A stretch of DNA of 64,000 bases, taken from assembly GCA_964607485.1 (NCBI GenBank), contig CAZSKP010000008.1:32001-96000 (forward strand). Direction: 5' to 3'. The notes beneath the pieces were generated by a model. The model was not told where the DNA came from. It was given only the letters and a program-made list of their open reading frames with translations, and ran no database searches. How positions within the stretch are numbered: position 1 is the first letter of the stretch; every line of letters begins with the position of its first letter. Below, one piece after another: positions 1 through 64,000 of this stretch. This DNA is from an uncultured bacterium (lineage in GTDB: Bacteria; Abyssobacteria; SURF-5). Both the position numbers and the translations under genes were made by a program.

Positions 1-1040
1 TCGGATGTTTCGTCATGACCGGGGCGCTGACGTTGATCATGGCCCACACTGCCGTGGCCGCCGCCGTGTACCCGCTGCTCATGGCCATATACACTCTCTA
101 TCAGGAAGACGAAAAGCCCACCCGATTCGGCAAAGGATTGTTCATCGGCATGGCGTTCACCGCGGGAGCGGGCAGCATAATCACACTGCTCGGCGCGGCC
201 CGGGGCGCGGTGGCCATAGGCTTCTTCAAAGACATGGCCGGGCGCGAGATCTCCTTCTTCGAGCTGTCCTACTACATGTTCCCCGTCGGATGGACGATGA
301 TTCTGCTCCTCTGGGGATTCTTCATGATTTTTTTCAAGCCGGAGAAGAAGACCATCCCCGGCCTGCGCGAGCGGGCGAAGGCCCTCAGCGCGAGGTTGGG
401 ACCTATCAGCCGCACCGAGATACTCACGCTGGTGATCGTGTTCTCCGCCATTGCGGTGCTGAGCCTGCGGTCGTTCATCCCGGCGCTCGACCCTCTCAAC
501 AAGAGCGCAATCATACTCGTCACGACCGTCCTGTTTTTCCTGTTCAAAATCCTCACCATTCAGGACCTCGAGGAAATCCCCTGGAACATCATCCTGCTGT
601 TCGGCGGCGCGATGAGCATCGGCTTCTGCCTGTGGCAGACGGGCGCAGCCAGTTGGCTCGCGGTCAAGTGGCTGGTCTTGTTCCAGGAGGCCCCGTGGTT
701 TGTGTTCGTCATGGCCATATCCTTCTTCGTGCTTGTGATGACCAACTTCATCATGAACGTGGCCGCGATAGCCATATCCCTGCCCGTCGCGCTGGTGATA
801 GCGGGCTACCTGAATGTGGCCCCCGAGGTGATTCTGTTCGCCTCGCTCACCACGGCGGGCATGCCTTTCGTCTTGCTGGTCGGGGCGGCGCCCAACGCCA
901 TCGCCTACGAGAGCAAGCAGTTTACCTCGGGCGAATTCTTCATGTACGGCGTGCCTGCAAGCCTCATGCTGATGGTTGTGCTGGGTGCTTTCGTCTGGGT
1001 CATATGGCCGCTCATGGGCATGCCGATACTCGCTCAATAG
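1..1040 (+). CDS. DASS/SLC13 family Na+:sulfate/dicarboxylate symporter, 5'-truncated by the window edge
   Basis: Multi-TM protein with motifs TLLGAARG, IPWNIILLFGGAMSIG and MPFVLLVGAAPNAIAY; the frame is open upstream of the ATG at 15. Confidence 0.85.
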   Translation, partial: GCFVMTGALTLIMAHTAVAAAVYPLLMAIYTLYQEDEKPTRFGKGLFIGMAFTAGAGSIITLLGAARGAVAIGFFKDMAGREISFFELSYYMFPVGWTMILLLWGFFMIFFKPEKKTIPGLRERAKALSARLGPISRTEILTLVIVFSAIAVLSLRSFIPALDPLNKSAIILVTTVLFFLFKILTIQDLEEIPWNIILLFGGAMSIGFCLWQTGAASWLAVKWLVLFQEAPWFVFVMAISFFVLVMTNFIMNVAAIAISLPVALVIAGYLNVAPEVILFASLTTAGMPFVLLVGAAPNAIAYESKQFTSGEFFMYGVPASLMLMVVLGAFVWVIWPLMGMPILAQ

Positions 1041-1063
1041 GATGAGCGGCCGCGTCGAAGTAT

Positions 1064-1092
1064 TTGACTAAAGAAGTTGCAGAGACTATAAT
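1064..1092 (+). promoter_or_regulatory. sigma70-type promoter for the porin leader
   Basis: TTGACT (1064-1069), 17 bp, TATAAT (1087-1092). Confidence 0.8.
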
Positions 1093-1155
1093 CGACCAAA
1101 TCATATAAGGGTGTCAGGTTTTTCTCCGATTCAACCCGCCTAAGGCAAGAGGCTA

Positions 1156-1223
1156 TGGCGGTTGAACGGCAGGTGCGGATGGAAACGTCCGTGCCCCCCA
1201 TCCTCGGAAAGGAGAAGACGCCA
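1156..1223 (+). promoter_or_regulatory. candidate riboswitch aptamer, resembling the Na+-sensing DUF1646 motif
   Basis: GGTTGAA-cGGCAGG-[hairpin cggatg gaaa cgtccg]-TGCCcCCC-..-GGAAAGGAG, closed by TGGCG/CGCCA. It lies between a consensus promoter and an intrinsic terminator. The family match is from memory of the consensus, not a covariance search. Confidence 0.55.
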
Positions 1224-1228
1224 AACGA

Positions 1229-1268
1229 AAGCCGGTTCCACGCGGTTTGGGGACTGGCTTTTCTTTTT
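1229..1268 (+). terminator. intrinsic terminator in the porin 5' leader (attenuator)
   Basis: Stem AAGCCGGTTCC / GGGACTGGCTT followed by TTCTTTTT, about 60 nt before the porin ATG. Confidence 0.75.
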
Positions 1269-1327
1269 GGAGCGAACAGGCCCTTGTATCACATTCACCA
1301 CTTGTTTCATCAGACAGGAGGTAACGA

Positions 1328-2809
1328 ATGAAGCACGCAAAATCCGTTTTGGCGGCCCTGCTGAGTATTCCCCGGAGGCTGTTTCTAGCTGTTCCTCTCT
1401 CAGCTTGCTTATGTCTCCTCTTCGGCGTCGGTCCCGCATGGGCTGAGGAGCCGGCGACCGTCGAGGAACGGCTGCTCCGCATGGAACGGGAGATACAGAC
1501 GCTGAGGCAAAAGAACGAACGGCTCGAGCATGAGGTGAGCGCTCTCAGGCAAAAGCTGGAAGCCGGACAATGCGCGGCCGCGAAGGCCGGCGGGGAAGCT
1601 GCGACGGAGACGGCGGGCGAAACCCAACCCGTGTGCGCCGCGGAGAAGCCCGGGGAATTCAATCTCCGACTCAAGGGGGAATATAAGAACGGCTTCGCGG
1701 TTTCTTCCGAAGACGGACTGTACAAGCTCAAGCTTGGCGGACGCGTCACGACCAGGTTCATGGCATTGGACTCGGACCATCCGTCCAATGACGAGTTCTC
1801 CGTCGAGCGGGCGCGCCTGTACACCAATCTGAGCCTGCTCGACCAATATGACCTGAGAATTCAAGTCGAGTTCGCCGAGAACCCCAAGCTCAAGGACGGC
1901 TATCTCGACATCCATTACGTCCCGTGGGCCCGCTTGAAGATGGGTCAATACAAGCCTCCCTTTACGTGGGAGAATCTCGAATCGCACAAATACATCGACT
2001 TCGCCGAGCGCTCCATCGCCGTGAACAACATGCGTCTGCCGAGCCGCGACATCGGCATCATGCTCCACGGCGGATTCTGCGACGACATGATTGAATACCA
2101 GTTGGCCGTCCTCAACGGAACGGGCGAGAACAAGGGCGACGACAACGACGCGAAAGACCTCGCGGGCCGGCTCTTCGTGCAGCCGTTCCGGGGCGCGGAA
2201 GGCGGAATCTTCTCCGACCTGCATCTGGGCGTTTCCGGCACGTGGGGCGACCAGAACACGGATTACTCAAGCACTTCGTTCAAGACGACCGCCGGAACGC
2301 CGTTCGTCGATTTCGCGGCCGATACCATGCACAAGGGAAACCGCAAGCGCCTCGGAACCGAGCTCATCTGGCCCGTCGGGCCCGCCTCGCTCAAGGCGGA
2401 GTGGATGCAGATGTGGCTGGATAACTTCCAACTGGAGCCGATGAGAGAGGGCCTTCAGTTCTACGCGTGGTACGTTTCGGGAAGCTACCTTCTGACCGGT
2501 GAGACGAAACCGCTGGGCAGGGTCGTTCCCAACCACCCGTTCGACCCCTCTCAAGGCGCCTGGGGCGCGTGGGAGGTGGCGGCGCGGTACTCCGTGTTCC
2601 ATAGCGACCGCGACCTTTTCGACCTCGGAATGGCCGAAGGCACCGACCAGACCGAGGCCTTCACCGTCGGGCTCAACTGGTATCTCAACCGGTTGTTCCG
2701 GGTGACATTTAACTACGAGCACACTGAGTTCGACGACGATCTCGTCATTGACGGGAAAACCCTTGACGACGAAGATGCATTTCTCCTGCAATGCCAGCTC
2801 GAATTCTGA
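1328..2809 (+). CDS. OprO/OprP-like (phosphate-selective porin family) outer-membrane porin with N-terminal coiled coil
   Basis: Signal peptide, coiled coil, RARL..., KMGQYKPPF..E, GAWEVAARYS, VGLNWYLN, C-terminal Phe. Confidence 0.85.
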   Translation: MKHAKSVLAALLSIPRRLFLAVPLSACLCLLFGVGPAWAEEPATVEERLLRMEREIQTLRQKNERLEHEVSALRQKLEAGQCAAAKAGGEAATETAGETQPVCAAEKPGEFNLRLKGEYKNGFAVSSEDGLYKLKLGGRVTTRFMALDSDHPSNDEFSVERARLYTNLSLLDQYDLRIQVEFAENPKLKDGYLDIHYVPWARLKMGQYKPPFTWENLESHKYIDFAERSIAVNNMRLPSRDIGIMLHGGFCDDMIEYQLAVLNGTGENKGDDNDAKDLAGRLFVQPFRGAEGGIFSDLHLGVSGTWGDQNTDYSSTSFKTTAGTPFVDFAADTMHKGNRKRLGTELIWPVGPASLKAEWMQMWLDNFQLEPMREGLQFYAWYVSGSYLLTGETKPLGRVVPNHPFDPSQGAWGAWEVAARYSVFHSDRDLFDLGMAEGTDQTEAFTVGLNWYLNRLFRVTFNYEHTEFDDDLVIDGKTLDDEDAFLLQCQLEF

Positions 2810-2846
2810 AATGTTGAAAAAAATCAAAGAAATCTGCTTTAATCGG

Positions 2847-2875
2847 TTGACAAGATTTATTTCTTCCCGTAAAAT
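2847..2875 (+). promoter_or_regulatory. sigma70-type promoter
   Basis: TTGACA, 17 bp, TAAAAT upstream of the FHA gene. Confidence 0.7.
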
Positions 2876-2949
2876 ACGTAAAAGATACTGGCTGTCCGGT
2901 TGGTCCGGCCGGCAAGCCTCGTGCGGATTCGACGAGATTCAGGGTTCTT

Positions 2950-3459
2950 ATGAAACTCATCGTCGTAAAGGGAAGCGGAACTGGCACCGAATTCAGATTG
3001 CACGATGGCATCAATATGCTCGGCCGGGACGTGACTAATCGCATCAGGCTGCTCGACACCAGGGTCTCACGCAAACATTGCAGGATACGGAAGCTGGGCC
3101 GCTCGCTGTTCCTCTTCGACCTCGGGACGAAGAACGGCACGCTCGTCAACGGCGTTTCGGTGAGCGAGCGGGAACTTGAGATAGGCGACCGCATCAAGGT
3201 GGGAAGCACGCTTCTCGAAGTTGCGGATGCGCATCATGTGCCGAAAAAAATCGACGAGAGTGCGGCGCCCGCCTCTTTCTTCCGTACCATCACGATGGCC
3301 GTCTTCGGTCAGCGGCGGAGTCAACGACCGACCGCGGTCGAGCGCGAGTTCGGGAAGTTCTTTCGGAGGCCCCGAAAATCGTTCTGGCGACCTTCCGTCG
3401 ATACCGACCCGCCCGAAGGCCGCCGCGAAACGCTGATCTCCCACTCCGACCCCGACTGA
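2950..3459 (+). CDS. FHA domain protein
   Basis: LGR...VSRKHC...DLGTKNGTLVNG...GDRIKVG FHA signature. Confidence 0.9.
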   Translation: MKLIVVKGSGTGTEFRLHDGINMLGRDVTNRIRLLDTRVSRKHCRIRKLGRSLFLFDLGTKNGTLVNGVSVSERELEIGDRIKVGSTLLEVADAHHVPKKIDESAAPASFFRTITMAVFGQRRSQRPTAVEREFGKFFRRPRKSFWRPSVDTDPPEGRRETLISHSDPD

Positions 3460-3529
3460 GATTGAACGCCGCTCTGTCCCCTCTTTTTCCCCCATATACC
3501 GTAAGTGTTTGCCGAACAGAGGAGAGTTT

Positions 3530-3558
3530 GTAGGGGCAGGCCCCTGCGCCTGCCCTAC
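3530..3558 (+). repeat. GTAG-type REP-like palindrome
   Basis: GTAGGGGCAGGCCCCTGCGCCTGCCCTAC between convergent genes; same arm as the repeat inside the RAYT gene (49543-49600). Confidence 0.75.
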
Positions 3559-3561
3559 TCT

Positions 3562-4884
3562 TCATTCAAACCAGGCGGGGTCGAGCTTGTTCTGCGAGGC
3601 TATTTGCGCGTACACCCTTGCGCTCGGTCGGGGCGACCGCTTCTGCGTCTCGTAGTCGACGGCGACGAGCCCGAAACGGGGAGTCAGCCCCTCGGCCCAC
3701 TCGAAGTTATCCAACAGCGACCAATGGAAATAGCCCCGAACGTCGGCGCCCTCGGAGACCGCCCTGTGAATCTGGGTCAGATGGTCTCGCAGGTAGGCGC
3801 GCCTGAGCGAATCGTCTGCGGCGGCGATTCCGTTCTCGGTAATGTATATCGGCTTGCCGTAGCGCTTCAACCACATCAGAACCCGGTGCAGCCCTTCCGG
3901 GTACAGTTCCCATCCGAGGTCGTTCGTGGCGCAGCCGGGACGGTTCATATTCTCCATGAACAGCATATGCGGCTTCAACAGATTGAAGCGAATCATTTCG
4001 CGCGTGTAGTAATTCAGCCCGATGAAATCGTGGGTGGCCGCGAGGAGCTGCACCTTCTGCCCCATGCCCAGCGGCCACGCCAGCCTGCCGGTATCGACGG
4101 CGTCGAGAAACCACTGGTTCAGTATGAAGTCGCCCAGCCTGGCGAGCGCCCTGTCGCACACGTGTCGCGGACGCAGGGGGTCTAAAAGCCGGATGTGTTT
4201 CGCTATGCCGACGCTGCTGCCCCGGCCGGGCGAGGTCTCGTGAATGATATGGTAGGCCAGCGCGTGCGCCCGCAGCATGTTGGTCATGACGATCGCCGCG
4301 CTCCGAAGACTCTTCGAACCCGGCGGCCAGATGCCCTCGACGTACCCCTCGTAGGCGTAAACCGAAGGCTCGTTTATCGTGTTCCAAAAGCGGACCAGTT
4401 CGCCCAGTTCGCTCGCCACCACTTTCGCGTAGCGCGTGAAGTACTCGACGACCTCTGGATTTTCCCAGCCGCCCGTTCTTGAAAGCCAGAGAGGATTGGT
4501 GAAATGGTGAAGCGTCACCAGCGGCTCGATGTCGCGTTCGCGAAGCGCTTCGAGCACGCGCCGGTAATGTGCGAGCGCCTCGGACGAAAACACGCCCTGC
4601 TGCGGCTCGATGCGGCTCCATTCAAGCGACAGCCGGTGCGCGTTGTGGCCGAGTTCCCGTGCGAGGTCGAAGTCCTCCTCGTACCTGTTGTACTGGTCGC
4701 AGGCGATCTCCGACGTCGTGCCGTCGGCTATCTTGCCGCCGCGATGTTCCCATTCCCACCAATCGTTGTTGCGGTTGCCTCCCTCCACCTGATGCGCGGC
4801 CGTCGCGGCGCCCCAGAGGAACCCCTTCGGGAATTCAATCGCCCTGCTCATCTCCATGTGATCAGTCCTAGTGCCTGGTTGCAA
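3562..4884 (-). CDS. glycoside hydrolase family 1 (beta-glucosidase); start probably near 4857
   Basis: FPKGFLWGAATAAHQVEG, catalytic TINEP and ITENG, WSLLDNFEWAEG. Confidence 0.95.
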   Translation of the reverse strand: MQPGTRTDHMEMSRAIEFPKGFLWGAATAAHQVEGGNRNNDWWEWEHRGGKIADGTTSEIACDQYNRYEEDFDLARELGHNAHRLSLEWSRIEPQQGVFSSEALAHYRRVLEALRERDIEPLVTLHHFTNPLWLSRTGGWENPEVVEYFTRYAKVVASELGELVRFWNTINEPSVYAYEGYVEGIWPPGSKSLRSAAIVMTNMLRAHALAYHIIHETSPGRGSSVGIAKHIRLLDPLRPRHVCDRALARLGDFILNQWFLDAVDTGRLAWPLGMGQKVQLLAATHDFIGLNYYTREMIRFNLLKPHMLFMENMNRPGCATNDLGWELYPEGLHRVLMWLKRYGKPIYITENGIAAADDSLRRAYLRDHLTQIHRAVSEGADVRGYFHWSLLDNFEWAEGLTPRFGLVAVDYETQKRSPRPSARVYAQIASQNKLDPAWFE

Positions 4885-4927
4885 AAATCGGCATTGTCTT
4901 GTCCCATCTTGAAATCCCCCTCAATCC

Positions 4928-5365
4928 CAGCGCTGTCCGGGATAGCAAATAGAAATCGGCCTGTTCAAGAGCCTTATGTGATATTGTAGCTTTGCGAGAA
5001 ACACAAGCCACATAAGGAGAACAAGCCGATGGCACATTATAACACGGTCATGAATCAACTGCTTGATTTGGTTCCGAGACATGAGTTCGGGCGTATTGTC
5101 AGAGAGCACGGAGGCGACCGCAACGTGAAGAAGTTTAGCTGCTTTCAGCAATTCGCCGTCATGCTGTTTGCTTAATTGCGCGGACTGGACAGTTTCAGAT
5201 AGATTCAGACTGCGCTTCGTGCTCACCAGGCACGCTGGTATCATCTTGGCCTTAGGACCGTCAAGCGCTCCACGTTGGCCGACGCAAACACCACTCGCCC
5301 ATGGCAGATATATCAGGAGTTGTATCATCAGATTCTTCATTGGTACCAGTGCTTCGCCCCAAAAC
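4928..5365 (+). pseudogene. IS4-family (DUF4372) transposase remnant with probable left end
   Basis: ATG at 5029 reads MAHYNTVMNQLLDLVPRHEF...QFAVMLFA*LRGLDSFR*IQ...WYHLGLRTVKRSTLADANTTRPWQIYQELY, with two in-frame stops and no DDE domain; IR-like CAGCGCTGTCC at 4928. Confidence 0.8.
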
Positions 5366-5534
5366 TCCTGGCGGTGTTCCTGTCAGAGATTGTCTTCTTT
5401 TGTCTCTGGGAGCGGTCCGCAGCCGCGCGGTTGTTGGACCGGCCCTCTATGTTGTCCACGTTGGTCTCTTCTTTTTCGGGCATCCGCCCTAGCGAACGCG
5501 CTCGTCCTGCGCAAACGCACTCCCTTACATCACC

Positions 5535-6170
5535 TCAGCTGAACACCCCCACAAGTGCCGCTGTCGCGATGATTTGCACTGCAACTATACCCGTAATCCA
5601 GGACGGCCTGTTTGCCATAAATCTTTCCGGGCCAGGTATGGCTTTGATAAAGAAGGAGGCATTCGCTAGATTAAAGACCACGATAATCCAGAATAGCGCT
5701 GTACCTCCTCCGTAAACCCACCAACAGAAAACTCCATAGATTGTCTCGAAGGCGAAGGCAACAGGGGGCTTTTCGTAGAGCTCTAGGCCCAACTTCCTGT
5801 CCGTCCAAAATGGCATTATGACAATATCACGGGCATGACTAATCAAATCGAGCACGAGATGCGAACAGATTCCCACTGCAAGGGCCATTCCTACATCATG
5901 CGTTTTGAAGCCCAAGGCAAAGAGCATCCATGCGCCCAGCGCCAAAACGACCGTAGAGACAACTGAGTGAGAAAACGGCATATACTCAAGATGCACGTCC
6001 CTGACCGATTCCACTCTGTTTTCGGTCGATGTCTTTTCTATGCCAAGAAAGTTGAGTACGACCCAGAGGCCCTCTATGAGCTGAACAGAAACTAATATCG
6101 CTACCATCGGTGCGTCGGGAAATATCCTTTTGATAATCAAACCAGTGGCCGCATGATTTATGGCGAACAT
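5535..6170 (-). CDS. integral membrane protein, YdjM-like metal-dependent hydrolase family
   Basis: MFAINHAA, PFSHS and SHLVLDLISH His motifs; several TM segments; AT-richer than the backbone. Confidence 0.65.
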   Translation of the reverse strand: MFAINHAATGLIIKRIFPDAPMVAILVSVQLIEGLWVVLNFLGIEKTSTENRVESVRDVHLEYMPFSHSVVSTVVLALGAWMLFALGFKTHDVGMALAVGICSHLVLDLISHARDIVIMPFWTDRKLGLELYEKPPVAFAFETIYGVFCWWVYGGGTALFWIIVVFNLANASFFIKAIPGPERFMANRPSWITGIVAVQIIATAALVGVFS

Positions 6171-6357
6171 GCCCGGATCTCCTTTGCAGGCCTCGTTTGT
6201 ATCGACTTCCTTTCCAACTTAATTGACATAACAATATATTAAGCGATATGCGCACTCTAGCGGTATTATGCAGGAATTTCATTTCAAAGGAAAGGTCCCT
6301 TCTTCGGCTTTTGAGGAGACGCAACCGTGAGAATCTCGGCATTTCCACGAGTGCGTG

Positions 6358-7437
6358 CTAGCCCTTCTCCAGCTCGTCTATCAGATTGTAGTAACAGTCC
6401 CGCTGCCGGGGCGCGAAGCCTGCATCTTCGATGATTGTCCTCATCTCCGAAAGGCTCATCCTGAACGTGACCCCCGCGGCGCGCACGACGTTTTCCTCTA
6501 TCATCGTGCTGCCCAAATCGTTCGCGCCGAATTGAAGCGCCAGTTGAGCTACCTTTGCGCCCTGGGTGACCCATGACGCCTGAATGTTCGGAACGTTGTC
6601 GAGGAACAGGCGCGAGACGGCCAGCGTCTTCAGGTACTCGACGCCGCCCGCCGGCGTTCCGCCCATTTCTGTGTTGGACGGTTGGAAGGTCCACGGGATG
6701 AACGCCGTGAAGCCGCCCGTCTCATCCTGCAGTTCGCGAACCTTTGAAAGGTGCTCGACCCTGTCCGCATAGTTTTCAGCATGCGCGAACATCATCGTCG
6801 CCGTCGTGCGCATTCCCATCTTGTGCGCGGTCCTCATCACGTCGAGCCATTCCCTGGCGGTGCACTTGCACGGGCTTATCCGGGAGCGAACGTGTTCCGC
6901 CAGAATCTCCGCGCCTCCGCCGGGAATCGTGTCGAGCCCCGCCGAACGCAGCCGCGAAATCACCTGCGGAACGGCCATCGCGTTGAGTCGCGCAAAATGA
7001 ACGATCTCGGGCGGCGAGAAGCCGTGTATGTGGATTTTGAACTCGCGCTTGATGAACCTGAGCATGTCGCAGTAGAACTGGAGCCGAAGGTCGGGGTGAA
7101 GCCCTCCCTGGAGCAATATCTGTGTGCCGCCCAGCTCGACCGTCTCCCTTATCTTTTGGGCCAGTCCCCGCCGGGACAGCACGTAGGCGTCGGGCATGCC
7201 GGCCGACCGGTGAAACGCGCAGAACTTGCATCCGGACACGCAGATGTTCGTGTAGTTGATGTTGCGGTCCACAGCGTAGGTGACAAGGCCGTCGGGATGC
7301 AGCCGCCGGCGGATTTCGTTGGCGACGCCGCCGATGGCGAGCAGGTCGTTGGAATGAAACAGCGCCAGCGCGGACTCTTCGTCGATGCGGCGGCCTTCGA
7401 GCGCGGAACGCAGGATGTTAGCGGTCGTCAACGGCAA
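6358..7437 (-). CDS. mqnC: cyclic dehypoxanthinyl futalosine synthase (radical SAM)
   Basis: DRNINYTNIC..GCKFCAF, ILLQGG, IPGGGAEIL, QASWVTQG, GSTMIEENVV. Confidence 0.92.
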   Translation of the reverse strand: MPLTTANILRSALEGRRIDEESALALFHSNDLLAIGGVANEIRRRLHPDGLVTYAVDRNINYTNICVSGCKFCAFHRSAGMPDAYVLSRRGLAQKIRETVELGGTQILLQGGLHPDLRLQFYCDMLRFIKREFKIHIHGFSPPEIVHFARLNAMAVPQVISRLRSAGLDTIPGGGAEILAEHVRSRISPCKCTAREWLDVMRTAHKMGMRTTATMMFAHAENYADRVEHLSKVRELQDETGGFTAFIPWTFQPSNTEMGGTPAGGVEYLKTLAVSRLFLDNVPNIQASWVTQGAKVAQLALQFGANDLGSTMIEENVVRAAGVTFRMSLSEMRTIIEDAGFAPRQRDCYYNLIDELEKG

Positions 7438-8230
7438 TCCGAACGTCTCCCGGGCAGAGCCCGTCTTCGGCGGCGAGCTTCTGGAACGTGCGCAGCGCCT
7501 CGGCTTCGCGCTCGCCCAGTTCGTACCTCATGATGTTCTTCAAGTAATTCAGGCAGGTCTCTTCGCTCAAGCCGGTATCCTTGGCGGCCTCAGCGGCTAT
7601 CTCGCGCACCCTCGCCAGCCCCTCGTCGCGCGCCTTCGACAGCTTCGGCCGCAACGCGCGCACGTCCACGTCGCCCCTGGCCACCCACATCGCGTAAACG
7701 AACGGCAGCCCGGTGAGCTTTTTCCATTCTTCGCCCAGGTCGAAAACGAAGGTGGGACTCTCCGACCGGAACGTCATCGCCGGGTCGCCTATCAGCAGCA
7801 TCGCGTCGGCGTCGATGTCGCTCAGGGCCGCGTCGGGCGCGCATCTTGTAAGGCTCGGGAGCGAGCCGAGCTTCCTTTTCAGCAGAATCTTTGACAGCGC
7901 CACCGAGGTGCGCGAACTCTCGTCGAGCGCCAGCGAGCGGATGTCCCTGACGGATTTCTTCGAAAAAATGCGCACGCTCTCCACCATTCCGTCGGCGGAG
8001 ATGGAAATGCCCGGCACTATCCGATAGCCATTGTTCCGAAAGTACTCGATTGACGGCAGCAGCGCCGCGTCGAGCCGGGCCTGTTCCATCATCTGCGTGA
8101 GGAGGCTCGGGACCTCATGCGTCAATTCAGTCGTCGGCGGCTCGGCCGGGTCCAAGTAGCGTACGAGCGGCCTCCCGTTCAGAAATGGGACCGCTCCCAG
8201 TCGGAGCGCGCCGGTTGCCCCGCCCATCAT
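7418..8230 (-). CDS. mqnA: chorismate dehydratase
   Basis: GAVPFLNGRPL, SRTSVAL, LLIGDPA, DLGEEWKKLTGLPFVYAMW; lies between mqnE and mqnC. Confidence 0.9.
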   Translation of the reverse strand: MMGGATGALRLGAVPFLNGRPLVRYLDPAEPPTTELTHEVPSLLTQMMEQARLDAALLPSIEYFRNNGYRIVPGISISADGMVESVRIFSKKSVRDIRSLALDESSRTSVALSKILLKRKLGSLPSLTRCAPDAALSDIDADAMLLIGDPAMTFRSESPTFVFDLGEEWKKLTGLPFVYAMWVARGDVDVRALRPKLSKARDEGLARVREIAAEAAKDTGLSEETCLNYLKNIMRYELGEREAEALRTFQKLAAEDGLCPGDVRIAVDDR

Positions 8231-9369
8231 TTGCGAGCTCCCGGTATCCCGCGTTTCACGACGCCGTACAGGGTGTCGCGTTCGACGGGAACGCGTCCGG
8301 CCTCGACGATGAGCCGCTCCAGTTCCTTCACGGTGAGCGCCTGCGGAGTCTCGGCGCCGGCGGCGTGGGTGATGCGCTCCTCGACCACGGTCCCGTCGAT
8401 GTCGTCAACGCCGAACCAGAGCGACACCTGCGCGAGCTTTATCCCAAGCATTATCCAGAACGCCTTCACGTGGTCGAAGTTGTCGAGCATCAATCTGCCG
8501 ATGGCGAGCGTCTTGAGGTCGGTGAAGCCGGTCGTCGGCGGTCTGTCGCTCAACTCCGTGTTGGCCGGATGAAACGCGAGCGGAATGAAGCTCATGAATC
8601 CGCCCGTCTCGTCCTGCAACTCGCGCAGCCTGACCATGTGCTCTATTCGTTCCTCTTCGGTTTCGATGTGGCCGTAAAGCATCGTGGCATTGCTGCGCAG
8701 GCCGAGCCGGTGAGCCTCGCGCATGACGTCCAGCCATTTCTCGGCGGACAGTTTTTCGGGACACACAAGCTCGCGCACGCGGGGTGAGAACACCTCTGCG
8801 CCGCCGCCCGGGAGCGACCCCAGCCCCGCCTTTTTCAGCTCCTGCAGAGTCTCGCCGACGCGCAGGCCGGCCACCTCCGCGATGTGCGCGATCTCGACCG
8901 CCGTGAACGCCTGCAGATGCACGTGAGGAAAAGCGTTGTGCAGCTTGCCTATCATCTCAAGGTATCGCGAGAACGGCCACGTCGGATGCGCGCCGCCGAC
9001 GATGTGGATTTCCGTCGCGCCCAACGTGCGCACCTGCTTGGCGCGCTCCATCATCTCGGCCATCGTCATCTCGTACGCGCCGCGTTCGTCGGGCCCTCTC
9101 CGGCTGAACGCGCAGAAGCGGCAGTTGTTCTTGCAGATGTTCGAGTAGTTTATGTGGAGGTTCACCACGTAATAGGCGAGGTCGCCGTTCTTGCGCTCGC
9201 GGGCCATGTTGGCCATGTGCCCCAGCGCGAGGATGTCGTTGCTCCGATACAGTCGCAGGCCGTCCTCCGGTTCGAGCCGGCGGCCTTCCTGCACCTTGTG
9301 GTATATGTCGGCGAGTTCGCTCTTCTCAAGAAGCTCAGAGATCACTGGATTGTTCCTTGATGTTTCCAT
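8227..9369 (-). CDS. mqnE: aminofutalosine synthase (radical SAM)
   Basis: HINYSNIC..NCRFCAF, EIHIVGG, AFTAVEI, SNATMLYGHIE, HVKAFWIM, DGTVVEERITH. Confidence 0.92.
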   Translation of the reverse strand: METSRNNPVISELLEKSELADIYHKVQEGRRLEPEDGLRLYRSNDILALGHMANMARERKNGDLAYYVVNLHINYSNICKNNCRFCAFSRRGPDERGAYEMTMAEMMERAKQVRTLGATEIHIVGGAHPTWPFSRYLEMIGKLHNAFPHVHLQAFTAVEIAHIAEVAGLRVGETLQELKKAGLGSLPGGGAEVFSPRVRELVCPEKLSAEKWLDVMREAHRLGLRSNATMLYGHIETEEERIEHMVRLRELQDETGGFMSFIPLAFHPANTELSDRPPTTGFTDLKTLAIGRLMLDNFDHVKAFWIMLGIKLAQVSLWFGVDDIDGTVVEERITHAAGAETPQALTVKELERLIVEAGRVPVERDTLYGVVKRGIPGARK

Positions 9370-9518
9370 TGTTCAGGATAAAATAGACAAACTCCGGCCA
9401 TCATTCCCGGAAATATGTGGTCCCGCCTTCGGGCCGGCAACCCCTCATTTTATCTCTCCGCCCGCCCCAAGTCAAGACCGCCGCCGGGGCTGTCGCAGGG
9501 TTAAAAAGAGAAAAGGCG

Positions 9519-9595
9519 AAAAGGGGAAGGGGAAATCGGTTTCGGGTTTACGGTTTATGGTTTAGGGTTCAATATTCTCACGCAAAGCCGCCAAG
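9519..9595. repeat. repeat cluster at the left edge of the GxxExxY island
   Basis: AAAAGGGGAAGGGGAAA (also at 11612-11628), a 7-mer tandem GGTTT(C/A)N, then ATATTCTCACGCAAAGCCGCCAAG. Confidence 0.7.
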
Positions 9596-9617
9596 ATTTT
9601 CTCCGTGTCTCTGCGGT

Positions 9618-10013
9618 TCAACTTGGGGTTCTATCCGGCAAGCCGTTCACCACTCGCTTGATACCATTTTTAATCAGTGCTTCTCCGAAGTTCACCAGCA
9701 AACCCAGACGCTTGTTCATCAGCCGGAGATATGTAAGCAATTGTTTGCCGTGGACCGGAGCAACCTTTTCCAACGACTTCAGCTCGACGATCACCTTGTC
9801 TTCGACAATCAGATCTGCGCGGAAACCTTCCTCGAACTCAAGGTCCTTCCATCTGATCGGCACGGGAGCCTGCCTCTGGACACGCAGACCGCGCTCGGTC
9901 AATTCGTGGGCCAATACCACCTCATAAACCGATTCCAGCAGGCCCGGCCCAAGTTGAGAGTGTACTTGGTAGCACACATCCACAATGATCCGTGCGATTT
10001 CATTTTCTGTCAT
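9618..10013 (-). CDS. GxxExxY protein (PD-(D/E)XK-like)
   Basis: VHSQLGPGLLESVYE, FRADLIVEDKVIVELKS, QLLTYLRL, GLLVNFG. Confidence 0.95.
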   Translation of the reverse strand: MTENEIARIIVDVCYQVHSQLGPGLLESVYEVVLAHELTERGLRVQRQAPVPIRWKDLEFEEGFRADLIVEDKVIVELKSLEKVAPVHGKQLLTYLRLMNKRLGLLVNFGEALIKNGIKRVVNGLPDRTPS

Positions 10014-10063
10014 AACTGAAGCTCTTCAGCAATGGTCTCAGAATCGCCAACATTATTCCCGTC

Positions 10064-10260
10064 TATATTCTCACGCAAAGTCGCAAAGCCGCCAAGGTTT
10101 TTTTCTTTGCGCCTTTGCGTCTTGGCGTGAGACAAATCTTTTCTATTGCCTCGATCTACGAGTCCAGTTCTTGCCTTGCGACATTGTCCGTTCTTCATCT
10201 CTCTTGACGTTCCACGTCGTTTGTCTTTATATTCTCACGCAAAGTCGCAAAGCCGCCAAG
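10064..10260. repeat. GxxExxY-flanking 8-mer tandem/palindromic repeats
   Basis: TATATTCTCACGCAAAGTCGCAAAGCCGCCAAG at 10064 and 10228; the first pairs with CTTTGCGCCTTTGCGTCTTGGCGTGAGA ending at 10132. Confidence 0.8.
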
Positions 10261-10299
10261 AGATTTTCTGTTCGGGATTGCCCTTCGGGCGGGATTACT

Positions 10300-10728
10300 C
10301 TATGTGTTAGTGCTCTCACCGATAGTCCCACGTCCCTCATGGATTCTTCTATGACATTCTCTGCATAATACAATCACGTCGTTCGCTTCTTCCTGTCCTC
10401 GCCGCTCGTAGCTATTGTGATGGACTTCCAGACCATCGGCGTTACTGCACGCTTGACATCGACGTTTAGCACGTTCCAACGCGTCTTCGCGAATTTGCCA
10501 CCAATGATACGTTTTCAGGTAGTCGGCATATGGCAAGCTTTGCAGGCGGAGAATTTCACTTTCTTTAAAACCTCGCGATTGGCGTCTTGAATGGCGTTGT
10601 CTTAGCTGTTCGGCCATATTCGCATAAAGTGGTGCAATCAGAGCCACATATATGAGCGATCCAATCACTAGTACCAAACATATAAGTGCAATCCAGCCAG
10701 CAACTGTCAGACTTCCGAAAAGTTCCAT
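10300..10728 (-). CDS. HNH endonuclease domain protein with N-terminal TM helix
   Basis: YADYLKT..W, CQAC, LEVHH..Y, VLCRECH..IH; hydrophobic residues 9-32. Confidence 0.8.
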   Translation of the reverse strand: MELFGSLTVAGWIALICLVLVIGSLIYVALIAPLYANMAEQLRQRHSRRQSRGFKESEILRLQSLPYADYLKTYHWWQIREDALERAKRRCQACSNADGLEVHHNSYERRGQEEANDVIVLCRECHRRIHEGRGTIGESTNT

Positions 10729-10923
10729 AACCCCACCACATTCCTTCTCACTCTATGGGGTGCCCTCCCGCGAATCTTCTGCCATTACATATGCGATCAA
10801 CGATAGGGAAAGTCTATTGGCAACCTGCTCATTAATATCCACAGGTCATGCCAGGGTCCGATCCTCCGTGATATATTCTGGCGCTCAAGGTAAGCGATAG
10901 GTTTGACCTCATTCACTTGTGTT

Positions 10924-11544
10924 TTATGGATTACTAATCAAATTGTCTCGATTCTCTTGGTCCATCCTTTTCGTCTCATCGTCACCTAGAGATGGTAATC
11001 TTACAGCTTCAACCAGCTTTTCTCCAGCCTCTCGGATCACCTTAACGCATTCCCGTCTTTCATTAGCGTCTGATATTATTCTAAGATTTCCCGCCTCCAT
11101 GAATGCGAGGCGAAACGCCTTTCTTGCCTCTGCGTCTAAGTAAAGGTTATTCTTAATCCACCATTCTTGACATTCATATGCTGTTTCCATTGCCTTCTTG
11201 TTATCGTCCGAGCTCCAAAGAAGCTTATTCCACAGAACGTAAGCTTCTTGATGCTTCCTCAGACGTTCATCCAAGGCAGCTAGCTTCAGTTGATTTGATA
11301 ATTGTAGGGAGGCCTTGTGGGTTTCAAGTTGAGTGTTGAGTTGTAATCGGACTCCCTCAACTTTTTTCGTAATCTCTGCAATATCCTCTTTGGTGGCAAG
11401 ATTTTCGGCTTTCTTCGTTAAATACGACCCCAGAAAAATGCCTATGGCAACTGCTATGAGCAGCGCTACATAAAACGACCAATCAAACGTATCTGCATTG
11501 TGTATTGCTTCTTCAACGAGAACTCTGATTGTCTCGGCATCCAT
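10924..11544 (-). CDS. hypothetical single-TM coiled-coil protein
   Basis: TM segment then SYLTKKAENLATKEDIAEITKKVE coiled coil; AT-rich. Confidence 0.7.
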   Translation of the reverse strand: MDAETIRVLVEEAIHNADTFDWSFYVALLIAVAIGIFLGSYLTKKAENLATKEDIAEITKKVEGVRLQLNTQLETHKASLQLSNQLKLAALDERLRKHQEAYVLWNKLLWSSDDNKKAMETAYECQEWWIKNNLYLDAEARKAFRLAFMEAGNLRIISDANERRECVKVIREAGEKLVEAVRLPSLGDDETKRMDQENRDNLISNP

Positions 11545-11611
11545 AACACAGATATTATAGAAAAGAGTTTGCGGTCATGTCAAAAGTGGTCACCTGAAAC
11601 AAGCGAGGAGA

Positions 11612-11735
11612 AAAAGGGGAAGGGGAAAACTGCGTTTATCTGTGTTCATCTGTGGTTTCATAAGTCTTTATCCCATTCCTTCGTGGCCCTTTGCGGATGA
11701 ATCTTTCCTTTGCGTTCTTTGCGTCTTTGCGGTGA
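11612..11735. repeat. repeat cluster at the right edge of the GxxExxY island
   Basis: AAAAGGGGAAGGGGAAA, TGCGTTTATCTGTGTTCATCTGTGGTT and CTTTGCGTTCTTTGCGTCTTTGCGGTGA. Confidence 0.7.
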
Positions 11736-11966
11736 TTATTCCTGCATTCCTTCCTGCGCCATGAAAATTAACAAAAACTTCCTTGCTGGAATTCGCGGTG
11801 GCGGATAACAATAGCCCCAGTCGACTGAAGAACAGCCTGGATGGCACGGAACGCGCGCGCTCCCCGAACCGCACAAAGGAGATCAAGAGTGAAGCGATCG
11901 TGGAAAAGGCGATCAACCGTATCCGCCCGCGAGTTTGAATCCCTCTGGCGGAATGCCGCGGTGTCT

Positions 11967-12210
11967 GAGCGCCTGGCACCGGTGAGGGCGTACCCATGGG
12001 AACCCCCGCTTCCTTCAGCGGCAGGCCCGCGGAGAAACCCCACGACAGACCGGGTCACCGGCCGCTTGCGCCGCCATGGAAGGCATCTCCGGCCCGCAGT
12101 TTGGGCCGGGGCGGACGAGAAGGGGTCGCCTGTCTCAAGGTTCACAGGTGTGCGTACCAGAAGGGACGCACCGGCCACGTAACAAATTCCGGCGCCGGAA
12201 CACCAGGCTC
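11967..12210 (+). ncRNA. candidate structured non-coding RNA, family not recognised
   Basis: Ends pair (GAGCGCCTGG..CCGG / CCGG..CCAGGCTC), with several internal hairpins; G-U wobbles favour the + strand; no credible ORF. Confidence 0.5.
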
Positions 12211-12225
12211 CATGCAGGGCCGCAT

Positions 12226-12255
12226 TTGACTTTCACCTGCTCGGCCAGCTATAAT
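12226..12255 (+). promoter_or_regulatory. sigma70-type promoter of the oxidoreductase operon
   Basis: TTGACT, 18 bp, TATAAT. Confidence 0.75.
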
Positions 12256-12323
12256 TAATTATTGGGTCATCACTTGTCCTCAACAAGCGCGGCGCGGAAA
12301 AATCCGCTGTAGGCATCAGAAAC

Positions 12324-12560
12324 ATGTCATCCGAATCCCCCGGAAAAAAGAAGAGGGAAGCCTACATCGTCATACTGGAAGAGCGATGTAAGAGCTGCCG
12401 TTTTTGCGTGGATACCTGTCCGCTCGACTGCATCGTCATCGGCACGGAAATCAATTCGCAGGGCTACAATCCCGCCAAATTTCAGGGCAACGGCCGCTGC
12501 ACCGGCTGCTGCCTGTGCGCCGAGGTGTGTCCCGACACGGCGATAGAGGTTTATAAGTAG
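12324..12560 (+). CDS. 2x[4Fe-4S] ferredoxin (oxidoreductase delta subunit)
   Basis: CKSCRFCVDTCP and CTGCCLCAEVCPD. Confidence 0.92.
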   Translation: MSSESPGKKKREAYIVILEERCKSCRFCVDTCPLDCIVIGTEINSQGYNPAKFQGNGRCTGCCLCAEVCPDTAIEVYK

Positions 12561-12580
12561 GCGGTTCCGGCGGGGCTCTG

Positions 12581-12649
12581 GGGGACAGTCCCTAGAGCAA
12601 TTATGTAGGGGCGGTTCGCGAACCACCCGAAAATATGGTGTCTGTCCCC
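12581..12649. repeat. nested REP-like palindromes
   Basis: GGGGACAG...CTGTCCCC enclosing GTAGGGGCGGTTCGCGAACCACCC (12605-12628). Confidence 0.7.
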
Positions 12650-13714
12650 ATATTAGGAGTGCGTAAGTGAAAGAGACGCAATTGATTAAGGGAAACGTGG
12701 CGCTGGCCGAGGCGGCCATTCAGGCCGGATGCCGCTACTACTTCGGCTACCCGATAACCCCTCAGAACGACATCCCCGAATACCTCTCCGAGCACCTGCC
12801 GAAGGCCAACGGCATATTCATCCAGGCCGAGAGTGAGATCGCCTCTATCAACATGGTGATGGGCGCATCGGCCACGGGCGTTCGCGCCATGACGTCGTCG
12901 TCCGGCCCCGGCATCTCGTTGATGCAGGAAGGAATGTCCTACATGGCCGGCAGCGAGATTCCCGGCCTCGTGGTCAACATCATGCGATGCGGCCCCGGGC
13001 TGGGCGGAATCTCGCCCACGCAGGGCGACTATTTTCAGGCCACGCGCGGCGGCGGCCACGGCGACTACTACAACATCGTGCTCGCGCCCGCGTCGGTGCA
13101 GGAGATGTTCGACCTCACGATCAAGGCATTCGAGTTGTCCGACAAATACCGCAACCCCGCGATGATACTCGCCGACGCGATACTGGGCCAGATGAAAGAG
13201 CCCGCGTCGCTCGAGCCGCGCGAGCCCGTCCGGTTCTTTGACAAGCCGTGGTCGGTGACCGGCGCGATGGGCCGGAGCCCGCAGTATTTGAAAACGCTGT
13301 ACCTGAGCGACGGCGAGCAGGAGGCGCACAACCTCGAGCTCAAGAGGAAATACGACGAAATCCGCGAGAAGGAAGTCCTGTATGAAGCCAAGGCTCTCGA
13401 CGACGCCGAGCTTTTCGTCGTCGCCTTCGGCACGGCCTCGCGCATCGTGAAGACGGCTATGAACATGGCGCGCGAGGAAGGGCTTCGCGTCGGGCTGATC
13501 CGTCCGATAACGCTTTTCCCGTTTCCGTCGAAGGCCATCTACGAGGCGTCCGAGCGGATACCGAAGGTGCTTGTGGTCGAGATGAACACGGGACAGATGC
13601 TCACCGATGTGCAGGTGTCGGCGCACAAGGGAGCCGAAATATTCTTCTATGGCCGTCCCGGCGGCGGAGTGCCCACGCCGGAAGAGGTCCTCGAAGAGAT
13701 GAAAAGGAGCGCAC

Positions 13715-14470
<756 letters not shown>

Positions 14471-14518
14471 GCTGGATGGCGCATATTATTTTCGGCGAAC
14501 CGGTAAAGTCACGATTTT

Positions 14519-14546
14519 GTAGGGGCGGTTCGCGAACCGTCCCTAC
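14519..14546 (+). repeat. GTAG-type REP-like palindrome (complete copy)
   Basis: GTAGGGGCGGTTCGCGAACCGTCCCTAC. Confidence 0.8.
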
Positions 14547-14600
14547 ATGTGATGTAGATGGTTGCCTCCGAAGTGGTGTGCGACTTCAGAAGGAAACGAC

Positions 14601-15146
14601 ATGTACTACGACGTCATAATGGCCGGGTTTGGCGGCCAAGGGATCATGCTGATTGGCGACATCCTCGCCTATGCCGCCATGCGCGAGGAGAAGCGCGTCA
14701 CGTATATGCCGACGTACGGCGTCGAGATGCGCGGCGGCACCGCCAACTGCACCATCATGATCTCGGACGAGGAAATCGGGTCGCCCATGACCGGCCACCC
14801 CTACTCGGCAATCGTGATGAACGGGCCGTCGCTCGAGAAATTTCAGCCGCGCGTGCGGCCGGGCGGGTTCCTGCTCGTCAACACCTCGCTCATCGATGGC
14901 AAGCAGGCCAACCGGACCGACATCGACACGCTGCTCCTTCCCACGAACGACATCGCGCTCGAACTGGGCAACGCGAAGATGGCGAACATGGTCGCGCTGG
15001 GCGGGTTTGTCGAACGGACGCAGGTGGTCTCGCTCGAAAGCATCAAGAACACGCTGCCGAAGGCCATCGCCGAGCGTTATCATAAAACGATTCCGCTGAA
15101 CATCAAGGCGATAGAAACCGGCGCGCAACTCGCGCGGAGAGGGTAG
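14601..15146 (+). CDS. 2-oxoacid:ferredoxin oxidoreductase gamma subunit
   Basis: AGFGGQG, PTYGVEMRGGTANC, ANMVALG; AAGGA upstream of the ATG at 14601. Confidence 0.92.
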   Translation: MYYDVIMAGFGGQGIMLIGDILAYAAMREEKRVTYMPTYGVEMRGGTANCTIMISDEEIGSPMTGHPYSAIVMNGPSLEKFQPRVRPGGFLLVNTSLIDGKQANRTDIDTLLLPTNDIALELGNAKMANMVALGGFVERTQVVSLESIKNTLPKAIAERYHKTIPLNIKAIETGAQLARRG

Positions 15147-15153
15147 AGGCGTA

Positions 15154-15258
15154 CGTCATTGCGAGGAACGGAGTGACGAAGCAATCCCGATAGGTGAGGG
15201 ATTCGCATTCGGGATTGCCGCGGTCGACGCTTTGCGTCTCCCTCGCAATGACAGAAGA
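15154..15258. repeat. ~105-bp palindromic element (GTCATTGCGAG...CTCGCAATGAC), copy 1
   Basis: Near-identical to 15694-15798 (offset 540); internal GCAATCCCGA/TCGGGATTGC stem. Confidence 0.9.
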
Positions 15259-15341
15259 AGGAGCGATAAAAACGAACCTTGCGCCATGCGGGGCGGGTTT
15301 TCGCCGTGAGAGAGGAATGAGTTCCTCAGCGAAGTCGAAAA

Positions 15342-15638
15342 ATGCAACGCAAGATTTTTTGCGTTTACATAATGACAAACGGGAGAAACACGGTCTTATA
15401 GACAGGTGTCACCAGCGACTTGCAGAGGCGAGTATACGAACATAAACAGAAAGCAAGCAGAGGTTTTACCCGAAAGTATAATATCGACAAGTTAGTCTAT
15501 TACGAACAATTTGATGATTCCTACGACGCCATTGCCAGAGAGAAGCAAATAAAGGCGGGTTCTCGAAAAAGGAAAATAGAGCTGATTGAAGGGATGAATA
15601 AAGACTGGAGCGATTTGAGCGAAGGGTGGTATGGGTGA
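15342..15638 (+). pseudogene. GIY-YIG nuclease family gene with in-frame amber stop
   Basis: [34 protein letters not shown]...FTRKYNIDKLVYYE...AIAREKQIK; TAG at 15399-15401 replaces the Tyr of the YTG motif. Confidence 0.88.
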
Positions 15639-15693
15639 GGTCATCTCGGCGCTCCAGCGGCTCTTCACAATTGTTCATAGCAATAACTTTTCC

Positions 15694-15798
15694 CGTCATT
15701 GCGAGGAACGAAGTGACGAAGCAATCCCGATAGGTGAAGGATTCGCATTCGGGATTGCCGCGGTCGACGCTTTGTCTCTCCCTCGCAATGACAGAAGA
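15694..15798. repeat. ~105-bp palindromic element, copy 2
   Basis: Direct repeat of 15154-15258. Confidence 0.9.
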
Positions 15799-15841
15799 GA
15801 AAATATGGGCGAGTGCGCTCGAACTCAGGAGAACGGATAGC

Positions 15842-16423
15842 ATGGCCGAAATAGAGGAAATGCACGTTGGCGAGAAGATCAAGAAGCTGCGCGAGGAAAA
15901 GGGGATGTCGCTGCCGGAGCTGGCCGAGAAGTCGGGCTTTTCATCGGCGCTGCTGTCTCAGATAGAGAACCACATGATCTCGCCGCCGCTCGGCACGCTC
16001 ATCAGGCTCGGGCAGGCGATGGATGTGCCCATCGGCTATTTCTTCGAGGACAAGGCCGAGGCGCCGTTCGTCATCGTCCGCTCCGCCGAACGCAAGCACG
16101 TCTCGCGCGTGGCATCGAAGGAAGGCGTGAAGTTCGGCTATTCGTATGAGTCGCTGGCGCAGGACAAGAAGAACCGGTTCATGGAGCCGTTTCTCGTCAC
16201 GCTCGAGCCGGCCACCAAAAAAGACCGCAACGCCTACTCACATGAAGGCGAGGAGTTCATCTTCGTGCTCGAAGGAGAGATGGAAGTCACGCTCGAAGAC
16301 CACACCGACGTGCTCAAGCCCGGCGACTGCATCTACTTCGACTCCCGGCTGCGGCATCGCGTCGAATGTGTTGGAGACAAAGAGGCGAGAATTCTCGCCG
16401 TCATCCACGCCCCGCATAAGTAG
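15842..16423 (+). CDS. XRE-family HTH regulator with cupin domain
   Basis: VGEKIKKLRE..MSLPELAEKSGFSSALLSQIEN; MEPFLVTL, HEGEEFIFVLEG, GDCIYFDS; AGGAG upstream. Confidence 0.92.
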   Translation: MAEIEEMHVGEKIKKLREEKGMSLPELAEKSGFSSALLSQIENHMISPPLGTLIRLGQAMDVPIGYFFEDKAEAPFVIVRSAERKHVSRVASKEGVKFGYSYESLAQDKKNRFMEPFLVTLEPATKKDRNAYSHEGEEFIFVLEGEMEVTLEDHTDVLKPGDCIYFDSRLRHRVECVGDKEARILAVIHAPHK

Positions 16424-16429
16424 ATACAG

Positions 16430-16472
16430 AGGGGTCAGGTCTTGAAATCTGAAGTTACAAGACCTGACCCCT
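16430..16472. repeat. GGGGTCAGGTCTT-type palindrome (15-bp arms)
   Basis: AGGGGTCAGGTCTTG, 13 bp, CAAGACCTGACCCCT; half-copies at 17067-17078 and 18879-18892. Confidence 0.8.
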
Positions 16473-16537
16473 TTGTTGCTCCTAATTCGCGACGTTCGTG
16501 GTATAATAACGGTGATGAAACAAGGGGGAGACTAACA

Positions 16538-16822
16538 ATGTTTGATAGAGTACGGATACGAGTGGAAATCTTCAGAGAAGGCGACAGATACATGAGTCTT
16601 TGTCCCGAACTCAATGTGTCGAGTTACGGGGATACGCCGGAGGAGGCGAGGGAGAGTCTCAAAGAAGCTGTGTCGTTGTTTCTGGAAGAATGTGAAAGCA
16701 TGGGAACTCTGCAGGATGTCCTGGAGGAGGCGGGGTTCGAGCATAGAACCCACCCCCATGATGAATGGTTGGCTCCACACCCGTTTGCGACCGAAGAGAT
16801 AGATATTCGGACGGTGGCCTAA
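16538..16822 (+). CDS. hicB: HicB-family antitoxin
   Basis: EGDRYMSLCPELNVSSYGDTPEEARESLKEAVSLFLE; GGGGAG RBS; TGGTATAAT extended -10 upstream. Confidence 0.85.
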   Translation: MFDRVRIRVEIFREGDRYMSLCPELNVSSYGDTPEEARESLKEAVSLFLEECESMGTLQDVLEEAGFEHRTHPHDEWLAPHPFATEEIDIRTVA

Positions 16823-17056
16823 GTGCCAAGAATTGTTCCCATTGATTATCGAAAGTCAATCAGGATATTCGAACTTGACGGTTTCAAAATCGGCAGACGA
16901 AAAGGTGACCACATTAGCATGACTAAACCGGGAGTGGCCAGACCCATCGTCATAAAAACCAGTCCTGGATTGGTTCCCGTTTCCCACATCCGAACAAACA
17001 TGACCACGGCCGGGATGACGAGAGAGCGATATTTTGAACTGTTGGAGAAGGTGTAA
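16823..17056 (+). CDS. hicA: HicA-family mRNase toxin
   Basis: 77 aa basic protein, FE..GF...RRKGDHISMTKPG..RPIVI; directly follows hicB. Confidence 0.85.
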   Translation: MPRIVPIDYRKSIRIFELDGFKIGRRKGDHISMTKPGVARPIVIKTSPGLVPVSHIRTNMTTAGMTRERYFELLEKV

Positions 17057-17076
17057 GGAAATCCAAAGGGGTCGAG

Positions 17077-18621
17077 TCACGGTTTTCCGGCGGGCAGCAC
17101 GATCTCCACAGTTGTCCCCTCGTTGACGCTGCTTCTTATGATCAGTCTCCCGCCGTGCGCTTCGACGATCTTCTTGCAGATGGGAACGCCCAGCCCCGTG
17201 CCCTGTGCTTTCGTTGTGAAGAATGGCTCTTGAATTCGCTCCAGATTCTCTTCCTCGATTCCGCAGCCGCTGTCGGATACGCAAAGCTTCAGCGCGCCTT
17301 CGTTCTCGGAAAACTGTGAGTGTATCGTCAGAATTCCTCCGTTGGGCATTGCCTCCGCCGCGTTCGAGATAATATTCACGAGCACCCTGGCGATCTTTTG
17401 CGCGTCAATGTATATCTCCCTGTCGCCCGATTGCAACTCTAAGCGAGTGTTGATGTTGCGAAGCTTATGGTCGGCGGCGCTCAGTGCCTGACCAACGATG
17501 TCGCTGACCGTCCACGGAGTGTATTCCAGATTGACCGGCCTCGAATATTCCAGAAGCTCCGCGACGGTGCCGTTGAGCGTTTCGATGCCGGATTCGATGT
17601 CCTGCAGGATTTCCAGTTTGCTTTCATCCTCGCCGATCTCCGCTCGAATTTCATCGACGCCGAGGCGAATGTTTTGGAGAGGATTCCTGATTTCGTGAGC
17701 CACGAACGATACCATCTGCCCGAGCGTCGCCAGCCTCTGCGCCTGCTGGAGCTCGGCCACTTTCTCTTTGACCGTTTCTTCGAGTCTCTCGGAGAGGCCG
17801 CGATATCGACCTTCCGACTCGCGCAGCGCTTCCTCGCTTTGCTTCAGGTTCCTGAAAAGCAAATTGTATGGGTCCATCAGGCCGGTCACAATGATGGCCT
17901 TGTAAATGAGATAGAAGGAGATGATTTCGAGAATATGTCCGATGAGATTAGCGTGGCCGTACGCGCTCGTGTACAACGTGAACGCGAGCTCGGAGCATAT
18001 GGTGACCAGAATAGATGCGACCAGCCACCTCAGCACGCTCGGGTCGAATTCGCTCCGCTTTTGAATCAGTAATCCGGCTGAGCCGAGCAGAATGACGGAG
18101 ATGATATACTCGCTGATCTTTTTGAACGGCGTCAGTCCCACACCTTCGATGAAACACTCGGGGAAGATGCCCCAGTAGAATATGGACACCATCAACAGGA
18201 GGAAAACCCCAGCGTATCCGGCAAAGACAAAGTTGGCTCTCAACTTTCGGCCGAGGAACAGGGGGGCGAACAGAAAGGAAAGACTCTCGACATACCGAGC
18301 GGCGATCCAGAGCTGCGTGGGCAGGTTGGTGCCGTAGCCGGTGAACACTCCCATCCCCGTATAAGCCAATGAATGAATCAAGTCGATGGCGCCGACGAAC
18401 AGGTAGGCGATGCCTATGAACAGGAGGTAATTGTTATCCATGAACCGGCGGGAGTTCCAGGCGACCATGAAAATGCACCATGACACGACCACCCCGAATA
18501 TTTCCGCCAGGCTGTGGAAGAGGAGGTAATTGTAATAGCTGGTCAGATATATTCCGGCCAGGAATGGAATTCCAAAAATGATGTCTCTGTATCTGTCGGA
18601 AATGGCGTCGCGTCTTTCCAT
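17077..18621 (-). CDS. MASE3-domain membrane sensor histidine kinase
   Basis: NYLLFHSLAEIF, NLPTQLWIAARY (MASE3); AHEIRNPL, NAAEAM, DSGCGI, PFFTTK, GTGLG. Confidence 0.92.
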   Translation of the reverse strand: MERRDAISDRYRDIIFGIPFLAGIYLTSYYNYLLFHSLAEIFGVVVSWCIFMVAWNSRRFMDNNYLLFIGIAYLFVGAIDLIHSLAYTGMGVFTGYGTNLPTQLWIAARYVESLSFLFAPLFLGRKLRANFVFAGYAGVFLLLMVSIFYWGIFPECFIEGVGLTPFKKISEYIISVILLGSAGLLIQKRSEFDPSVLRWLVASILVTICSELAFTLYTSAYGHANLIGHILEIISFYLIYKAIIVTGLMDPYNLLFRNLKQSEEALRESEGRYRGLSERLEETVKEKVAELQQAQRLATLGQMVSFVAHEIRNPLQNIRLGVDEIRAEIGEDESKLEILQDIESGIETLNGTVAELLEYSRPVNLEYTPWTVSDIVGQALSAADHKLRNINTRLELQSGDREIYIDAQKIARVLVNIISNAAEAMPNGGILTIHSQFSENEGALKLCVSDSGCGIEEENLERIQEPFFTTKAQGTGLGVPICKKIVEAHGGRLIIRSSVNEGTTVEIVLPAGKP

Positions 18622-18915
18622 GATTCCTTTTCCTGGGGACGGGTCTTACGCAGTCGGACTACGATGTGTCCGGGGTTCGCCCGTTGTTATGGGACGCCGG
18701 GGTATCCTTAAAGAAGATGACGTGTTCAGTCTTGTGGCCAGGGCAACAGCGCAGAGCGGGACCTCTGTTTAGCTCTGTCATTCAAACGGAATTATAGACG
18801 ATTTGCGGAAATATTTCAAAAAGCGGTTTTGTTGCATTCGGCTTTTGCGACTTGAGAGAGCCGGGGCACCACGCCGTTAAGACCTGACCCCTCTGCGAAA
18901 AGGCTCGAGGGGAGA

Positions 18916-19278
18916 TCAGGCGCTGCTCTCTTCGGTCAGGCGCCGGACGAGTTGCACCAACTGTTCCGAACCGAACGGCTTGACAAGGACGGCATTGGGC
19001 TTGAGGTTTTCCATACCTTCAGGATACGCAGTGACGATTGCGACAGGGAGGCTGGGATAAATGGCCCGGATATGATTGAGCAATGAAACGCCGTCCACGC
19101 CCGGCATTCTCCTGTCGGTCAGAACAAGGTCGAATTCCCGTTCGCCTAGCATTTGGATCGCCTCATCCCCCGAAGGGGCCTGCAAGACCTCATAGCCTTC
19201 CGCACTCAACAGGCGAGACATCTGCCGCCTCTGCACGTCATCGTCTTCCACGACAAGAAGGATGATCTTCTTCGGCAT
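18916..19278 (-). CDS. single-domain response regulator (REC)
   Basis: LVVEDD, LVLTDRRMPGVDG, IVTA, VKPF; GGAGA before the ATG at 19278. Confidence 0.9.
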   Translation of the reverse strand: MPKKIILLVVEDDDVQRRQMSRLLSAEGYEVLQAPSGDEAIQMLGEREFDLVLTDRRMPGVDGVSLLNHIRAIYPSLPVAIVTAYPEGMENLKPNAVLVKPFGSEQLVQLVRRLTEESSA

Positions 19279-19498
19279 GACGATTCTCCACGCGTGCCCC
19301 TTATTGGAGGCCTCGTCGTGCGCGATGCATTTGCAGATTTCCTTTCTGCCGGCATCGCAATAAATAAATGCGAGAGAGGACAAATGACAGGACACCTAAG
19401 TATATCAAGCAACTATGTCCAAAAGGAGGCCAAAAGGAAAGGGCCGGGCAGAAAGAATTTTTTGGGCGCGGGGGATAGTGGATGAGGACGTTCCAAAA

Positions 19499-19519
19499 TG
19501 TAGGGGCGGTTCGCGAACC
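19499..19519 (+). repeat. left half of a GTAG REP palindrome
   Basis: TGTAGGGGCGGTTCGCGAACC, then abrupt loss of similarity. Confidence 0.75.
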
Positions 19520-19733
19520 TGTTCCGGAGGGGGACGGGGTGGGGGGTCAAAGGGGAATATCAGCGCGAACTGGTGGTTCCCCCGGTGACAAATTTCCCTG
19601 TTTCTGGACAGGCGCTTCGCACATAGTACAAACGGTTCGCACCATGTACGAAGGTCTCTGGACATTTTTTGGACGGCGTCGTCGATGGCTGTGAGGTTTC
19701 CCGGGGACGTTGCAGGACCCTGCCCGGCAGGCG

Positions 19734-20399
19734 TCATTCGCGGACATCTTTGCCGTCGAGGCTGTATGGCAGGATCGCGCCCGTCCTGGTGTCGAGTTTT
19801 CCCGTATAGGTGAGGACCTGGCCCTCGGTATAATTAAGCAGCTTGCCGCGCAATGTATTCGGGAACGACACGAGCACGTCGTAGGTGAGGGTGCCGGGCT
19901 TGTGCCTAAATCCCGCGCTGATACCTCCCCCGCCCAGGCCTTCCTTAAGGTACGTCAGCTCTCCCGTCCACGTCACATATTTCCCCTCGTAATCTTTCCA
20001 TAATTCATCCTTTTGAAGGTCGGTCAGTTTGCTGTCTGCGCCGAAGATGTCATCGACCTCTTCGAAACTCTGTGAGAGGGATTCCCTCGCGGGCGGCGGC
20101 GCGATCTGAGATGGCCCTTTATCCGCCGACAGGGTTGCGATGACTGCCAGGCCAGCGACGGCGGTGACGGCGATCCTAAGCCAGAGCGCCCATCGGTTTG
20201 CGGTCCACATAAGGATAAGCCCGATGGGCAGACAGAACAGCAGTGAGATTCCGACTACCAGGTGCGAATGATACCAGGGTATTTTCGGTGGCGCAGGAGG
20301 CGGCGCGACGGCACGCCGGAGTGGCCGGCCGCACTTGGGGCAGGCGTGGGCCTGGTCTGATACCTGGGTGCGGCAATCCGGACAGACGATGAGAGCCAT
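19734..20399 (-). CDS. zinc-ribbon + TM + OB-fold-like membrane protein
   Basis: MALIVCPDC..VSDQAHACPKCGRP, two TM helices, C-terminal YEGKYVTWTG; typical of prophage immunity regions. Confidence 0.75.
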   Translation of the reverse strand: MALIVCPDCRTQVSDQAHACPKCGRPLRRAVAPPPAPPKIPWYHSHLVVGISLLFCLPIGLILMWTANRWALWLRIAVTAVAGLAVIATLSADKGPSQIAPPPARESLSQSFEEVDDIFGADSKLTDLQKDELWKDYEGKYVTWTGELTYLKEGLGGGGISAGFRHKPGTLTYDVLVSFPNTLRGKLLNYTEGQVLTYTGKLDTRTGAILPYSLDGKDVRE

Positions 20400-20415
20400 A
20401 GTTTCCCCTCCTTTT

Positions 20416-20811
20416 TCAGCGGCGTTTTGTAGTGGCGTCGAGCTTATTGAGGATGGATTCGAGGTCGGTCGCGAGGCTTTCTAGTCTGGCGGCGCCCCGT
20501 CGAAGCTGTTCGATGAGTCCGCTCATATCCGCGTGGTAGAATGCGGAGGCCTCCGCAACCCGGTCCGCCATCGGTTTCCCTTCCTTTATATAAGGATCAC
20601 CTTCCCCGGTTAAAAGCCACGTCGGATTACACCCAGTTTTATCCGCAATCATAGCGAGAGATTCAGGACTAGGCAGCCTCTCATCCCGTATCCACGCAGA
20701 GACGATTTGATGTTTAACCTCCAGTTGCCGGGCGAAGTCGGCCACAGTACCTTGGCCCATTAGCACACGGAGCCTATCTAAAAGCCCCTCTCTATAGTGG
20801 TGCACTCTCAT
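20416..20811 (-). CDS. phage CI-like XRE HTH repressor (no peptidase domain)
   Basis: DRLRVL..VADFARQLEVKHQIVSAWI...PS.ESLAMIA....NPTWLLTGEG; coiled-coil tail. Confidence 0.8.
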   Translation of the reverse strand: MRVHHYREGLLDRLRVLMGQGTVADFARQLEVKHQIVSAWIRDERLPSPESLAMIADKTGCNPTWLLTGEGDPYIKEGKPMADRVAEASAFYHADMSGLIEQLRRGAARLESLATDLESILNKLDATTKRR

Positions 20812-20853
20812 TTGTATTTTCTTCTTGACAGAATACAAAGCCTAGTGTATAAT
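20811..20853 (+). promoter_or_regulatory. consensus promoter overlapped by an inverted-repeat operator
   Basis: TTGACA (20825-30), 17 bp, TATAAT (20848-53); TTTGTATT/AATACAAA inverted repeat at 20811-20839. Confidence 0.8.
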
Positions 20854-20882
20854 TCTTTTCAGGGCATTTAGAGGTAAACCGG

Positions 20883-21131
20883 ATGGGGCAAAAAAAGAAA
20901 GAGGAAATTCTAAGGGCCGACACGCTGGCGATTAAGATTCGGCAGTGGAAGCTGGGCGTGACGAACCGCGAGATCGCGTGGGCGATGGGAGTGACCGAGC
21001 AGTTTGTCGGCCAGATAATAAACGGGAGTAATAGCTCGAAGGATCGTCGCATAGAGAGGTACCTGGCGCGGAGGCTGAACGCGCCGGTTGAGAAGCTGTT
21101 CCCTCGTTGCCGCTCTAGCCAGGCCGCATGA
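20883..21131 (+). CDS. Cro/Ner-like small HTH protein
   Basis: GVTNREIAWAMGVTEQFVGQIING...IERYLARRL..PVEKLFP; divergent from the CI-like gene. Confidence 0.75.
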   Translation: MGQKKKEEILRADTLAIKIRQWKLGVTNREIAWAMGVTEQFVGQIINGSNSSKDRRIERYLARRLNAPVEKLFPRCRSSQAA

Positions 21132-21243
21132 GGGGGCGGCTCCTTCCTTTTATAGTTGGGAGCTGGTAAGGCTTTAACGAAATTATAAACGACAGAGACA
21201 TCGATGTCAATTATGGAATCAGCGGGGAGATGGTAATGATGTA

Positions 21244-21528
21244 ATGAAATATTTACAACTAATTGCTAGGAGGGTGGTTATGAGAAGCGAAAGAGTAATT
21301 GTGAGGGCTTATGGCAATAGTCCCGTAGTTTGCCGCATATGGGATGAGGATGTTAGAGGTTTCTATGTTACAAATGACGAGCAGTACGAATTGCTCATGG
21401 CCGGGAAAGAAGCCATTCCGCCCATTGGAATTCCGAAGGAAGATGTATTTAAGTATGATACATCACTGAAAAATTGTACAAAAAACGGAGTGTGTGATTG
21501 GGGAAATCTAACTCTAATGAAGTTGTAA
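21244..21528 (+). CDS. hypothetical protein (start possibly 21280)
   Basis: AT-rich ORF with GGAGGG upstream of the second Met; no family recognised. Confidence 0.5.
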   Translation: MKYLQLIARRVVMRSERVIVRAYGNSPVVCRIWDEDVRGFYVTNDEQYELLMAGKEAIPPIGIPKEDVFKYDTSLKNCTKNGVCDWGNLTLMKL

Positions 21529-21537
21529 CATCGCCAT

Positions 21538-21646
21538 CTATGTTTTATCCTTTTGCTTCCATCTGGCTTTTGCGGCCTTACGGGCTATCTCTTTGCGCTT
21601 CTTGGCGGAGAGCTTCTTCGCCCTTGCCTTGCCGCCCTTTAATCCA
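21538..21646 (-). pseudogene. 3' fragment of a small basic protein (GLKGGKARA..LS..KRKEIARKAAKARW family)
   Basis: Recognisable C-terminal motif; its 5' part is replaced by the REP half at 21647. Confidence 0.65.
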
Positions 21647-21661
21647 CGAACCGCCCCTACA
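21647..21661 (-). repeat. right half of a GTAG REP palindrome
   Basis: CGAACCGCCCCTACA is the exact reverse complement of 19499-19513. Confidence 0.75.
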
Positions 21662-21691
21662 AGAACCGCCGAGAACAGGGTTAACAAGGCT

Positions 21692-24600
21692 CTAGGAGTT
21701 TCCGACGGGCAGGCTGATCTCGACCGTGGTGCCTTCGTTAACTGCGCTCTTAATGCTGAAACCGCCGTTGTGTGCGTCGACGATTTTCTTGCAGATGTGA
21801 ATGCCCAGCCCCGTTCCGGATGTCTTGGTGGTGAAGAACGGCTCCTTGATTCGCTCCAGACCTTCCGCATCTATTCCGCAGCCGGTGTCCGAGATGGAAA
21901 GGTTCAGGAGACGTGCGCCGTCGCTCTCGACAAACTTGGAGCGTATCCAGAGGTCCCCTCCGTCGGGCATCGCCTCCACGGCGTTCGCTATGAGATTCAC
22001 GAGAGCCCGGGTCATCTTGGGAGCATCCACGAAAAATTCGCCGTCTTCCCGTTCCAACTCCAGACGGATGTTCGTTTTGTGAAGCCTGTGAGACAGGGAA
22101 TGCAATGCCTGTTCGACGATATCCCGAATCGCCCACGTGGAGCATTGCAGTTTGACCGGTCTCGAATATTCGAGCAGGTCTTCGACTATTCGGTTCAGCG
22201 AGTTGATGCCGTAATCGACTTCTTCCAGAAGCTCCCCCGTGCCCTTGTCTCCCTTTGTTCCTTTGCGAACCGCGTCGATTCCCATGCGAATGTTCTGGAG
22301 GGGATTCCGGATTTCGTGCGCCACGACCGACACCATCTGCCCGATGGATGCAAGACTCTCGGCCTGCTTGAGTTCCTGCACCTTCTTCTTTACCTCCCGA
22401 TCCAGATTCTCGGAGAGGCCGCGATATTTGGCTTCTGAACTGCGCAGTGCACCCAGATACAGGCTGTTTTGCAGAGCGATAGACGCGTGGTCGGCGAAGG
22501 CCGATGCCAGGCGAACATCATCGTCGGTGAAGCCGCCGGGCTTGTTGGCCAGTCCCATGAGGCCGACAGCGTTGCCGTTTAGGATGAGCGGCGCGAACAT
22601 CACGTTGTCCAACCGCGCGTGGCCTGGAGGCAGAAACGCGACCCACTCGGAGTCGGCGAAGTTATTATCATACACCGGTCTGCCCGAGCGGTACGCCTCG
22701 GCCCTGAGCCCGCGGACGGGCATGGGGATCTTCGGGTCAACTGAGCACGGCAAGTCTCCCGATTCGAGAAAGATAACTTCGTTCCGCGTTCCGTCTCTGC
22801 TCAAGAGGGCGACATATCCGGCGGTGGCTCCGATCAGATTCCTGCACGAATTGAATATTGCCTGCGCTGCCTTTTTGAAACTTTGGCGTTCCAAAACGGC
22901 GTGCGAGCTCTCCAGCAGCGCCTCGGTCTCGGCGGAGTGTCGCCGCGATTCATCAAGCGCATCGCGCACCTTTTCATTGGCCTGCTTTCGCTCGGTGATG
23001 TCGGTCATCACGCCGACCACCCGCCGCACGCGTCCGCTCTCGTCGCGTTCAACTGCATGAGAGTAGCCCTCAACCCAAAACCAATGGCCCTTCTTGTGTC
23101 GGAGGCGCACCTCGACATGATAGCCCGGAGATCTGCCCTCAATGAAGTCTTCGTAGGTGCGCTTTAGGAGGTCGAGGTCCTCTGGATGAACACGCTCATA
23201 GAGCCAGTCCAGGAAACGATCGTGCGGGGGCAGTTCGTTGCGGTTATACCCGAGCAACTCGGCCCAACGCTCATCATGGTAGGTCGATTCGTCGAGCGGT
23301 ACCCGGTGGTCGTATATCGCGCCGCCGGATGCGTCAAGCGCCGTTCTCAGCCGTTCTCTGCTCTCGCGCACCTTTTCTTCGGCCTGCTTTCGCTCCGTGA
23401 TGTCAATGCAGATGCCGGACATGCGTTGCGGCTTCCCATCGCTGTCGTATATCGTGTCCCCCAGGGCATTGACCCATCGTAGTTCACCGGATGGAAGCAC
23501 TATTCTAAATTCATTCGCGAGAGGCGTACCGTTGGCAATGGCCTCCTCGATCCTTTTCTCGGCAAGTACTCTATCGTCGGGATACATTATGCTTCGCCAG
23601 GAGTCAAAGCTGGCCTCGGTTTTTTGGGGGTCCAGGCCATAGAGATGGAACAGTTCTTCAGACCATTCAAGCTTGTCGGCAGACATATCCCAAACCCACA
23701 TGCCGGCTCCCGCCGAGACTTGAGCGAGTCTAAGGCGCGCTTCACTCTCTTTCAGTGCCTCCGCCGCATTCTTTCGCTCGGTGATGTCCTGCGTCGTGCC
23801 AAAACTGCCGAGCAACTCACCGTTTTTTTCGAACTCCAGCTTAGCGCGCTCGCGGACCCACTTAACAGTGTCGCCGACGACTATGCGGTGCTCGATGTCG
23901 TAGGGCTCGCCACGGAGGGCGGCCTTCCACTTCGTGTCCACATACTCCCGGTCGTCGGGATGAACTGTGCCGAGGAACGCATCATAGGTCAGCGGCGTCC
24001 CTATCGGAATCCCGAATATCCGATAGGTCTCGTCGGACCAGAGAAATTCATTCTTCTGCAAATCCAACCGCCAGCTTCCGGTATGAGCCACGGCCTGGGC
24101 GCGGTTCAGGTCCTCCCGGCTCTTGCGCAGCGCTTCCTCGAACTGCTTTCGCGCGGAAATGTCGCTGAATAGCACCGCGAATTGTCGGGGCGAGGGGCAG
24201 AAGGCAAAGACCTCATAGTCTTTATTGAGCCTGGATGAATAGTTCTCGAAGCGTACCGGCTCTCCGGTGAGCGCCACCTTTCCGTAGGTCTCGATCCAAT
24301 AAGGTTCGATATTGGGCAGCACTTCGCGGACGGTCCTGCCGATCACGTCGCTCCGCTTCAGGCCCGTGAGACGCTCGAAGGCCGGATTCACCTCGAGGAA
24401 CCGGTAATCGCACGGCTCGCCTTTTTCGTCGCAGATGATCTCGTGGAACGCAAAGCCTTCGTTCATCCGGCTGAACAGCAACTGAAACTGCCCCTCGCGC
24501 TCGAGCACGCGTTGCTCGAGGATTTCATTGATGTTGCGGAGTGTCTCCTCGGCCTGCTTTTGCTCGGTGATGTCGATGCCCATCTCGAGGATGAGCGTGG

Positions 24601-25945
24601 AGCCGTCGGTATCGATAAAGGGGAAGTCGTAGATGTAGTAGTTGCGGCCGTCCGGCCCGAGCCATTCCCACTCGTGGGGTTGCATGGTCTTCAGGACTGT
24701 AAAGGTCTCACATGTTTCGCAGGGCTCGGTTCGGTTGAACAGATAATCGTAACAGCATCTGCCGTGCGATTCGCCGAAGCGCTCGCGGAAGAAGCGATTG
24801 TCGAAGGGCACATGATAATCGGACGTAAGCAACACCACGTAGGCCGGCAGCGTCTCCAGCACGTCGAGGAACCGCTGGCGTTCGGCCTTCGCGGTGGCCT
24901 CGACCCGCTCGCGCTGTCTGCTGACTTCCTCTTCGGCGCGGATGCGGTCGGTCACGTCCACCAGGCACAGGAGCGCTCCCTCCACCTTTTCCGACGCGTC
25001 CTTTACCGGAATCAGGCTCCAGTCCCAGTGCGACACGCCCCGCTCGGGGTGCTCCGCGTACTCGAAGGGCTTCGCATAGACGGAATGCGGCTCGCCCGTC
25101 TCGACGACGCGCCGGAAGATTGCCTCGTTCTCCTTGTTGGGAAACAGGGCGAAGTGATTCTTGCCGATGAAGAAGTCCGGGTTGCGCTCATCCGCTTTGG
25201 CGTACGCGTCGTTCACCCGGATGAAGTTGAAATCGGTGTCCATGTATGCGATCAACACGTGGGTGTCCGAGAATATCTTCTCAAGGAGCTCGTTTGAATC
25301 CCGCAGTTCGCCGGTGCGCTGTTTCACCAGTTCCTCGAGGTGGTGGCGGTGTCTGTCCAGTTCCTCCCCGATCTTCTTGCGCTCGCTGATGTCGCGGATA
25401 AGGAACCGGAGCCCCGTCGGCTTGCCGTCCCGGTCGCGCACACGGGCCACGGTGATGGAAGCATAGAAGAGCTCTCCATCTCTCGGCTGCAGGACGGCCT
25501 GCCAGTTCTCCACCCGGTCGCTCTCCGTCAGTTGAGCCAGTTGAGGGTGCCAGTTTTTGCGCTCCCCCTCGGCGAGATAGAGAAAGAACGGTTTGCCCGC
25601 GAGGAACTGCTGCGAGACGTTGAGCATGGCCGCGGCGGCGCAATTTGCCTCGCGGATGACCCCCTTGGCGTCGGTCACGATGTAGCCGTCGGGCGCCAGG
25701 TCGAACAGGTCCAGGTAGCGTTTGTGCTCGGCCTCGACGGCCTGATTGGCGGCGGCCAGCTCCTCGTTCTGCTGGCGCAATTCCTCATCTGCCACCTGCA
25801 GTTCTTCGAGAGTGGTGACCAATTCCTCGAGCACGTCGGACATGAGCTCGTCGCGATTGTCGGAACCTTCGGCAGCGCGCTGATGGAGCTCAGTCAGCCG
25901 CTGCTGGAGGTGTTCGATTTGATGGTTGGGTGCAGGCTCTTTCAT
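21692..25945 (-). CDS. cytoplasmic multi-PAS/GAF sensor histidine kinase with N-terminal EEL coiled coil
   Basis: Repeated PAS/PAC ends (DISERK, DVTDR, DITEQK, DISARK, DITERK x3), GAF (LANKPGGFT), AHEIRNPL, HATPase boxes. Confidence 0.93.
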   Translation of the reverse strand: MKEPAPNHQIEHLQQRLTELHQRAAEGSDNRDELMSDVLEELVTTLEELQVADEELRQQNEELAAANQAVEAEHKRYLDLFDLAPDGYIVTDAKGVIREANCAAAAMLNVSQQFLAGKPFFLYLAEGERKNWHPQLAQLTESDRVENWQAVLQPRDGELFYASITVARVRDRDGKPTGLRFLIRDISERKKIGEELDRHRHHLEELVKQRTGELRDSNELLEKIFSDTHVLIAYMDTDFNFIRVNDAYAKADERNPDFFIGKNHFALFPNKENEAIFRRVVETGEPHSVYAKPFEYAEHPERGVSHWDWSLIPVKDASEKVEGALLCLVDVTDRIRAEEEVSRQRERVEATAKAERQRFLDVLETLPAYVVLLTSDYHVPFDNRFFRERFGESHGRCCYDYLFNRTEPCETCETFTVLKTMQPHEWEWLGPDGRNYYIYDFPFIDTDGSTLILEMGIDITEQKQAEETLRNINEILEQRVLEREGQFQLLFSRMNEGFAFHEIICDEKGEPCDYRFLEVNPAFERLTGLKRSDVIGRTVREVLPNIEPYWIETYGKVALTGEPVRFENYSSRLNKDYEVFAFCPSPRQFAVLFSDISARKQFEEALRKSREDLNRAQAVAHTGSWRLDLQKNEFLWSDETYRIFGIPIGTPLTYDAFLGTVHPDDREYVDTKWKAALRGEPYDIEHRIVVGDTVKWVRERAKLEFEKNGELLGSFGTTQDITERKNAAEALKESEARLRLAQVSAGAGMWVWDMSADKLEWSEELFHLYGLDPQKTEASFDSWRSIMYPDDRVLAEKRIEEAIANGTPLANEFRIVLPSGELRWVNALGDTIYDSDGKPQRMSGICIDITERKQAEEKVRESRERLRTALDASGGAIYDHRVPLDESTYHDERWAELLGYNRNELPPHDRFLDWLYERVHPEDLDLLKRTYEDFIEGRSPGYHVEVRLRHKKGHWFWVEGYSHAVERDESGRVRRVVGVMTDITERKQANEKVRDALDESRRHSAETEALLESSHAVLERQSFKKAAQAIFNSCRNLIGATAGYVALLSRDGTRNEVIFLESGDLPCSVDPKIPMPVRGLRAEAYRSGRPVYDNNFADSEWVAFLPPGHARLDNVMFAPLILNGNAVGLMGLANKPGGFTDDDVRLASAFADHASIALQNSLYLGALRSSEAKYRGLSENLDREVKKKVQELKQAESLASIGQMVSVVAHEIRNPLQNIRMGIDAVRKGTKGDKGTGELLEEVDYGINSLNRIVEDLLEYSRPVKLQCSTWAIRDIVEQALHSLSHRLHKTNIRLELEREDGEFFVDAPKMTRALVNLIANAVEAMPDGGDLWIRSKFVESDGARLLNLSISDTGCGIDAEGLERIKEPFFTTKTSGTGLGIHICKKIVDAHNGGFSIKSAVNEGTTVEISLPVGNS

Positions 25946-26050
25946 GGTGTTTCCCCATGTTTCCCCGCCTTCAGAAAAAAAATGCTACATCTTTACTACG
26001 TTACTCATGCCAAGACGCCAAGAGATTTATCAGGCTCAAGGCAGAATGTT

Positions 26051-26119
26051 AACCACCAAGACACCAAGGCACAAAGAGAATTTCTTCTTGTTCCTTGGTG
26101 TCTTTGTGTCTTGGTGGTT
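26051..26119. repeat. 8-mer tandem-arm palindrome (GxxExxY-type architecture)
   Basis: AACCACCAAGACACCAAGGCACAAAG ... CTTGGTGTCTTTGTGTCTTGGTGGTT. Confidence 0.75.
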
Positions 26120-26206
26120 CAAAATTATGTGTTCTTTCGTTCTCGGTTTTGAGCGCATGGCAATGCCTCCCTACACTGTCTTGCTAACAGTTGCGACGGC
26201 GTGCTC

Positions 26207-28060
26207 TCACAGTTCTTCCATCAGTACGATGACTCCCTGTATTTCTTTCTCCGTACCGATCAGCGGCGTGCATGTAACCCCACACCGTATGGACTTTCCG
26301 CGACGGTTGGTGGCGTCGAGTTGTAATTCCTCCACTTCGACCTTGCCGTTGAGGATCGCGCGAATGGGCCCCTTGAGCTCGTTCACGGGAAGCCCGATGT
26401 CAAGGTTCAGCAAGAATTGGTCCTTGACCTCGTCGGCCCGCAGTCCCCACAGGTCGTTGCTTTTCGTGTTCCACCTGAGGATTTTGATGTCGCTGTCCAC
26501 GACGACCACCCCAATGCGGAGGCCCGTGAGAATGGACTCCAGGAACGAGTTTGTCTGGTTGAGCAAATCGCTTCGCTCATTCAATTCGTCGTTGATGGTC
26601 CGCAGTTGCTCGTTTGTGGCCTGGAGCTCCTCATTCATCGTCTCCATCTCTTCGTTGGTGGACTGCAGCTCCTCGTTGGTCGTCTCGAGTTCTTCGTTCG
26701 ACGATTGGAGCTCCTCGTTGGTGGTTTCCAGTTCCTCATTGGCCGACTGGAGCTCCTCATTAGCGGTCTCCAGCTCCTGGTTGGCGTGACCGAGGTCTCG
26801 CTCCAGTTGCTTGCAGCGTGTCTCGTCGGTAAACGTGATGGACACGCCGAGCGTGCTGCTCTGGTTGTCGAAGAGAGGCAGCACGTGGACATTCAGATAC
26901 TGCACCTTCCCGTCCGGCAAGGGTCGTTCGACATCGTGGAGAAGCACGGCCTTTCCGTCGGCATAGGCCTGCTCGATGGACTTGCGGAGCTCGATCGGTT
27001 CGTATGAGATTCTCAATTCGTGGAACGGACGACCGAGATCCCTCGTATCCACATCCAGGAGGGACCTGGCCTCGTTGTTGGCCGACGTGAGAACGCCGTC
27101 CATGTCCACCACGAGCTGCGCCGCGGGCGTCGTCTCGAAGGCCGCCTCACGCAGGTGCAAGCCCCGGGTCATTTGTGTGCCGGCTTCCGCGTTCCCGATC
27201 TGCGCCATGAGAAGCGCATGGTTTCTGAGGGGCACTCGTGCCACCTTCTGAAAGATGCGATGCTTCAGGTTCACCGGCATGAAGAGCCGTGCGCGCGTGA
27301 GCATCGTCTCGGCTTTACCGAGGAAGAGGACACCGTTGTCGTTCAGGGCGAAGTGAAACCGTGCCAGGATTCTGTTCTGTATCTCGGAGTTGAAATACAT
27401 TAAGGTGTTGCGGCACACGAGCAAATCGAGATGCGAGATGGGGGCGTTCTGTACGGCATCGTTGGTGCCGAAGATGACCGAGCGGCGCAGGTCGGGCGAA
27501 AAAGCGAACCGGTCTCCCACCTGTTTGAAATACTTCTTCCTCAGCTTGTCAGGAACGGATTCAAGGTCGGCGTCGCGATAATGAGCGTGGCGGGCCTGGT
27601 CCAGCGCCTCTTCGTCAACGTCGGTGGCGTAAATCTTCACTCGCTTGCGGAACTCGTCTTTTCCCAGCGCCTCGGCAAGCACGATGGCCACGGTATAGGC
27701 TTCCTCGCCCGAGGCACAGCCGACGCTCCATGCCCGGATGGGTTCGTTCGAGGATTTCTCGTCCACTATGCTCGGTATTACCTCTTCCGCGAGGCAGTTC
27801 CAGGCCTCGGGGTCCCGGAAAAATTTGGTGACGTTTATCAGGATAGTGTTGAACAGTTGGATGAACTCCTCGGGCTCGACCTCGAGGTAATCCTTGTAAT
27901 CGGAGACCCCGTCCACGTTGACGGTCTGCATCCGTTTGGTTATCCTGCGGATGAGGCTGCTGCGTTTGTAGCCGGTGAAGTCGAACCCGCGCGACTCGCG
28001 TATGAATTCCAAAAGGGCCTCGAGTTCCTGGTTCTTTTCGGAACTCTGCTTCGCAGTCAT
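26207..28060 (-). CDS. cheR: CheR methyltransferase with PAS domains and NEEL heptad coiled coil
   Basis: GFDFTGYK, INVTKFFRD, WSVGCASGEEAYT, YATDVD, CRNTLMYF, LFLGKAE; (T/S)NEELQ heptads. Confidence 0.92.
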   Translation of the reverse strand: MTAKQSSEKNQELEALLEFIRESRGFDFTGYKRSSLIRRITKRMQTVNVDGVSDYKDYLEVEPEEFIQLFNTILINVTKFFRDPEAWNCLAEEVIPSIVDEKSSNEPIRAWSVGCASGEEAYTVAIVLAEALGKDEFRKRVKIYATDVDEEALDQARHAHYRDADLESVPDKLRKKYFKQVGDRFAFSPDLRRSVIFGTNDAVQNAPISHLDLLVCRNTLMYFNSEIQNRILARFHFALNDNGVLFLGKAETMLTRARLFMPVNLKHRIFQKVARVPLRNHALLMAQIGNAEAGTQMTRGLHLREAAFETTPAAQLVVDMDGVLTSANNEARSLLDVDTRDLGRPFHELRISYEPIELRKSIEQAYADGKAVLLHDVERPLPDGKVQYLNVHVLPLFDNQSSTLGVSITFTDETRCKQLERDLGHANQELETANEELQSANEELETTNEELQSSNEELETTNEELQSTNEEMETMNEELQATNEQLRTINDELNERSDLLNQTNSFLESILTGLRIGVVVVDSDIKILRWNTKSNDLWGLRADEVKDQFLLNLDIGLPVNELKGPIRAILNGKVEVEELQLDATNRRGKSIRCGVTCTPLIGTEKEIQGVIVLMEEL

Positions 28061-28683
28061 ACGGTTTCTCCTTTCATCACCAGCGTCACCAGGGCGAGCG
28101 GAATCTCTTTCAGTGAAAGAACAAAATCGACGTTTCCAGTCTGGATGGCCGCATTGGGCATACCGAAGAATTCCGAGGATTGCTCGTCCTGAACGATTAC
28201 GGTGCCTTCCATCTTCTTGATGGCCTGGACGCCCATCGAACCGTCGCTGCCCGTTCCGGTGAGAACGACTGCGATGGCCCGTTCCTTGTGGCTCGCGGCC
28301 ACCGACTCGAACAACAGGTCGGCCGACGGGCGAACGAAATGTACCAGTTCCGACTGGGTGAGTGAGAGGGTGTCGTCGGAGTTCACGAGGAGGTGACGAT
28401 TCGGCGGCGCGATATAGACCGTGCCCGGCCTCAGACTGTCGCCATTCTCAGCCTGCTTGACCTTCAGAGACGTGTGCCGACTGAGGATGTCGGCCATCAG
28501 GCTGCGGTGGCGGGGGTCGAGATGCTGCACCACGACGAGGGCGGCGGGAAAATCCTCTGGCAATGACGAAAGGATTTGGTCCAGAGCCTTCAGGCCGCCG
28601 GCAGAGGACGCGATGGCCACGATGTCGAACGCCTCGCTGACGAAACGCGACCTCCTCTGCTCCTCTTCACGGTCTCTCTTCAC
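28057..28683 (-). CDS. cheB: stand-alone CheB methylesterase (no REC domain)
   Basis: Catalytic ASSAGG, VQHL and LTGTGSDG motifs; RPSADLLFES, GMPNAA. Confidence 0.93.
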   Translation of the reverse strand: MKRDREEEQRRSRFVSEAFDIVAIASSAGGLKALDQILSSLPEDFPAALVVVQHLDPRHRSLMADILSRHTSLKVKQAENGDSLRPGTVYIAPPNRHLLVNSDDTLSLTQSELVHFVRPSADLLFESVAASHKERAIAVVLTGTGSDGSMGVQAIKKMEGTVIVQDEQSSEFFGMPNAAIQTGNVDFVLSLKEIPLALVTLVMKGETV

Positions 28684-29012
28684 GCTTCATGCACCACCCG
28701 GACCGCAGGCATACATCACCACTTACGAAAATATTATGCAGGGCAGTTTGCAGGCGCCCAGATCCCGTTCCATATAGTTTATCACAAAAGGTTACGGATT
28801 AACAATGGTTCAGGCACAATCGACCCTTTTTCTCTCTTTTTTTTCGACCCGTTTGATGTGATTATGCCGCCGCGAGGCTGATAAAACCTGTTGACAACCC
28901 CCTGAGCGCTGGGGTAGTCTTAGGAGACCGGACCAATCCTCCCAGCCCGGTCCGGCACACCGTGTCCTCCCGGCAAGGAATATGTCTCTGGCTATTTTGA
29001 AGGGAAATCGTC

Positions 29013-30011
29013 ATGAAAATAGTTGCTTACGTTGACACCGGCCTGATGGAAGTCCGCGAAATCCCGACGCCCGAGCCGAAGGATGATGAGGTTCTCGTGA
29101 AGGTCGCCTATTGCGGCGTGTGCGGTTCGGACATCCATCAGGTTCAGTATGGAATGGAGGAACCCGACAACATCATGATGGGCCATGAGGCCAGCGGCGT
29201 GGTGGCCGCGGTCGGAAAGAAGGTCGAGCGGTGGCGCGAGGGCGACCGGGTCATATTCGATCGCTCGCTCCCGTGCGGCCAATGCTGGTACTGCATGAAC
29301 AAGCTGCCCGACATGTGCAGGAACAAACGATCGGCGAGCAACGGCGGCTACGCCGAGTATGCCACATGCTCGCCCCACCACCTCTACCCGCTCCCCGACG
29401 ACGTGTCGCTCAAGGCGGCGGCGCTGTGGAACCCGCTGACCAACGCCATTCACGCGGTGCAGTTGTCACTGCAAAAGCTGTCGGATTTCGCCGTGGTCAT
29501 GGGGACCGGCCCGATCGGCCTCTTCACGATAGCCGCCGCCAGGCGGGCGGGAGCCTTCCCGGTACTCGCGACCGAGGTGTTGCCGAAGAGGGCCGAGGCC
29601 GCGCGCAAGCTGGGCGCGCAGTATGTGCTCAATCCTCTCGAGGACGACGTGTTGACCGCCTGCACCGACATCAAGAAGGTGGGCGCCGACGTGGTGTACG
29701 AATGCGCCGGAGGGGCCGAGACGCTGCAGGAGGCCATCCGCTACGCCCGCTGCGGGGGACAGGTTGTGCTCGTGGGCATTCACATGGAATTCTTCCAGTT
29801 CAACACGATACTCTGGATTACGAAGGAGATAAACATCCAGGCCGCCTTCGGATTCACCGACCAGTTGCCCATCGCCGTCGAGATGCTCCGCGACGGAACC
29901 ATAAACGAGGAGGACATCATCACGAGCGTCATCTCACTGGAGCAATTGCCCGAAACCATGAAGACCCTCTTCGGCCCGAACGAAGAGATCAAGGTCGTCG
30001 TGAAACCATAG
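29013..30011 (+). CDS. Zn-dependent medium-chain alcohol dehydrogenase
   Basis: CGVCGSDIH, GHEASG, CGQCWYC...C, GTGPIG. Confidence 0.92.
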   Translation: MKIVAYVDTGLMEVREIPTPEPKDDEVLVKVAYCGVCGSDIHQVQYGMEEPDNIMMGHEASGVVAAVGKKVERWREGDRVIFDRSLPCGQCWYCMNKLPDMCRNKRSASNGGYAEYATCSPHHLYPLPDDVSLKAAALWNPLTNAIHAVQLSLQKLSDFAVVMGTGPIGLFTIAAARRAGAFPVLATEVLPKRAEAARKLGAQYVLNPLEDDVLTACTDIKKVGADVVYECAGGAETLQEAIRYARCGGQVVLVGIHMEFFQFNTILWITKEINIQAAFGFTDQLPIAVEMLRDGTINEEDIITSVISLEQLPETMKTLFGPNEEIKVVVKP

Positions 30012-30035
30012 CCGCGAGGCCGTTCTCATATTTCT

Positions 30036-30360
30036 GCGGGGGCGGTTCGCGAGCCGCGCCTACAGCCGTTGTAGACGACGTACGATTTGACCAACCAGCC
30101 GAGCCCGTGACGGGCTCCGTTCCTTCTCGCTGTCTTGTACAACCGCCTCATCTAACCGTAGGAGCGCAGCATGCTGCGCCCGTCCGAAAAAAGTCGATAT
30201 CCAAGAGCAAAGTTGACAGAGCACTAAAATTCGTAGGTTCGTCTCGTCATTGCGAGGAGCAAAGAGCTGCAAGCTCCGGCGACGAAGCAATCCCGATGAC
30301 AAGCGAGAAACGCCTCCGAGATTGCTTCGGTTGAGTCAGTGACTCTCCCTCGCAATGACG
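30036..30360. repeat. cluster of REP-like elements
   Basis: Degenerate GTAG REPs at 30036-30063 and 30158-30183; a GTCATTGCGAG...CTCGCAATGAC element at 30245-30360. Confidence 0.8.
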
Positions 30361-30478
30361 CCGAATTTCCTAGCCGCCGGCGATAAAAGTGTTAGAGTAC
30401 AATACGGCGTGACCAATTCCCGCATGACGAGAGTTTATTTCACCTCGCCTTACGGCGGAAACATATCGAGGGTATGAA

Positions 30479-31357
30479 GTGGACGTCTCTTTCCTCAAGC
30501 CCGGACACCCGGAGGCGGCGGCACTGGCCGGCGGCTTTTTGCTCTTGCTGGCGCTCGAGGCCGTCTTCCCGCTTCGCCGACGGAAGCGTTCGCGGGCGCC
30601 TCGCATCTTTGTAAATCTCTGCCTCTCCGGGGTGGCCTTCCTCGTCGGGTCGTACGTTGTGAGGCCTGCTTCGCTCGGGCTGTCGGCGTGGACATCGGAC
30701 CGAGCCTTCGGCCTGCTGCACGTTGTCGCGTTGCCGGCGGGCGTCCGGTTCGTCATCGGGTTTCTGCTGATGGACCTCACGTTCTACTACTGGCATCGCG
30801 CCAACCACGTTGTCCCGCTGCTCTGGCGATTCCACAACGTCCACCATGTCGATCCCGACCTCGATGTCACGACGTCGTTTCGGTTCCACCTTGCGGAGAT
30901 TCTGTATTCGACGTGCTTTCGGGTCGTTCAGGTGGGGCTGTTGGGGCTCGCGCCGTTCACCTATATCGTCTATGAATTCTTCTTTCAGTCCGCGACGATG
31001 TTTCAACACAGCAACCTGCGCCTACCCATCCGGGCGGAACGATTGCTGAACAAGGTCGTTGTCACCCCTCGCATGCACGGCATCCACCATTCCGTTGTGA
31101 AGGGCGAGACCAATTCCAACTATTCGGTGATCTTTCGGTGGTGGGACCCGCTTCACCGGAGCCTGCGCCTGAACATACCCCAGTCCGACATCGACATCGG
31201 CGTCGCCGGCTACCGCGAACCGGGAGATAACGGGCTGTGGAGCCTGCTGGCATTGCCGTTTCGGAAACAGAGGGAATACTGGCGCCTGCCCGACGGCACG
31301 CTTTCGGTGCGGGAACCGGCCGGCGAGACAGGCGGCATACACGTCCTGGCGGAGTAA
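30479..31357 (+). CDS. sterol desaturase / fatty acid hydroxylase family membrane protein
   Basis: His boxes YWHRANH, WRFHNVHH, RFH, FQHSN, MHGIHHS. Confidence 0.9.
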   Translation: MDVSFLKPGHPEAAALAGGFLLLLALEAVFPLRRRKRSRAPRIFVNLCLSGVAFLVGSYVVRPASLGLSAWTSDRAFGLLHVVALPAGVRFVIGFLLMDLTFYYWHRANHVVPLLWRFHNVHHVDPDLDVTTSFRFHLAEILYSTCFRVVQVGLLGLAPFTYIVYEFFFQSATMFQHSNLRLPIRAERLLNKVVVTPRMHGIHHSVVKGETNSNYSVIFRWWDPLHRSLRLNIPQSDIDIGVAGYREPGDNGLWSLLALPFRKQREYWRLPDGTLSVREPAGETGGIHVLAE

Positions 31358-31494
31358 ACGGTGGACCGGTGTCGTCCAAAGCGCCGCCGAACATGGCCTC
31401 CGGGGAGAAAGCATGATAAAGTGGGAAGAAAGAATGAGCGCATGCGGTCAGTACCGACGCGATTCTGGGAGAACTTGGGATGGGGTGAAGGGAA

Positions 31495-32448
31495 ATGAAC
31501 AATTTTGAAAGGCAGATAGAGGCGGTCACCGGCGGAGGACTGCACAGCCTTGAAATCGAGACCCTGCAGGTCAACCTGGGCCTGCGCTGCAACCAACGGT
31601 GTGCGCATTGCCACCTTGAGGCCTCGCCGCAGCGAAGTGAGATGATGGAATGGCCCACCATGCAGGCCGTGCTGGAGGCGGCCAGGAGGGTCGGCTGTCG
31701 GCTTGTCGATTTGACCGGAGGAGCGCCGGAGCTTAATCCCCATTTCCGACTCTTCTTGGATGCCCTTTGCGAGACGGGCAATCGCGTGCAGGTGCGCACC
31801 AATCTCACCGTGCTCCTCGAACCGGGCATGGAGACGATACCCGAATGGTTTCAGGAACGCGAGGTCCAGATCGTGGCCTCCATGCCGTGTTATCTCGAAG
31901 AGAACGTTCGGGCCCAGCGCGGCGCGGGAGCGTATGAGAAAAGCATCGAGGCTATCAAGCGGTTGAACGCCGTCGGCTACGGCTCCGAGTCCCGGCTGCC
32001 GCTGAATCTTGTCTATAATCCCGGCGGTCCGTTCCTGCCGCCTGAGCAGTCGGCGCTCGAGGACGACTACCGGCGCGAGCTGGGCGGGCGCTTCGGCATC
32101 ACCTTCTCCCGACTGCTGACCATCACCAACATGCCCATAGGCCGGTTTCAGGCTGAGTTGCGTCGGGAGGACCGCGAGCACGAATATCTTCGGCTTCTGC
32201 AGGAATCGTTCAATCCGACCACCGTCGACGGCCTGATGTGCAGGCATCAGCTCAGCGTCGGCTGGAACGGAAAGTTGTACGATTGCGACTTCAACCTCTC
32301 TCTCGGTCATGCCGTGAATCATGGCGCGCCCGACCACATCCGATACTTCGACCCGTCGCTTCTGAGAGCGCGCCGGATAGTCACCGGAGAGCATTGCTTC
32401 GGCTGCACGGCCGGCTTCGGGTCGTCGTGCGGGGGCGCTCTCATATGA
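31495..32448 (+). CDS. arsS: arsenosugar biosynthesis-type radical SAM protein (rSAM/Cys-rich, DUF3641)
   Basis: LQVNLGLRCNQRCAHCH, DLTGGAPE, LNLVYNP, ITNMPI, LMCR, YDCDFN, HCFGCTAGFGSSCGGAL (Cys, not Sec). Confidence 0.9.
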   Translation: MNNFERQIEAVTGGGLHSLEIETLQVNLGLRCNQRCAHCHLEASPQRSEMMEWPTMQAVLEAARRVGCRLVDLTGGAPELNPHFRLFLDALCETGNRVQVRTNLTVLLEPGMETIPEWFQEREVQIVASMPCYLEENVRAQRGAGAYEKSIEAIKRLNAVGYGSESRLPLNLVYNPGGPFLPPEQSALEDDYRRELGGRFGITFSRLLTITNMPIGRFQAELRREDREHEYLRLLQESFNPTTVDGLMCRHQLSVGWNGKLYDCDFNLSLGHAVNHGAPDHIRYFDPSLLRARRIVTGEHCFGCTAGFGSSCGGALI

Positions 32449-32499
32449 GCTATCCCGCGAAGGGATAATGGGAACATCAGGGAAAGGAGTGAACCGAGA

Positions 32500-33336
32500 A
32501 TGCGCGTGATTACCGCCATCATCGGACTCGGCATGCTGCTGCTTGCAGCCGATGCCACGGCAGTTGCCGGGCAGGGCTTTGATTACGGCGACTACGGCGA
32601 CGTGCTCGCAGCGTATGTGAACGACCAGGGCATGGTCGATTACGAGGGACTCAAGGCTCACAGAGAAAAGCTTGATGCGTTTGCCACTGCGCTCGCGACG
32701 CTCGACCCGACGGTCTATGACCAATGGACGGAAAAGCAGAAGCTCGCCTTCTGGATCAACGCATACAACGCTCTCACCCTTCAAACGATCATCAATCACT
32801 ATCCCATTCAATCCTCACTTTTCGAGTCCTTGCTTTATCCCAAGAACAGCATCCGCCAGATTTCGGGAGTATGGGACGAGCTGCAGTTCGCCGTGATGGG
32901 ACAAAAGATGACACTCGACCATATCGAGCACGAGAACCTTCGCAAGAACTTCAACGAACCGCGAATACACATGGCGCTGGTGTGCGCGGCGATGGGCTGT
33001 CCGCCGCTTCGCAACGAGCCGTATGTGGGCGACAGGCTCGACGCCCAGCTCGACGACCAGACCCGGCGCTTCCTGCAGAATCCGCAGAAATTCCGCATCG
33101 ACCCGGTCAACGGACGCGTCTATCTGTCGTCGATTTTCAAGTGGTTCGGACAAGACTTCATCAAAAAGTACGGAACGGACGAGAAGTTCGCGGGCAAGAG
33201 CGACGCAGAGCGGGCGGTGCTGAACTTCATCAGCGGATACGTCGATGAAGATATCGCCAAATACCTTGCCACGGGGAAATATGACGTGGAGTACCTCGAC
33301 TACGACTGGTCGCTGAATGAACAGAAGGGGAAATAG
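32500..33336 (+). CDS. secreted DUF547 domain protein
   Basis: Signal peptide; LAFWINAYNA, IEH, EPRIHMALVCAAMGCPPL, LSSIFKWF, YDWSLN. Confidence 0.9.
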   Translation: MRVITAIIGLGMLLLAADATAVAGQGFDYGDYGDVLAAYVNDQGMVDYEGLKAHREKLDAFATALATLDPTVYDQWTEKQKLAFWINAYNALTLQTIINHYPIQSSLFESLLYPKNSIRQISGVWDELQFAVMGQKMTLDHIEHENLRKNFNEPRIHMALVCAAMGCPPLRNEPYVGDRLDAQLDDQTRRFLQNPQKFRIDPVNGRVYLSSIFKWFGQDFIKKYGTDEKFAGKSDAERAVLNFISGYVDEDIAKYLATGKYDVEYLDYDWSLNEQKGK

Positions 33337-33357
33337 CGCGGCAGGGGGTCGGATAAA

Positions 33358-34092
33358 ATGAACTCTCCCGAGACGCATGTCGGCGACACGGATGCGGGCG
33401 GCCGTTCGAGCAAGAGAGGCAAGGCTCAGGGCCTGTGGCGGCCGGTCGCGCTCATCGTCGCCCTTGTGGCCGTCATCGCGCTGGCGAGGGTGTTCGGGCT
33501 GGGCGAGCGGCTTGGCGCTCTGCGCGACTGGATTCATGCGCTCGGCCCGTGGGGTCCGGCTGTTTTCGTGTTGCTGTATGCGGCGGCGGTGGTCGCGGCC
33601 CTTCCCGGCTCGGCGCTCACGGTGGCCGCAGGAGCGCTGTTCGGGTCGGTGCTCGGTGTTGTTGTGGTCAGCATCGCGGCCACGCTGGGGGCCAGCCTGG
33701 CTTTTCTGGTTTCGCGCTACTTCGCCAGGGACGCCGTCGCCCGGTGGCTTTCCACGAAAGAGAAATTTCGCCGGCTTGACCGGCTCACCGAAGAGCACGG
33801 CGCGGTCATGGTCGCGCTGACGCGGCTGGTGCCTATATTTCCGTTCAATCTCCTCAATTACGGCTTCGGCCTCACGCGGGTGAAATTTTGGACCTATGTG
33901 TTCTGGTCCTGGCTGTGCATGCTGCCCGGAACCGTTCTGTACGTTGTCGGAGCCGACGCTTTCGCCAAGGGCATCTCTCAAGGACGGATACCGTGGGCCT
34001 TGATTGTGATATTGGCGCTCGCAGCCGTCATCCTTGCGCTTCTGGTGCGCTACGCGCGCCGAAGGCTGCAAGCCAAGGAGATGAAGACTTAG
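33358..34092 (+). CDS. TVP38/TMEM64 (DedA/SNARE-associated) membrane protein
   Basis: LPGSALTVAAGALFG, RLVPIFPFNLLNYGFGLT, MLPGTVLYV. Confidence 0.9.
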   Translation: MNSPETHVGDTDAGGRSSKRGKAQGLWRPVALIVALVAVIALARVFGLGERLGALRDWIHALGPWGPAVFVLLYAAAVVAALPGSALTVAAGALFGSVLGVVVVSIAATLGASLAFLVSRYFARDAVARWLSTKEKFRRLDRLTEEHGAVMVALTRLVPIFPFNLLNYGFGLTRVKFWTYVFWSWLCMLPGTVLYVVGADAFAKGISQGRIPWALIVILALAAVILALLVRYARRRLQAKEMKT

Positions 34093-34119
34093 GCCTGAAA
34101 GGCTTTCGCAAAAGGGAGT

Positions 34120-35646
34120 GTGCCGATGGTTGAGACGACCGAAGTGTTGCCCAAAGACGAGCACAACACGACACTCGTTTCCAATGCGCATCCGCCGGAT
34201 TGGACAAACCCCGAGCCCGCGCGGCGCTACAACCTTGTGGTCATCGGAGGGGGCACCGCGGGGCTGGTGACCGCCGCAGGCGCGGCCGGCCTCGGAGCGA
34301 AGGTTGCGCTCGTCGAGCGGCATCTGCTTGGGGGCGACTGCCTGAACGTGGGCTGTGTGCCCTCGAAATGCCTCATCCGTTCCTCGCGAGTGAGCGCCGA
34401 TATCCGCGACGCTCATCACTTCGGCGTGCGCGTGCCGGAGGGCGCGGAGGCGGACTTCCCCGCCGTCATGGAGCGGATGCGGCGACTGCGTGCCCGGGTC
34501 AGCCACCACGATTCGGCCTTGCGGTTCCGCGAGCTGGGCGTGGACGTGTTCATTGGAGAAGGTCGGTTCTCCGGCCCCGACACGGTCGAGGTCGCGGGAA
34601 AGACGCTGCGATTCAAGAAAGCCGTCGTCGCCACGGGCGCACGAGCCATTCAGCCGCCCATCGACGGACTGGCAGAGGCGGGGTATCTCACCAACGAGAC
34701 CGTCTTCTCCCTGACGGAGCTTCCGCGCCGGCTGGTCGTCCTCGGGGCGGGCCCGCTGGGCTGCGAACTGGCGCAGGCATTCCACAGACTCGGCAGCAAC
34801 GTCACCGTCATCGAGATGGCGCCGCAGATCCTGATCCGCGAAGACCCGGACGCCGCCCGAATCATAGCGGAAGCCCTTGGACGGGACGGAATCGACGTAA
34901 AGTTGAATTCTACGGTCAAAAGTGTTATAACCACAGGTGGCGAAAAGGCAGTGCATCTGGAACGCGACGGGACGACAGAAACCGTCACAGTCGATGAGAT
35001 ACTCATCGGCGCCGGCCGGGCTCCCAACGTGGAGGGCCTGAACCTCGAGGCCGTCGGCGTCGAGTATAATAGACAGGCGGGAGTCGTCGTGGACGACACG
35101 CTGAAAACCACCAATCCTCGCATCTATGCGGCAGGCGACATCTGCCTGATTTATAAGTTCACCCATACCGCCGACGCGACGGCGAGGATTGTGATTCAGA
35201 ACGCCCTTTTCTGGGGACGCAAGAAGCTGAGCGCCCTGACGATCCCGTGGTGCACCTACACCGACCCGGAGATCGCGCACGTCGGAATGTATGAGAAGGA
35301 CACCCGGGAAAAGGGCATTCCCTTGGAGACCTTCACGAGACCCCTGAGCGAGGTGGACCGCGCCGTCGTTGACGGCGAGGAGGAAGGACTGGTGAAGGTG
35401 CACCTCAGAAAGGGAACCGACGAAATTCTGGGAGCTACGGTCGTCGCCCGACATGCGGGAGAGATGATCAGCGAGATCACCCTGGCTATGGTGGGAGGGT
35501 TGGGCCTCAAGACCATCGCGAACGTCATTCACCCGTATCCGACTCAGGCCGAGGCCATCAAGCAGGTGGCCGATGCCTATAACCGCACCCGACTGACGCC
35601 CTTTGTCAAGAACTTGTTCACTCGTTTGCTGGCTTGGCAGCGATAG
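34120..35646 (+). CDS. mercuric-reductase-like flavin disulfide oxidoreductase
   Basis: IGGGTAG, GGDCLNVGCVPSK, GAGPLG, IHPYPT; lacks the C-terminal Cys-Cys of true MerA. Confidence 0.88.
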   Translation: MPMVETTEVLPKDEHNTTLVSNAHPPDWTNPEPARRYNLVVIGGGTAGLVTAAGAAGLGAKVALVERHLLGGDCLNVGCVPSKCLIRSSRVSADIRDAHHFGVRVPEGAEADFPAVMERMRRLRARVSHHDSALRFRELGVDVFIGEGRFSGPDTVEVAGKTLRFKKAVVATGARAIQPPIDGLAEAGYLTNETVFSLTELPRRLVVLGAGPLGCELAQAFHRLGSNVTVIEMAPQILIREDPDAARIIAEALGRDGIDVKLNSTVKSVITTGGEKAVHLERDGTTETVTVDEILIGAGRAPNVEGLNLEAVGVEYNRQAGVVVDDTLKTTNPRIYAAGDICLIYKFTHTADATARIVIQNALFWGRKKLSALTIPWCTYTDPEIAHVGMYEKDTREKGIPLETFTRPLSEVDRAVVDGEEEGLVKVHLRKGTDEILGATVVARHAGEMISEITLAMVGGLGLKTIANVIHPYPTQAEAIKQVADAYNRTRLTPFVKNLFTRLLAWQR

Positions 35647-35743
35647 CACAAATTCGGGAGGAGGTGACGAACTGATAGGCGAGAAGGAACACGTCGTGGA
35701 ACAGGTTGCATGGCGCAATGGGTATTTGTGAAAGGAGTGTGGC

Positions 35744-36169
35744 ATGGGTAAGTCAATCTTTGCGATGATGATCGCGTTGGCGGTGACAATCTGTCTGGTG
35801 GGATGCTCGAAGAAAGAGACTCCTCCGGCCGAACCGACATCTGAGGAAGAGGTAGCAACGCCGGAAAGCACCGAGGCTATGCCGATGGAAGAGATGGAAG
35901 GCACCGCAACCAAGGCCATGGAAGAAGGCGCCGAGAAGGTGGAGGAGGGCACCGAGGAGATGGAGGAAGGCGCCGGCGAGATGATGGAGAAGGGCGGCGA
36001 GGAGATGAAGGAGCAAGGCGCCGAGATGATGGAAGAAGGCGCCAAGACGACGGAAGAGAAGACCGGCGAGATGACGGAGAAGACCGGCGAGATGATGGAG
36101 CAAGGCGCCCAGAAGGTGGAAGAAACCACCGAAACGAAGCCCGCGGAGGAGGCCAAGCCCGAGCAATAA
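35744..36169 (+). CDS. acidic, Met/Glu-rich repetitive lipoprotein
   Basis: Lipobox LVGC; EEG/EK(G/T)-x-EM repeats of 7-8 aa; AAGGAG RBS. Confidence 0.75.
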   Translation: MGKSIFAMMIALAVTICLVGCSKKETPPAEPTSEEEVATPESTEAMPMEEMEGTATKAMEEGAEKVEEGTEEMEEGAGEMMEKGGEEMKEQGAEMMEEGAKTTEEKTGEMTEKTGEMMEQGAQKVEETTETKPAEEAKPEQ

Positions 36170-36178
36170 AATATAGCA

Positions 36179-37666
36179 TTGCGTCCAAAAATCCAGCATG
36201 GCCGTGACATAGCAGATGCGACTGCTCCTGCCCCGGCGTTGATGCGACGATGGCTGAGGTGGGGACTGTGCGGCTCGTTGCTCGTTGGTCTCCACCTTGT
36301 GCTGGCTTTCATCTCACCCGGATTTGCCTACGGCGGGGACCTGCTTCAGAGACCAATTCTCCGGCTTGTCGGCATTGAGGCGCTGTGCGGTATCCTGTAT
36401 CTGATTGTGGTGCCGGACATCCGTCGTGCCCCTCGGAGCAAGTCATTGCTCGTATGGGTGATTGTCGTCGGTTCGGTGCTTCGGCTGAGCCTGCTATTCT
36501 CGACGCCCATGCTGGAGGACGACTACTATCGTTATCTGTGGGACGGGGCGGTCGTCGCGAACGGAATCAATCCCTATGCCTATGCGCCGGACCGTGTCGT
36601 CGAAGGGGGTGAGGATTCGGGCCCGGTTCCTTCCGTGCTTCACGAGCTCGCTTCGCAATCCGGAGTAGTCGCCTCACGGGTCAACCATCCCCACCTGCGT
36701 ACCGTCTACCCGCCGACCGCCCAGGCGGCATTCGCGCTGGCTTACTGGCTCCGTCCGTGGAGCATCACCGCGTTGCGCCTTGTGCTCCTCGCATTTGACC
36801 TCGCCGCGTTGGGTATCCTCATTGTCATCCTGCGAACGTTAGGCCTGCCACTCCTTTCGATGACCATATACTGGTGGAACCCGGTGCTCATCAAGGAAAT
36901 TTTCAATTCGACCCACATGGACGTAGTTGTGCTGCCGTTCGTGCTCGGGGCGGTGCTGTTGGCCGTTCGCCGCAGGCACGTGGCGGCCGCCGGAGCTCTG
37001 GCGCTGGCGACGGGCGCCAAGCTCTGGCCGGTGGTGCTCCTGCCGGTTGTGCTGCGACCCATCCTATCCCGCCCTTCAAGGCTCATCCCGGCGCTGTGCC
37101 TGTTCGGCCTTGTGGTGGGCGCAATATTTGTTCCGGTGGTGGCCGCCGGGGGTGGGGGGGGCTCGGGGTTGACGGCGTTTGGTCAGCGCGGGGGGATTGA
37201 CGCCCCGCGGTTGATGGTTTTGCTGTGGGGGGGGGGGTTCGTGGTGAACAGCGCCGGGCTGGGCGCGGCTCATGCGCGGTTCGCCGCCCGCGTTTTCGTG
37301 TCGCTGATTCTCATCGTGTGGATCGCCTGGCTCATTCGGAGGGAGTCCAGCGACCCCGCCGATTTCTGCGAGAGGTGTCTCCTGATAGTGGCGGCGGTCT
37401 TCCTGTTCAGTCCCGCACAGTTCCCCCACTATTACATCTGGATCGTGCCGTTCCTGGCGATTCGGCCGCGGGCGTCGCTGCTGCTGTTGACCGTTCTGCT
37501 GCCGCTCTACTATCTGCGGTTCTATCTCTATGCCCACGACAAGGTGAACATCTTCGACTACGGCGTCGTGTGGCTGGAGTACGTGCCCGTCTGGTGTCTC
37601 CTGATTCGAGAATGGCGTCTCGACCGTCGGCACCGCCCGCTTTCACCCTCGGAGGCCGCCGCCTGA
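36179..37666 (+). CDS. GT-C (GT87-like) membrane glycosyltransferase; start uncertain (36242 possible)
   Basis: EDDYYRYLWDG..NPY, NHP..TVYPP, YWWNP, HMD, KLWP. Confidence 0.8.
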   Translation: MRPKIQHGRDIADATAPAPALMRRWLRWGLCGSLLVGLHLVLAFISPGFAYGGDLLQRPILRLVGIEALCGILYLIVVPDIRRAPRSKSLLVWVIVVGSVLRLSLLFSTPMLEDDYYRYLWDGAVVANGINPYAYAPDRVVEGGEDSGPVPSVLHELASQSGVVASRVNHPHLRTVYPPTAQAAFALAYWLRPWSITALRLVLLAFDLAALGILIVILRTLGLPLLSMTIYWWNPVLIKEIFNSTHMDVVVLPFVLGAVLLAVRRRHVAAAGALALATGAKLWPVVLLPVVLRPILSRPSRLIPALCLFGLVVGAIFVPVVAAGGGGGSGLTAFGQRGGIDAPRLMVLLWGGGFVVNSAGLGAAHARFAARVFVSLILIVWIAWLIRRESSDPADFCERCLLIVAAVFLFSPAQFPHYYIWIVPFLAIRPRASLLLLTVLLPLYYLRFYLYAHDKVNIFDYGVVWLEYVPVWCLLIREWRLDRRHRPLSPSEAAA

Positions 37667-37667
37667 C

Positions 37668-39677
37668 ATGAGACACGAAGCCAATGTCGCCGTCATCATT
37701 CCCGCATTCAACGAGGAGCCGTCCGTCGGCAAAGTCGTCTCGGCCATTCCCGCATGGATTGACGATGTCGTCGTCGTGGACAACGGCTCGAGCGACGCCA
37801 CCGCCGAGGTCGCCCGCGCCCACGGAGCGCGTGTCGTTTCGGAGCCGCGGCGCGGCTACGGCTCGGCCTGCCTGACCGGCATCGCCGCCCTCAAAGGTCC
37901 CGGCGTAGTCGTTTTTCTCGACGCGGATTTCAGCGATTATCCCGAGGAGATGAGCCTGCTCGTGGACCCCATCGCACAGGGAGAGGCCGACATGGTCATC
38001 GGCTCCCGCACGCTGGGTCGGCGCGAATCCGGAGCGCTCACGCCGCAGGCGCGGTTCGGCAATTGGCTCGCCTGCACGCTCATCCGCCTGCTCTGGAAGG
38101 TCAGCTACTCCGACCTCGGGCCCTTCCGGGCCGTCCGACTTGCCACGCTCCGGCGTCTCGACATGCGCGACCGTAACTACGGCTGGACGGTCGAAATGCA
38201 GATCAAGGCGGCGCGTGAGGGAATCAGAATCAGGGAGGCGCCGGTCAGCTACCGAAGGCGGATAGGGAAGTCGAAGGTGTCCGGAACAGTCAGGGGCGTG
38301 CTCGGAGCAGGCACGAAGATTCTTTACACCATTTTCCTCGCTGCGGCCGGGGCGCTTCCGGGTGACGAAGAGAGAGCGCCTCGCGAGCGTCTGATTGTTT
38401 TCACGCGCTATCCGGAGCCGGGCAAGACCAAGAGCCGCCTTATTCCCGTTCTTGGAGCGGAGGGCGCCGCCGAGTTTCAGAGGCAGATGACCGAGCACGC
38501 CATGGCACAGGCGAGGGAGGTCATAAACGAACGTTTAGTATCAGTTGAGGTGCGATATGAGGGTGGCGATAAACGACTGATAAGAAAATGGTTAGGACCA
38601 GGCCTCTCCTATTGCCCGCAGGGCAACGGCGGCCTCGGCGAGCGGATGGCGCGCGCATTCCGCGAGGCGTTCGAGGCCGGGATGGAGCGGGTGGTGCTTG
38701 TGGGAACGGACTGCCCGAGCCGCACGGCGGCTATCATGCAGGGGGCATTCGACGCACTGATTGGAAGCGACCTCGTGCTCGGACCGGCCAGCGACGGCGG
38801 CTACTATCTGATCGGTCTGCGGCGGATGGCGCCGGAGTTGTTCGTGGACATGCCGTGGGGAACGGCAGAGGTGATGAAGCGCACGATGAACGTTGCAGAG
38901 CGCGTCGGCATATCGACCGTGGTGTTGGAGACGCTGGACGACGTGGACCGGCCGGAGGATCTTCCCGTATGGGAACGGGAGGTGCGGGGCCGCTCGGCGA
39001 TGCGCGTGTCCGTCATTGTCCCGACGCTCAACGAGGCGCTCACCGTCGCCGCGACGCTGGCGAGCATCGGGGACGCGTCGGACATGGAGGTCATCGTTGT
39101 GGACGGGGGCAGCAGCGACGAGACCGTGGAAGCGGCGAGGGCGTTTGATGTGAAGATACTCGTCTCGGCCCCCGGCAGAGCCAAACAAATGAACGCGGGC
39201 GCGGCCGCCGCGACGGGCGACGCGCTCCTGTTCCTCCATGCCGACACTCGTCTGCCGCGAGGTTTCGAGGAGCATGTGCGTCGGACGCTGGACCGGCCCG
39301 GGGCGGTCGCGGGAGCTTTTCGACTGAGAATCGACGCGCCGGCGCGAAGGTTCAGGGCCATCGAGCGAGTGATCAATTGGCGGTCCGGACGCTTGCAGAT
39401 GCCGTACGGCGACCAGGCGCTCTTCCTGAGGGCGCGTCTGTTTCGCGAGATGGGTGGTTTTCCGGACATCCCGATCATGGAAGACTTTGAATTTGTGAGG
39501 CGTCTGCGCCGGCGGGGCACCGTCGGCATCGTTTTCCTTCCCGTCGTCACTTCTGCGCGCCGGTGGCTGGCTCTGGGCCCATGGCGAACGACCCTCTTCA
39601 ATCAGATGGCGATTGCGGCTTACTACGCGGGCGTCTCGCTGCCGCGCATCGCACGGTGGTATCGCCGCGACTTCTGA
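37668..39677 (+). CDS. three-domain fusion: GT2 + DUF2064/TIGR04282-like + TIGR04283-like GT2
   Basis: IIPAFNEE..DNGSSD..RGYGSAC..DLGPFRA..GWTVEMQ; FTRYPEPGKTKSRL..GTDCP..LGPASDGGYYLIG..DVDRPED; IVPTLNEA..GRAKQMNAGA..FLHAD..YGDQALF..IMEDFE..TSARRW. Confidence 0.9.
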   Translation: MRHEANVAVIIPAFNEEPSVGKVVSAIPAWIDDVVVVDNGSSDATAEVARAHGARVVSEPRRGYGSACLTGIAALKGPGVVVFLDADFSDYPEEMSLLVDPIAQGEADMVIGSRTLGRRESGALTPQARFGNWLACTLIRLLWKVSYSDLGPFRAVRLATLRRLDMRDRNYGWTVEMQIKAAREGIRIREAPVSYRRRIGKSKVSGTVRGVLGAGTKILYTIFLAAAGALPGDEERAPRERLIVFTRYPEPGKTKSRLIPVLGAEGAAEFQRQMTEHAMAQAREVINERLVSVEVRYEGGDKRLIRKWLGPGLSYCPQGNGGLGERMARAFREAFEAGMERVVLVGTDCPSRTAAIMQGAFDALIGSDLVLGPASDGGYYLIGLRRMAPELFVDMPWGTAEVMKRTMNVAERVGISTVVLETLDDVDRPEDLPVWEREVRGRSAMRVSVIVPTLNEALTVAATLASIGDASDMEVIVVDGGSSDETVEAARAFDVKILVSAPGRAKQMNAGAAAATGDALLFLHADTRLPRGFEEHVRRTLDRPGAVAGAFRLRIDAPARRFRAIERVINWRSGRLQMPYGDQALFLRARLFREMGGFPDIPIMEDFEFVRRLRRRGTVGIVFLPVVTSARRWLALGPWRTTLFNQMAIAAYYAGVSLPRIARWYRRDF

Positions 39678-39685
39678 GAGCAAGC

Positions 39686-39824
39686 AGGGCAGGCACAGGG
39701 GCCTGCCCCTACATTCACTCGCATGGTTGTCCGTTGTTCGGCAACCATCTTGCCCTTGTGACGTACCTGCTCTCTGACAGTATGCATACACTCACCGTAG
39801 GGGGGCACGGCCGTGCGCCCCTAC
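39686..39824. repeat. two GTAG-type REP-like palindromes
   Basis: AGGGCAGGCACAGGGGCCTGCCCCTAC (39686-39712) and GTAGGGGGGCACGGCCGTGCGCCCCTAC (39797-39824). Confidence 0.75.
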
Positions 39825-39957
39825 ACAATTTTCCCTCACAACTGCCAATTGTGTCGCACACTCGATTCGGATTTTTTGTTGAAATTCCCCGCGCGTACTG
39901 TTAGAATTTATATACCTACGGTTTGGGAAGGACCGCCAGAGTGAAGGAGGGGAGGCG

Positions 39958-41502
39958 GTGGTCCCGATTCTACCATTCTTCAGGATGGGAGTAGTCATCC
40001 TCATTCTCGCACTTTCTTCCTCGAACGCAGCCGCAGTCATAACAGACACTTCGAATATCATTGTCAGAGAGGGCGTTGGATTCGGCGATATCATTCTTGG
40101 CAACCGCCGGTGCACCAAGGAATTCATCAAGTCGAAGCTGGGACCTCCGGATAAGGAAATAAAGCACTGGATTAGTTACCAAAGCACCACCGGCTTGGAT
40201 TTCTTGATGGCGAATAGAGGGGATTTACTGATTGAGATCAGGCTGAACAGGGGATTCAGGGGCAAGCTGAGCACAAACATCTCTCTCTCCTCCTTGATGG
40301 ATGATGTATTCTCTGTGTACGGTAGGCCGGTGGCTGAAGAGTTTGTTGACAACATTCAGCCGTGTTTTGACAACAGGAAACTATATAGACAAGGAAACAT
40401 TGGCAAACTGTTCTATAACGAATACGGATTACTGTTCTGGTTCAGCGGGAATCGAATAACCCAGATAGTGGTTTTTAGAACGGGCCCGGGTGCCCCGCCT
40501 TTACCAAAGCCGCTTCAAATCAAGCCACGGGTGGCGATCAAGCCCCAGGAGGTGATCAAGCCCCTGGAGGCGAAAGTGGTGACAACATTCGACGTGCCGA
40601 TTGATCGGCGCTATCCCCGGTGGGGTCCGCTGGTGCGAATCAACAGGCTTTGGGACTTTGTGAAGATGCTCTGGGTGTACTGGTATTATACGCTCGCCGC
40701 GCTCGTGACCTTGGGATTTCTCCTGAAGGATTCCATTCGGAAGCTGTACTACCGCTGGCGGCCTTTGCCTGAGGGCAGGCTTTTGATTGTGAAGGGCCCC
40801 ACCAGGGCGGAGAAGAGCAACATCAACATATGGTATCAAGCCAGGCTGCTCAGGAAAAGGCGGCTGACTGTCGGCTCGGGAGAGGGAGTGGACATTCGTC
40901 TCTCTCACAAATCGGTGGAACCGCTGCATGCCCGGGTCTGTGCACGCAGGTTCGAGGGGCATGTGGTCACCTACATCGAGAGACTGGGGGGCGGAAAGGT
41001 CGCCGTCAACGACGTGTGTGAACGGATCATGCCGCTGGCCGACAACGCCGACGTGAGGATTGGAGCGTTCCGATTCCAATATGAAAGACCGACCGAGTAT
41101 CGTCAGGTGCAGGTCCGTTACAGGAACGGCAGAGTGGTTGAGGGAGTGCCCACCTCGTGGGATATCAACAGCGCCGGGTTTACGCTGATTCCCAGCAGGG
41201 CGGCCTCGTGGGTCGAGGCGGTATTCATCCGTTTCGAAAAACTCAGGGGTGTTTACTTCATGCAGGACTGGGATGAAGACGTGCGCAACAACCTCCTCAA
41301 GGGCGGAAGACAGCTCCGCAAGCACCCGGCCACCATCTGCTTTAGAGATGACGAAGAGCTCCCCGGCTACCTGATAGGAGACTACCAAGAGCAGGCTCGG
41401 CGGTTCTATTTCTTTCCGAAGGACCAATCGGGCGAGACGGTATACATCCTGGTCGAGCGGCGCGGCGTCAAGTCGGTCGAACAGATGCAAGAAGCTCAAT
41501 GA
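39958..41502 (+). CDS. membrane-spanning protein: extracytoplasmic domain, TM, FHA-like domain, paired DUF6982-like domains
   Basis: Signal-like N-terminus; TM near residues 235-256; TVGSG..DIRL.H.SV...HA; VRYRNGRVVEG and ICFRDDEELPG..FYFFPKD repeats. Promoter TTGAAA-17-TAGAAT at 39879-39907. Confidence 0.65.
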   Translation: MVPILPFFRMGVVILILALSSSNAAAVITDTSNIIVREGVGFGDIILGNRRCTKEFIKSKLGPPDKEIKHWISYQSTTGLDFLMANRGDLLIEIRLNRGFRGKLSTNISLSSLMDDVFSVYGRPVAEEFVDNIQPCFDNRKLYRQGNIGKLFYNEYGLLFWFSGNRITQIVVFRTGPGAPPLPKPLQIKPRVAIKPQEVIKPLEAKVVTTFDVPIDRRYPRWGPLVRINRLWDFVKMLWVYWYYTLAALVTLGFLLKDSIRKLYYRWRPLPEGRLLIVKGPTRAEKSNINIWYQARLLRKRRLTVGSGEGVDIRLSHKSVEPLHARVCARRFEGHVVTYIERLGGGKVAVNDVCERIMPLADNADVRIGAFRFQYERPTEYRQVQVRYRNGRVVEGVPTSWDINSAGFTLIPSRAASWVEAVFIRFEKLRGVYFMQDWDEDVRNNLLKGGRQLRKHPATICFRDDEELPGYLIGDYQEQARRFYFFPKDQSGETVYILVERRGVKSVEQMQEAQ

Positions 41503-41581
41503 CCCGGCTCGGTCATTGGTAGAACCAAGTCGCATGCCGTTTGGGAACGGGCAGAAGGGGCAGTAGCCGTACGGGGGGCCG

Positions 41582-43678
41582 ATGAGCACGCTTGTCTACT
41601 ATCTGAAATACTTCGTTTACATCATCCTTTTCCTTCTCTCCACCTGCGGGATAATCGAACGTCCATCGGACACTGGGGAAGTTTGGGAAGTCCGCAAAGC
41701 CCAGTGGACCGCCCGGCAGCAGGAGCTTGCCACCCTGAAGCCGCCGTATACCGAGTGGGATTGGGAGAAGAAGCCCGACAGTTCGAGGCTCACGATTCAA
41801 AACGCGGTCTGGGCGATCACCAAGCAGGTTGGAAAAAAGTACAACCATCAGAAATCCCACAAGAACACCTACCCGATATGCCGCCAGTGGATCCAGCCGG
41901 ACTTTGAGAACAAGCCATGGAAAGAGGCGGTGGCGGATATTCTCGCTCCGTACGGTCTGACCTATTTCATGGAGGGTAACACGGTTGTGTTGATAAAGGT
42001 CGAAGACGCGGCGAAGAGAGACGCGATGCTGCGGGCGCTGTCCGAGGATATCGCGCGCTTCGTGTCGTCCGACTCCGAGCCGCCGCGGCTGCACGACGCC
42101 GTCATCGTTTTCCCCCTGCTGGACGAAAGCGGGAAGACGACGGAGCTGGGTATGCTGCTCTCGGAGCTTGGGATGTTGAAAGCGACTTACACTCCCCACA
42201 AGATGTTCAATCTGCACGTGCCCTCTATCATTGCGCCGAGGCTGAGCAGCCTTTACAGCGACGTGGGATTCGAGGAAGCGGGAAAACCTCTCACGCCGGA
42301 ATATCGCAAGAGAATCATGGCCCGGTTCGGCGCGAACGACTCGGCCGTCGGGACACTGGAGCTCGCCGCCGACGGCTCATTCCGCGTCGTGTTGAGCTTC
42401 GAGGGAGAACACGGAAACAGAGAGTTTTCCACGAGCGGCCCGAAGGGCGAGCTCTATCACGTGCCGCAATGGATAGCACGCTGCGTCCATGAATATTGCG
42501 GGATGGACCTGTCTCCCGCGCAACAGGAGTACGTGAACAGGCCCGACCTCAGCGACACCGCCGCTCTATTCGAGTTGCTCGAGCTGGAAACTCAATACAA
42601 GGCCGGCAGGAAGAACCGCGAGCCCTGGAGAGTCTTCCTGAGATTCAATCCCCGTTCCATATTCGCGCTCTACCGCTACTACCTTGTCTCCACAGGAGAG
42701 AAGCAGGACGACTCGTTGAATTACATAACCGGGGCTTTGAGAGATGGAGGGGGCCATGAGCTCCTGAGGTTCCTCGAGGCGGACTGGTATCGCTCCGACG
42801 ACGACGACGAGAATGCTGTTCCGAAGTTCCTCGAACTCCTGAAAACCGACTATCGGAACGAAGAGCTCTACCAAAGGATGGACGGAGACCTGATGAATCT
42901 CGGCCTGGGCGAGAGCGCTGTGTCGCTTTACGACTTCTGGAGGACGCACGAGCCCGATTCGTACCTGCCACTTCTGGAGGAGGGCGTTTTCTACGTGAAT
43001 TACGCCTGGCACGCGCGCGGAAGCGGGTGGGCATGGACGGTCACCGAAGACGGCTGGAAAAAATTCCGCGAACGCCTCCCGCAGGCCGAGGAATATCTCT
43101 CGCGCTCATGCGAACTCAATACGACCGACCCGCGCGCTCCCACCGAACTCATGATAGTCGCCAGAGGGTTGGGGTACGGCCGCGGGCAAATGGAGAAGTG
43201 GTTTAAGAGGGCTGTCGAGGCATACCCGCCGCATTACGATGCATACAGAATGAAGCTCACCTACCTGATGCCCAAATGGGGCGGCAGCCGTGAGGAAATG
43301 TTTGCCTTTGCGAGAAAGTGTGCGGCCAATCCGCCTGAAGGGTCGCGCGTGGCGATGATGCTGCTTGAAGCGCACGAGCAAATGTCCTATGACTTGGGTG
43401 ACTATGAGAGAGACTGGGCGAAATACTACGAGAATCCCGAAGTCTGGAGGGAACTCAAGGGGATGTACGAGAAGTATCTGCTCGAGCATCCCGAATCCGT
43501 GTGGGACAGGAACTTTTTCGCAAAATACTCATTCTACGCGCACGACTACGGGGAGGCGGTGCGCCAGTTCCAGCTCATCGGCACGGATATTGAAAAGCGC
43601 TGTTGGGGTTCGGACAGATATTACTACCAGTGCAGGGCCGAGGCTTACGCGAAGGCGGGGGGCGGGCAGCGTCGCTGA
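41582..43678 (+). CDS. DUF4034-like / TPR-like helical repeat protein
   Basis: YAWHARGSGWAWTVTEDGWKKFRERL, YLMPKWGGS..M..FA. Confidence 0.75.
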   Translation: MSTLVYYLKYFVYIILFLLSTCGIIERPSDTGEVWEVRKAQWTARQQELATLKPPYTEWDWEKKPDSSRLTIQNAVWAITKQVGKKYNHQKSHKNTYPICRQWIQPDFENKPWKEAVADILAPYGLTYFMEGNTVVLIKVEDAAKRDAMLRALSEDIARFVSSDSEPPRLHDAVIVFPLLDESGKTTELGMLLSELGMLKATYTPHKMFNLHVPSIIAPRLSSLYSDVGFEEAGKPLTPEYRKRIMARFGANDSAVGTLELAADGSFRVVLSFEGEHGNREFSTSGPKGELYHVPQWIARCVHEYCGMDLSPAQQEYVNRPDLSDTAALFELLELETQYKAGRKNREPWRVFLRFNPRSIFALYRYYLVSTGEKQDDSLNYITGALRDGGGHELLRFLEADWYRSDDDDENAVPKFLELLKTDYRNEELYQRMDGDLMNLGLGESAVSLYDFWRTHEPDSYLPLLEEGVFYVNYAWHARGSGWAWTVTEDGWKKFRERLPQAEEYLSRSCELNTTDPRAPTELMIVARGLGYGRGQMEKWFKRAVEAYPPHYDAYRMKLTYLMPKWGGSREEMFAFARKCAANPPEGSRVAMMLLEAHEQMSYDLGDYERDWAKYYENPEVWRELKGMYEKYLLEHPESVWDRNFFAKYSFYAHDYGEAVRQFQLIGTDIEKRCWGSDRYYYQCRAEAYAKAGGGQRR

Positions 43679-43743
43679 GCGGCTGCCGCGCCGACGACGA
43701 ATTCGGCGACGCCCGCCAAGATCGAAATCCAGGGGAGGGCCAA

Positions 43744-45423
43744 GTGAACCAAAATACTTCCGCAACTATGTCGTCGGCAAGCATGCACGACGGATACCTG
43801 TCTGAGGAGGCCAAGCGGAAGTTCAGCATCACGGCGGGCATCCTCGGCGCGGCGTTCTTCTTCCTGCAGATGTTCGCGCCGTTCTTCGCGATGATGCTCA
43901 TCTTTCCCGCCCTTTTCCTCGGCGCTTTTCAGTTTCGGGAGTACGACCTCGACGGCGCGGCGGTGTTCGACAACCACCTTTATTTCTTTGTCGAGGACGT
44001 CGGTCCGAGCGCGGGCAAAGAACCCTCCAAACTGATGCGGCTCGACCTGAGCAAGATTCCGGCAACCGAGGCGCGGGATAAATCCTGGTGGATGCTCCCC
44101 GGGTCCGCTCGCGCACGGCAGCCGGAGCCGGAGGAAGTCGCAGAGCTGAGCGGCAAATCTCTCTCGATTCTCGCGAATGGGAAGAAACTGCTGGTGCTAT
44201 CCGGGTCGGAGATGTGGGAGCTGAGGGATGGAAAGCTCGTCACGGTCGGCTCCTACGCTTCGCTTGGCAACTTCTCGCGGCCGTTTTACTACGAGGGACT
44301 GCCGGCCGTCGTGCAGAGCCGGCCCAACGCGCTCTTCCTGGACGTGTTCAGGGACGGAGAATGGGACAAGAGTATCCTCGATCTCAAGAAGAACCCGCAG
44401 TTCGGCACTATCGGTCGATACCTGCAGGTCGTAACGATAGACGGCGCAAGCCATGTGTTCCTGAGAGACGGCAAGGTACTCTTTCACCGGGTCGGCTTTC
44501 CGTCCGGGAGTTCCGAACATCTCGGCGACGACTGGCAGACTGTGGGCTTTCCGGAATGCGGGTGGCGGAGCTTTGTGTCGGATGGAAAACCCGCCGTCCT
44601 GCTTCGGGACAAGAAGGGGCTGAGCGGAGTCCGCCTGGAGGGGGGGAGATGGTCTGAATTTTTCAAAGTCTCCGCCGGTCCCTCGGTCGAAGGTTTCTTC
44701 CCGCTGCCTCCCGTCGGCGGCCACGTGAGGATTGCAGTCTCACACATGCCGTTTTCGTTCGCGGTGTATTCCATCGAAGGGAACCGGTTGATTCTGAACG
44801 GCCGGATAGGCAGAGGGTTTCCTTTCCCGCCTGGGTTCATGGCGGTAATGTTCGTTCCTCACCTCGCGAACCTCATGTTTCCGATCATACTCGCCTTCAT
44901 CCTTTCCGGTCTGATGCTGCGCTACCGCGTGTCGGCTCACTCGTACGGCGGGGAGACGGCGCCGTACGCGTCGCTGATAAGGCGGGCGTTCGCGCAGGTG
45001 GTGGACGGCGTCATTCTTGTGGCCGGAATGCTCCCCTTCATCATCCATATTTTCCACGCGTTCGACACGCTCAGCACCAACATGGACGCGCCGTTCTTTC
45101 CCGTTTATTTCCTGACGACCTTCCTGCTCAGCTTCATCTGGCCGATCATCCTGCTGTTTGTATTCAGCGCCACCGAGGGAATTTGGGGGATAACTCCCGG
45201 CAAGTGGCTGCTCGGGATACGGGTGGTCGGCACCGACCTGAAACCGTGCGGATTCTGGCGCGCCCTGCTGAGAAATTTCCTGAAGGTGGTCGATGGATTC
45301 TTCAATTTCATGGTCGGCATACTCATCGTGGCTTTTACCAAAGACTGGCAGCGCGTGGGCGATATGGCCGCCCGGACTATCGTGATACGTAGGGCGCCCA
45401 GGCAGCCGAAAGAAGCGGCGTAG
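43744..45423 (+). CDS. RDD family membrane protein with large extracytoplasmic domain
   Basis: ASLIRRAFAQVVD, TPGKWLLGIRVV, QRVGDMAARTIVI; GTG at 43744 with GGAGG. Confidence 0.85.
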   Translation: MNQNTSATMSSASMHDGYLSEEAKRKFSITAGILGAAFFFLQMFAPFFAMMLIFPALFLGAFQFREYDLDGAAVFDNHLYFFVEDVGPSAGKEPSKLMRLDLSKIPATEARDKSWWMLPGSARARQPEPEEVAELSGKSLSILANGKKLLVLSGSEMWELRDGKLVTVGSYASLGNFSRPFYYEGLPAVVQSRPNALFLDVFRDGEWDKSILDLKKNPQFGTIGRYLQVVTIDGASHVFLRDGKVLFHRVGFPSGSSEHLGDDWQTVGFPECGWRSFVSDGKPAVLLRDKKGLSGVRLEGGRWSEFFKVSAGPSVEGFFPLPPVGGHVRIAVSHMPFSFAVYSIEGNRLILNGRIGRGFPFPPGFMAVMFVPHLANLMFPIILAFILSGLMLRYRVSAHSYGGETAPYASLIRRAFAQVVDGVILVAGMLPFIIHIFHAFDTLSTNMDAPFFPVYFLTTFLLSFIWPIILLFVFSATEGIWGITPGKWLLGIRVVGTDLKPCGFWRALLRNFLKVVDGFFNFMVGILIVAFTKDWQRVGDMAARTIVIRRAPRQPKEAA

Positions 45424-45539
45424 GCCGGCCGAAGCAAAGTGACCTATTACCCTGCATTTGGCTCTTTACCTCAGGAAAGATATAATTTCAGAACACTTGT
45501 GTCCTGATCTCATTCTCCCAACAACAAAGCGAGGCCAAC

Positions 45540-46223
45540 ATGAATGCATTTCCCTCCAAGCAAAATGATAGTAATGCCAAGAGTGCCAAAAATGAGGAAT
45601 CTACATATACTAGCCGTACGCATAATAAGAATGATGAAATAGCCCAATGCAATAAGAAAGAAAGCAAGCACAAACAGAAGGTAAGCTGGCCAGATTGGAT
45701 TGTTGCCATCTGTACTATCGTCATCGTCGCTATCATGTTCTTCTATACTAAGTTTGCCGCCCAACAGGTCGATGAAACAAGGCGAGCAATAAAGCAGGTA
45801 GGGGAACAATTTGCTTTGGGCCAACGCCCTTGGTTGCACGTTGAACCGGCGGGCGGCTACCCAGCAAGAGGGCAACCGACACAAATCGCCATAATTGTTA
45901 AAAACGCTGGCAAGACTCCTGCCTACAATGTAACTAGCGCCATAATTTGTGAAAAAAATACTGTGCCTGATTATGCTAAGGAAAACAGCGAGCCGGAACC
46001 GCAATTGATAATACAGCCCGGGCAATCGAGGTGGATTAAAAAAGATTCCAATTTCGCTGAAAATGTTCTCGCCGATGCAGAGCATTTCTATGTTCACGGC
46101 ATTATTAGGTATAGCGATATGTTCGAGAAAGACCATTGGATTACCTTCTGCTTTATCTATGACACCAGAGCACATGATTTCTATACCACATATAAAGAAC
46201 ACAACGACATAGACAGTAATTGA
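45540..46223 (+). CDS. hypothetical single-TM protein, AT-rich cassette
   Basis: TM then QRPWL..V...KNAGKTPA...G.IRYSDMF; GAGG RBS; composition differs from neighbours. Confidence 0.7.
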   Translation: MNAFPSKQNDSNAKSAKNEESTYTSRTHNKNDEIAQCNKKESKHKQKVSWPDWIVAICTIVIVAIMFFYTKFAAQQVDETRRAIKQVGEQFALGQRPWLHVEPAGGYPARGQPTQIAIIVKNAGKTPAYNVTSAIICEKNTVPDYAKENSEPEPQLIIQPGQSRWIKKDSNFAENVLADAEHFYVHGIIRYSDMFEKDHWITFCFIYDTRAHDFYTTYKEHNDIDSN

Positions 46224-46286
46224 TCGCTTTATCATTCCCGATACCTCCCGCTTTCAAAGTGACCCACTGCCGGCCGAAGAGTTCGC

Positions 46287-46315
46287 TTGACAGGTAATTG
46301 ACGCAGTGGTATACT
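46287..46315 (+). promoter_or_regulatory. sigma70-type promoter
   Basis: TTGACA, 17 bp, TATACT with extended TG. Confidence 0.75.
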
Positions 46316-46433
46316 GTGGTCTCTAGCACGGTAGGTAAACGTCGACTCGAAGACGCAGGGGGGATCAGTCGGCGCCCGCACATTCCATCGACTTTTCCAC
46401 AGGCTGCACTCCCACGTCATTCTGTTTGACAGC

Positions 46434-47102
46434 ATGCAAGGATTGGGCAAGAGGGTAGTCATTCTGGCGGCGTTCGGCGCGGGGTTTGCATTGGTGCTCC
46501 TCGTGGCGATGGCCATCCAGGCGGCTCTTCGCACCGCCCGCCCCTCTTTGGGCCGAAAAACCCCCGCAACCAGCGTGAAGAGCGAATCGACCCGGCCGGC
46601 TCCTCTCGCGCTGCCCCCGGCCACCCCCGCAGCGCCGACGCCCAACCAAAACACTGCAACAAACGAACAGGCGTCTCTTCCACCCGAGGAAACCGAAGAA
46701 GCCGCGACGCTGGAGCAGGTGTTTCATTCGACTGATGGGAGCGAAAATGGCGAGATCGACCAGGCGCAGATCGAGCGGTCGCTTCGCGCCTTCGTCGAGC
46801 AGAGCCGCCCGCGGCTGAAATTGTCCGACGCGGATTATGAGCGGCTGGCGGGTTCGATCATGAAGTTTCGCGAGGCGAACGTGAGGATGCGTTCGATGGA
46901 GCGGACGGGTATGAACTCGGCGGGCTTCAGGCAAGCCCTCGATGACGTGAATGAGGCGACGGACGAATTTGTGCGGATAACGGGCATGTCGCCCGGCGAG
47001 TTCTTCGTGGGCAAGGACGCGCCAGTCAAGTTTGGAGACGACCCAAGGGGCGCAATTGACGATGAAGTTGTCACGGAATATCTTCCTGAGAGCAAGCCTT
47101 AG
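46434..47102 (+). CDS. membrane-anchored hypothetical protein (Pro/Ala linker + helical domain)
   Basis: N-terminal TM, PAPLALPPATPAAPTP linker, acidic helical C-terminus. Confidence 0.65.
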   Translation: MQGLGKRVVILAAFGAGFALVLLVAMAIQAALRTARPSLGRKTPATSVKSESTRPAPLALPPATPAAPTPNQNTATNEQASLPPEETEEAATLEQVFHSTDGSENGEIDQAQIERSLRAFVEQSRPRLKLSDADYERLAGSIMKFREANVRMRSMERTGMNSAGFRQALDDVNEATDEFVRITGMSPGEFFVGKDAPVKFGDDPRGAIDDEVVTEYLPESKP

Positions 47103-48120
47103 CGCAGTCCTGGCGCTGCCACTGTTCTTGTTGCCGGCCAGGGCCTCGGCCGGGAAGGAGACGATTGCGACTCTGAACGGTGAGCCGATCACCCGCGAGC
47201 AGGTCGAGCAGCGCACCGCCACGAAACTGTACAGGTTGAGATGGGAGATATACGACACGCTCAAGACCGAGGCCGAAAAACTGGTCGATGAGCGCCTGCT
47301 GGCCGAGGAGGCGAAACGCCGGGGCGTGAGTGTCGAGGAACTGTTGCATGTCGAGGTCGAGCAAGGGATGCAGCCGGCCACCGACGAGCAAATAGACGCC
47401 TACATCGAGGAACAGCAGATTTCAGACAAGCCCGACGAAGAAGTACGCGCCCGAATCGCCACGTACCTGACCGAACGCGCCAAGATTCAGAAGAAGCTCG
47501 ACTTCCTCGAGGAGCTTCGCAAGAAGTCCGATTACCGGTTCCTGCTCGAGCCGCCCGAGCGCCCGCGCGTGCGGGTGAGCGTGGACGACGACCCGGTGAG
47601 AGGAAGCCCCGACGCGCCCGTCACGATCATCCATTTTGCCAGCTTATCGTGCGACCACTGCGCCGAGAGCGCGCGCAAGATCAAGCGGTTGACCGAGGAA
47701 TTTCCGGGACTCATCCGATGGGTCCACCGCGATTTCCTGAACCCGTTTGATGAACGCGGCCTCAAGGCGGCGGAGGCCGGCGAGACGGCACACGCTCAGG
47801 GCAAGTTCTGGGAGTTTCACGACTACGTCTATTCGCTCCATGGCGATTTCGCTCCGGAGGACCTCGGCAAGATGCTCGAAGCGGTGGGGGTTGACGCTTC
47901 CCAATACGAGCAGGCGCTGAAAGACGCGCGGTATATTCTCGAGATAAAGCACGACATCGAGGATGGAGTGCAGGCCGGTGTGACAGGGGTGCCGACGATT
48001 TTCATAAACGGCCGCTACACAAGCGGCACGTTTCCGTACGAGCAACTCAAGCAAATGGTCGAGGAAGAACTGCAGGCCGCAAGCCCGAAGGCGGAGAAGG
48101 AGGCCGAGTCTCTGCCTTAG
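47062..48120 (+). CDS. DsbA-like thioredoxin with SurA-like N-terminal domain
   Basis: Signal peptide, IATLNGEPIT, DDPVRGSPDAPVTI, CDHC, QGKFWEFH, GVPTIFING. Confidence 0.88.
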   Translation: MKLSRNIFLRASLSAVLALPLFLLPARASAGKETIATLNGEPITREQVEQRTATKLYRLRWEIYDTLKTEAEKLVDERLLAEEAKRRGVSVEELLHVEVEQGMQPATDEQIDAYIEEQQISDKPDEEVRARIATYLTERAKIQKKLDFLEELRKKSDYRFLLEPPERPRVRVSVDDDPVRGSPDAPVTIIHFASLSCDHCAESARKIKRLTEEFPGLIRWVHRDFLNPFDERGLKAAEAGETAHAQGKFWEFHDYVYSLHGDFAPEDLGKMLEAVGVDASQYEQALKDARYILEIKHDIEDGVQAGVTGVPTIFINGRYTSGTFPYEQLKQMVEEELQAASPKAEKEAESLP

Positions 48121-48285
48121 CGCAACGCCGCGCGGATGATTAGCGGCTTTCCTCGGCATACGGTTGCGACGGGCCACTGCGCGCCGCAGTGGAGAAAGGG
48201 GGGATCGACAGGAAGAACTCTCGTTTCATTCCGTTTGTTCCGTTCTCAAGGCCTTTCTTCTGGAACAACGAAAGGAGACCTACCG

Positions 48286-49191
48286 ATGACATTTCGTGAT
48301 TTACGCAGGACGAACACCGGCATAGTCTTTCTCCTCATCCTGACCGTCACGCTGGTGTTCGCATTCACCACAACCGCTTATGCAAAAGACCCGCAGCTCG
48401 TTCCCAAACGCCTCAGCTCCACGGGCGACAGCATCAGCGCGGGAATCGACGTGGAGTATTACGGCCAGAACGCCAACGCGAGCTGGGTCAACGGCTACTA
48501 CGGTTTCTGGCAATGGCTCTTCGGGCTCACCAATGTCAACAGCCACAACCAGCGAATCACGGCCAAATATGGCAGGTGGGGGCGCGCGAACTATATGGAT
48601 GCCGTCAGCGGCGCCGACATGTTCGACTTCCCCGCACAGACCGCCCAGGCCGCGAGCCAGAGCGCTCAGTATGTGACCGTTTTCATGGGACACAACGACG
48701 TGTGCCAGAATCATCCATGGGAGATTCCTTCCGACGATGTGTTCGAGGCGAACTTCCGCGCCGGAATGGAGAACCTGAAAAACGGTCTGCCCCATGGCGC
48801 GACGGTCTATGTGCTGGCAATCGTTGACATCAAGCAGCTCTACGAGGAAGCGAAGGACAAGAAGGCGCTCGGAATCGTGGACTGCGAAGTGCTATGGGCC
48901 ACCTCGCTGCTGGGCTGGTTCCCCTGCGGCACGATGCTCAGCCCGCTCAACACAGAGGCCGACCGCCTGGCGACCCGCGCGCGGATCGAGGGATTCAACG
49001 ACATATTAGAGACAGTGACGAACGAGTATCAGGCCAATGATTCGCACCATCACTACTGTTTCACGGAACTCCCCTTCCTCTATCCGTTCATAGAGAGCGA
49101 TGTGTCCGACCTCGACTGTTTCCATCCGTCGGCACAGGGACAGACCACCCTCTCGCGCGAGACATGGCAAATCGGTCCGTTCGGCCCGTAA
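48286..49191 (+). CDS. secreted SGNH/GDSL hydrolase
   Basis: GDSISAG, AVSGA, MGHNDVC, DCFHPS; AAGGAG RBS. Confidence 0.9.
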   Translation: MTFRDLRRTNTGIVFLLILTVTLVFAFTTTAYAKDPQLVPKRLSSTGDSISAGIDVEYYGQNANASWVNGYYGFWQWLFGLTNVNSHNQRITAKYGRWGRANYMDAVSGADMFDFPAQTAQAASQSAQYVTVFMGHNDVCQNHPWEIPSDDVFEANFRAGMENLKNGLPHGATVYVLAIVDIKQLYEEAKDKKALGIVDCEVLWATSLLGWFPCGTMLSPLNTEADRLATRARIEGFNDILETVTNEYQANDSHHHYCFTELPFLYPFIESDVSDLDCFHPSAQGQTTLSRETWQIGPFGP

Positions 49192-49231
49192 GGGAGAAGA
49201 GACGGAAGCAGGCTGGAAACTGCATCATGAC

Positions 49232-49265
49232 GAGAGGCGCCGCCACCCGCGGCGCCTCTTTTCTT
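49232..49265 (+). terminator. intrinsic terminator
   Basis: AGAGGCGCCGC-cacc-GCGGCGCCTCT followed by TTTCTT. Confidence 0.75.
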
Positions 49266-49285
49266 GTCCGCTATCCTCGAATTCT

Positions 49286-49883
49286 TCAGACTTCCCACGG
49301 TTTCTTTGGTTCCACCTTTCCCGCAGATGGATTCTCGGGATCGCTTTCCCAACAAAGAGGATTGTCGATGATGTACCGGCGAATGCGATTGAATTCTTCA
49401 TCGTTGCGGACAATGTGTTCGTAGTAATTGCGCTGCCACAGCCTGTCTGGGAACGATTTCCAGCCGCATTCGGCAATTCCTCGACGATACCGTGCGGTAG
49501 TCAGTGATTTGAAACGATGAACAACAAGGGGCAAGGACATCTTTGTAGGGGCAGGCCCCAAATCATCCGCCGAATCTGTCGTAGGGGCCTGCCCCTACAA
49601 CGGATTCAGTCAGTGGTTTGATAAAGATGATGCCGTGAAGATGGTTAGACATGATTACAACCGCGTCGATATCAATGCCCGGATAGTATTGCGGCAAATC
49701 GTGCCACACAGAATGCACCATCGCTCCAATTTCATTCAATATCGTCTGGCCATCCACAATCTTCCCGAACAAGCATCGACGCTGCCGCGCACAAATCGTC
49801 ACGAAGTATGCTCCCGCCTGCGAATAATCGAAATCTTTCAGTCGGATGGACCGGCGACGATGCTTCGGCGGGTCAGGAATCAT
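49286..49883 (-). pseudogene. REP-associated tyrosine transposase (RAYT, Y1 HUH), split by a frameshift
   Basis: RRSIRLKDFDYSQAGAYFVTIC..IMSNHLHGII in one frame; FKSLT..LWQRNYYEHIVRN..IRRYIIDNP in another. The break falls in a 17-bp inverted repeat at 49543-49600. Confidence 0.88.
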
Positions 49884-49928
49884 TCGGAAGATTCCCTTTG
49901 TAGGATTGACGCGTGCGAGTGAAGATTC

Positions 49929-51014
49929 TCAATACTTCCCGTATTTCCTGGCGGCGCGGACCATGGCGAGGTAGTTTTCGGGCTTGCATCCGGGGTGGAT
50001 GGTGTTCGACGAGGTCATGATGTATCCGCCGCCGGGCGCCGCGTCTTCGATGGCCTTCCTGACCGCGCGCTCGACCTCGTCCTCGGTTCCCCACGGCAGG
50101 AGTTCCGAGCAGTCGATGTTTCCCAGCAGGCAGATCTTATCGCCGCAGTGCTGCTTTACCTTCTTGAGATCCATTCCGCCCTGGGGCTGAAGCGGATGGA
50201 TTCCGTCGAACCCGATCTCCACGAGCCGGTCGAGTATCGGCCAGAGGTTGCCGTCGGAGTGTTTGAGGGCCTTGGCGCCTTTTTGATGAACGACCTCGAC
50301 GAGTTCCTTCATATAGGGCCCGATGAACTCATCGAACTGCGCGGGCGACATCATCGTGTTCGCGTTGAAGGCAATGTCGTCCTCAAACACGACCGCATCG
50401 ACGCCGGCATCGAGAGCCTCGGTGATTTGCTGCTTGTGGTAGTCGGTCGACATGCGGGCGAGCTCGTGGACGAGCTTCGGATTCTCGATATAATCCATCA
50501 ACAGGTGATCGAGGCCGCCTCGCAATCCCCAGCTATATCGAAAACAGTCGTGCGAGCAGAACACGATTGCGGTCTCGTCCTTGAACCGCGCCTTCACCAT
50601 GCTGAGCATCATCAGGTCAACGTCGGGGTCGGTTTTCGGAGGGCTGTAACTCTTCAGGTCCGACGGCGACTTTATCGGGCCGTCCATCGGGAAGGCGAGT
50701 CCGAAGGGATTGCGCTTGTAGGTGATGCCCCACTTGTCTTTGAAGCAGCCTTCGCCCAGCGGCTCCTCCTGCTCGAGAACCCGTGCGGAGATTCCCTCGA
50801 TCTCAAGCTCTTCGATGAAAAGCGAGAGCGCCTCGAATATCATCAGGAGCTCATCCGGGGTCATGTCGGCGACCGATTTCATCGGAGGGAGCCTGTCGGT
50901 GAAGTGCCGTGCGATGCCGATTATGCTCGATTCGTTGTAGGCCAGTTCGAACAGAGGCACCCTGTCGGGCTGCTCGAGATTGAGCGCAGCCAGAATCCTC
51001 TCTTTTCCGGTCAT
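49929..51014 (-). CDS. uroporphyrinogen decarboxylase family (MtaA/CmuA-like) protein
   Basis: MTGKERILAAL..PDRVP, DDIA, HSDGN, CLLGNID, GGGYIMTSSNTI. Confidence 0.9.
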   Translation of the reverse strand: MTGKERILAALNLEQPDRVPLFELAYNESSIIGIARHFTDRLPPMKSVADMTPDELLMIFEALSLFIEELEIEGISARVLEQEEPLGEGCFKDKWGITYKRNPFGLAFPMDGPIKSPSDLKSYSPPKTDPDVDLMMLSMVKARFKDETAIVFCSHDCFRYSWGLRGGLDHLLMDYIENPKLVHELARMSTDYHKQQITEALDAGVDAVVFEDDIAFNANTMMSPAQFDEFIGPYMKELVEVVHQKGAKALKHSDGNLWPILDRLVEIGFDGIHPLQPQGGMDLKKVKQHCGDKICLLGNIDCSELLPWGTEDEVERAVRKAIEDAAPGGGYIMTSSNTIHPGCKPENYLAMVRAARKYGKY

Positions 51015-51058
51015 CGTGTCTCCTCTTTTCTTCGGAGATCCTGAAAGCGGGCACGCTC

Positions 51059-51109
51059 ATTATATCACCCTCATGGGATTTGTCAATTTCCCCCATCACA
51101 TATTATAAT
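51059..51109. promoter_or_regulatory. overlapping divergent promoters
   Basis: Minus strand TTGACA-16-TATAAT (51086 to 51059); plus strand TTGTCA-18-TATAAT (51080-51109). Confidence 0.6.
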
Positions 51110-51163
51110 GTCGATACTTTTCAATTCAGGAGATTCACTGTTGGAGCAAAAGAGAGGTCTCAC

Positions 51164-52738
51164 ATGCGGTACTGTACCGATGTCATTGAAGAGAGCGCCG
51201 AGCAGAAGCCCGATTCGCTCTTTCTCGTCTTCGAAGATCAAAAGATAACATTCGGCCAGTTCAACCGTAGGATCAATCGTGTCGCCAACGGGCTGGCGAA
51301 GCTCGGCATCGGGGCGAAGTCCGGCGTCAGCATCATGATGCCCAACTCGCCCGAATGGTTGTACGTTTACTTTGCCACGCAGAAGATAGGCGCCTGCGCG
51401 GTTCCCATAAACGTGGGCCTGAAGGCCGACGGACTGGCGTACATCATCGACCATTCCGATTCGAGCGCCATCTGTGTCGGCCACCAGTATAGAGACCAGT
51501 TTGAGAATATCAGGCAGCGGCTGCCGAAGCTCCGCCACGTGATTTACGACACCACCGACGCCCCCGCCGATTTCGAGCTGCCCGAGGGAGCGATGACTCT
51601 CGCCGAGCTCGCACAGGCGGACGGCGAGAACCCGGCCGTGCGGCCCGACCCGGAGGACATCTCGGTTCTCATGTACACCTCGGGCACGACCGGCCTGCCG
51701 AAAGGGGTCGTCATCCGGTACAAGAGCTTCGACCTGGAGATGTTCACGATGTTTTCGCAGATGGTGTACAACGAAAACGATATTCTGTACACCTGCCTGC
51801 CGCTGTTCCACGCAAACGCGCTCGTGCTCACGGTCATGCGCGCCATCGCAGCCGGCGCGAAAGTGGGCCTGAGCCGCCGTTTCAGCGCGAGCAGGTTCTG
51901 GGACGACATCCGGAGATACGAGGCGACCACCTTCAACGCGCTCGGCGCCATGATACCCATTCTCATGAAGCAGCCTCCCCGCCCCGACGACGGCGACAAC
52001 CCCGTGCGGCTGGTCCTGAGCGCGGCGTGCCCCGCGCACCTGTGGGAAGAGTTCGAGAAACGGTTCAACGTGAAAATCTGGGAGGGCTACGGGGCCGTCG
52101 ACGGCGGCGGATTCACGCTGTTCAACATCGGCAACGCGCCCGTGGGCTCGATGGGAAAGCCGCCCGAGGACGCCGTCGCAAAGGTTTTCGATGAGCAGAA
52201 CAACGAGCTTCCGACGGGAGAGGTGGGCGAGCTCGTTTTCAAGATCGACGACATCGAGAGGCGCAAGGTGGAATATTACAAGGACGAGAAAGCCGCGAGC
52301 GGCAAGATTCGCAACGGATGGCTGCACACCGGCGACCTCGTGTACGCCGACGAGGAGGGCAACTTCTATTTTGTGGACCGAAGGACGGATTCGATGCGCC
52401 GGCGGGGCGAGAACATCTCCTCGTACGACGTCGAACAGGTGATAATGAAGCATCCGGCTGTGCTCGAGTGCGCGGCCTACGGTGTGCCGTCCGACCTGGG
52501 CGAGGACGACGTGATGGCGGCCGTCGTGCTGAAGCCGGAGGCGTCGCTCACGCCGAAGGAGTTGGTGGAATTCTGTTCCGACAAGATGGCCGACTTCATG
52601 ATCCCGCGCTACATCGACTTTCGGGCGGAGCTGCCGAAGACGGGCACGCACAGGCTTCAGAAAGTCGAGTTGAAGAAGCAGGGTGTCACACCGACGACGT
52701 GGGACAGGGAAAAGGAGATGTCCAAGAGGAAGAAGTAG
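51164..52738 (+). CDS. acyl-CoA ligase (CaiC-like AMP-binding enzyme)
   Basis: YTSGTTGLPKG, LPLFHANA, WLHTGDL, RRRGENISS, LPKT. Confidence 0.92.
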   Translation: MRYCTDVIEESAEQKPDSLFLVFEDQKITFGQFNRRINRVANGLAKLGIGAKSGVSIMMPNSPEWLYVYFATQKIGACAVPINVGLKADGLAYIIDHSDSSAICVGHQYRDQFENIRQRLPKLRHVIYDTTDAPADFELPEGAMTLAELAQADGENPAVRPDPEDISVLMYTSGTTGLPKGVVIRYKSFDLEMFTMFSQMVYNENDILYTCLPLFHANALVLTVMRAIAAGAKVGLSRRFSASRFWDDIRRYEATTFNALGAMIPILMKQPPRPDDGDNPVRLVLSAACPAHLWEEFEKRFNVKIWEGYGAVDGGGFTLFNIGNAPVGSMGKPPEDAVAKVFDEQNNELPTGEVGELVFKIDDIERRKVEYYKDEKAASGKIRNGWLHTGDLVYADEEGNFYFVDRRTDSMRRRGENISSYDVEQVIMKHPAVLECAAYGVPSDLGEDDVMAAVVLKPEASLTPKELVEFCSDKMADFMIPRYIDFRAELPKTGTHRLQKVELKKQGVTPTTWDREKEMSKRKK

Positions 52739-52756
52739 GCGGAACGCGCGGAGCAG

Positions 52757-52987
52757 ATACTACCGGGAACATGAGATACATCACATTCTTGTCATCCTGA
52801 ACGAAGGGTCTCGGACCCGTGGGCCGCGGGCCCGAGTGAAGGATCTCATGTTTAGACTGAACGCACGAGATTCTTCGGTCGCTTCGCTCCCTCAGAATGA
52901 CAATGAGGGGCTCAGAATAACAGTGAGTAGCTCAGAATGGCAATGGAAGGCTCAGAATGACAACTACTAGCTGCTCCGAGTGGTAAG
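52757..52987. repeat. ~230-bp element, copy 1 (GTCATCCTGA...CTCAGAATGACA + 20-bp tandem tail)
   Basis: Highly similar to 55515-55754. Confidence 0.9.
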
Positions 52988-53047
52988 AAGTTCAATGGGG
53001 CGTTGAACATCGCGCTTGAATCGGGTGAATGAAAGGAGTCACATCCC

Positions 53048-55504
53048 ATGAGAAAGGCTTTCTGTGTGGCGTTCTTTGCGATTGCTTTGTCGCTCCCATG
53101 CGTGCGCAGTGCCGCGGCGGAAGAGACGCCCGGCCTGCAGAAGTCGTTCGGAGGCCTGAAGGGAAATGTCGAGGTTGTCATAGACAAGCACGGATTTCCC
53201 CACATTTACGCCGAGAGCGAGGCCGACGCCATGTTTGCGCTCGGGTACATGCACGCCAGGGATCGGTTGTGGCAGATGGATTTCAACCGTCGCGCCGCAG
53301 AGGGAAGGCTGTCGGAAATCATGGGACCGGATGCGCTCGACCACGACGTCTTCGTCCGTACCATCGGGCTCAATCGACTCGCGCGGCTGTCTGCAAAACG
53401 AGCGCAAAATGATCCCAAGCTGTACGCGAACATGACCGCTTACGCGTGGGGCGTGAACTCCTTCATCGCCGAAAAGATGCCGGACCACCTTCCTGTCGAG
53501 TTTCAGCGGCTCGGTTACCAGCCGGAGCCGTGGACGCCGGCAGATTCGGTTGCAATCGGCAAGGCGATGGCGTGGGAGCTGTGCGGCAGCCTCGACGACC
53601 TGTACATGGGAACGCTTGTCCAAAAGCTCGGCTGGGAGACGGTCAGCCAGCTCTTCCCCGTTGACCGTTACAAAGAGATACCCATCATCCCCTCGGAAAA
53701 GTCAAGCGCCCAATCAGAGAGCGGGGGAGAGGCAACGATGAAGTCTTCGGCCGAAACCGGCGAGGGCGGCCTCGGTGACGCGTGCCTGAGCATCATCCGG
53801 ATGGCGTCGCATCGGTTCCGGATGCTTGGCGACTACGACAATATCGGGAGCAACAACTGGGTGATAGACGGAACAAAGTCGGCGAGCGACAAGCCGATCC
53901 TGGCTTCCGACCCCCACCTCGGCTTCAACATGCCGTGCGTCTGGTACGTCGCTCACGTGAAGGGCGGCAACCTCGACGCCATCGGCGTTTCGCTGCCCGG
54001 CGTGCCCATGATAGTGATAGGGCACAATCAGCACATTGCATGGGGAATGACCAACACGCAGGCCGACGTGACCGACTTTTACGTCGAGACATTGAACGAG
54101 GAGAAGACCCAGTATCTGCACGAGGGCGAATGGAAGCCCCTCGAAGTCTTCAACGAAACGATAAAGGTGCTCGGACGAGACCCGGTCGAGCTGAAAGTTG
54201 CGGCGACGGCGCACGGACCAATCCTCTCCACGCCCCAAGCCGAATTGGCGATACAGTGGATAGGCGCGGAGCCGGACGACGACGCGCTCGCCTTCAGCCT
54301 GCTCAATCGCGCCACCGATTACGACGACTTCGCCACCGCCATGCAAACCCTGAACGCGCCCCCGCAGAATTTCGACTACGCCGACTCGAACGGGATGATA
54401 GCCATGTGGGTGGCCGGTCTCTTTCCCGTTCGCAAGGCGGGATTCGGCCGCGTTCCCGTGGACGGCGCCTCGGGAAAGTACGACTGGACGGGGTTTATCC
54501 CCCGGATAGACACGCCGCACAGCGTCAACCCCGCGCAGCACTACCTCGCATCGGCCAACCAGCGTCCGGCGCCGAAGGACTATCCGTATTATCTCGGCTA
54601 CGAGTGGGACCCCGGCTACAGGGCGCGCCGGATAAATCGGCTGCTTTCCTCGAACGATTCGATCACGGCGGACATGATGAAAAGCTTTCAGGCCGACACG
54701 TACGATATGGCCGCCGAATCCATGCTCCCACACCTGATAGCCGCGTGCAAAGACGAGTTCGAGAAAGACAAACCTTACGCGAATGCTCTCGACACACTGT
54801 CGAAGTGGGATTTTCTGACCACTATCGACAAAGCCGCTCCGACAATCTGGTGGAAGTGGCTCGACAAGTTCCGCAACGCGGTGTGGGAGGACGAATGGCA
54901 GGCGGCGGGAATCGAGCTGCCAAATGACTCGTGGGGTTTCACCGATTTGAACAAGTGGCAGCCGCCGCTGGAGGTTCTCGAACGGATGGTGGTGGAAGAG
55001 CCCACCTCGAAGTGGTTCGACGACGTGACAACCGAAGAGAGGGAAACGCTGAGGGAAATCGCCACCAGGAGCCTGCGCCAGGCGGTGGATGAGTTGTTGC
55101 AGAATCTTGGCGAGGATATGTCCAAATGGAATTGGGGCAGGGTGAACCGGCTTCGGATCGACCACCTCTCGGGCGACCCGCTCCTCGTTCGCGGGGGTCA
55201 GCCGCTCAACGGAAGCGACCTCACGCTCTGCGCGAGAGGCACGGGGGGTGACGTGACGGGCGGGCCGAGCTGGCGGATGGTCGTCGATTTCAGCGACGTG
55301 GGCGGCGCCGTCGGCGTGTTCCCGGGCGGTCAGAGCGGCGACCCCGAGAGTCCGCACTATGACGACTTGATCGACAAGTGGGTTGCGGACGAGTACGTTC
55401 CTCTCCCGTTCTATTCGACGCCGGAACAGTTTTCCTCGGAGCAGGTCGAGGCTCGGATACATCTCTCACCCTCCTCGGAGGGAGTCGGACTCGTGACGCC
55501 GTGA
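53048..55504 (+). CDS. penicillin acylase family (Ntn hydrolase, S45)
   Basis: Signal peptide, PHIYAE, GYMHARDRLWQMD, GSNNW, ASDPHL, GQSGDPESPHYDD. Confidence 0.93.
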   Translation: MRKAFCVAFFAIALSLPCVRSAAAEETPGLQKSFGGLKGNVEVVIDKHGFPHIYAESEADAMFALGYMHARDRLWQMDFNRRAAEGRLSEIMGPDALDHDVFVRTIGLNRLARLSAKRAQNDPKLYANMTAYAWGVNSFIAEKMPDHLPVEFQRLGYQPEPWTPADSVAIGKAMAWELCGSLDDLYMGTLVQKLGWETVSQLFPVDRYKEIPIIPSEKSSAQSESGGEATMKSSAETGEGGLGDACLSIIRMASHRFRMLGDYDNIGSNNWVIDGTKSASDKPILASDPHLGFNMPCVWYVAHVKGGNLDAIGVSLPGVPMIVIGHNQHIAWGMTNTQADVTDFYVETLNEEKTQYLHEGEWKPLEVFNETIKVLGRDPVELKVAATAHGPILSTPQAELAIQWIGAEPDDDALAFSLLNRATDYDDFATAMQTLNAPPQNFDYADSNGMIAMWVAGLFPVRKAGFGRVPVDGASGKYDWTGFIPRIDTPHSVNPAQHYLASANQRPAPKDYPYYLGYEWDPGYRARRINRLLSSNDSITADMMKSFQADTYDMAAESMLPHLIAACKDEFEKDKPYANALDTLSKWDFLTTIDKAAPTIWWKWLDKFRNAVWEDEWQAAGIELPNDSWGFTDLNKWQPPLEVLERMVVEEPTSKWFDDVTTEERETLREIATRSLRQAVDELLQNLGEDMSKWNWGRVNRLRIDHLSGDPLLVRGGQPLNGSDLTLCARGTGGDVTGGPSWRMVVDFSDVGGAVGVFPGGQSGDPESPHYDDLIDKWVADEYVPLPFYSTPEQFSSEQVEARIHLSPSSEGVGLVTP

Positions 55505-55514
55505 CAGCCGCCTC

Positions 55515-55754
55515 ATACTACGAGGAGCATGAGATACATCACATTTTTGTCATCCTGAACGAAGGGCTCGGACCCGTGGGCCGCAAGCCCGAGCGAAGGA
55601 TCTCATGTTTGGTCTGAACCCGTGATATTTTTCGAGATTCTTCGGTCGCTTCGCTCCCTCAGAATGACAAAGAGGGGCTCCGAATAACAGTGAGTAGCTC
55701 AGAATGGCAATGAAAGGCTCAGAACGACAACCATCAACTGCTCCGAGTGGTAAG
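55515..55754. repeat. ~230-bp element, copy 2
   Basis: Direct repeat of 52757-52987 with a few substitutions and indels. Confidence 0.9.
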
Positions 55755-55775
55755 TGAAAGGCGCTCAGGTAGCCT

Positions 55776-56345
55776 ATGCTGATAGAAATGTTGATGGTGG
55801 TGGCGATCATCGCGCTGTTGCTCGTCGGACCTTCGTTCGAGAATGTGTGGCTGGCGGTAGCGATCTACGGCGGAGTCATAGGAGGGATGGTTCTGATATG
55901 GTGGTTTTCGTCCCGGCTCTCGGGCGGAGTCGCCGGGTTCTTATCGGGCACCTCGGGCGGCGGAAAGGTGAAGCAGACGTACAGCCTGGCCGAAAAATAT
56001 GAGGTCGAGCACAAGTACAAGGCCGCGATAGAGCTTTACAAGCAAGCGTTCAAGAAAGACAGGAAGAACCCCGCCCCCAGGAAGAAGCTGGCCAACCTCT
56101 ACTACAAGCTGCGAGATTACGACAATTGTCTTAAGTACATGCACGAGGCGCTGAGCATGCCGGGAGAGATGTCCGAGACTGAACGCTGCGACCTGATGAA
56201 CCGCATCGCCGACGTGTATCTGCAATTCAAACACGATCGCGCCTCGGCGGTGGCGATTCTTAAGCGCATCATCAACGAGTTCCCCCAGAGCAAGTACGCC
56301 GTTTATGCGCGCGACCGCATCGTGCAGATAAAGCAAGACGCCTGA
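55776..56345 (+). CDS. membrane-anchored TPR protein
   Basis: Two TM helices then TPR-like helices (AIELYKQA, LANLYY, IINEFPQSKYA). Confidence 0.75.
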   Translation: MLIEMLMVVAIIALLLVGPSFENVWLAVAIYGGVIGGMVLIWWFSSRLSGGVAGFLSGTSGGGKVKQTYSLAEKYEVEHKYKAAIELYKQAFKKDRKNPAPRKKLANLYYKLRDYDNCLKYMHEALSMPGEMSETERCDLMNRIADVYLQFKHDRASAVAILKRIINEFPQSKYAVYARDRIVQIKQDA

Positions 56346-56399
56346 TGGCCGGGGCTTATGCGCCTCGCTCGCTTGCGACCTTCGAGCCGCCCGCCCGCT

Positions 56400-56428
56400 T
56401 TGACATAGCACCCTCTTTCTGGTAGAAT
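56400..56428 (+). promoter_or_regulatory. sigma70-type promoter of bamD-lptE-holA
   Basis: TTGACA, 17 bp, TAGAAT. Confidence 0.75.
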
Positions 56429-56473
56429 ACGGCTTCAAACGGGAAAGAAGTGTAATGTGGAGGAGTTTGAGCG

Positions 56474-57433
56474 ATGTCCACAAGAGCCCGATTGCTGTCC
56501 GCATCTGTCATGGGCGCGCTGTTGCTCGCGCTGATGTGCGCCGGCGCTGATGCGGCATTGATATGGACCCCGCAGACCGGCCGCTGGATCGACCCCAGAC
56601 GTCAGCCGAAGGAGACGCCTGCGCTTCAATTCCAGTATGCCGAGAAATTGCTGGCGGATGGAGACACGGAGAAGGCGATCAACGAGTACAAGAAAGTCCT
56701 GCGCTATTTCCCCGAGAGCAACTACTGCGACCTCGCCCAATACTCGATCGGCAGGGCGCTTGAGGCGCAGGGCGACTACGAAGAGGCCGTCAAGGAGTAC
56801 CAGAAGGTCATCGACGACTATCCCAACACACAGCTGTTCAGCCACGTTCTGGAGAAGCAGCGAAAGATCGCCGACCATTACTTCGACCTGGGCGTCCAGC
56901 GCGAGGAACGCTTCGCCCTGTTCAGGGGCAGCAACTTCGATAAGGCGATCGAGACGTATCGGAAGGTCATCGACAACCAGCCGTTCACCGAGCTTTCGGC
57001 CGAGGCGCAGTACCGTATCGGTCTCTGCTACACGAAGCTCGAGCTGTACGACGAGGCGAGCGCCGAGTATCAGAAGGTCATCGACTTCTATCCCGCCTCC
57101 AATTGGACGATGGAGTCCGCGTTCGGATGCGCCGAATGCAAGTTCTTCCAGGCGCTTCCCTGTGAGTACGACAAGACGGCCGCCGAGCAGGCGATAGAGA
57201 AGTTTAGCTATTTCCTCAAGGCGTATCCCCAAAGCCCGCGGGCGGAGGAAGCGCGCAAAAAGCTCAAACAGGTTCAGGAAACCGCGGCCGAGCACGAATA
57301 CCAGATCGGCATGTTCTATCACCATAATATGAAGTTCGACTCGGCTCGCCTGTACTTGGATTCCGTCGTGCGCGATTATCCGGAGACACAATGCGCAAGC
57401 AAGGCTCGCGAAACGCTCAGCGCAATGCCGTGA
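56474..57433 (+). CDS. bamD: outer membrane protein assembly factor BamD-like TPR protein
   Basis: WTPQTGRW, YfiO-type TPRs, YDKT...AI..F...YPQS, AEHEYQIGMFY, YPET. Confidence 0.8.
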   Translation: MSTRARLLSASVMGALLLALMCAGADAALIWTPQTGRWIDPRRQPKETPALQFQYAEKLLADGDTEKAINEYKKVLRYFPESNYCDLAQYSIGRALEAQGDYEEAVKEYQKVIDDYPNTQLFSHVLEKQRKIADHYFDLGVQREERFALFRGSNFDKAIETYRKVIDNQPFTELSAEAQYRIGLCYTKLELYDEASAEYQKVIDFYPASNWTMESAFGCAECKFFQALPCEYDKTAAEQAIEKFSYFLKAYPQSPRAEEARKKLKQVQETAAEHEYQIGMFYHHNMKFDSARLYLDSVVRDYPETQCASKARETLSAMP

Positions 57434-57933
57434 GGCCGGTTGGAAGGTGGTGGGCCGCTCTCTGCGTCTGCCTGACGGTCTTCGGCTGCGGCTACTCCGT
57501 CGCGAACACCAGGCTCTCGGACGACTATCGAACCATCGCGATTCCCGCATTCAAGAACGAGAGCTTCGAGCAGGAAGTCCAGATACGCGTCACCAACCTG
57601 CTGATTCGCGAGATGGAAGCCGATGGGCGGCTTCGCGTCGTTGACGACCCGGGCTCCGCCGACCTGGTGCTGAGGGGGGCCATAACCGGCTTCGAAGCGC
57701 ACGCGATAAGCTTCAGCACGGACGACAACATCGGCCAGTTCAAGATAACCCTCGTGGCGAGGGCGACTCTCGAAGACACAAAGACCGGCCGGGTGATATG
57801 GCAGGATGACAATCTGAGAGGGTCGGATTTTTACGAGACGCTCGGCGGACGCACGCGAGCGGAAGGACTGGACGAGGCGGTGGAAAACCTCGTCGAGACG
57901 CTGATATACGAGTGCTTCGACAGTTACTGGTGA
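57430..57933 (+). CDS. lptE: LPS assembly lipoprotein LptE family
   Basis: Lipobox FGCGY, TIAIPAFKNES, ADLVLRGAI; located before holA. Confidence 0.78.
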   Translation: MRPVGRWWAALCVCLTVFGCGYSVANTRLSDDYRTIAIPAFKNESFEQEVQIRVTNLLIREMEADGRLRVVDDPGSADLVLRGAITGFEAHAISFSTDDNIGQFKITLVARATLEDTKTGRVIWQDDNLRGSDFYETLGGRTRAEGLDEAVENLVETLIYECFDSYW

Positions 57934-57991
57934 ACGTGCCGCGTCGCGCCGAAGCTGCCGACTGATGACCTCGACCCGCACCGTCTTCTGA

Positions 57992-58999
57992 ATGACAACA
58001 TACGCCGAGCTCAAAAAGAAACTCCGAAGCGACAACCTCTCACGGCTTTACCTGCTTCTCGGTCCGGAGGAGTATCTTGCGCGCCGACTGACCTCCCGGA
58101 TAATCGAGCTCGCGCTCGGGGACGGGCTGAAAGACTTCAACTTCGCCGAGCTCGACGCCTCCGCGACGGGAGCCCCCGCTCTTCTTCAGGAACTCAACTC
58201 GTACCCGCTGGGCGCATCGAGGCGCGTAGTGCTCATTCGCCAAGTCGTGTCGCTGGCGGACTCGACGCAGGAGGCGCTTCAGACCTCGCTGGCCGACCTG
58301 CCCGACTTCCTCACACTTATCCTCACCGCCGACCGGATGGACAAGCGCAAGACGCTTTACAAGGCGATTGCGAAAGAGGGTGTCGTCGTCGAGCTCAAGC
58401 CGCTGCGGCCGGCCGAGGTGAAGGCGTGGATTCGCGAAGCGCTCCGGGAGCGGGGCAAGCAGATATCTCCCAAGCTCACCGAAAGCATTTTCGAGCTGAC
58501 GGGCGCCGACCTCTCCGATGTTTCCAACGAGGTGAACAACCTTCTGGAATATCTTGGTGAGAGGGAAAAGGTGACGCAGGCCGACGTGGATGCGCTCGTC
58601 ACCTCGAGGCGCAAGGAACCCATTTACAGGCTGACCGAGCACGTCGCCGACAAGGACCTCATCGGCGCGTGGGCCGTTTTGCGACAGATGCTGGCCGAGG
58701 GGGAGCAGGAACTCCGGATTCTGTGGCATCTCGACTTTACGATGAAGAGGATGCTGCGCGCGAAGTGTTTGCTGGAGGATGGAATGGGGGAGGACGCGGT
58801 CGCCGAGGCATTGCAGATACGGCCGTTCCTCAAGTCGCGCTTCCTCCAGCAGGTGCGTTCCTTCTCGCTGGACGAGCTGAAGGCGAAGTACCACACGATT
58901 GTGGAGTGGGACAACAAGTTCAAGTCCACTTCACGCTGGCATCCGGATATCGACCTGGACCTGCTGGTGAGGGAGCTGTGCGCTACGCGAGAGCGTTGA
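57992..58999 (+). CDS. holA: DNA polymerase III delta subunit
   Basis: YLLLGPEEYL, DFNF, P...RRVVL, DKRK; lptE-holA-rpsT synteny. Confidence 0.9.
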   Translation: MTTYAELKKKLRSDNLSRLYLLLGPEEYLARRLTSRIIELALGDGLKDFNFAELDASATGAPALLQELNSYPLGASRRVVLIRQVVSLADSTQEALQTSLADLPDFLTLILTADRMDKRKTLYKAIAKEGVVVELKPLRPAEVKAWIREALRERGKQISPKLTESIFELTGADLSDVSNEVNNLLEYLGEREKVTQADVDALVTSRRKEPIYRLTEHVADKDLIGAWAVLRQMLAEGEQELRILWHLDFTMKRMLRAKCLLEDGMGEDAVAEALQIRPFLKSRFLQQVRSFSLDELKAKYHTIVEWDNKFKSTSRWHPDIDLDLLVRELCATRER

Positions 59000-59246
59000 C
59001 GCGCCGTGTCAGCGAGGATTTTTTCCGCGAAGCCGAGTTCTTGCTGAGAGCTTTTTGGGAAGCGGCCTTGTCGATGGCGGCGGCAACGGTGGGGAGAAGT
59101 TTCCGCGCGCCGTCGGAATCGTTCTGTTCTATTGCGGTCTCAAGCCTCTTTATCGCCGTCTTGTATTTCGAGATGTTCCCGCGATTGCGGAGCCGATGCC
59201 GCTCGTTCTGGCGAATACGCTTGAGGACTGACTTGCTTTTTTTCAC
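58983..59246 (-). CDS. rpsT: 30S ribosomal protein S20
   Basis: KSVLKRIRQNE..RLRN..S.YKTAIK, IDKAA, KNSASRKKSSL; promoter TTGACT-17-TACCAT at 59316-59288. Confidence 0.93.
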   Translation of the reverse strand: MKKSKSVLKRIRQNERHRLRNRGNISKYKTAIKRLETAIEQNDSDGARKLLPTVAAAIDKAASQKALSKNSASRKKSSLTRRVNALA

Positions 59247-59371
59247 GAACCTGAATTCACCTCCCGGTTGCGCCGTATTGGAACCACATGGTAGCAGATT
59301 CCGCTCCGAAAGTCAACAGGGCCCGAGTGAACGCGCCCGTTCCGGTCGCCCAGCGCGACCGCACGTGAGCC

Positions 59372-60952
59372 ATGCCAGAACAACCGCCTGCCGGACATAG
59401 CATCGCCCGCTCTGCGGCGCTGATAGGTTCGGGCACGATGCTCAGCCGCGTGTTCGGGCTCGTCCGCGACATGGTCATCGCCTACCTGTACCCGAAGGCG
59501 GTCAGCGACGCCTTCTTCGTCGCGTTTCGGCTTCCGAACATGCTCCGCGAGATGCTGGCCGAGGGGGCGATGAACGCCGGTTTCATACCCGTGTTCTCCG
59601 ACTACATGGCCACGCGCCCGCGCGAGGAGGCGGAGGAACTGGTGGCGGTAGCGATCGGCGCCATGGCCGCCGTGCTGATGTCGGTCTCGGCGCTCGGGGT
59701 CATTTTCGCGCCGGCCATCGTGCGCTTTATCACGCTCGAATTCGGGCCGCCGAACGACAAGCTGCTGCTGGCGATTCGTCTCGCGAGGCTCCTTTTCCCC
59801 TATATCCTCCTCATCGGCATGGCCTCGCTGTTGATGGCGATTCTGAATTCGCTCCACCGCTTCTTCTCGTCCGCCTACGCGCCGATGCTGCTGAACGTTT
59901 CAATGATCGCCTGCGCGTATCTCTTCCGGCACAGTTTCAGGGAGCCGATATTCGGGCTGGCGGTCGGAGTGGTCGTGGGCGGAGTGCTCCAGATTCTCCT
60001 GCAGATTCCGTTCATTCGGAGGGTGAAAATTCCGCTGCGGGCCGCGTGGAACTTCAGGCACCCGGGGCTGCATCGCATATTCCTGCTGCTTCTGCCCACG
60101 TTCTTCGGCCAGGCGGTGCGCGAGGTGAACATCATCGTCGATACCATGCTGGCATGGTATCTCGGCGAGGGGATGGTCTCCGCGCTTTACTACGCTTACA
60201 GGATCGTGCACCTGCCGCTGGCGGTGTTCGGGCTGGCCATCGCCACGGCCATTTTGCCGACGATGTCGCGCGCATCGAGCACGGGCGACATCGGCGAGCT
60301 CAAGCGAACCCTGTCGCTCGGCCTGAGGTCGGTGTTTTTCATCATGCTGCCGGCGACGGTGGGGCTGATAGTGCTGCGGGTGCCCATCGTGAGGCTCCTG
60401 TTCGAGCATGGGCGGTTCGACGCCGTCGCGACCGACAACACGGCGTTCGCGCTGCTGTTTTATTCGTTCGGCCTCTTCGCCTTCGCGGGCGCCAAGGTGC
60501 TCGCCTTTGCCTTCTACTCGATGAAGGAGACGAAGCTTCCCGTCATGGTCGCGGTGGTTGCGATGGTCTCGAATGTCGTTCTCAACCTGCTGCTCATGAT
60601 TCCGCTGAGGCAGGGCGGGCTGGCGCTGGCGTCGTCCATCTCCTCGACGATCAACATGGTCGTGCTGTGGATGTTCCTCGAAAGGAGAATCGGCGGCCTC
60701 GACGTGCGGACGATAGCGGCGGCCATGGCGAAGATATGCTGCCTGTCGCTGGCGATGGGCGTGTGCGTGTACGTTCTGGCGCTGGGCTGTGCGGGTGCGA
60801 CGGGCACGGCTACGATATGGGGCAAGCTCGTGCACGTCGTGGTTCCCATACTCGGCGGCACCCTCTTCTACGTGGGATTGGCCCTCGCCCTCAACTTCGA
60901 AGAAGCCGCCCAGCTAAAACACATCTGGACCCGCCGACGGAAAACGACATAG
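59372..60952 (+). CDS. murJ: lipid II flippase
   Basis: SRVFGLVRD, DAFFVAFRLPNMLREMLAEGA, LPLAVFG, LLFEHGRF, GLALASS. Confidence 0.95.
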   Translation: MPEQPPAGHSIARSAALIGSGTMLSRVFGLVRDMVIAYLYPKAVSDAFFVAFRLPNMLREMLAEGAMNAGFIPVFSDYMATRPREEAEELVAVAIGAMAAVLMSVSALGVIFAPAIVRFITLEFGPPNDKLLLAIRLARLLFPYILLIGMASLLMAILNSLHRFFSSAYAPMLLNVSMIACAYLFRHSFREPIFGLAVGVVVGGVLQILLQIPFIRRVKIPLRAAWNFRHPGLHRIFLLLLPTFFGQAVREVNIIVDTMLAWYLGEGMVSALYYAYRIVHLPLAVFGLAIATAILPTMSRASSTGDIGELKRTLSLGLRSVFFIMLPATVGLIVLRVPIVRLLFEHGRFDAVATDNTAFALLFYSFGLFAFAGAKVLAFAFYSMKETKLPVMVAVVAMVSNVVLNLLLMIPLRQGGLALASSISSTINMVVLWMFLERRIGGLDVRTIAAAMAKICCLSLAMGVCVYVLALGCAGATGTATIWGKLVHVVVPILGGTLFYVGLALALNFEEAAQLKHIWTRRRKTT

Positions 60953-61151
60953 ACGCAGCGCATTAGGTGCATTTCCCCACTTTGCCTATTTCCCCAAATA
61001 GCGTATCTGGCGATGGTGTGTTACATTTTGAGTTAGTGTATCCCGGCATCGGTACGCATGTCGTCTTCCAGGCTGCGAATATTCGAATGCGAGGTTCCCC
61101 GTTTCCAGCAAGAGAGACCGCTCCGGACATTCATAAGGAGAAAGTGTCGCC

Positions 61152-63659
61152 ATGATGGAAAAAGAAAAGTCGTCTCACGACGATCAAGCCCATCATCACT
61201 CACCTGAGACCCAGAAGAGCGCGGAAGCTCATGGGACAAAGGACCCCGTCTGCGGGATGTCGGTGAATCCGGAAGACTCAATCCGCTATGAACTGGACGG
61301 CAAGGTTTACCATTTCTGCAGCGAGGCCTGCCGTGACAAATTCGCGCAGAATCCGGGCGCCTATCTAAAGGACACAAAGGATGACCGTACACGCGAAACC
61401 GGGGGGCGCTTCGCCGAAACGAAGCCGGAGGCTCCGGAATATACGTGCCCCATGCATCCGGAGGTCCGGCAGAAGGAACCCGGCGCCTGCCCCAAGTGCG
61501 GTATGGCGCTCGAACCCGTCACTACAAGGCGGACCGAAGCCCGAGTCGAGTACACCTGTCCGATGCATCCGGAAGTCGTTCAAGACAAGCCGGGGAATTG
61601 CCCGAAGTGCGGCATGGCATTGGAAAAGAGGACGGCTGAGCCGGAAGAGGCGGAAAGCGCCGAACTTGCCGACATGACCCGGCGCTTTTGGATAAGCGTG
61701 ATCCTCACCGTTCCCGTGTTTGCCATAGCCATGTCGGAGGTGATTCCCGGCCAGCCTCTGCTCAGGTTCATACCCCGGCACCTCGTTTCATGGATCGAGT
61801 TGGCGCTGGCCACGCCGGTGGTGCTTTGGGGCGGATGGCCCTTCTTCCAGCGAGGATGGTCCTCCATAGTAAACTTCAGTCTTAACATGTTCACGTTGAT
61901 CGGATTGGGAACGGGCGCCGCGTATGCGTACAGCGTCATTGCGACGGTCGCGCCGGGGATATTCCCCGAATCGTTTCGCAACGAAGCGGGCGAGGTGGCG
62001 GTGTATTTCGAGGCCGCGGCGGTCATTGTGACGCTGGTGCTTCTCGGCCAGATGCTTGAGCTGAGGGCGCGAAGCCAGACCGGCTCGGCCATCAGGGCTC
62101 TGCTTGGACTTGCCTCAAAGACCGCTCGCCGCGTGCGGGACGACGGCACGGAGGAAGACATTCCGCTCGAAGAGGTGGCGGTGGGAGACCGTCTGCGGGT
62201 GCGCCCCGGCGAGAAAGTTCCGGTCGATGGCGCCATCATCGACGGGGGAAGCGCGATTGACGAGTCGATGATCACCGGAGAGCCGATACCGGTGGAAAAG
62301 AAAGAGGGAGACAGGGTCATCGGCGCAACCGTGAACGGCACCGGCTCATTCGTGATGAAGGCGGAACGAGTGGGGTCCGACACGCTCCTTGCCCAGATCG
62401 TTCATATGGTGGAAGAGGCGCAGCGAAGCCGCGCTCCAATCCAGAAATTGGCCGACGTAGTCGCGGGATATTTTGTCCCGGGCGTGGTCGGGGTGGCGGT
62501 GCTGACGTTCATCATCTGGAGCATAGTCGGTCCCTCGCCCCGTATGGGGCACGCACTGGTGAACGCCGTAGCCGTGCTCATAATCGCCTGTCCCTGCGCG
62601 CTCGGACTGGCCACGCCCATGTCCATCATGGTGTCCACGGGAAAAGGGGCGACGGCGGGTGTCTTGTTCAAGAACGCCGAGGCAATCGAGGTCATGCGCA
62701 AGGTTGACACACTCGTTGTGGACAAGACCGGCACTCTTACCGAGGGGAAACCGAAACTCGTCACTGTTCTGCCGGCCAAAGGATGGAGCGAAACGGATAT
62801 CCTGCGCCTGGCGGGTTCGCTGGAGCGGGGGAGCGAGCATCCTTTAGCCGCCGCAATAATCGCCGGCGCGGAAGAACGCCAGGTCGAGCTGGTCGGGGTG
62901 AAAGACTTTGAGTCGGTCACGGGAAAAGGAGTAAAGGGCGTCATAGAGGGACAATCGCTCGCTCTCGGAAATCAGAAGCTGCTCGAGGCGCTCGGCGTTG
63001 ATGCGGCAGGGCTGGGAACCGATGCAGAAGATCTCAGGTCCGAGGGGCAGACCGTCATGTTTCTGGTCGCCGATAGGTCGGTCGCCGGGTTGTTGGGAGT
63101 AGGCGACCCCATCAAGGGAACGACGCCGGAAGCCATCCGCGGGCTTGCGGACGAGGGTGTCCGCACGGTCATGCTCACGGGCGACAATAAGACGACGGCG
63201 CAGGCCGTCGCCAGAAAACTGGGCCTCGGAGAGGTGATAGCCGACGTGTTGCCCGACCAGAAGGCAGAGGCCGTGAAGCGCCTGCAAGGCGAGGGCCGAA
63301 TCGTAGCCATGGCGGGAGACGGTGTCAACGATGCGCCGGCATTGGCGCAGGCGCAAGTCGGGATCGCCATGGGAACGGGAACGGACGTGGCGATGGAGAG
63401 CGCGGGCGTGACGCTCGTGAAAGGCGACCTGCAGGGAATCGTTCGGGCGCGGCGCCTCAGCCAGGCGACAATGCGGAACATCAAACAGAACCTTTTCTTC
63501 GCCTTCATTTACAATTCTGTCGGCGTCCCAATCGCAGCAGGAATCCTGTATCCGTTCTTCGGCATTTTGCTCAGCCCCATGATTGCGGCGGCGGCCATGA
63601 GCTTCAGTTCCGTGTCGGTCGTGGGAAATGCATTGAGGCTGCGCAAGACATCGCTTTAG
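61152..63659 (+). CDS. copA: Cu(I)/Ag(I)-type P1B ATPase with YHS and two YTCPMH metal-binding domains
   Basis: KDPVCGM..FCS..C, YTCPMHP..CPKCGM x2, [37 protein letters not shown]. Confidence 0.92.
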
Positions 63660-63676
63660 TAGAGGAACAGACCCCG

Positions 63677-63737
63677 CAACTATAAAGAAACCGCCCAGCT
63701 AAGACACATCTGGACACGCCGCCGAAAAACTACGTAG
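63677..63737 (+). repeat. diverged duplicate of the last 61 bp of murJ (60892-60952)
   Basis: 51/61 identical by manual alignment; translates ..QLRHIWTRRRKTT* versus ..QLKHIWTRRRKTT*. Confidence 0.85.
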
Positions 63738-63879
63738 CCGCGTTCCTTTCCCACTGACCGCCCGCGAAAGAGCAAAAAATAGGTATTATGTCCCCGGAAT
63801 TCTGGAATTCACTTGCCTGCTGGCGCTCTGTTCCAGAAGTACCTTTACAAATTCACCCGACGCACCGCTGACCGTTTAT

Positions 63880-63932
63880 GTCATTCCCACGAAAGTGGGA
63901 ATCCAGTTTGTAAAGAAAAATCTTGGATCCCC
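63880..63932. repeat. GTCATTCCC-type palindromic element (partial)
   Basis: GTCATTCCCACGAAAGTGGGAATCCAG...TGGATCCCC; same GTCAT-led architecture as the GIY-YIG-flanking elements. Confidence 0.65.
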
Positions 63933-64000
63933 CACCTTCCCCGTTCCTATCTGCCCACTAAGAACATGTCAACAACTGCTTTGTTAAATTCTCCGTTTAA

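Follow-up and report, generated by a model that had tools for sequence, protein, structure and literature searches.

Large structured RNAs without an assigned function are rare in bacteria, and earlier examples have since been recognised as ribozymes, as giant RNA assemblies or as RNAs that guide mobile nucleases. The large or orphan structured non-coding RNAs OLE, GOLLD, ROOL, HEARO and raiA were found by comparative genomics and are represented in Rfam. Sibling small RNA families with shared promoters (Qrr1-5, LhrC1-5, csRNA1-5 and RsmX) consist of RNAs of 70-200 nt, and the CsrB/RsmZ-type sponges of CsrA carry some 18-22 GGA motifs in about 370 nt, mostly in hairpin loops. Transcribed non-autonomous repeats include MITEs such as Correia/NEMIS, ERIC and RUP, as well as the PATEs derived from IS200/IS605 elements.

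Here we compare these systems with an intergenic locus in a 64,000-nt stretch of DNA (the window) from an uncultured bacterium of the Abyssobacteria. The original prediction had flagged positions 11967-12210 as an independent non-coding RNA. Sequence comparison shows this block to be the 3' two-thirds of a larger non-coding unit of ~390 nt, which with its promoter spans ~11768-12212 on the + strand; in it a sigma-70-type promoter leads into a 5' domain, which a variable centre separates from a 3' domain rich in hairpins. With slightly better than even confidence, we read the block and its upstream part as the non-coding transcription unit of a lineage-restricted, dispersed, multi-copy ncRNA gene family, possibly a self-propagating one. 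Homologues occur in this genome (G000) and in four relatives (G003, G006, G007 and G009), one of them in a Candidatus Abyssobacteria record.

Like OLE, GOLLD, ROOL, HEARO and raiA, the family is several hundred nt long, intergenic and lineage-restricted, with ends that probably pair, conserved hairpins that show some covariation, and no obvious function. It differs from them in lacking an Rfam match, in its much narrower range (5 of 11 genomes of one phylum), in being multi-copy with near-identical paralogues, and in far thinner covariation support; HEARO moreover adjoins IscB, whereas no associated protein gene was found for this family. With the sibling sRNAs it shares several dispersed paralogues per genome under the same promoter module, a similar 3' end, and conserved exposed loop motifs, one of which is C/U-rich (AAUCCCUCUG). 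However, at ~390 nt in the window copy, ~470 nt in the paralogues and up to ~610 nt with inserts, the unit exceeds the 70-200 nt of those sRNAs, and unlike them its copies carry REP/MITE inserts and are in some cases truncated.

As judged by covariance-model searches, the family appears to match no catalogued RNA family. Against the 4227 models of Rfam 15 only a Moco riboswitch at 1112-1230 passed its gathering threshold in the whole window, a search of 11550-12350 at E<=10 returned a single 14.7-bit chance match, and six homologue loci (L004, L014, L026, L027, L082 and L083) gave no match, the control locus L007 yielding only 5S and 23S rRNA. The 6S family, which the original prediction had given as an example of a known family, was thus among those that did not match, and its remark that the block lacks the hallmarks of RNase P, tmRNA and SRP RNA agrees with the location of these RNAs elsewhere in the genome, all above cut-off: RNase P RNA at C7:30102-30509 (290 bits), tmRNA at C1:174985-175337 (171 bits), 6S RNA at C21:45306-45488 (96 bits) and SRP RNA at C6:10688-10787 (70 bits). 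An rRNA operon leader or trailer was also rejected, as the 23S-5S end on contig C81 runs into a hairpin and T-run terminator of its own instead of the tail of the family. The genome does possess a CsrA gene, and a CsrB/RsmZ-type sponge was rejected on its GGA content, the window unit having 11 GGA motifs versus 9.6 expected, a count reached by 98 of 300 shuffles (11 versus 7.7 expected in G006, and 8 versus 6.5 in G007). Judging by title, no publication among those listed (15 of the 27 that mention Abyssubacteria) concerns RNA genes.

The letters singled out within the block were as described, including GAGCGCCTGG at 11967-76 and CCAGGCTC at 12203-10, CCGG-GTCA-CCGG at 12050-61, CTCCGGCCC and GGGCCGGGG at 12087-95 and 12103-11, CGCCTGT and ACAGGTG at 12127-33 and 12144-50 around the loop CTCAAGGTTC, TGCGTACC..GGGACGCA at 12151-70, GAACC at 12000-04 and the two occurrences of GCGTACC (11988 and 12152). 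The block is indeed intergenic. It had been called ORF-less, a point on which we differ: ORFs of 113, 136, 77 and 60 aa traverse it, though without coding signal. Nor is it highly structured beyond chance, the minimum free energy (MFE) being -105.2 versus -104.35 +/- 5.3 in shuffles (z -0.16), 83 of 200 of which fold as well; the minus strand of the block has a folding z of -1.04 and the whole unit (11819-12212) one of +0.40. The helix proposed to close the block (11967-76 with 12203-10) is present in the window but pairs in just 69% of the alignment cells of four full-length homologues and is not conserved, and the GAACC at 12000-04 proposed to form a pseudoknot with GGTTC is likewise not conserved. 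By contrast, helices P1 and P2 (see below), which join the 3' end of the block to sequence from 11834 onward, are conserved, and the conserved unit therefore begins ~150-200 nt farther upstream than the flagged start. A candidate GAACY/RGUUC contact shows covariation, with C-G in the window and U-A in G006/G003, although the paralogue combination of GAACA with AGUUC breaks the fifth pair.

The conserved unit opens with a promoter at 11768-11812. An A-rich, probably UP-element-like block (TTAACAAAAA, 11768-11777) lies directly upstream of the -35 hexamer; over nine promoter regions from five genomes (alignment A9) 9 of its 10 positions are invariant, the sixth varying in G007a, and the same module heads five other copies in this genome. 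The sigma-70-type promoter proper (11783-11812) consists of a -35 TTGCTG at 11783-88, an 18-nt spacer and a -10 AACAAT at 11807-12, from which transcription would start near 11819. In the same nine regions the -35 TTG and a TnnAAT-like -10 are retained while the spacer sequence is free to vary, with TTGACC/TTCAAT in the paralogues and TTGACC/TATAAA in G003; the window copy scores 8/12, below the call of a strict promoter scan. A sigma-54 promoter was rejected on reading by eye: four of the five genomes retain TGGCAC (11842-47), but the -12 GC is out of register in G006 and G007. The predicted 5' end coincides with a leader palindrome, CAGTCGACTG (11818-11827), in place of which CAGTCAACTG or CAGCCAATTG occurs in G006, G003 and G009, and directly after which REP-like hairpins are inserted in the paralogues and G007. 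The promoter module also occurs without the unit, upstream of unrelated sequence, twice in contig C81 of G009 (776 nt apart) and at about eight further places in G003, and promoter matches were therefore excluded from copy counts.

The predicted RNA would run from ~11819 to ~12212, its 5' domain beginning with strands that may fold back onto the 3' end. The P1 5' strand AGCCTGG (11834-11840) can pair with CCAGGCT (12203-12209), which marks the end of the conserved unit; the helix is in the full-unit MFE and is paired in 93% of cells over four homologues, its outer pair being A-U, G-U or G-C without two-sided covariation. The P2 5' strand TGGC (11842-11845) would pair with GCCA (12174-12177), a match seen both in the MFE and in all three alignable homologues, where it is invariant. 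P3 is a hairpin (GGAAC..CGCG..GCTCC, 11848-11863) paired in 87.5% of cells, whose length varies while pairing is kept (GGAA-CGCG-TTCC in G006, GGAAT-CGCG-ATTCC in G007). There follows a single-strand-looking block at 11866-11900 of high identity across all five genomes, which forms the core of our covariance model R1 and contains GAAC (11866-69, invariant in the four-sequence alignments A8 and A10 that span it), a Shine-Dalgarno-like AAAGGAG (11875-81), GTG (11889-91) and GCGATCG (11894-900).

Two further hairpins lead into the centre. P5 (CCGCC/GGCGG, 11923-11951) presents a conserved loop motif, AATCCCTCTG (11938-47), which is duplicated in the paralogues through a 15-nt insert, and its stem reads CCAT/ATGG in G006 versus CCGC/GCGG in G003, two pairs changed on both sides. 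By eye only, GTTTGAATCC (11934-43) resembles a tRNA T-loop; its flanking stem is poor. P6 (11956-11984; core GGTGTC 11960-65 with GGCACC 11975-80) takes in the 5' arm of the closing helix that the original prediction had drawn; it is paired in 86% of cells, with one pair appearing as G-C, G-U or A-U, another as C-G or U-A, and several G-U pairs that suit the + strand only. The variable centre (11985-12126) holds CCGCT-TCCTTC-AGCGG (12006-21) in addition to the CCGG-GTCA-CCGG hairpin and the complementary strands at 12087-12111. Sequence blocks in it are common to G006, G003 and G009, local helices differ by clade, and REP/MITE inserts have been received in G003 and G009, while within this genome the window and the paralogues are nearly identical over 11935-12136 (3 substitutions and 4 gap letters).

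The 3' domain contains three hairpins. Ha (CCTGT/ACAGG, 12129-12148, with GGTTC at 12139-43) is kept in five paralogue tails and pairs in 57% of cells in a fixed alignment, a low figure because the hairpin is re-registered in G006 and G003, where it takes the form CTGT-CTTC-ACAG. Hb (GTGCGT/ACGCAC, 12150-12171) has the loop ACCAGAAGGG with a conserved GAAGG; it is paired in 100% of cells across 15 distinct sequences, with two pairs changed on both sides (U-A/C-G twice) along with G-U and U-G variants. Hd (TTCCGG-CG-CCGGAA, 12187-12200) is also paired in 100% of cells, its outer pairs being changed on both sides (C-G, U-A, G-C), and the hairpin is longer in G006 and G003, through paired inserts, and recoded in G007:C165. 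After the P1 3' strand a T-run follows in the paralogues (CCAGGCTTTT) and in most homologues, and is absent from the window copy (CCAGGCTCCATG); given this absence and its weak promoter, the window copy could be a decaying one.

Statistically, the 3' domain stands out, with 86.7% of cells pairing versus 80.1 +/- 0.8 in shuffles and six pairs changed on both sides versus 3.0 +/- 0.8, a number reached by none of 500 shuffles and compared with a maximum of two in slid controls. The helices of the 5' domain and centre have three pairs changed on both sides (P5 and P6) versus 1.0 +/- 0.8, reached by 22 of 500 shuffles, and a covariation score reached by 85 of 500, over only 4-6 sequences. P1 and P2 together are paired in 95% of cells with no two-sided change, in an alignment (A7) fitted to the model structure, which favours their pairing. 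Homologues of the block exist, and covariation is clear for Hb and Hd and weak elsewhere; the remaining helices, including the putative end-to-end stem from 11834, draw mainly on conserved complementarity. The + strand, favoured already by the original prediction, is indicated because the conserved promoter lies on it and because the G-U pairs of the helices become A-C mismatches on the other strand.

Could the unit be a folded mRNA, in which a small protein or leader peptide is translated from the GTG/TTG at 11889 and a fold-back of the 5' end onto the 3' end controls translation as in hok? We regard this as improbable. Upstream of an aligned GTG/TTG lies AAAGGAG, or TAAGGAG in the clade of G006 type; the spacing is 7-9 nt in the window, the paralogues and G007, and in G006, G003 and G009 the GTG abuts GGA, the next in-frame TTG lying 11 nt on in G006 and G003 (TTA in G009). 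In every homologue the frame remains open, over lengths from 97 to more than 230 codons, two of three substitutions between the window and the paralogues in 11889-12094 fall at third positions, and the 15-nt insert is in frame (frame read by eye). Like hok-type type I toxin mRNAs, the unit is ~400 nt long, multi-copy and heavily folded, with predicted pairing of its 5' and 3' ends, a Shine-Dalgarno sequence and start codon within the fold, and some copies disrupted by insertions. Against all this, conserved nucleotides fall in different frames in G006 and G003, whose substitutions are distributed 9/14/8 over the codon positions and whose gap runs (1, 16, 1, 1 and 3) include four, of 1, 16, 1 and 1, that shift the frame; only ~5 residues are common to the peptides of different clades; and the conserved 3' domain lies outside the window ORF, which stops at 12180-82. 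Stops are scarce in all six frames, and since most of these contain long open stretches, the openness of any one appears compositional. The tblastx similarity is spread over several frames and both strands with internal stops, a Pfam search of three ORFs gave no match, and in contrast to hok there is neither a conserved small hydrophobic, toxin-like ORF nor a conserved frame, and an antisense RNA gene was not identified. Taken on this evidence, the unit is most probably not protein-coding.

Immediately downstream lies the vor (2-oxoacid:ferredoxin oxidoreductase) operon, of which the unit might be a cis-acting leader or regulatory element, or more generally one of whichever gene follows each copy. 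The unit ends ~15 nt before the vor -35, the window copy is without a T-run, so that read-through into vor is possible, and of 14 copies whose neighbour is supported by Pfam, 11 are co-oriented with the downstream gene (a raw count, without genome background). However, the vor operon has its own promoter (TTGACT-18-TATAAT, 12226-12255) after the block, sequence shared with the vor loci of relatives starts only at 12220-12225, and all four relatives with upstream DNA read (G007, G009, G008 and G003) conserve the vor promoter and leader while lacking the element there. Downstream genes are unrelated among copies and differ at every one (TetR, enoyl-CoA hydratase, kinase, peptidase M16, nitroreductase and others), and a T-run ends most copies. 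By these comparisons the vor-leader reading seems largely refuted, and a cis-acting role of any kind is very unlikely. The separation from vor that the original prediction had drawn thus stood, and of its independent ncRNA the non-coding and vor-independent character, the homologues and two covarying hairpins survive, while its bounds and closing helix do not; on its suggestion of a ribozyme-like element the analysis turned up nothing that speaks either way. On the other strand, 1.1 kb from the unit, a 142-aa HNH ORF (10300-10728) does not recur at other copies.

The favoured ncRNA gene family is present in at least six copies in this genome, the five besides the window copy having broken the assembly. 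Positions 12103-12209 of the window recur, at 78-82% identity, at the ends of four contigs from this genome; a fifth end (C2) has the same tail, and 11758-11785 match five other contig ends. With covariance model R2 we counted 6 copies in G000, 11 in G003 and one each in G006, G007 and G009. Model R1 finds the family in these same genomes, 5 of the 11 examined from the phylum, and matches to the two models reach 60-104 bits in them. Within the collections searched, the family appears confined to one small candidate lineage. A pattern scan of a genome collection with the 5' block gave three loci, two of them family members and the third, from Pseudoduganella, a chance match (11.8 bits with R1). 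Of 49 metagenome loci found with the pattern TCCGGCGCCGGARCRCCARGC, BLAST matched 42, each over only 20-38 nt at the pattern, and left 7 unmatched; matches so limited mean that there is no homologue among the 49. Seven pattern loci in viral contigs included five matched by R1, at 9.2 bits at most, so that all seven count as chance matches, and BLAST of plasmid and phage collections gave no match. That the block is a functionless, chance GC-rich intergenic sequence, as a folding energy equal to that of shuffles might suggest, is scarcely credible: the conserved promoter, the two covarying hairpins and the scores of R1 and R2 all speak against it, and it is already refuted because homologues exist.

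The most serious competitor, which we hold to be possible if rather doubtful, reads the family as a dispersed selfish repeat or non-autonomous mobile element of MITE, PATE or SINE type. On this view AGCCTGG...CCAGGCT and the hairpins would be recognised by a transposase or reverse transcriptase whose gene lies elsewhere, and any transcript would be incidental or a mere intermediate. Multi-copy dispersal and an own promoter were both overlooked in the first reading, and both raise this interpretation, to which that reading gave no thought. Related genomes have between 1 and 11 copies in a patchy distribution, copies are near-identical within a genome and break short-read assemblies, and flanking genes are unrelated. 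There are truncated, internally deleted (G009:C100) and tail-only (G003:C190) copies, and lineages of copies carry the same internal inserts, from which it follows that whole units were duplicated. The genome also encodes five Y1-transposase-like frames, a likeness to IS200/IS605-derived PATEs, and as in MITEs and PATEs the dispersed, intergenic copies are hairpin-rich with short inverted termini. In themselves, near-identical, patchy, deleted and tail-only copies would be as compatible with a selfish repeat as with a gene, and the hairpins could act as DNA-level signals.

Several findings weigh on the other side. A scan of 17 copy loci (75 ORFs) revealed no adjacent gene for a transposase, reverse transcriptase or nuclease, and the genome has no TnpB-type (Cas12f1-like_TNB) frame. 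Copy homology begins at the promoter, ~65 nt upstream of the 7-nt inverted repeat, which is consequently not the end of the element; MITEs and PATEs differ in this respect, and the unit is moreover longer than most MITEs, with no long terminal inverted repeats seen. Conserved promoter hexamers, together with G-U pairs that fit one strand only, point to selection on the RNA. Plasmids, phages and viral contigs contain no homologue, and neither a target-site duplication nor an empty site was seen, most copies being cut by contig ends; a comparison with G009, a member of the same genus, found no DNA matching the flanks of G003:C76, and at the vor locus upstream-side synteny is broken in all relatives, leaving no usable synteny for an empty-site comparison. 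An IscB/TnpB omega-RNA (HEARO-like) or an IS110 bridge RNA was rejected as well, there being no nuclease or recombinase gene beside the 17 copy loci, the window copy or the G006 and G007 copies. The mobile reading is in any case compatible with an RNA function.

Returning to the ncRNA gene family, we envisage that the sigma-70-type promoter with its A-rich upstream block would fire an RNA whose 5' domain (P1 AGCCUGG, P2 UGGC, hairpin P3 and the GAAC/AAAGGAG/CGAUCG block) pairs with the 3' end (GCCA and CCAGGCU), closing a multi-helix body. This body would bear first P5 and P6 and, after them, the hairpins Ha, Hb and Hd, and present the fixed loop motifs AAUCCCUCUG and GAAGG, its centre being dispensable enough to accept insertions of hairpin-forming repeats. 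The RNA would work in trans, its most likely role being to bind protein or to serve as a scaffold, with the neighbouring vor operon not its target, and entire units with their internal insertions would be copied into new intergenic sites. Although speculative and on present evidence rather unlikely, it is worth considering that large structured RNAs of a new class are here themselves what propagates. A gene of ~400 nt for such an RNA, with its own promoter and terminator-like end, would spread copies of itself within genomes of the candidate phylum, to 1 to 11 or more, and would tolerate central hairpin insertions. It might be an RNA-only retro-mobile element that relies on a reverse transcriptase of the host, or else an abundant ribonucleoprotein scaffold dosed by gene amplification.

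The question thereby posed is whether an RNA gene has been amplified for dosage or a mobile element bears an RNA, in an uncultivated lineage of subsurface and sediment for which the literature searched, as far as its titles tell, gave no RNA genes beyond the universal ones. Were the family merely a selfish repeat, the result would be ordinary, yet useful for assembly and annotation, as the family is repeated often enough to fragment the metagenome-assembled genomes of this lineage and R1 and R2 can be used to find and mask it. It accounts for at least 10 breaks between contigs in this genome and for about as many in a relative. Public contigs join a paralogue head to a window-like 5' domain and centre and then to a paralogue tail, giving full-length paralogues within ~470 nt, and the paralogue contigs have a depth of 33.6-36.9 versus 8.6-11.9 for window-specific pieces, a ratio of ~3-4.

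On re-reading, the sequence of the block at 11967-12210 proved to match its description in the original prediction, and the block is intergenic as claimed. On one side of it is a 206-aa gene transcribed divergently (10924-11544, minus strand), with a perfect TTGACA-18-TATAAT promoter at 11583-11554; on the other is the operon of a 2-oxoacid:ferredoxin oxidoreductase (vor), whose separate promoter (TTGACT-18-TATAAT, 12226-12255) follows the block. The block is distinct from RNase P, tmRNA and SRP RNA, is not 6S RNA, and matched no Rfam family, whether gathering thresholds or a limit of E<=10 were applied. The sole Rfam match in the window is a Moco/tungsten-cofactor riboswitch aptamer (RF01055; 1112-1230, plus strand; 67.8 bits, E 3.5e-14). 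Frames of 113, 136, 77 and 60 aa cross the block that had been called ORF-less, and its supposedly high degree of structure does not exceed chance (MFE -105.2 kcal/mol versus -104.35 ± 5.3 in dinucleotide shuffles, z -0.16; z -1.04 for the minus strand). The proposed search for homologues was productive, yielding paralogues in the same genome and family members in other genomes of the phylum, and it is the larger repeated unit around the block (about 11768-12212, plus strand, promoter included) that these define.

When the 4.70 Mb, 93-contig assembly of the window's own genome was queried by BLAST, window 12103-12209 matched the extreme ends of contigs C35 and C37 (82%) and C18 and C81 (78%), a fifth tail end, on C2, was recovered using the C37 tail as query, and window 11758-11785 matched C4 and C30, whose heads match C78, C62 and C17. 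From these matches at contig ends it follows that the assembly holds five 'heads' and five 'tails' of the repeat, with the interiors absent. The interior was settled by aligning public contigs with the window. In one sequencing run (X1), paralogue-type pieces stand at depths of 33.6 and 36.9 versus 11.9 and 8.6 for window-specific pieces, and the deeper pieces join the paralogue head to a 5' domain resembling window 11832-11964 (8 substitutions, plus 15 nt inserted behind 11934), and a centre resembling 11935-12136 (3 substitutions, 4 gap letters) to the paralogue tail. It follows that the other copies in this genome are paralogues of a single unit at full length, and that the window copy is a divergent sixth. 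An rRNA operon was rejected as the identity of the repeat, the 23S-5S end on C81 carrying its own terminator. Intergenic DNA of this genome is built of short-period, low-complexity repeats, with a CTTTGCG-type at window 11606-11760 and GATTTCGGATTTGGG, CACGAAGG and ACGGTTTACGG types flanking other copies (C35, C37, C18, C2, C4, C30, C78, C62 and C17); window 11697-11735 alone has matches at about 15 other loci.

DNA searches of 41 relatives gave matches confined to the window's own family. Covariance models of the 5' domain (R1, 92 positions) and the 3' domain (R2, 88 positions, 16 pairs) both match the same five of 11 genomes of the phylum, spanning four of nine genera, with R2 counting six copies in the window's genome, 11 in the related genome G003 and one each in G006, G007 and G009. 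BLAST and R1 add partial copies in G007 (C279, C165) and G009 (C127, C38), and contig ends hold most of the G003 copies. When 185,579 species genomes were scanned with a pattern, two family members and one chance match came up, with a family member in the record Candidatus Abyssobacteria bacterium SURF_17. No homologue was found on viral contigs, on plasmids and phages, or on metagenome contigs searched with one pattern, where none of 49 loci matched beyond 20-38 nt around it.

An alignment of nine upstream regions from five genomes reveals the pattern of a sigma-70 promoter under selection: a near-invariant block, TTAACAAAAA, in which one of ten positions differs (in G007a); a -35 of TTG(A/C)(C/T)(C/G); a spacer of 17-18 nt, free in sequence; a TnnAAT-like -10 (AACAAT, TTCAAT, TATAAA or TTTAAT); and a conserved CAGTCAACTGAAAG after it. 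The window copy has the weakest promoter of those aligned (8/12 matches, with no call in a strict scan), and we infer that its transcript would start near 11819. Predicted helix P1 pairs AGCCUGG (11834-40) with CCAGGCU (12203-09) on the plus strand, and P2 pairs UGGC (11842-45) with GCCA (12174-77). Next in order come P3, a hairpin of variable length (11848-63), a strongly conserved block at 11866-11900 containing GAAC, AAAGGAG, GUG and CGAUCG, P5 (11923-27/11947-51) with the loop motif AAUCCCUCUG, P6 (11956-65/11975-84), a variable centre (about 11985-12126) and three 3' hairpins, Ha (12129-33/12144-48), Hb (12150-55/12166-71) and Hd (12187-92/12195-12200). The plus strand had been favoured originally, and rightly so, as frequent G-U pairs in P6, Hb and Hd become mismatches on the other strand. 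A T-run after CCAGGC ends most copies and is absent from the window copy.

For the 3' domain, 21 sequences (15 distinct) were aligned to R2, and in this structure-fitted alignment, which is biased towards the structure, 86.7% of cells are paired versus 80.1 ± 0.8 in shuffles. Six pairs changed on both sides versus 3.0 ± 0.8, with none of 500 shuffles reaching six and slid controls giving two at most. Hb and Hd are 100% paired and Ha only 57%, because G006 and G003 form Ha in another register. In the 4-6 sequences available for the 5' domain and centre, 87.4% of cells are paired, with three two-sided changes versus 1.0 ± 0.8; 22 of 500 shuffles reach three and 85 of 500 reach the covariation score. 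Support for these helices is weak. P1 plus P2 are paired in 95% of cells, with zero two-sided changes, versus 69% for the closing helix originally proposed. A candidate contact of GAACY (11866-70) with RGUUC (12139-43) covaries between the window and G006/G003 and was rejected, being contradicted by the paralogues (GAACA against AGUUC). Folding of the full unit is no better than shuffles (z +0.40), although its MFE contains P1 and P2. The folding energy would suit chance GC-rich sequence, a reading that retains a small share. Support for two hairpins is solid, and that for a closed multi-helix fold is suggestive.

As a coding reading would expect, a long frame starts in each homologue at an aligned GTG/TTG behind AAAGGAG. 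Few stops occur in any of the six frames, whichever the copy, and frame openness is therefore compositional. Substitutions separating the closely related G006 and G003 are distributed 9/14/8 by codon position, with gap runs of 1, 16, 1, 1 and 3; conserved nucleotides are read in differing frames, tblastx similarity is scattered among multiple frames on either strand and contains internal stops, and a Pfam search of ORFs across the unit gave no match. The unit is best read as non-coding, with little weight left to a coding role, and a short leader peptide within it is possible.

Considering INDEPENDENCE from neighbours, the genes adjoining copies are unrelated to one another, comprising vor, TetR (twice), enoyl-CoA hydratase, histidine kinase, HemD, GHMP kinase, RDD, peptidase M16, nitroreductase, a cupin-HTH protein and aminotransferase. 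Where a neighbouring gene has Pfam support (14 copies), eleven copies are co-oriented with the downstream gene; this is a raw count, and an arrangement that a cis-acting leader would share. Seven relatives have vor genes with 79-83% identity, and in the four examined (G007, G009, G008 and G003) homology ends at 12220-25, just past the unit, which is absent from the vor locus in all four; a cis-leader is accordingly given only a small share. In the same four, the promoter of vor (ATTTGACTTT...TATAATTA) and, downstream of it, a ATCACTTGTC motif (window 12222-12300) are conserved across genera, and upstream of them all sequence differs between genera. A regulatory site may be present in this conserved leader.

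The unit, of ~390 nt (~470 nt in paralogues), is real, conserved, non-coding, promoter-bearing, multi-copy and lineage-restricted, and we lean towards a family of trans-acting structured RNA genes whose expression is predicted. A primarily selfish mobile repeat, a reading that overlaps with the former, is judged less likely. REP/MITE-like hairpins are inserted in the centre and, in certain genomes, also in the leader (G003, G009, G007 and the paralogues of the window's genome), and there are internally deleted (G009:C100) and tail-only (G003:C190) copies, as such a repeat might show. No transposase, reverse transcriptase or nuclease was found among the genes next to copies. An omega-RNA or bridge RNA was rejected by genomic context, as was a CsrA sponge by motif count (GGA 11 times versus 9.6 expected), though a CsrA gene is present. 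At a distance of 1.1 kb upstream from the unit, a 142-aa ORF (10300-10728, minus strand) weakly matches an HNH endonuclease (E 3.1e-4; 21.3 bits versus a cut-off of 21.4); the ORF is not seen again at the other copies.

REP-like palindromes (GTAGGGGCG...CGCCCCTAC) occur at window 12604-12630, at the ends of C4 and C62 and on about 20 contigs of this genome, and are inserted in the leader of paralogue copies. The genome also has five Y1-transposase-like frames, possibly RAYT, one of them in the window (about 49367-49552, minus strand). A MITE-like repeat containing GTCATTGCGA(A/G)CGGAGCGAAGCAATCTC is present in L108 (G003:C102), L120 (G003:C190) and L110 (G009:C100), at one hot spot between the unit's centre and 3' domain and sometimes twice in tandem. 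At G003:C186 (L119) and G003:C231 (L113) the unit's last 14 nt, GAGCCCCAGGCT(T/C)C, recur ~24 nt past the 3' end, which could be a trace left by the process that ends or recombines copies. Finally, the promoter module AAAAATTAACAAAAAGTTCCTTGCTC appears twice, 776 nt apart, as a tandem duplication in L017 (G009:C81:14282-15097, minus strand), where the sequence that follows is unrelated and bears an RBS and ATG; about 8 further such modules are present in G003, and the module may be a lineage-typical strong promoter.

Follow-up and report, generated by a model that had tools for sequence, protein, structure and literature searches.

The window analysed here, a 64,000-nt stretch of the genome of an uncultured bacterium of the Abyssobacteria lineage, contains a REP-type palindrome of 28 bp whose two parts lie about 2.1 kb apart, which raises the question of how the DNA between them arrived there. 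In the preliminary description of this locus, the answer was sought in a RAYT, a Y1 HUH enzyme that would nick and rejoin REP-containing single-stranded DNA and in this way capture or mobilise an arbitrary kilobase fragment between REP arms. We give slightly better than even chances to a different origin, namely that the insert is the degraded remnant of a transposable prophage that inserted in the REP.

Structure and distribution of the palindrome

The left part of the palindrome (positions 1-20) occupies 19500-19519 and consists of GTAGGGGCGGTTCG followed by CGAACC, and the right part (positions 15-28) occupies 21647-21660 and begins with a second CGAACC. In the window sequence, the left junction reads TGTAGGGGCGGTTCG+CGAACC (19499-19519) and the right junction CGAACC+GCCCCTACA (21647-21661). 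The bases neighbouring the left copy of CGAACC (19514-19519) and those neighbouring the right copy differ, so this target-site duplication is exactly 6 bp long. Between the two copies lie 2127 bp of inserted DNA (19520-21646), starting with TG and ending with CA. Deletion of this interior together with one CGAACC restores a perfect 28-mer, a repeat search of the locus found 15-nt arms that are 100% complementary with 2133 nt between them, and an intact palindrome for comparison, with one mismatch, is located at 14519-14546. The geometry reported earlier, that is, a split REP with perfect 15-bp terminal inverted repeats and a near-identical intact copy nearby, was thus reproduced in full.

The same arrangement could in principle also result from the decay of two separate palindromes, through loss of the last 8 bp in one and of the first 14 bp in the other. 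Decayed copies are indeed present (for example at 12605 in the window and at C7:98745), but they retain the core and carry point changes near the tips, unlike this pair, in which the remaining parts are perfect and complementary, have exactly 6 bp in common and point towards each other across 2.1 kb. Past the breaks, moreover, the expected arm is matched at one of eight positions on the left and at none on the right, and we regard such a double decay as extremely improbable.

The palindrome matches in the window are not a product of chance: the 28-mer with up to three mismatches was matched once, against no match in 100 shuffles, and the 14-nt half-site with up to two mismatches nine times, against 0.59 expected. 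Throughout the genome, 8 perfect copies of the 28-mer were counted, 21 with up to three mismatches and 26 with up to six, all of them singlets without inverted doublets (REPINs). The palindrome is repeated, mostly outside genes, at a copy number that is low for a REP family. The phylum comprises 11 species genomes in the collection searched, where the source genome is the sole member of its genus; exact copies were found in 5 of 10 family genomes, and the palindrome is near-identical between genera among which gene identity is only about 65-79%.

Splitting of the palindrome is a single event among the roughly 68 copies examined (about 26 in this genome and 42 in its family relatives). The genome-wide search for inward-facing half-REP pairs, suggested in the preliminary description, returned a single complementary pair among half-sites with at most one mismatch, which is the one at 19500 (plus strand) and 21647 (minus strand). 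Single one-mismatch half-sites at C2:110554, C3:26353 and C19:20341 have neither a second arm nor a partner on their contig, and all 36 single exact half-sites from relatives proved to be full palindromes with 1-5 mismatches, none of them split.

Genomic context

The interrupted palindrome lies between a response-regulator gene (18916-19278) and a large gene of a PAS histidine kinase (21692-25945), both on the minus strand, the stop codon of the latter being 32 bp from the right palindrome part. In two relatives (G008 and G002), the kinase gene is followed by the regulator gene after 214-378 bp without an insert. Neither an empty site nor a full-length relative of the element was found in searches of relatives, metagenomes, genome contigs and viral contigs. 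The best match in a metagenome search with the response regulator was 59% identical and located on a 1-kb contig that was not syntenic, and in four runs of one study, one of them perhaps the source sample and all represented by contigs only, the sequence was identical to the window, without joints or loose ends, a result that carries no information on excision or an empty site.

Gene content of the insert

The insert carries four ORFs and a gene fragment, all single-copy in the genome, and its GC content drops from 57-61% on the left to 41-51% on the right. Two genes are encoded on the minus strand: one for a protein of 221 aa that has a zinc ribbon at its N-terminus as well as hydrophobic stretches (19734-20399) and is 54% identical to the product of a gene in an island-like region of the relative G005, and one for a 131-aa CI-type HTH repressor (20416-20811; PF01381, PF07022; phrog_2328, transcriptional repressor). 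Divergently from the repressor, on the plus strand, a predicted promoter with the perfect sigma-70 consensus (TTGACA, 17 nt, TATAAT; 20825-20853) precedes the gene of an 82-aa Cro-like HTH protein (20883-21131), followed by another ORF of 82 aa without a family match (21280-21528). The minus strand at 21538-21646 encodes the C-terminal fragment (..GLKGGKARAKKLSAKKRKEIARKAAKARWKQKDKT and stop) of a small protein. No recombinase or transposase family was recognised in the four ORFs (Pfam, PHROGs) or in the fragment (Pfam only), in agreement with the recombinase-free cargo reported earlier.

The Cro-like protein is 44% identical to the product of a gene that occupies the Ner position in a Mu-type prophage of the relative G001. 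This gene, the sole relative found, lies on G001:C116 between the genes of an S24 CI repressor and CII-like and DUF3102-like proteins, and a 601-aa transposase is encoded downstream (phrog_310, E 1.5e-39; PF09299, 21.3 bits against a cut-off of 21.7). The G001 contig stops short of the left end of the prophage. The Cro-like protein of the insert has no Pfam match to the Ner family PF13693 and may be called Ner-like only by its position and this one homologue.

An alignment of the Cro-like proteins matched the G001 contig only among genome contigs, and no relatives of the CI-like protein, the second 82-aa ORF or the Cro alignment were found in viral contigs. In word-based protein searches, Cro retrieved no protein other than the query and CI had no match, and no CI homologue at E <= 1e-5 was present in the other 10 of the 11 genomes of the phylum. 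The Atlas gave generic Cro/C1 clusters, among which two HTH_35 clusters (ranks 5 and 25) represent a lead only. A Mu-type region of G006 (contig C27) was considered as a counterpart and rejected, as it was not collinear and yielded no left end.

Taken together, these data support the part of the preliminary description according to which foreign, phage-like DNA separates the two parts of what was formerly a single REP copy. The capture by a RAYT, which was the other part, was not supported.

The left end and its second copy

The first 145 bp or so of the insert (19520-19664, plus strand) form a non-coding block, which begins with TGTTCC and has no Rfam match. It contains the direct repeats GTTTCTGGACA and GTCTCTGGACA, spaced by 54 bp, as well as a tandem 20-mer, the direct repeats lying 80-145 bp from the left junction. 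The block is 69% identical to a region elsewhere in the same genome (G000:C58:21097-21236), and the homology extends in conserved blocks over about 145 bp. On sequence evidence, TGTTCC is a true recurrent element end, because the C58 homology starts at the very first base of the insert. These are the only two copies of the left end in the genome; none was found in the other 9 family genomes, and patterns of the conserved core had no matches in the genome-contig and viral-contig collections. The consensus of the two sequences folds with few compensatory pairs, two sequences being all that this comparison comprises.

At C58, 4 bp separate the left end from an intact palindrome. This palindrome is apparently ancestral, judging by the relative G007, which has one equivalently placed upstream of a MoxR-like gene. 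The CorA-MoxR gap measures 983 bp in this genome against 253-453 bp in G004 and G006. Three further candidates were dismissed: a miniature element at C58 whose right end would also be related (alignment score 34, shuffles 29.8 +/- 5.6), a CAGAG repeat 229 bp away at C58, which is too weak to count, and additional ends sought by a motif scan, which gave chance matches only, the best of them (C5:148406) within an apparently ordinary coding frame.

The two junctions thus stand differently to the palindrome, after position 20 in the window and 4 bp past position 28 at C58. This variable position argues against any enzyme acting at a fixed site, be it a RAYT or an integrase. In the case of a tyrosine or serine integrase, the palindrome would be attB, CGAACC the crossover core and the 145-bp block an arm with integrase-binding repeats, the integrase itself having been lost. 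The 6-bp identity at both junctions would suit an overlap region, the direct repeats 80-145 bp from the junction are also compatible with such an arm, and an open frame would cross the hypothetical attP into the truncated gene. However, the C58 arm joins 12 bp further on, outside an intact palindrome, where a single crossover position would be expected; no integrase gene was detected in the insert (Pfam, PHROGs); and the immunity region directly at the element end is unusual for integrase phages. The frame crossing attP is unlike the N-terminus of the G006 homologue of the truncated gene and is interrupted by a stop in the C58 copy. An ORF across the hypothetical circle junction was likewise discarded, since it is in frame but has no similarity to the N-terminus of its family and its conservation is not coding-like. 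Altogether, an integrase origin appears improbable.

Several observations could be taken to favour a RAYT. Y1/RAYT-like genes are encoded in the genome, and one RAYT-like ORF below the thresholds (G000:C1; NF047646, 57.2 bits against a cut-off of 80; PF01797, 20.2 against 23) holds an exact palindrome in frame; the conservation of the palindrome across genera and the cargo devoid of a recombinase of its own point in the same direction. Against this stands, first of all, the exact 6-bp target duplication; to our knowledge, HUH peel-and-paste transposition leaves none. The duplicated positions 15-20 are off-centre in the palindrome, which argues against a RAYT because one enzyme reading both palindrome strands alike should cut symmetrically. 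The insert is bordered by half arms rather than by the hairpins recognised by such enzymes, and since the same end occurs at C58 4 bp outside an intact REP, the junction is not at a fixed REP position. The palindrome flanks none of the five PF01797 hits of the genome (three are flanked by GGGACAG-type repeats), and apart from the gene that contains the palindrome, there is no Y1 gene at a distance of 6 kb or less from a copy. With the duplication, the off-centre cuts, the shifted end at C58 and a single event in some 68 copies, RAYT-driven capture as a new general route of gene acquisition has very little probability.

That each of the two related ends is found at a copy of this palindrome hints at target choice. 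Only about 940 bp of the 4.7-Mb genome are as close to a palindrome copy as both left ends, one of which is inside and the other 4 bp outside. It might tentatively be proposed that a family of elements with the TGTTCC end, probably a lineage of transposable phages, chooses the palindrome, or something bound there, as its landing site, although we hold this to be fairly unlikely. If true, REPs would serve as landing pads for kilobase pieces of phage DNA in a rare phylum.

The right junction

The right junction cuts a gene and is therefore not a natural phage end. As stated in the preliminary description, the gene at 21538-21646 is truncated: it lacks a start codon, and by comparison with the full-length homologue of 81 aa in the relative G006, some 45 codons are missing from its N-terminal part. 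No inverted repeat is common to both insert ends beyond the REP arms, the repeats of the left end being direct. The right end was also considered as a surrogate end used by the transposase and rejected, because its 8/16 match to the left terminus is at background level, 5.4% of TG-starting 16-mers reaching at least 9.

The cut gene probably reflects a later deletion. When aligned with the REP arm (GGGCGGTTCG) at a 1-nt offset, the 10 nt that precede the break point in the G006 homologue (GGTCGGTTGG) agree with it at 8 positions, which makes a deletion by short homology feasible, the homology being taken here from a 78%-identical homologue and not from the lost sequence itself. The deletion model requires a breakpoint exactly at the right junction.

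A transposase-free, illegitimate capture might account for the same junction, in which a phage fragment was incorporated through end joining or microhomology during the repair of a break in or at the palindrome, and the fill-in of the staggered break produced the 6-bp duplication. The right junction is indeed arbitrary relative to gene structure, the insert has no recombinase, and the G006 homologue has REP-arm-like sequence (8/10) at the break point. This would, however, leave unexplained why the left boundary coincides with the exact start of the C58 homology and why both left-end copies lie within 4 bp of a REP, and a 6-nt staggered break requires a nuclease of its own. We consider this origin rather unlikely.

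A proposed remnant of a transposable prophage

The reading we prefer is that of a transposable prophage, of which only one end is left; what we infer from the features below is the type of phage, the action of a transposase and a later deletion. A Mu/B3-like transposable phage, or a close relative among DDE transposons, would have inserted into the palindrome in the spacer that separates the histidine-kinase gene from the response-regulator gene. The transposase of the element would have cut the target 6 bp apart, whereby CGAACC (REP positions 15-20) was duplicated and the arms were separated. No more than its initial 2.1 kb would survive: the left end with its repeated, binding-site-like motifs, then the leftward operon of the CI-type repressor and the zinc-ribbon membrane protein, and in the rightward direction the Cro-like gene behind its perfect promoter and one small ORF. 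The remainder, including the transposase, was probably lost in a later deletion reaching from inside the small gene to the right phage-host junction, which may have used short homology between this gene and the REP arm.

Several features of the insert agree with this scheme. The layout typical of Mu is a leftward repressor with a divergent, rightward small HTH gene at the left end, and in the insert the repressor is transcribed towards the left end and the small Cro-type regulator away from it. The termini are TG...CA (TGTTCC...AATCCA), although the terminal CA, being within the truncated gene, may be coincidental (1 in 16). The target duplication, an exact 6-bp CGAACC, is of the 5- or 6-bp type produced by transposable phages; in the available text of PMC8705779, a 6-bp duplication is given for phage B3, and TG-CA ends with 6-bp flanking repeats for the transposable prophages of Leptospira. 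A 6-bp direct duplication with TG...CA ends is the mark of staggered cuts by a DDE transposase.

Other attributes of such phages are missing. Instead of 36-39 kb with head, tail and lysis genes, the insert has 2127 bp with four ORFs and a fragment; it encodes neither a DDE transposase (A) nor an ATPase (B), and the genome as a whole yielded no homologue of the G001 transposase. A search with PF02914 gave no match either, nor did it in any control genome, so this result carries no weight.

The remnant is of interest because both target junctions are preserved and its repressor/Cro switch is apparently intact; it may still give immunity to related phages.

Comparison with known systems

Elements inserted in REPs are not new. 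In the accessible part of Tobes and Pareja (2006; PMC1525189), the succession of a broken REP, a direct repeat, the element, the direct repeat and the rest of the REP is described for IS elements, the REP-inserting ones being ISPsy8, ISPa11, ISPpu9/10, ISRm22, IS1397, ISKpn1 and IS621, of which ISRm22 makes 6-bp repeats. The order of REP fragment, direct repeat and element at our locus is the same as in the type 1 association of that work. As characterised there, these IS elements have their own transposase, several copies and one fixed break point in the REP, whereas the present insert is single, has no transposase, carries phage-type cargo and belongs to an end whose second copy lies just outside a REP.

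With Mu/B3-type phages, the insert shares the TG...CA ends and a 6-bp duplication like those reported in the consulted sections of PMC8705779 for B3 and the Leptospira prophages. It also shares with them the repressor and divergent small regulator at the left end, and its Cro-like protein has a homologue in a Mu-type prophage. It differs from them in retaining 2.1 kb of the 36-39 kb or so expected, in having no transposase, ATPase or structural gene, and in its right end, which is not a phage end. We know of no REP-associated insertion as a feature of Mu/B3-type phages.

The short, GC-rich palindrome scattered between genes and the Y1 transposase-like genes in the genome resemble REP/RAYT systems as presented in the available portions of PMC2817692, PMC3116915 and PMC3333891. 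Unlike the REP/RAYT/REPIN systems of these sources, the palindrome has about 26 copies, all singlets, the PF01797 hits are not flanked by it, and no RAYT is tied to the insertion. The apparently intact immunity module and the loss of mobility and lytic genes are reminiscent of grounded or degraded prophages, so far as these are covered by the accessible text of PMC6379469, in comparison with which the remnant is unusually small and retains both original target junctions.

What seemed to be a new system therefore follows a documented pattern, as transposable elements are known to target REP palindromes and this type of scar is known as well, and the insert is most likely a familiar kind of insertion rather than a new system of gene capture. 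Also of interest is the palindrome itself, which is nearly the same, base for base, in different genera of a little-known phylum and occurs in frame inside a RAYT-like gene.

The split palindrome and its flanks

The insert (19520-21646, 2127 bp) lies between two parts of a 28-bp palindromic repeat (REP). Direct sequence reading gives TGTAGGGGCGGTTCG then CGAACC at the left junction (19499-19519) and CGAACC then GCCCCTACA at the right junction (21647-21661), exactly as in the preliminary description. A perfect palindrome, GTAGGGGCGGTTCGCGAACCGCCCCTAC, is rebuilt once the 2127 bp and one CGAACC are deleted, and the near-identical intact copy reported earlier is present at 14519-14546, with 1 mismatch. 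The duplication is exactly 6 bp because the adjoining bases differ on either side, and the insert starts with TG and finishes with CA. The palindrome hairpin was destroyed by the insertion.

The preliminary description had proposed that a REP-associated tyrosine transposase (RAYT), a Y1 HUH enzyme, captured a kilobase phage fragment by nicking and rejoining REP DNA. Foreign, phage-like DNA is indeed found inside one REP, but we see no case for its capture by a RAYT: HUH peel-and-paste is not known to leave a duplication, whereas one of 6 bp is present; the duplication covers positions 15-20 and so lies off-centre, although symmetric cuts would be expected of an enzyme acting alike on both palindrome strands; and the insert ends bear half arms, not hairpins.

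Left of the insert are genes for a response regulator (18916-19278, minus strand) and a histidine kinase; to its right is a gene for a PAS histidine kinase of 1417 aa, ending at 21692. Two relatives of other genera (G008 and G002) have the kinase gene next to that of the regulator, 214-378 bp apart, without the insert and with no palindrome between them; thus, the gene pair is old and the 2.1 kb were inserted into it. The exact empty site, with the palindrome, was not seen there, and searches of relatives, metagenomes, viral contigs and genome contigs gave neither an empty site nor a full-length relative of the insert; the source runs likewise yielded no evidence at the level of reads. A HicB-like and HicA-like pair (126 and 77 aa, called from sequence motifs) is located just left of the kinase-regulator genes (16442-17056).

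Gene content of the insert

The leftmost 145 bp or so are non-coding. Next come minus-strand genes for a zinc-ribbon membrane protein (221 aa) and a CI-type repressor (131 aa; PF01381, PF07022, phrog_2328). A perfect promoter (TTGACA-17-TATAAT) separates the latter from a plus-strand gene for a Cro-like HTH protein (82 aa), beyond which lie an 82-aa ORF with no family match and a minus-strand C-terminal fragment of 36 codons, lacking a start codon and running into the right junction. The full-length homologue of this fragment in the relative G006 has 81 aa, so that about 45 codons are missing and the earlier reading of a gene cut at this junction holds. Likewise, nothing among the ORFs and the fragment resembles a recombinase, as had been stated. 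All insert genes are single-copy in the genome. The phylum has 11 genomes, and the 10 others contain no homologue of the CI-like protein at E <= 1e-5. GC content is 57-61% in the left part of the insert and declines to 41-51% in the right part.

Across 19290-19740, no terminator-like site separates the response-regulator gene from the leftward repressor operon that now points at it, and transcription may conceivably read through into the host operon. The insert also has another sigma-70 promoter of perfect consensus (12/12; 21182-21210, minus strand), which points left toward the Cro-like 3' end and could drive an antisense transcript.

Distribution of the palindrome

The window corresponds to G000:C8:32001-96000, in a genome (G000) of 4.70 Mb, 93 contigs and 57% GC. 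In the collection searched, the phylum comprises 11 species genomes only and the family, equal to the whole order, 10; the source runs carry the label sediment metagenome. The genome holds 8 perfect palindromes, a number that rises to 21 copies when 3 mismatches are allowed and to 26 when 6 are; all are singlets rather than doublets, and shuffled windows gave no match. Exact 28-mers occur in 5/10 family genomes and exact half-sites (14-nt arms) in 7/10. Since orthologous genes of the family are only about 65-79% identical, something maintains the palindrome. All 36 half-sites of relatives that lack an exact partner proved to belong to complete palindromes whose other arm differs at 1-5 positions, mostly in the outer four bases, and none was split. 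The window pair is therefore the sole split among about 68 copies (26 in G000, 6 perfect in relatives and these 36), so the inward-facing half-REP pairs expected under RAYT capture are not a recurring structure. The copy at 12605 is an ordinary decayed one with a ..GCCCAAAA-type tail.

Other repeats were noticed. A 13-bp palindrome, GGGGACAGTCCCC, related to GGGACAG(A/T)C-type repeats, lies about 10-80 bp from the 28-mer in some 6-8 of its 26 copies (e.g. on C5, C9, C13, C18 and C47, and at window 12580), which suggests composite repeats. An inverted doublet of about 75 bp (GTAGGTGCGAATTCATTCGCAC .. GTGCGAATGAATTCGCACCTAC), which resembles a REPIN or MITE family, has few copies in G000 (L001:16594-16668 on contig C58; C7:72171, C8:101924, C51:8613 and C1:186022) and dozens in G006 and G009.

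RAYT-like genes

None of the five PF01797 matches in the genome is flanked by the 28-bp palindrome, a further point against RAYT capture; 3/5 are flanked by GGGACAG-type repeats. A palindrome/RAYT-like gene link does exist, since an uninterrupted 196-aa RAYT-like ORF (G000:C1:211062-211652, L159:362-952, plus strand) includes the palindrome, exact and in frame, which there encodes ..CRGGSRTAPT.. and lies between HUH-like NHLH and RNYYEH tyrosine motifs. This ORF scores 57.2 bits with NF047646 (REP-associated tyrosine transposase; cut-off 80) and 20.2 with PF01797 (cut-off 23), and nothing ties it to the window insertion. In a second gene of this type (49100-50200, minus strand; PF01797 match 49367-49552), a different palindrome pair (GTAGGGGCAGGCCCCTAC .. 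GGGGCCTGCCCCTAC) occupies the equivalent place in the protein and contains a frameshift that interrupts the gene. Repeats of the GGGACAG(A/T)C type border three Y1 transposase-like genes of 230-265 aa (C2:11200, C6:82382, C38:33194).

Termini of the insert

The first approximately 145 bp of the insert recur at G000:C58:21097-21236 with 69% identity (123/177 aligned columns, shared palindrome bases counted), as perfectly conserved blocks with variable spacers. As this homology begins at insert base 1, TGTTCC is a genuine, recurrent element terminus. At C58 it is external to a complete palindrome (21241-21268), with 4 bp (AGAG) in between, an arrangement hard to reconcile with RAYT capture. The two junctions are 12 bp apart relative to the palindrome, which speaks against integration by a site-specific enzyme such as an integrase. 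Break repair without a transposase is possible but leaves the base-exact left boundary unexplained.

The C58 palindrome has a counterpart in another genus (G007:C35:~6410-6437), upstream of an orthologous MoxR-like gene and promoter; 27/28 bases are identical (1 differs) and the surrounding spacer has diverged. It appears to be ancestral, and seems to be under constraint or homogenised. The CorA-MoxR spacer measures 983 bp in G000 versus 253-453 bp in G004 and G006. Only two copies of the left end, in the window and on C58, were found, and their location near a palindrome may reflect target choice, REP-anchored duplication or survival in neutral spacers.

The right junction cuts a gene and is not a phage end. 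It has no inverted repeat in common with the left end, and its 8/16 matches to the left terminus are background, because 5.4% of TG-starting 16-mers reach at least 9. The simplest account would be that a deletion later removed everything between a point within the small gene and the phage-host junction, which would make the terminal CA a coincidence. Judged from the 78%-identical G006 homologue, in which the last 10 nt preceding the break agree with the REP arm at 8/10 positions with a 1-nt offset, a short-homology deletion is feasible.

Comparison with known transposable elements

We lean towards reading the locus as a degraded transposable prophage, or a close DDE-transposon relative, that would have inserted into one REP copy and duplicated CGAACC, leaving an ordinary transposition scar. 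This is suggested jointly by the TG/CA ends, the 6-bp duplication, the repressor/Cro layout, the context of a homologue in G001 and the precedent of IS elements in REPs. The only relative found of the Cro-like protein (44% identical) is encoded on G001:C116, where an S24 CI repressor gene, the Cro-like relative and CII-like and DUF3102-like genes precede a 601-aa transposase (phrog_310, E 1.5e-39; Mu-transpos_C 21.3 bits, just below the cut-off of 21.7). Such a transposase is absent from G000; the PF02914 profile had no match there, nor in any control genome, and is thus uninformative, and three rve and two IS110 matches are located either on different contigs or at a long distance from every palindrome copy.

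In Mu, the left end carries a repressor read toward the end and a small regulator read away from it, and the CI-type repressor and divergent Cro-like gene are laid out alike. Mu-, Tn7- and Tn552-type transposon ends hold direct repeats, as does the left block of the insert (GTTTCTGGACA and GTCTCTGGACA at a distance of 54 bp, plus a tandem 20-mer). Passages of one paper give duplications of 5 bp for Mu and 6 bp for phage B3, and describe Leptospira transposable prophages whose limits were set by dinucleotides (TA-TA or TG-CA) and by flanking repeats of 6 bp (PMC8705779), the TG-CA and 6-bp form being that of the insert. The same order of REP fragment, direct repeat, element, direct repeat and remaining REP is described, in passages of another, for IS elements of five families, among them ISRm22, whose repeats are also 6 bp (PMC1525189).
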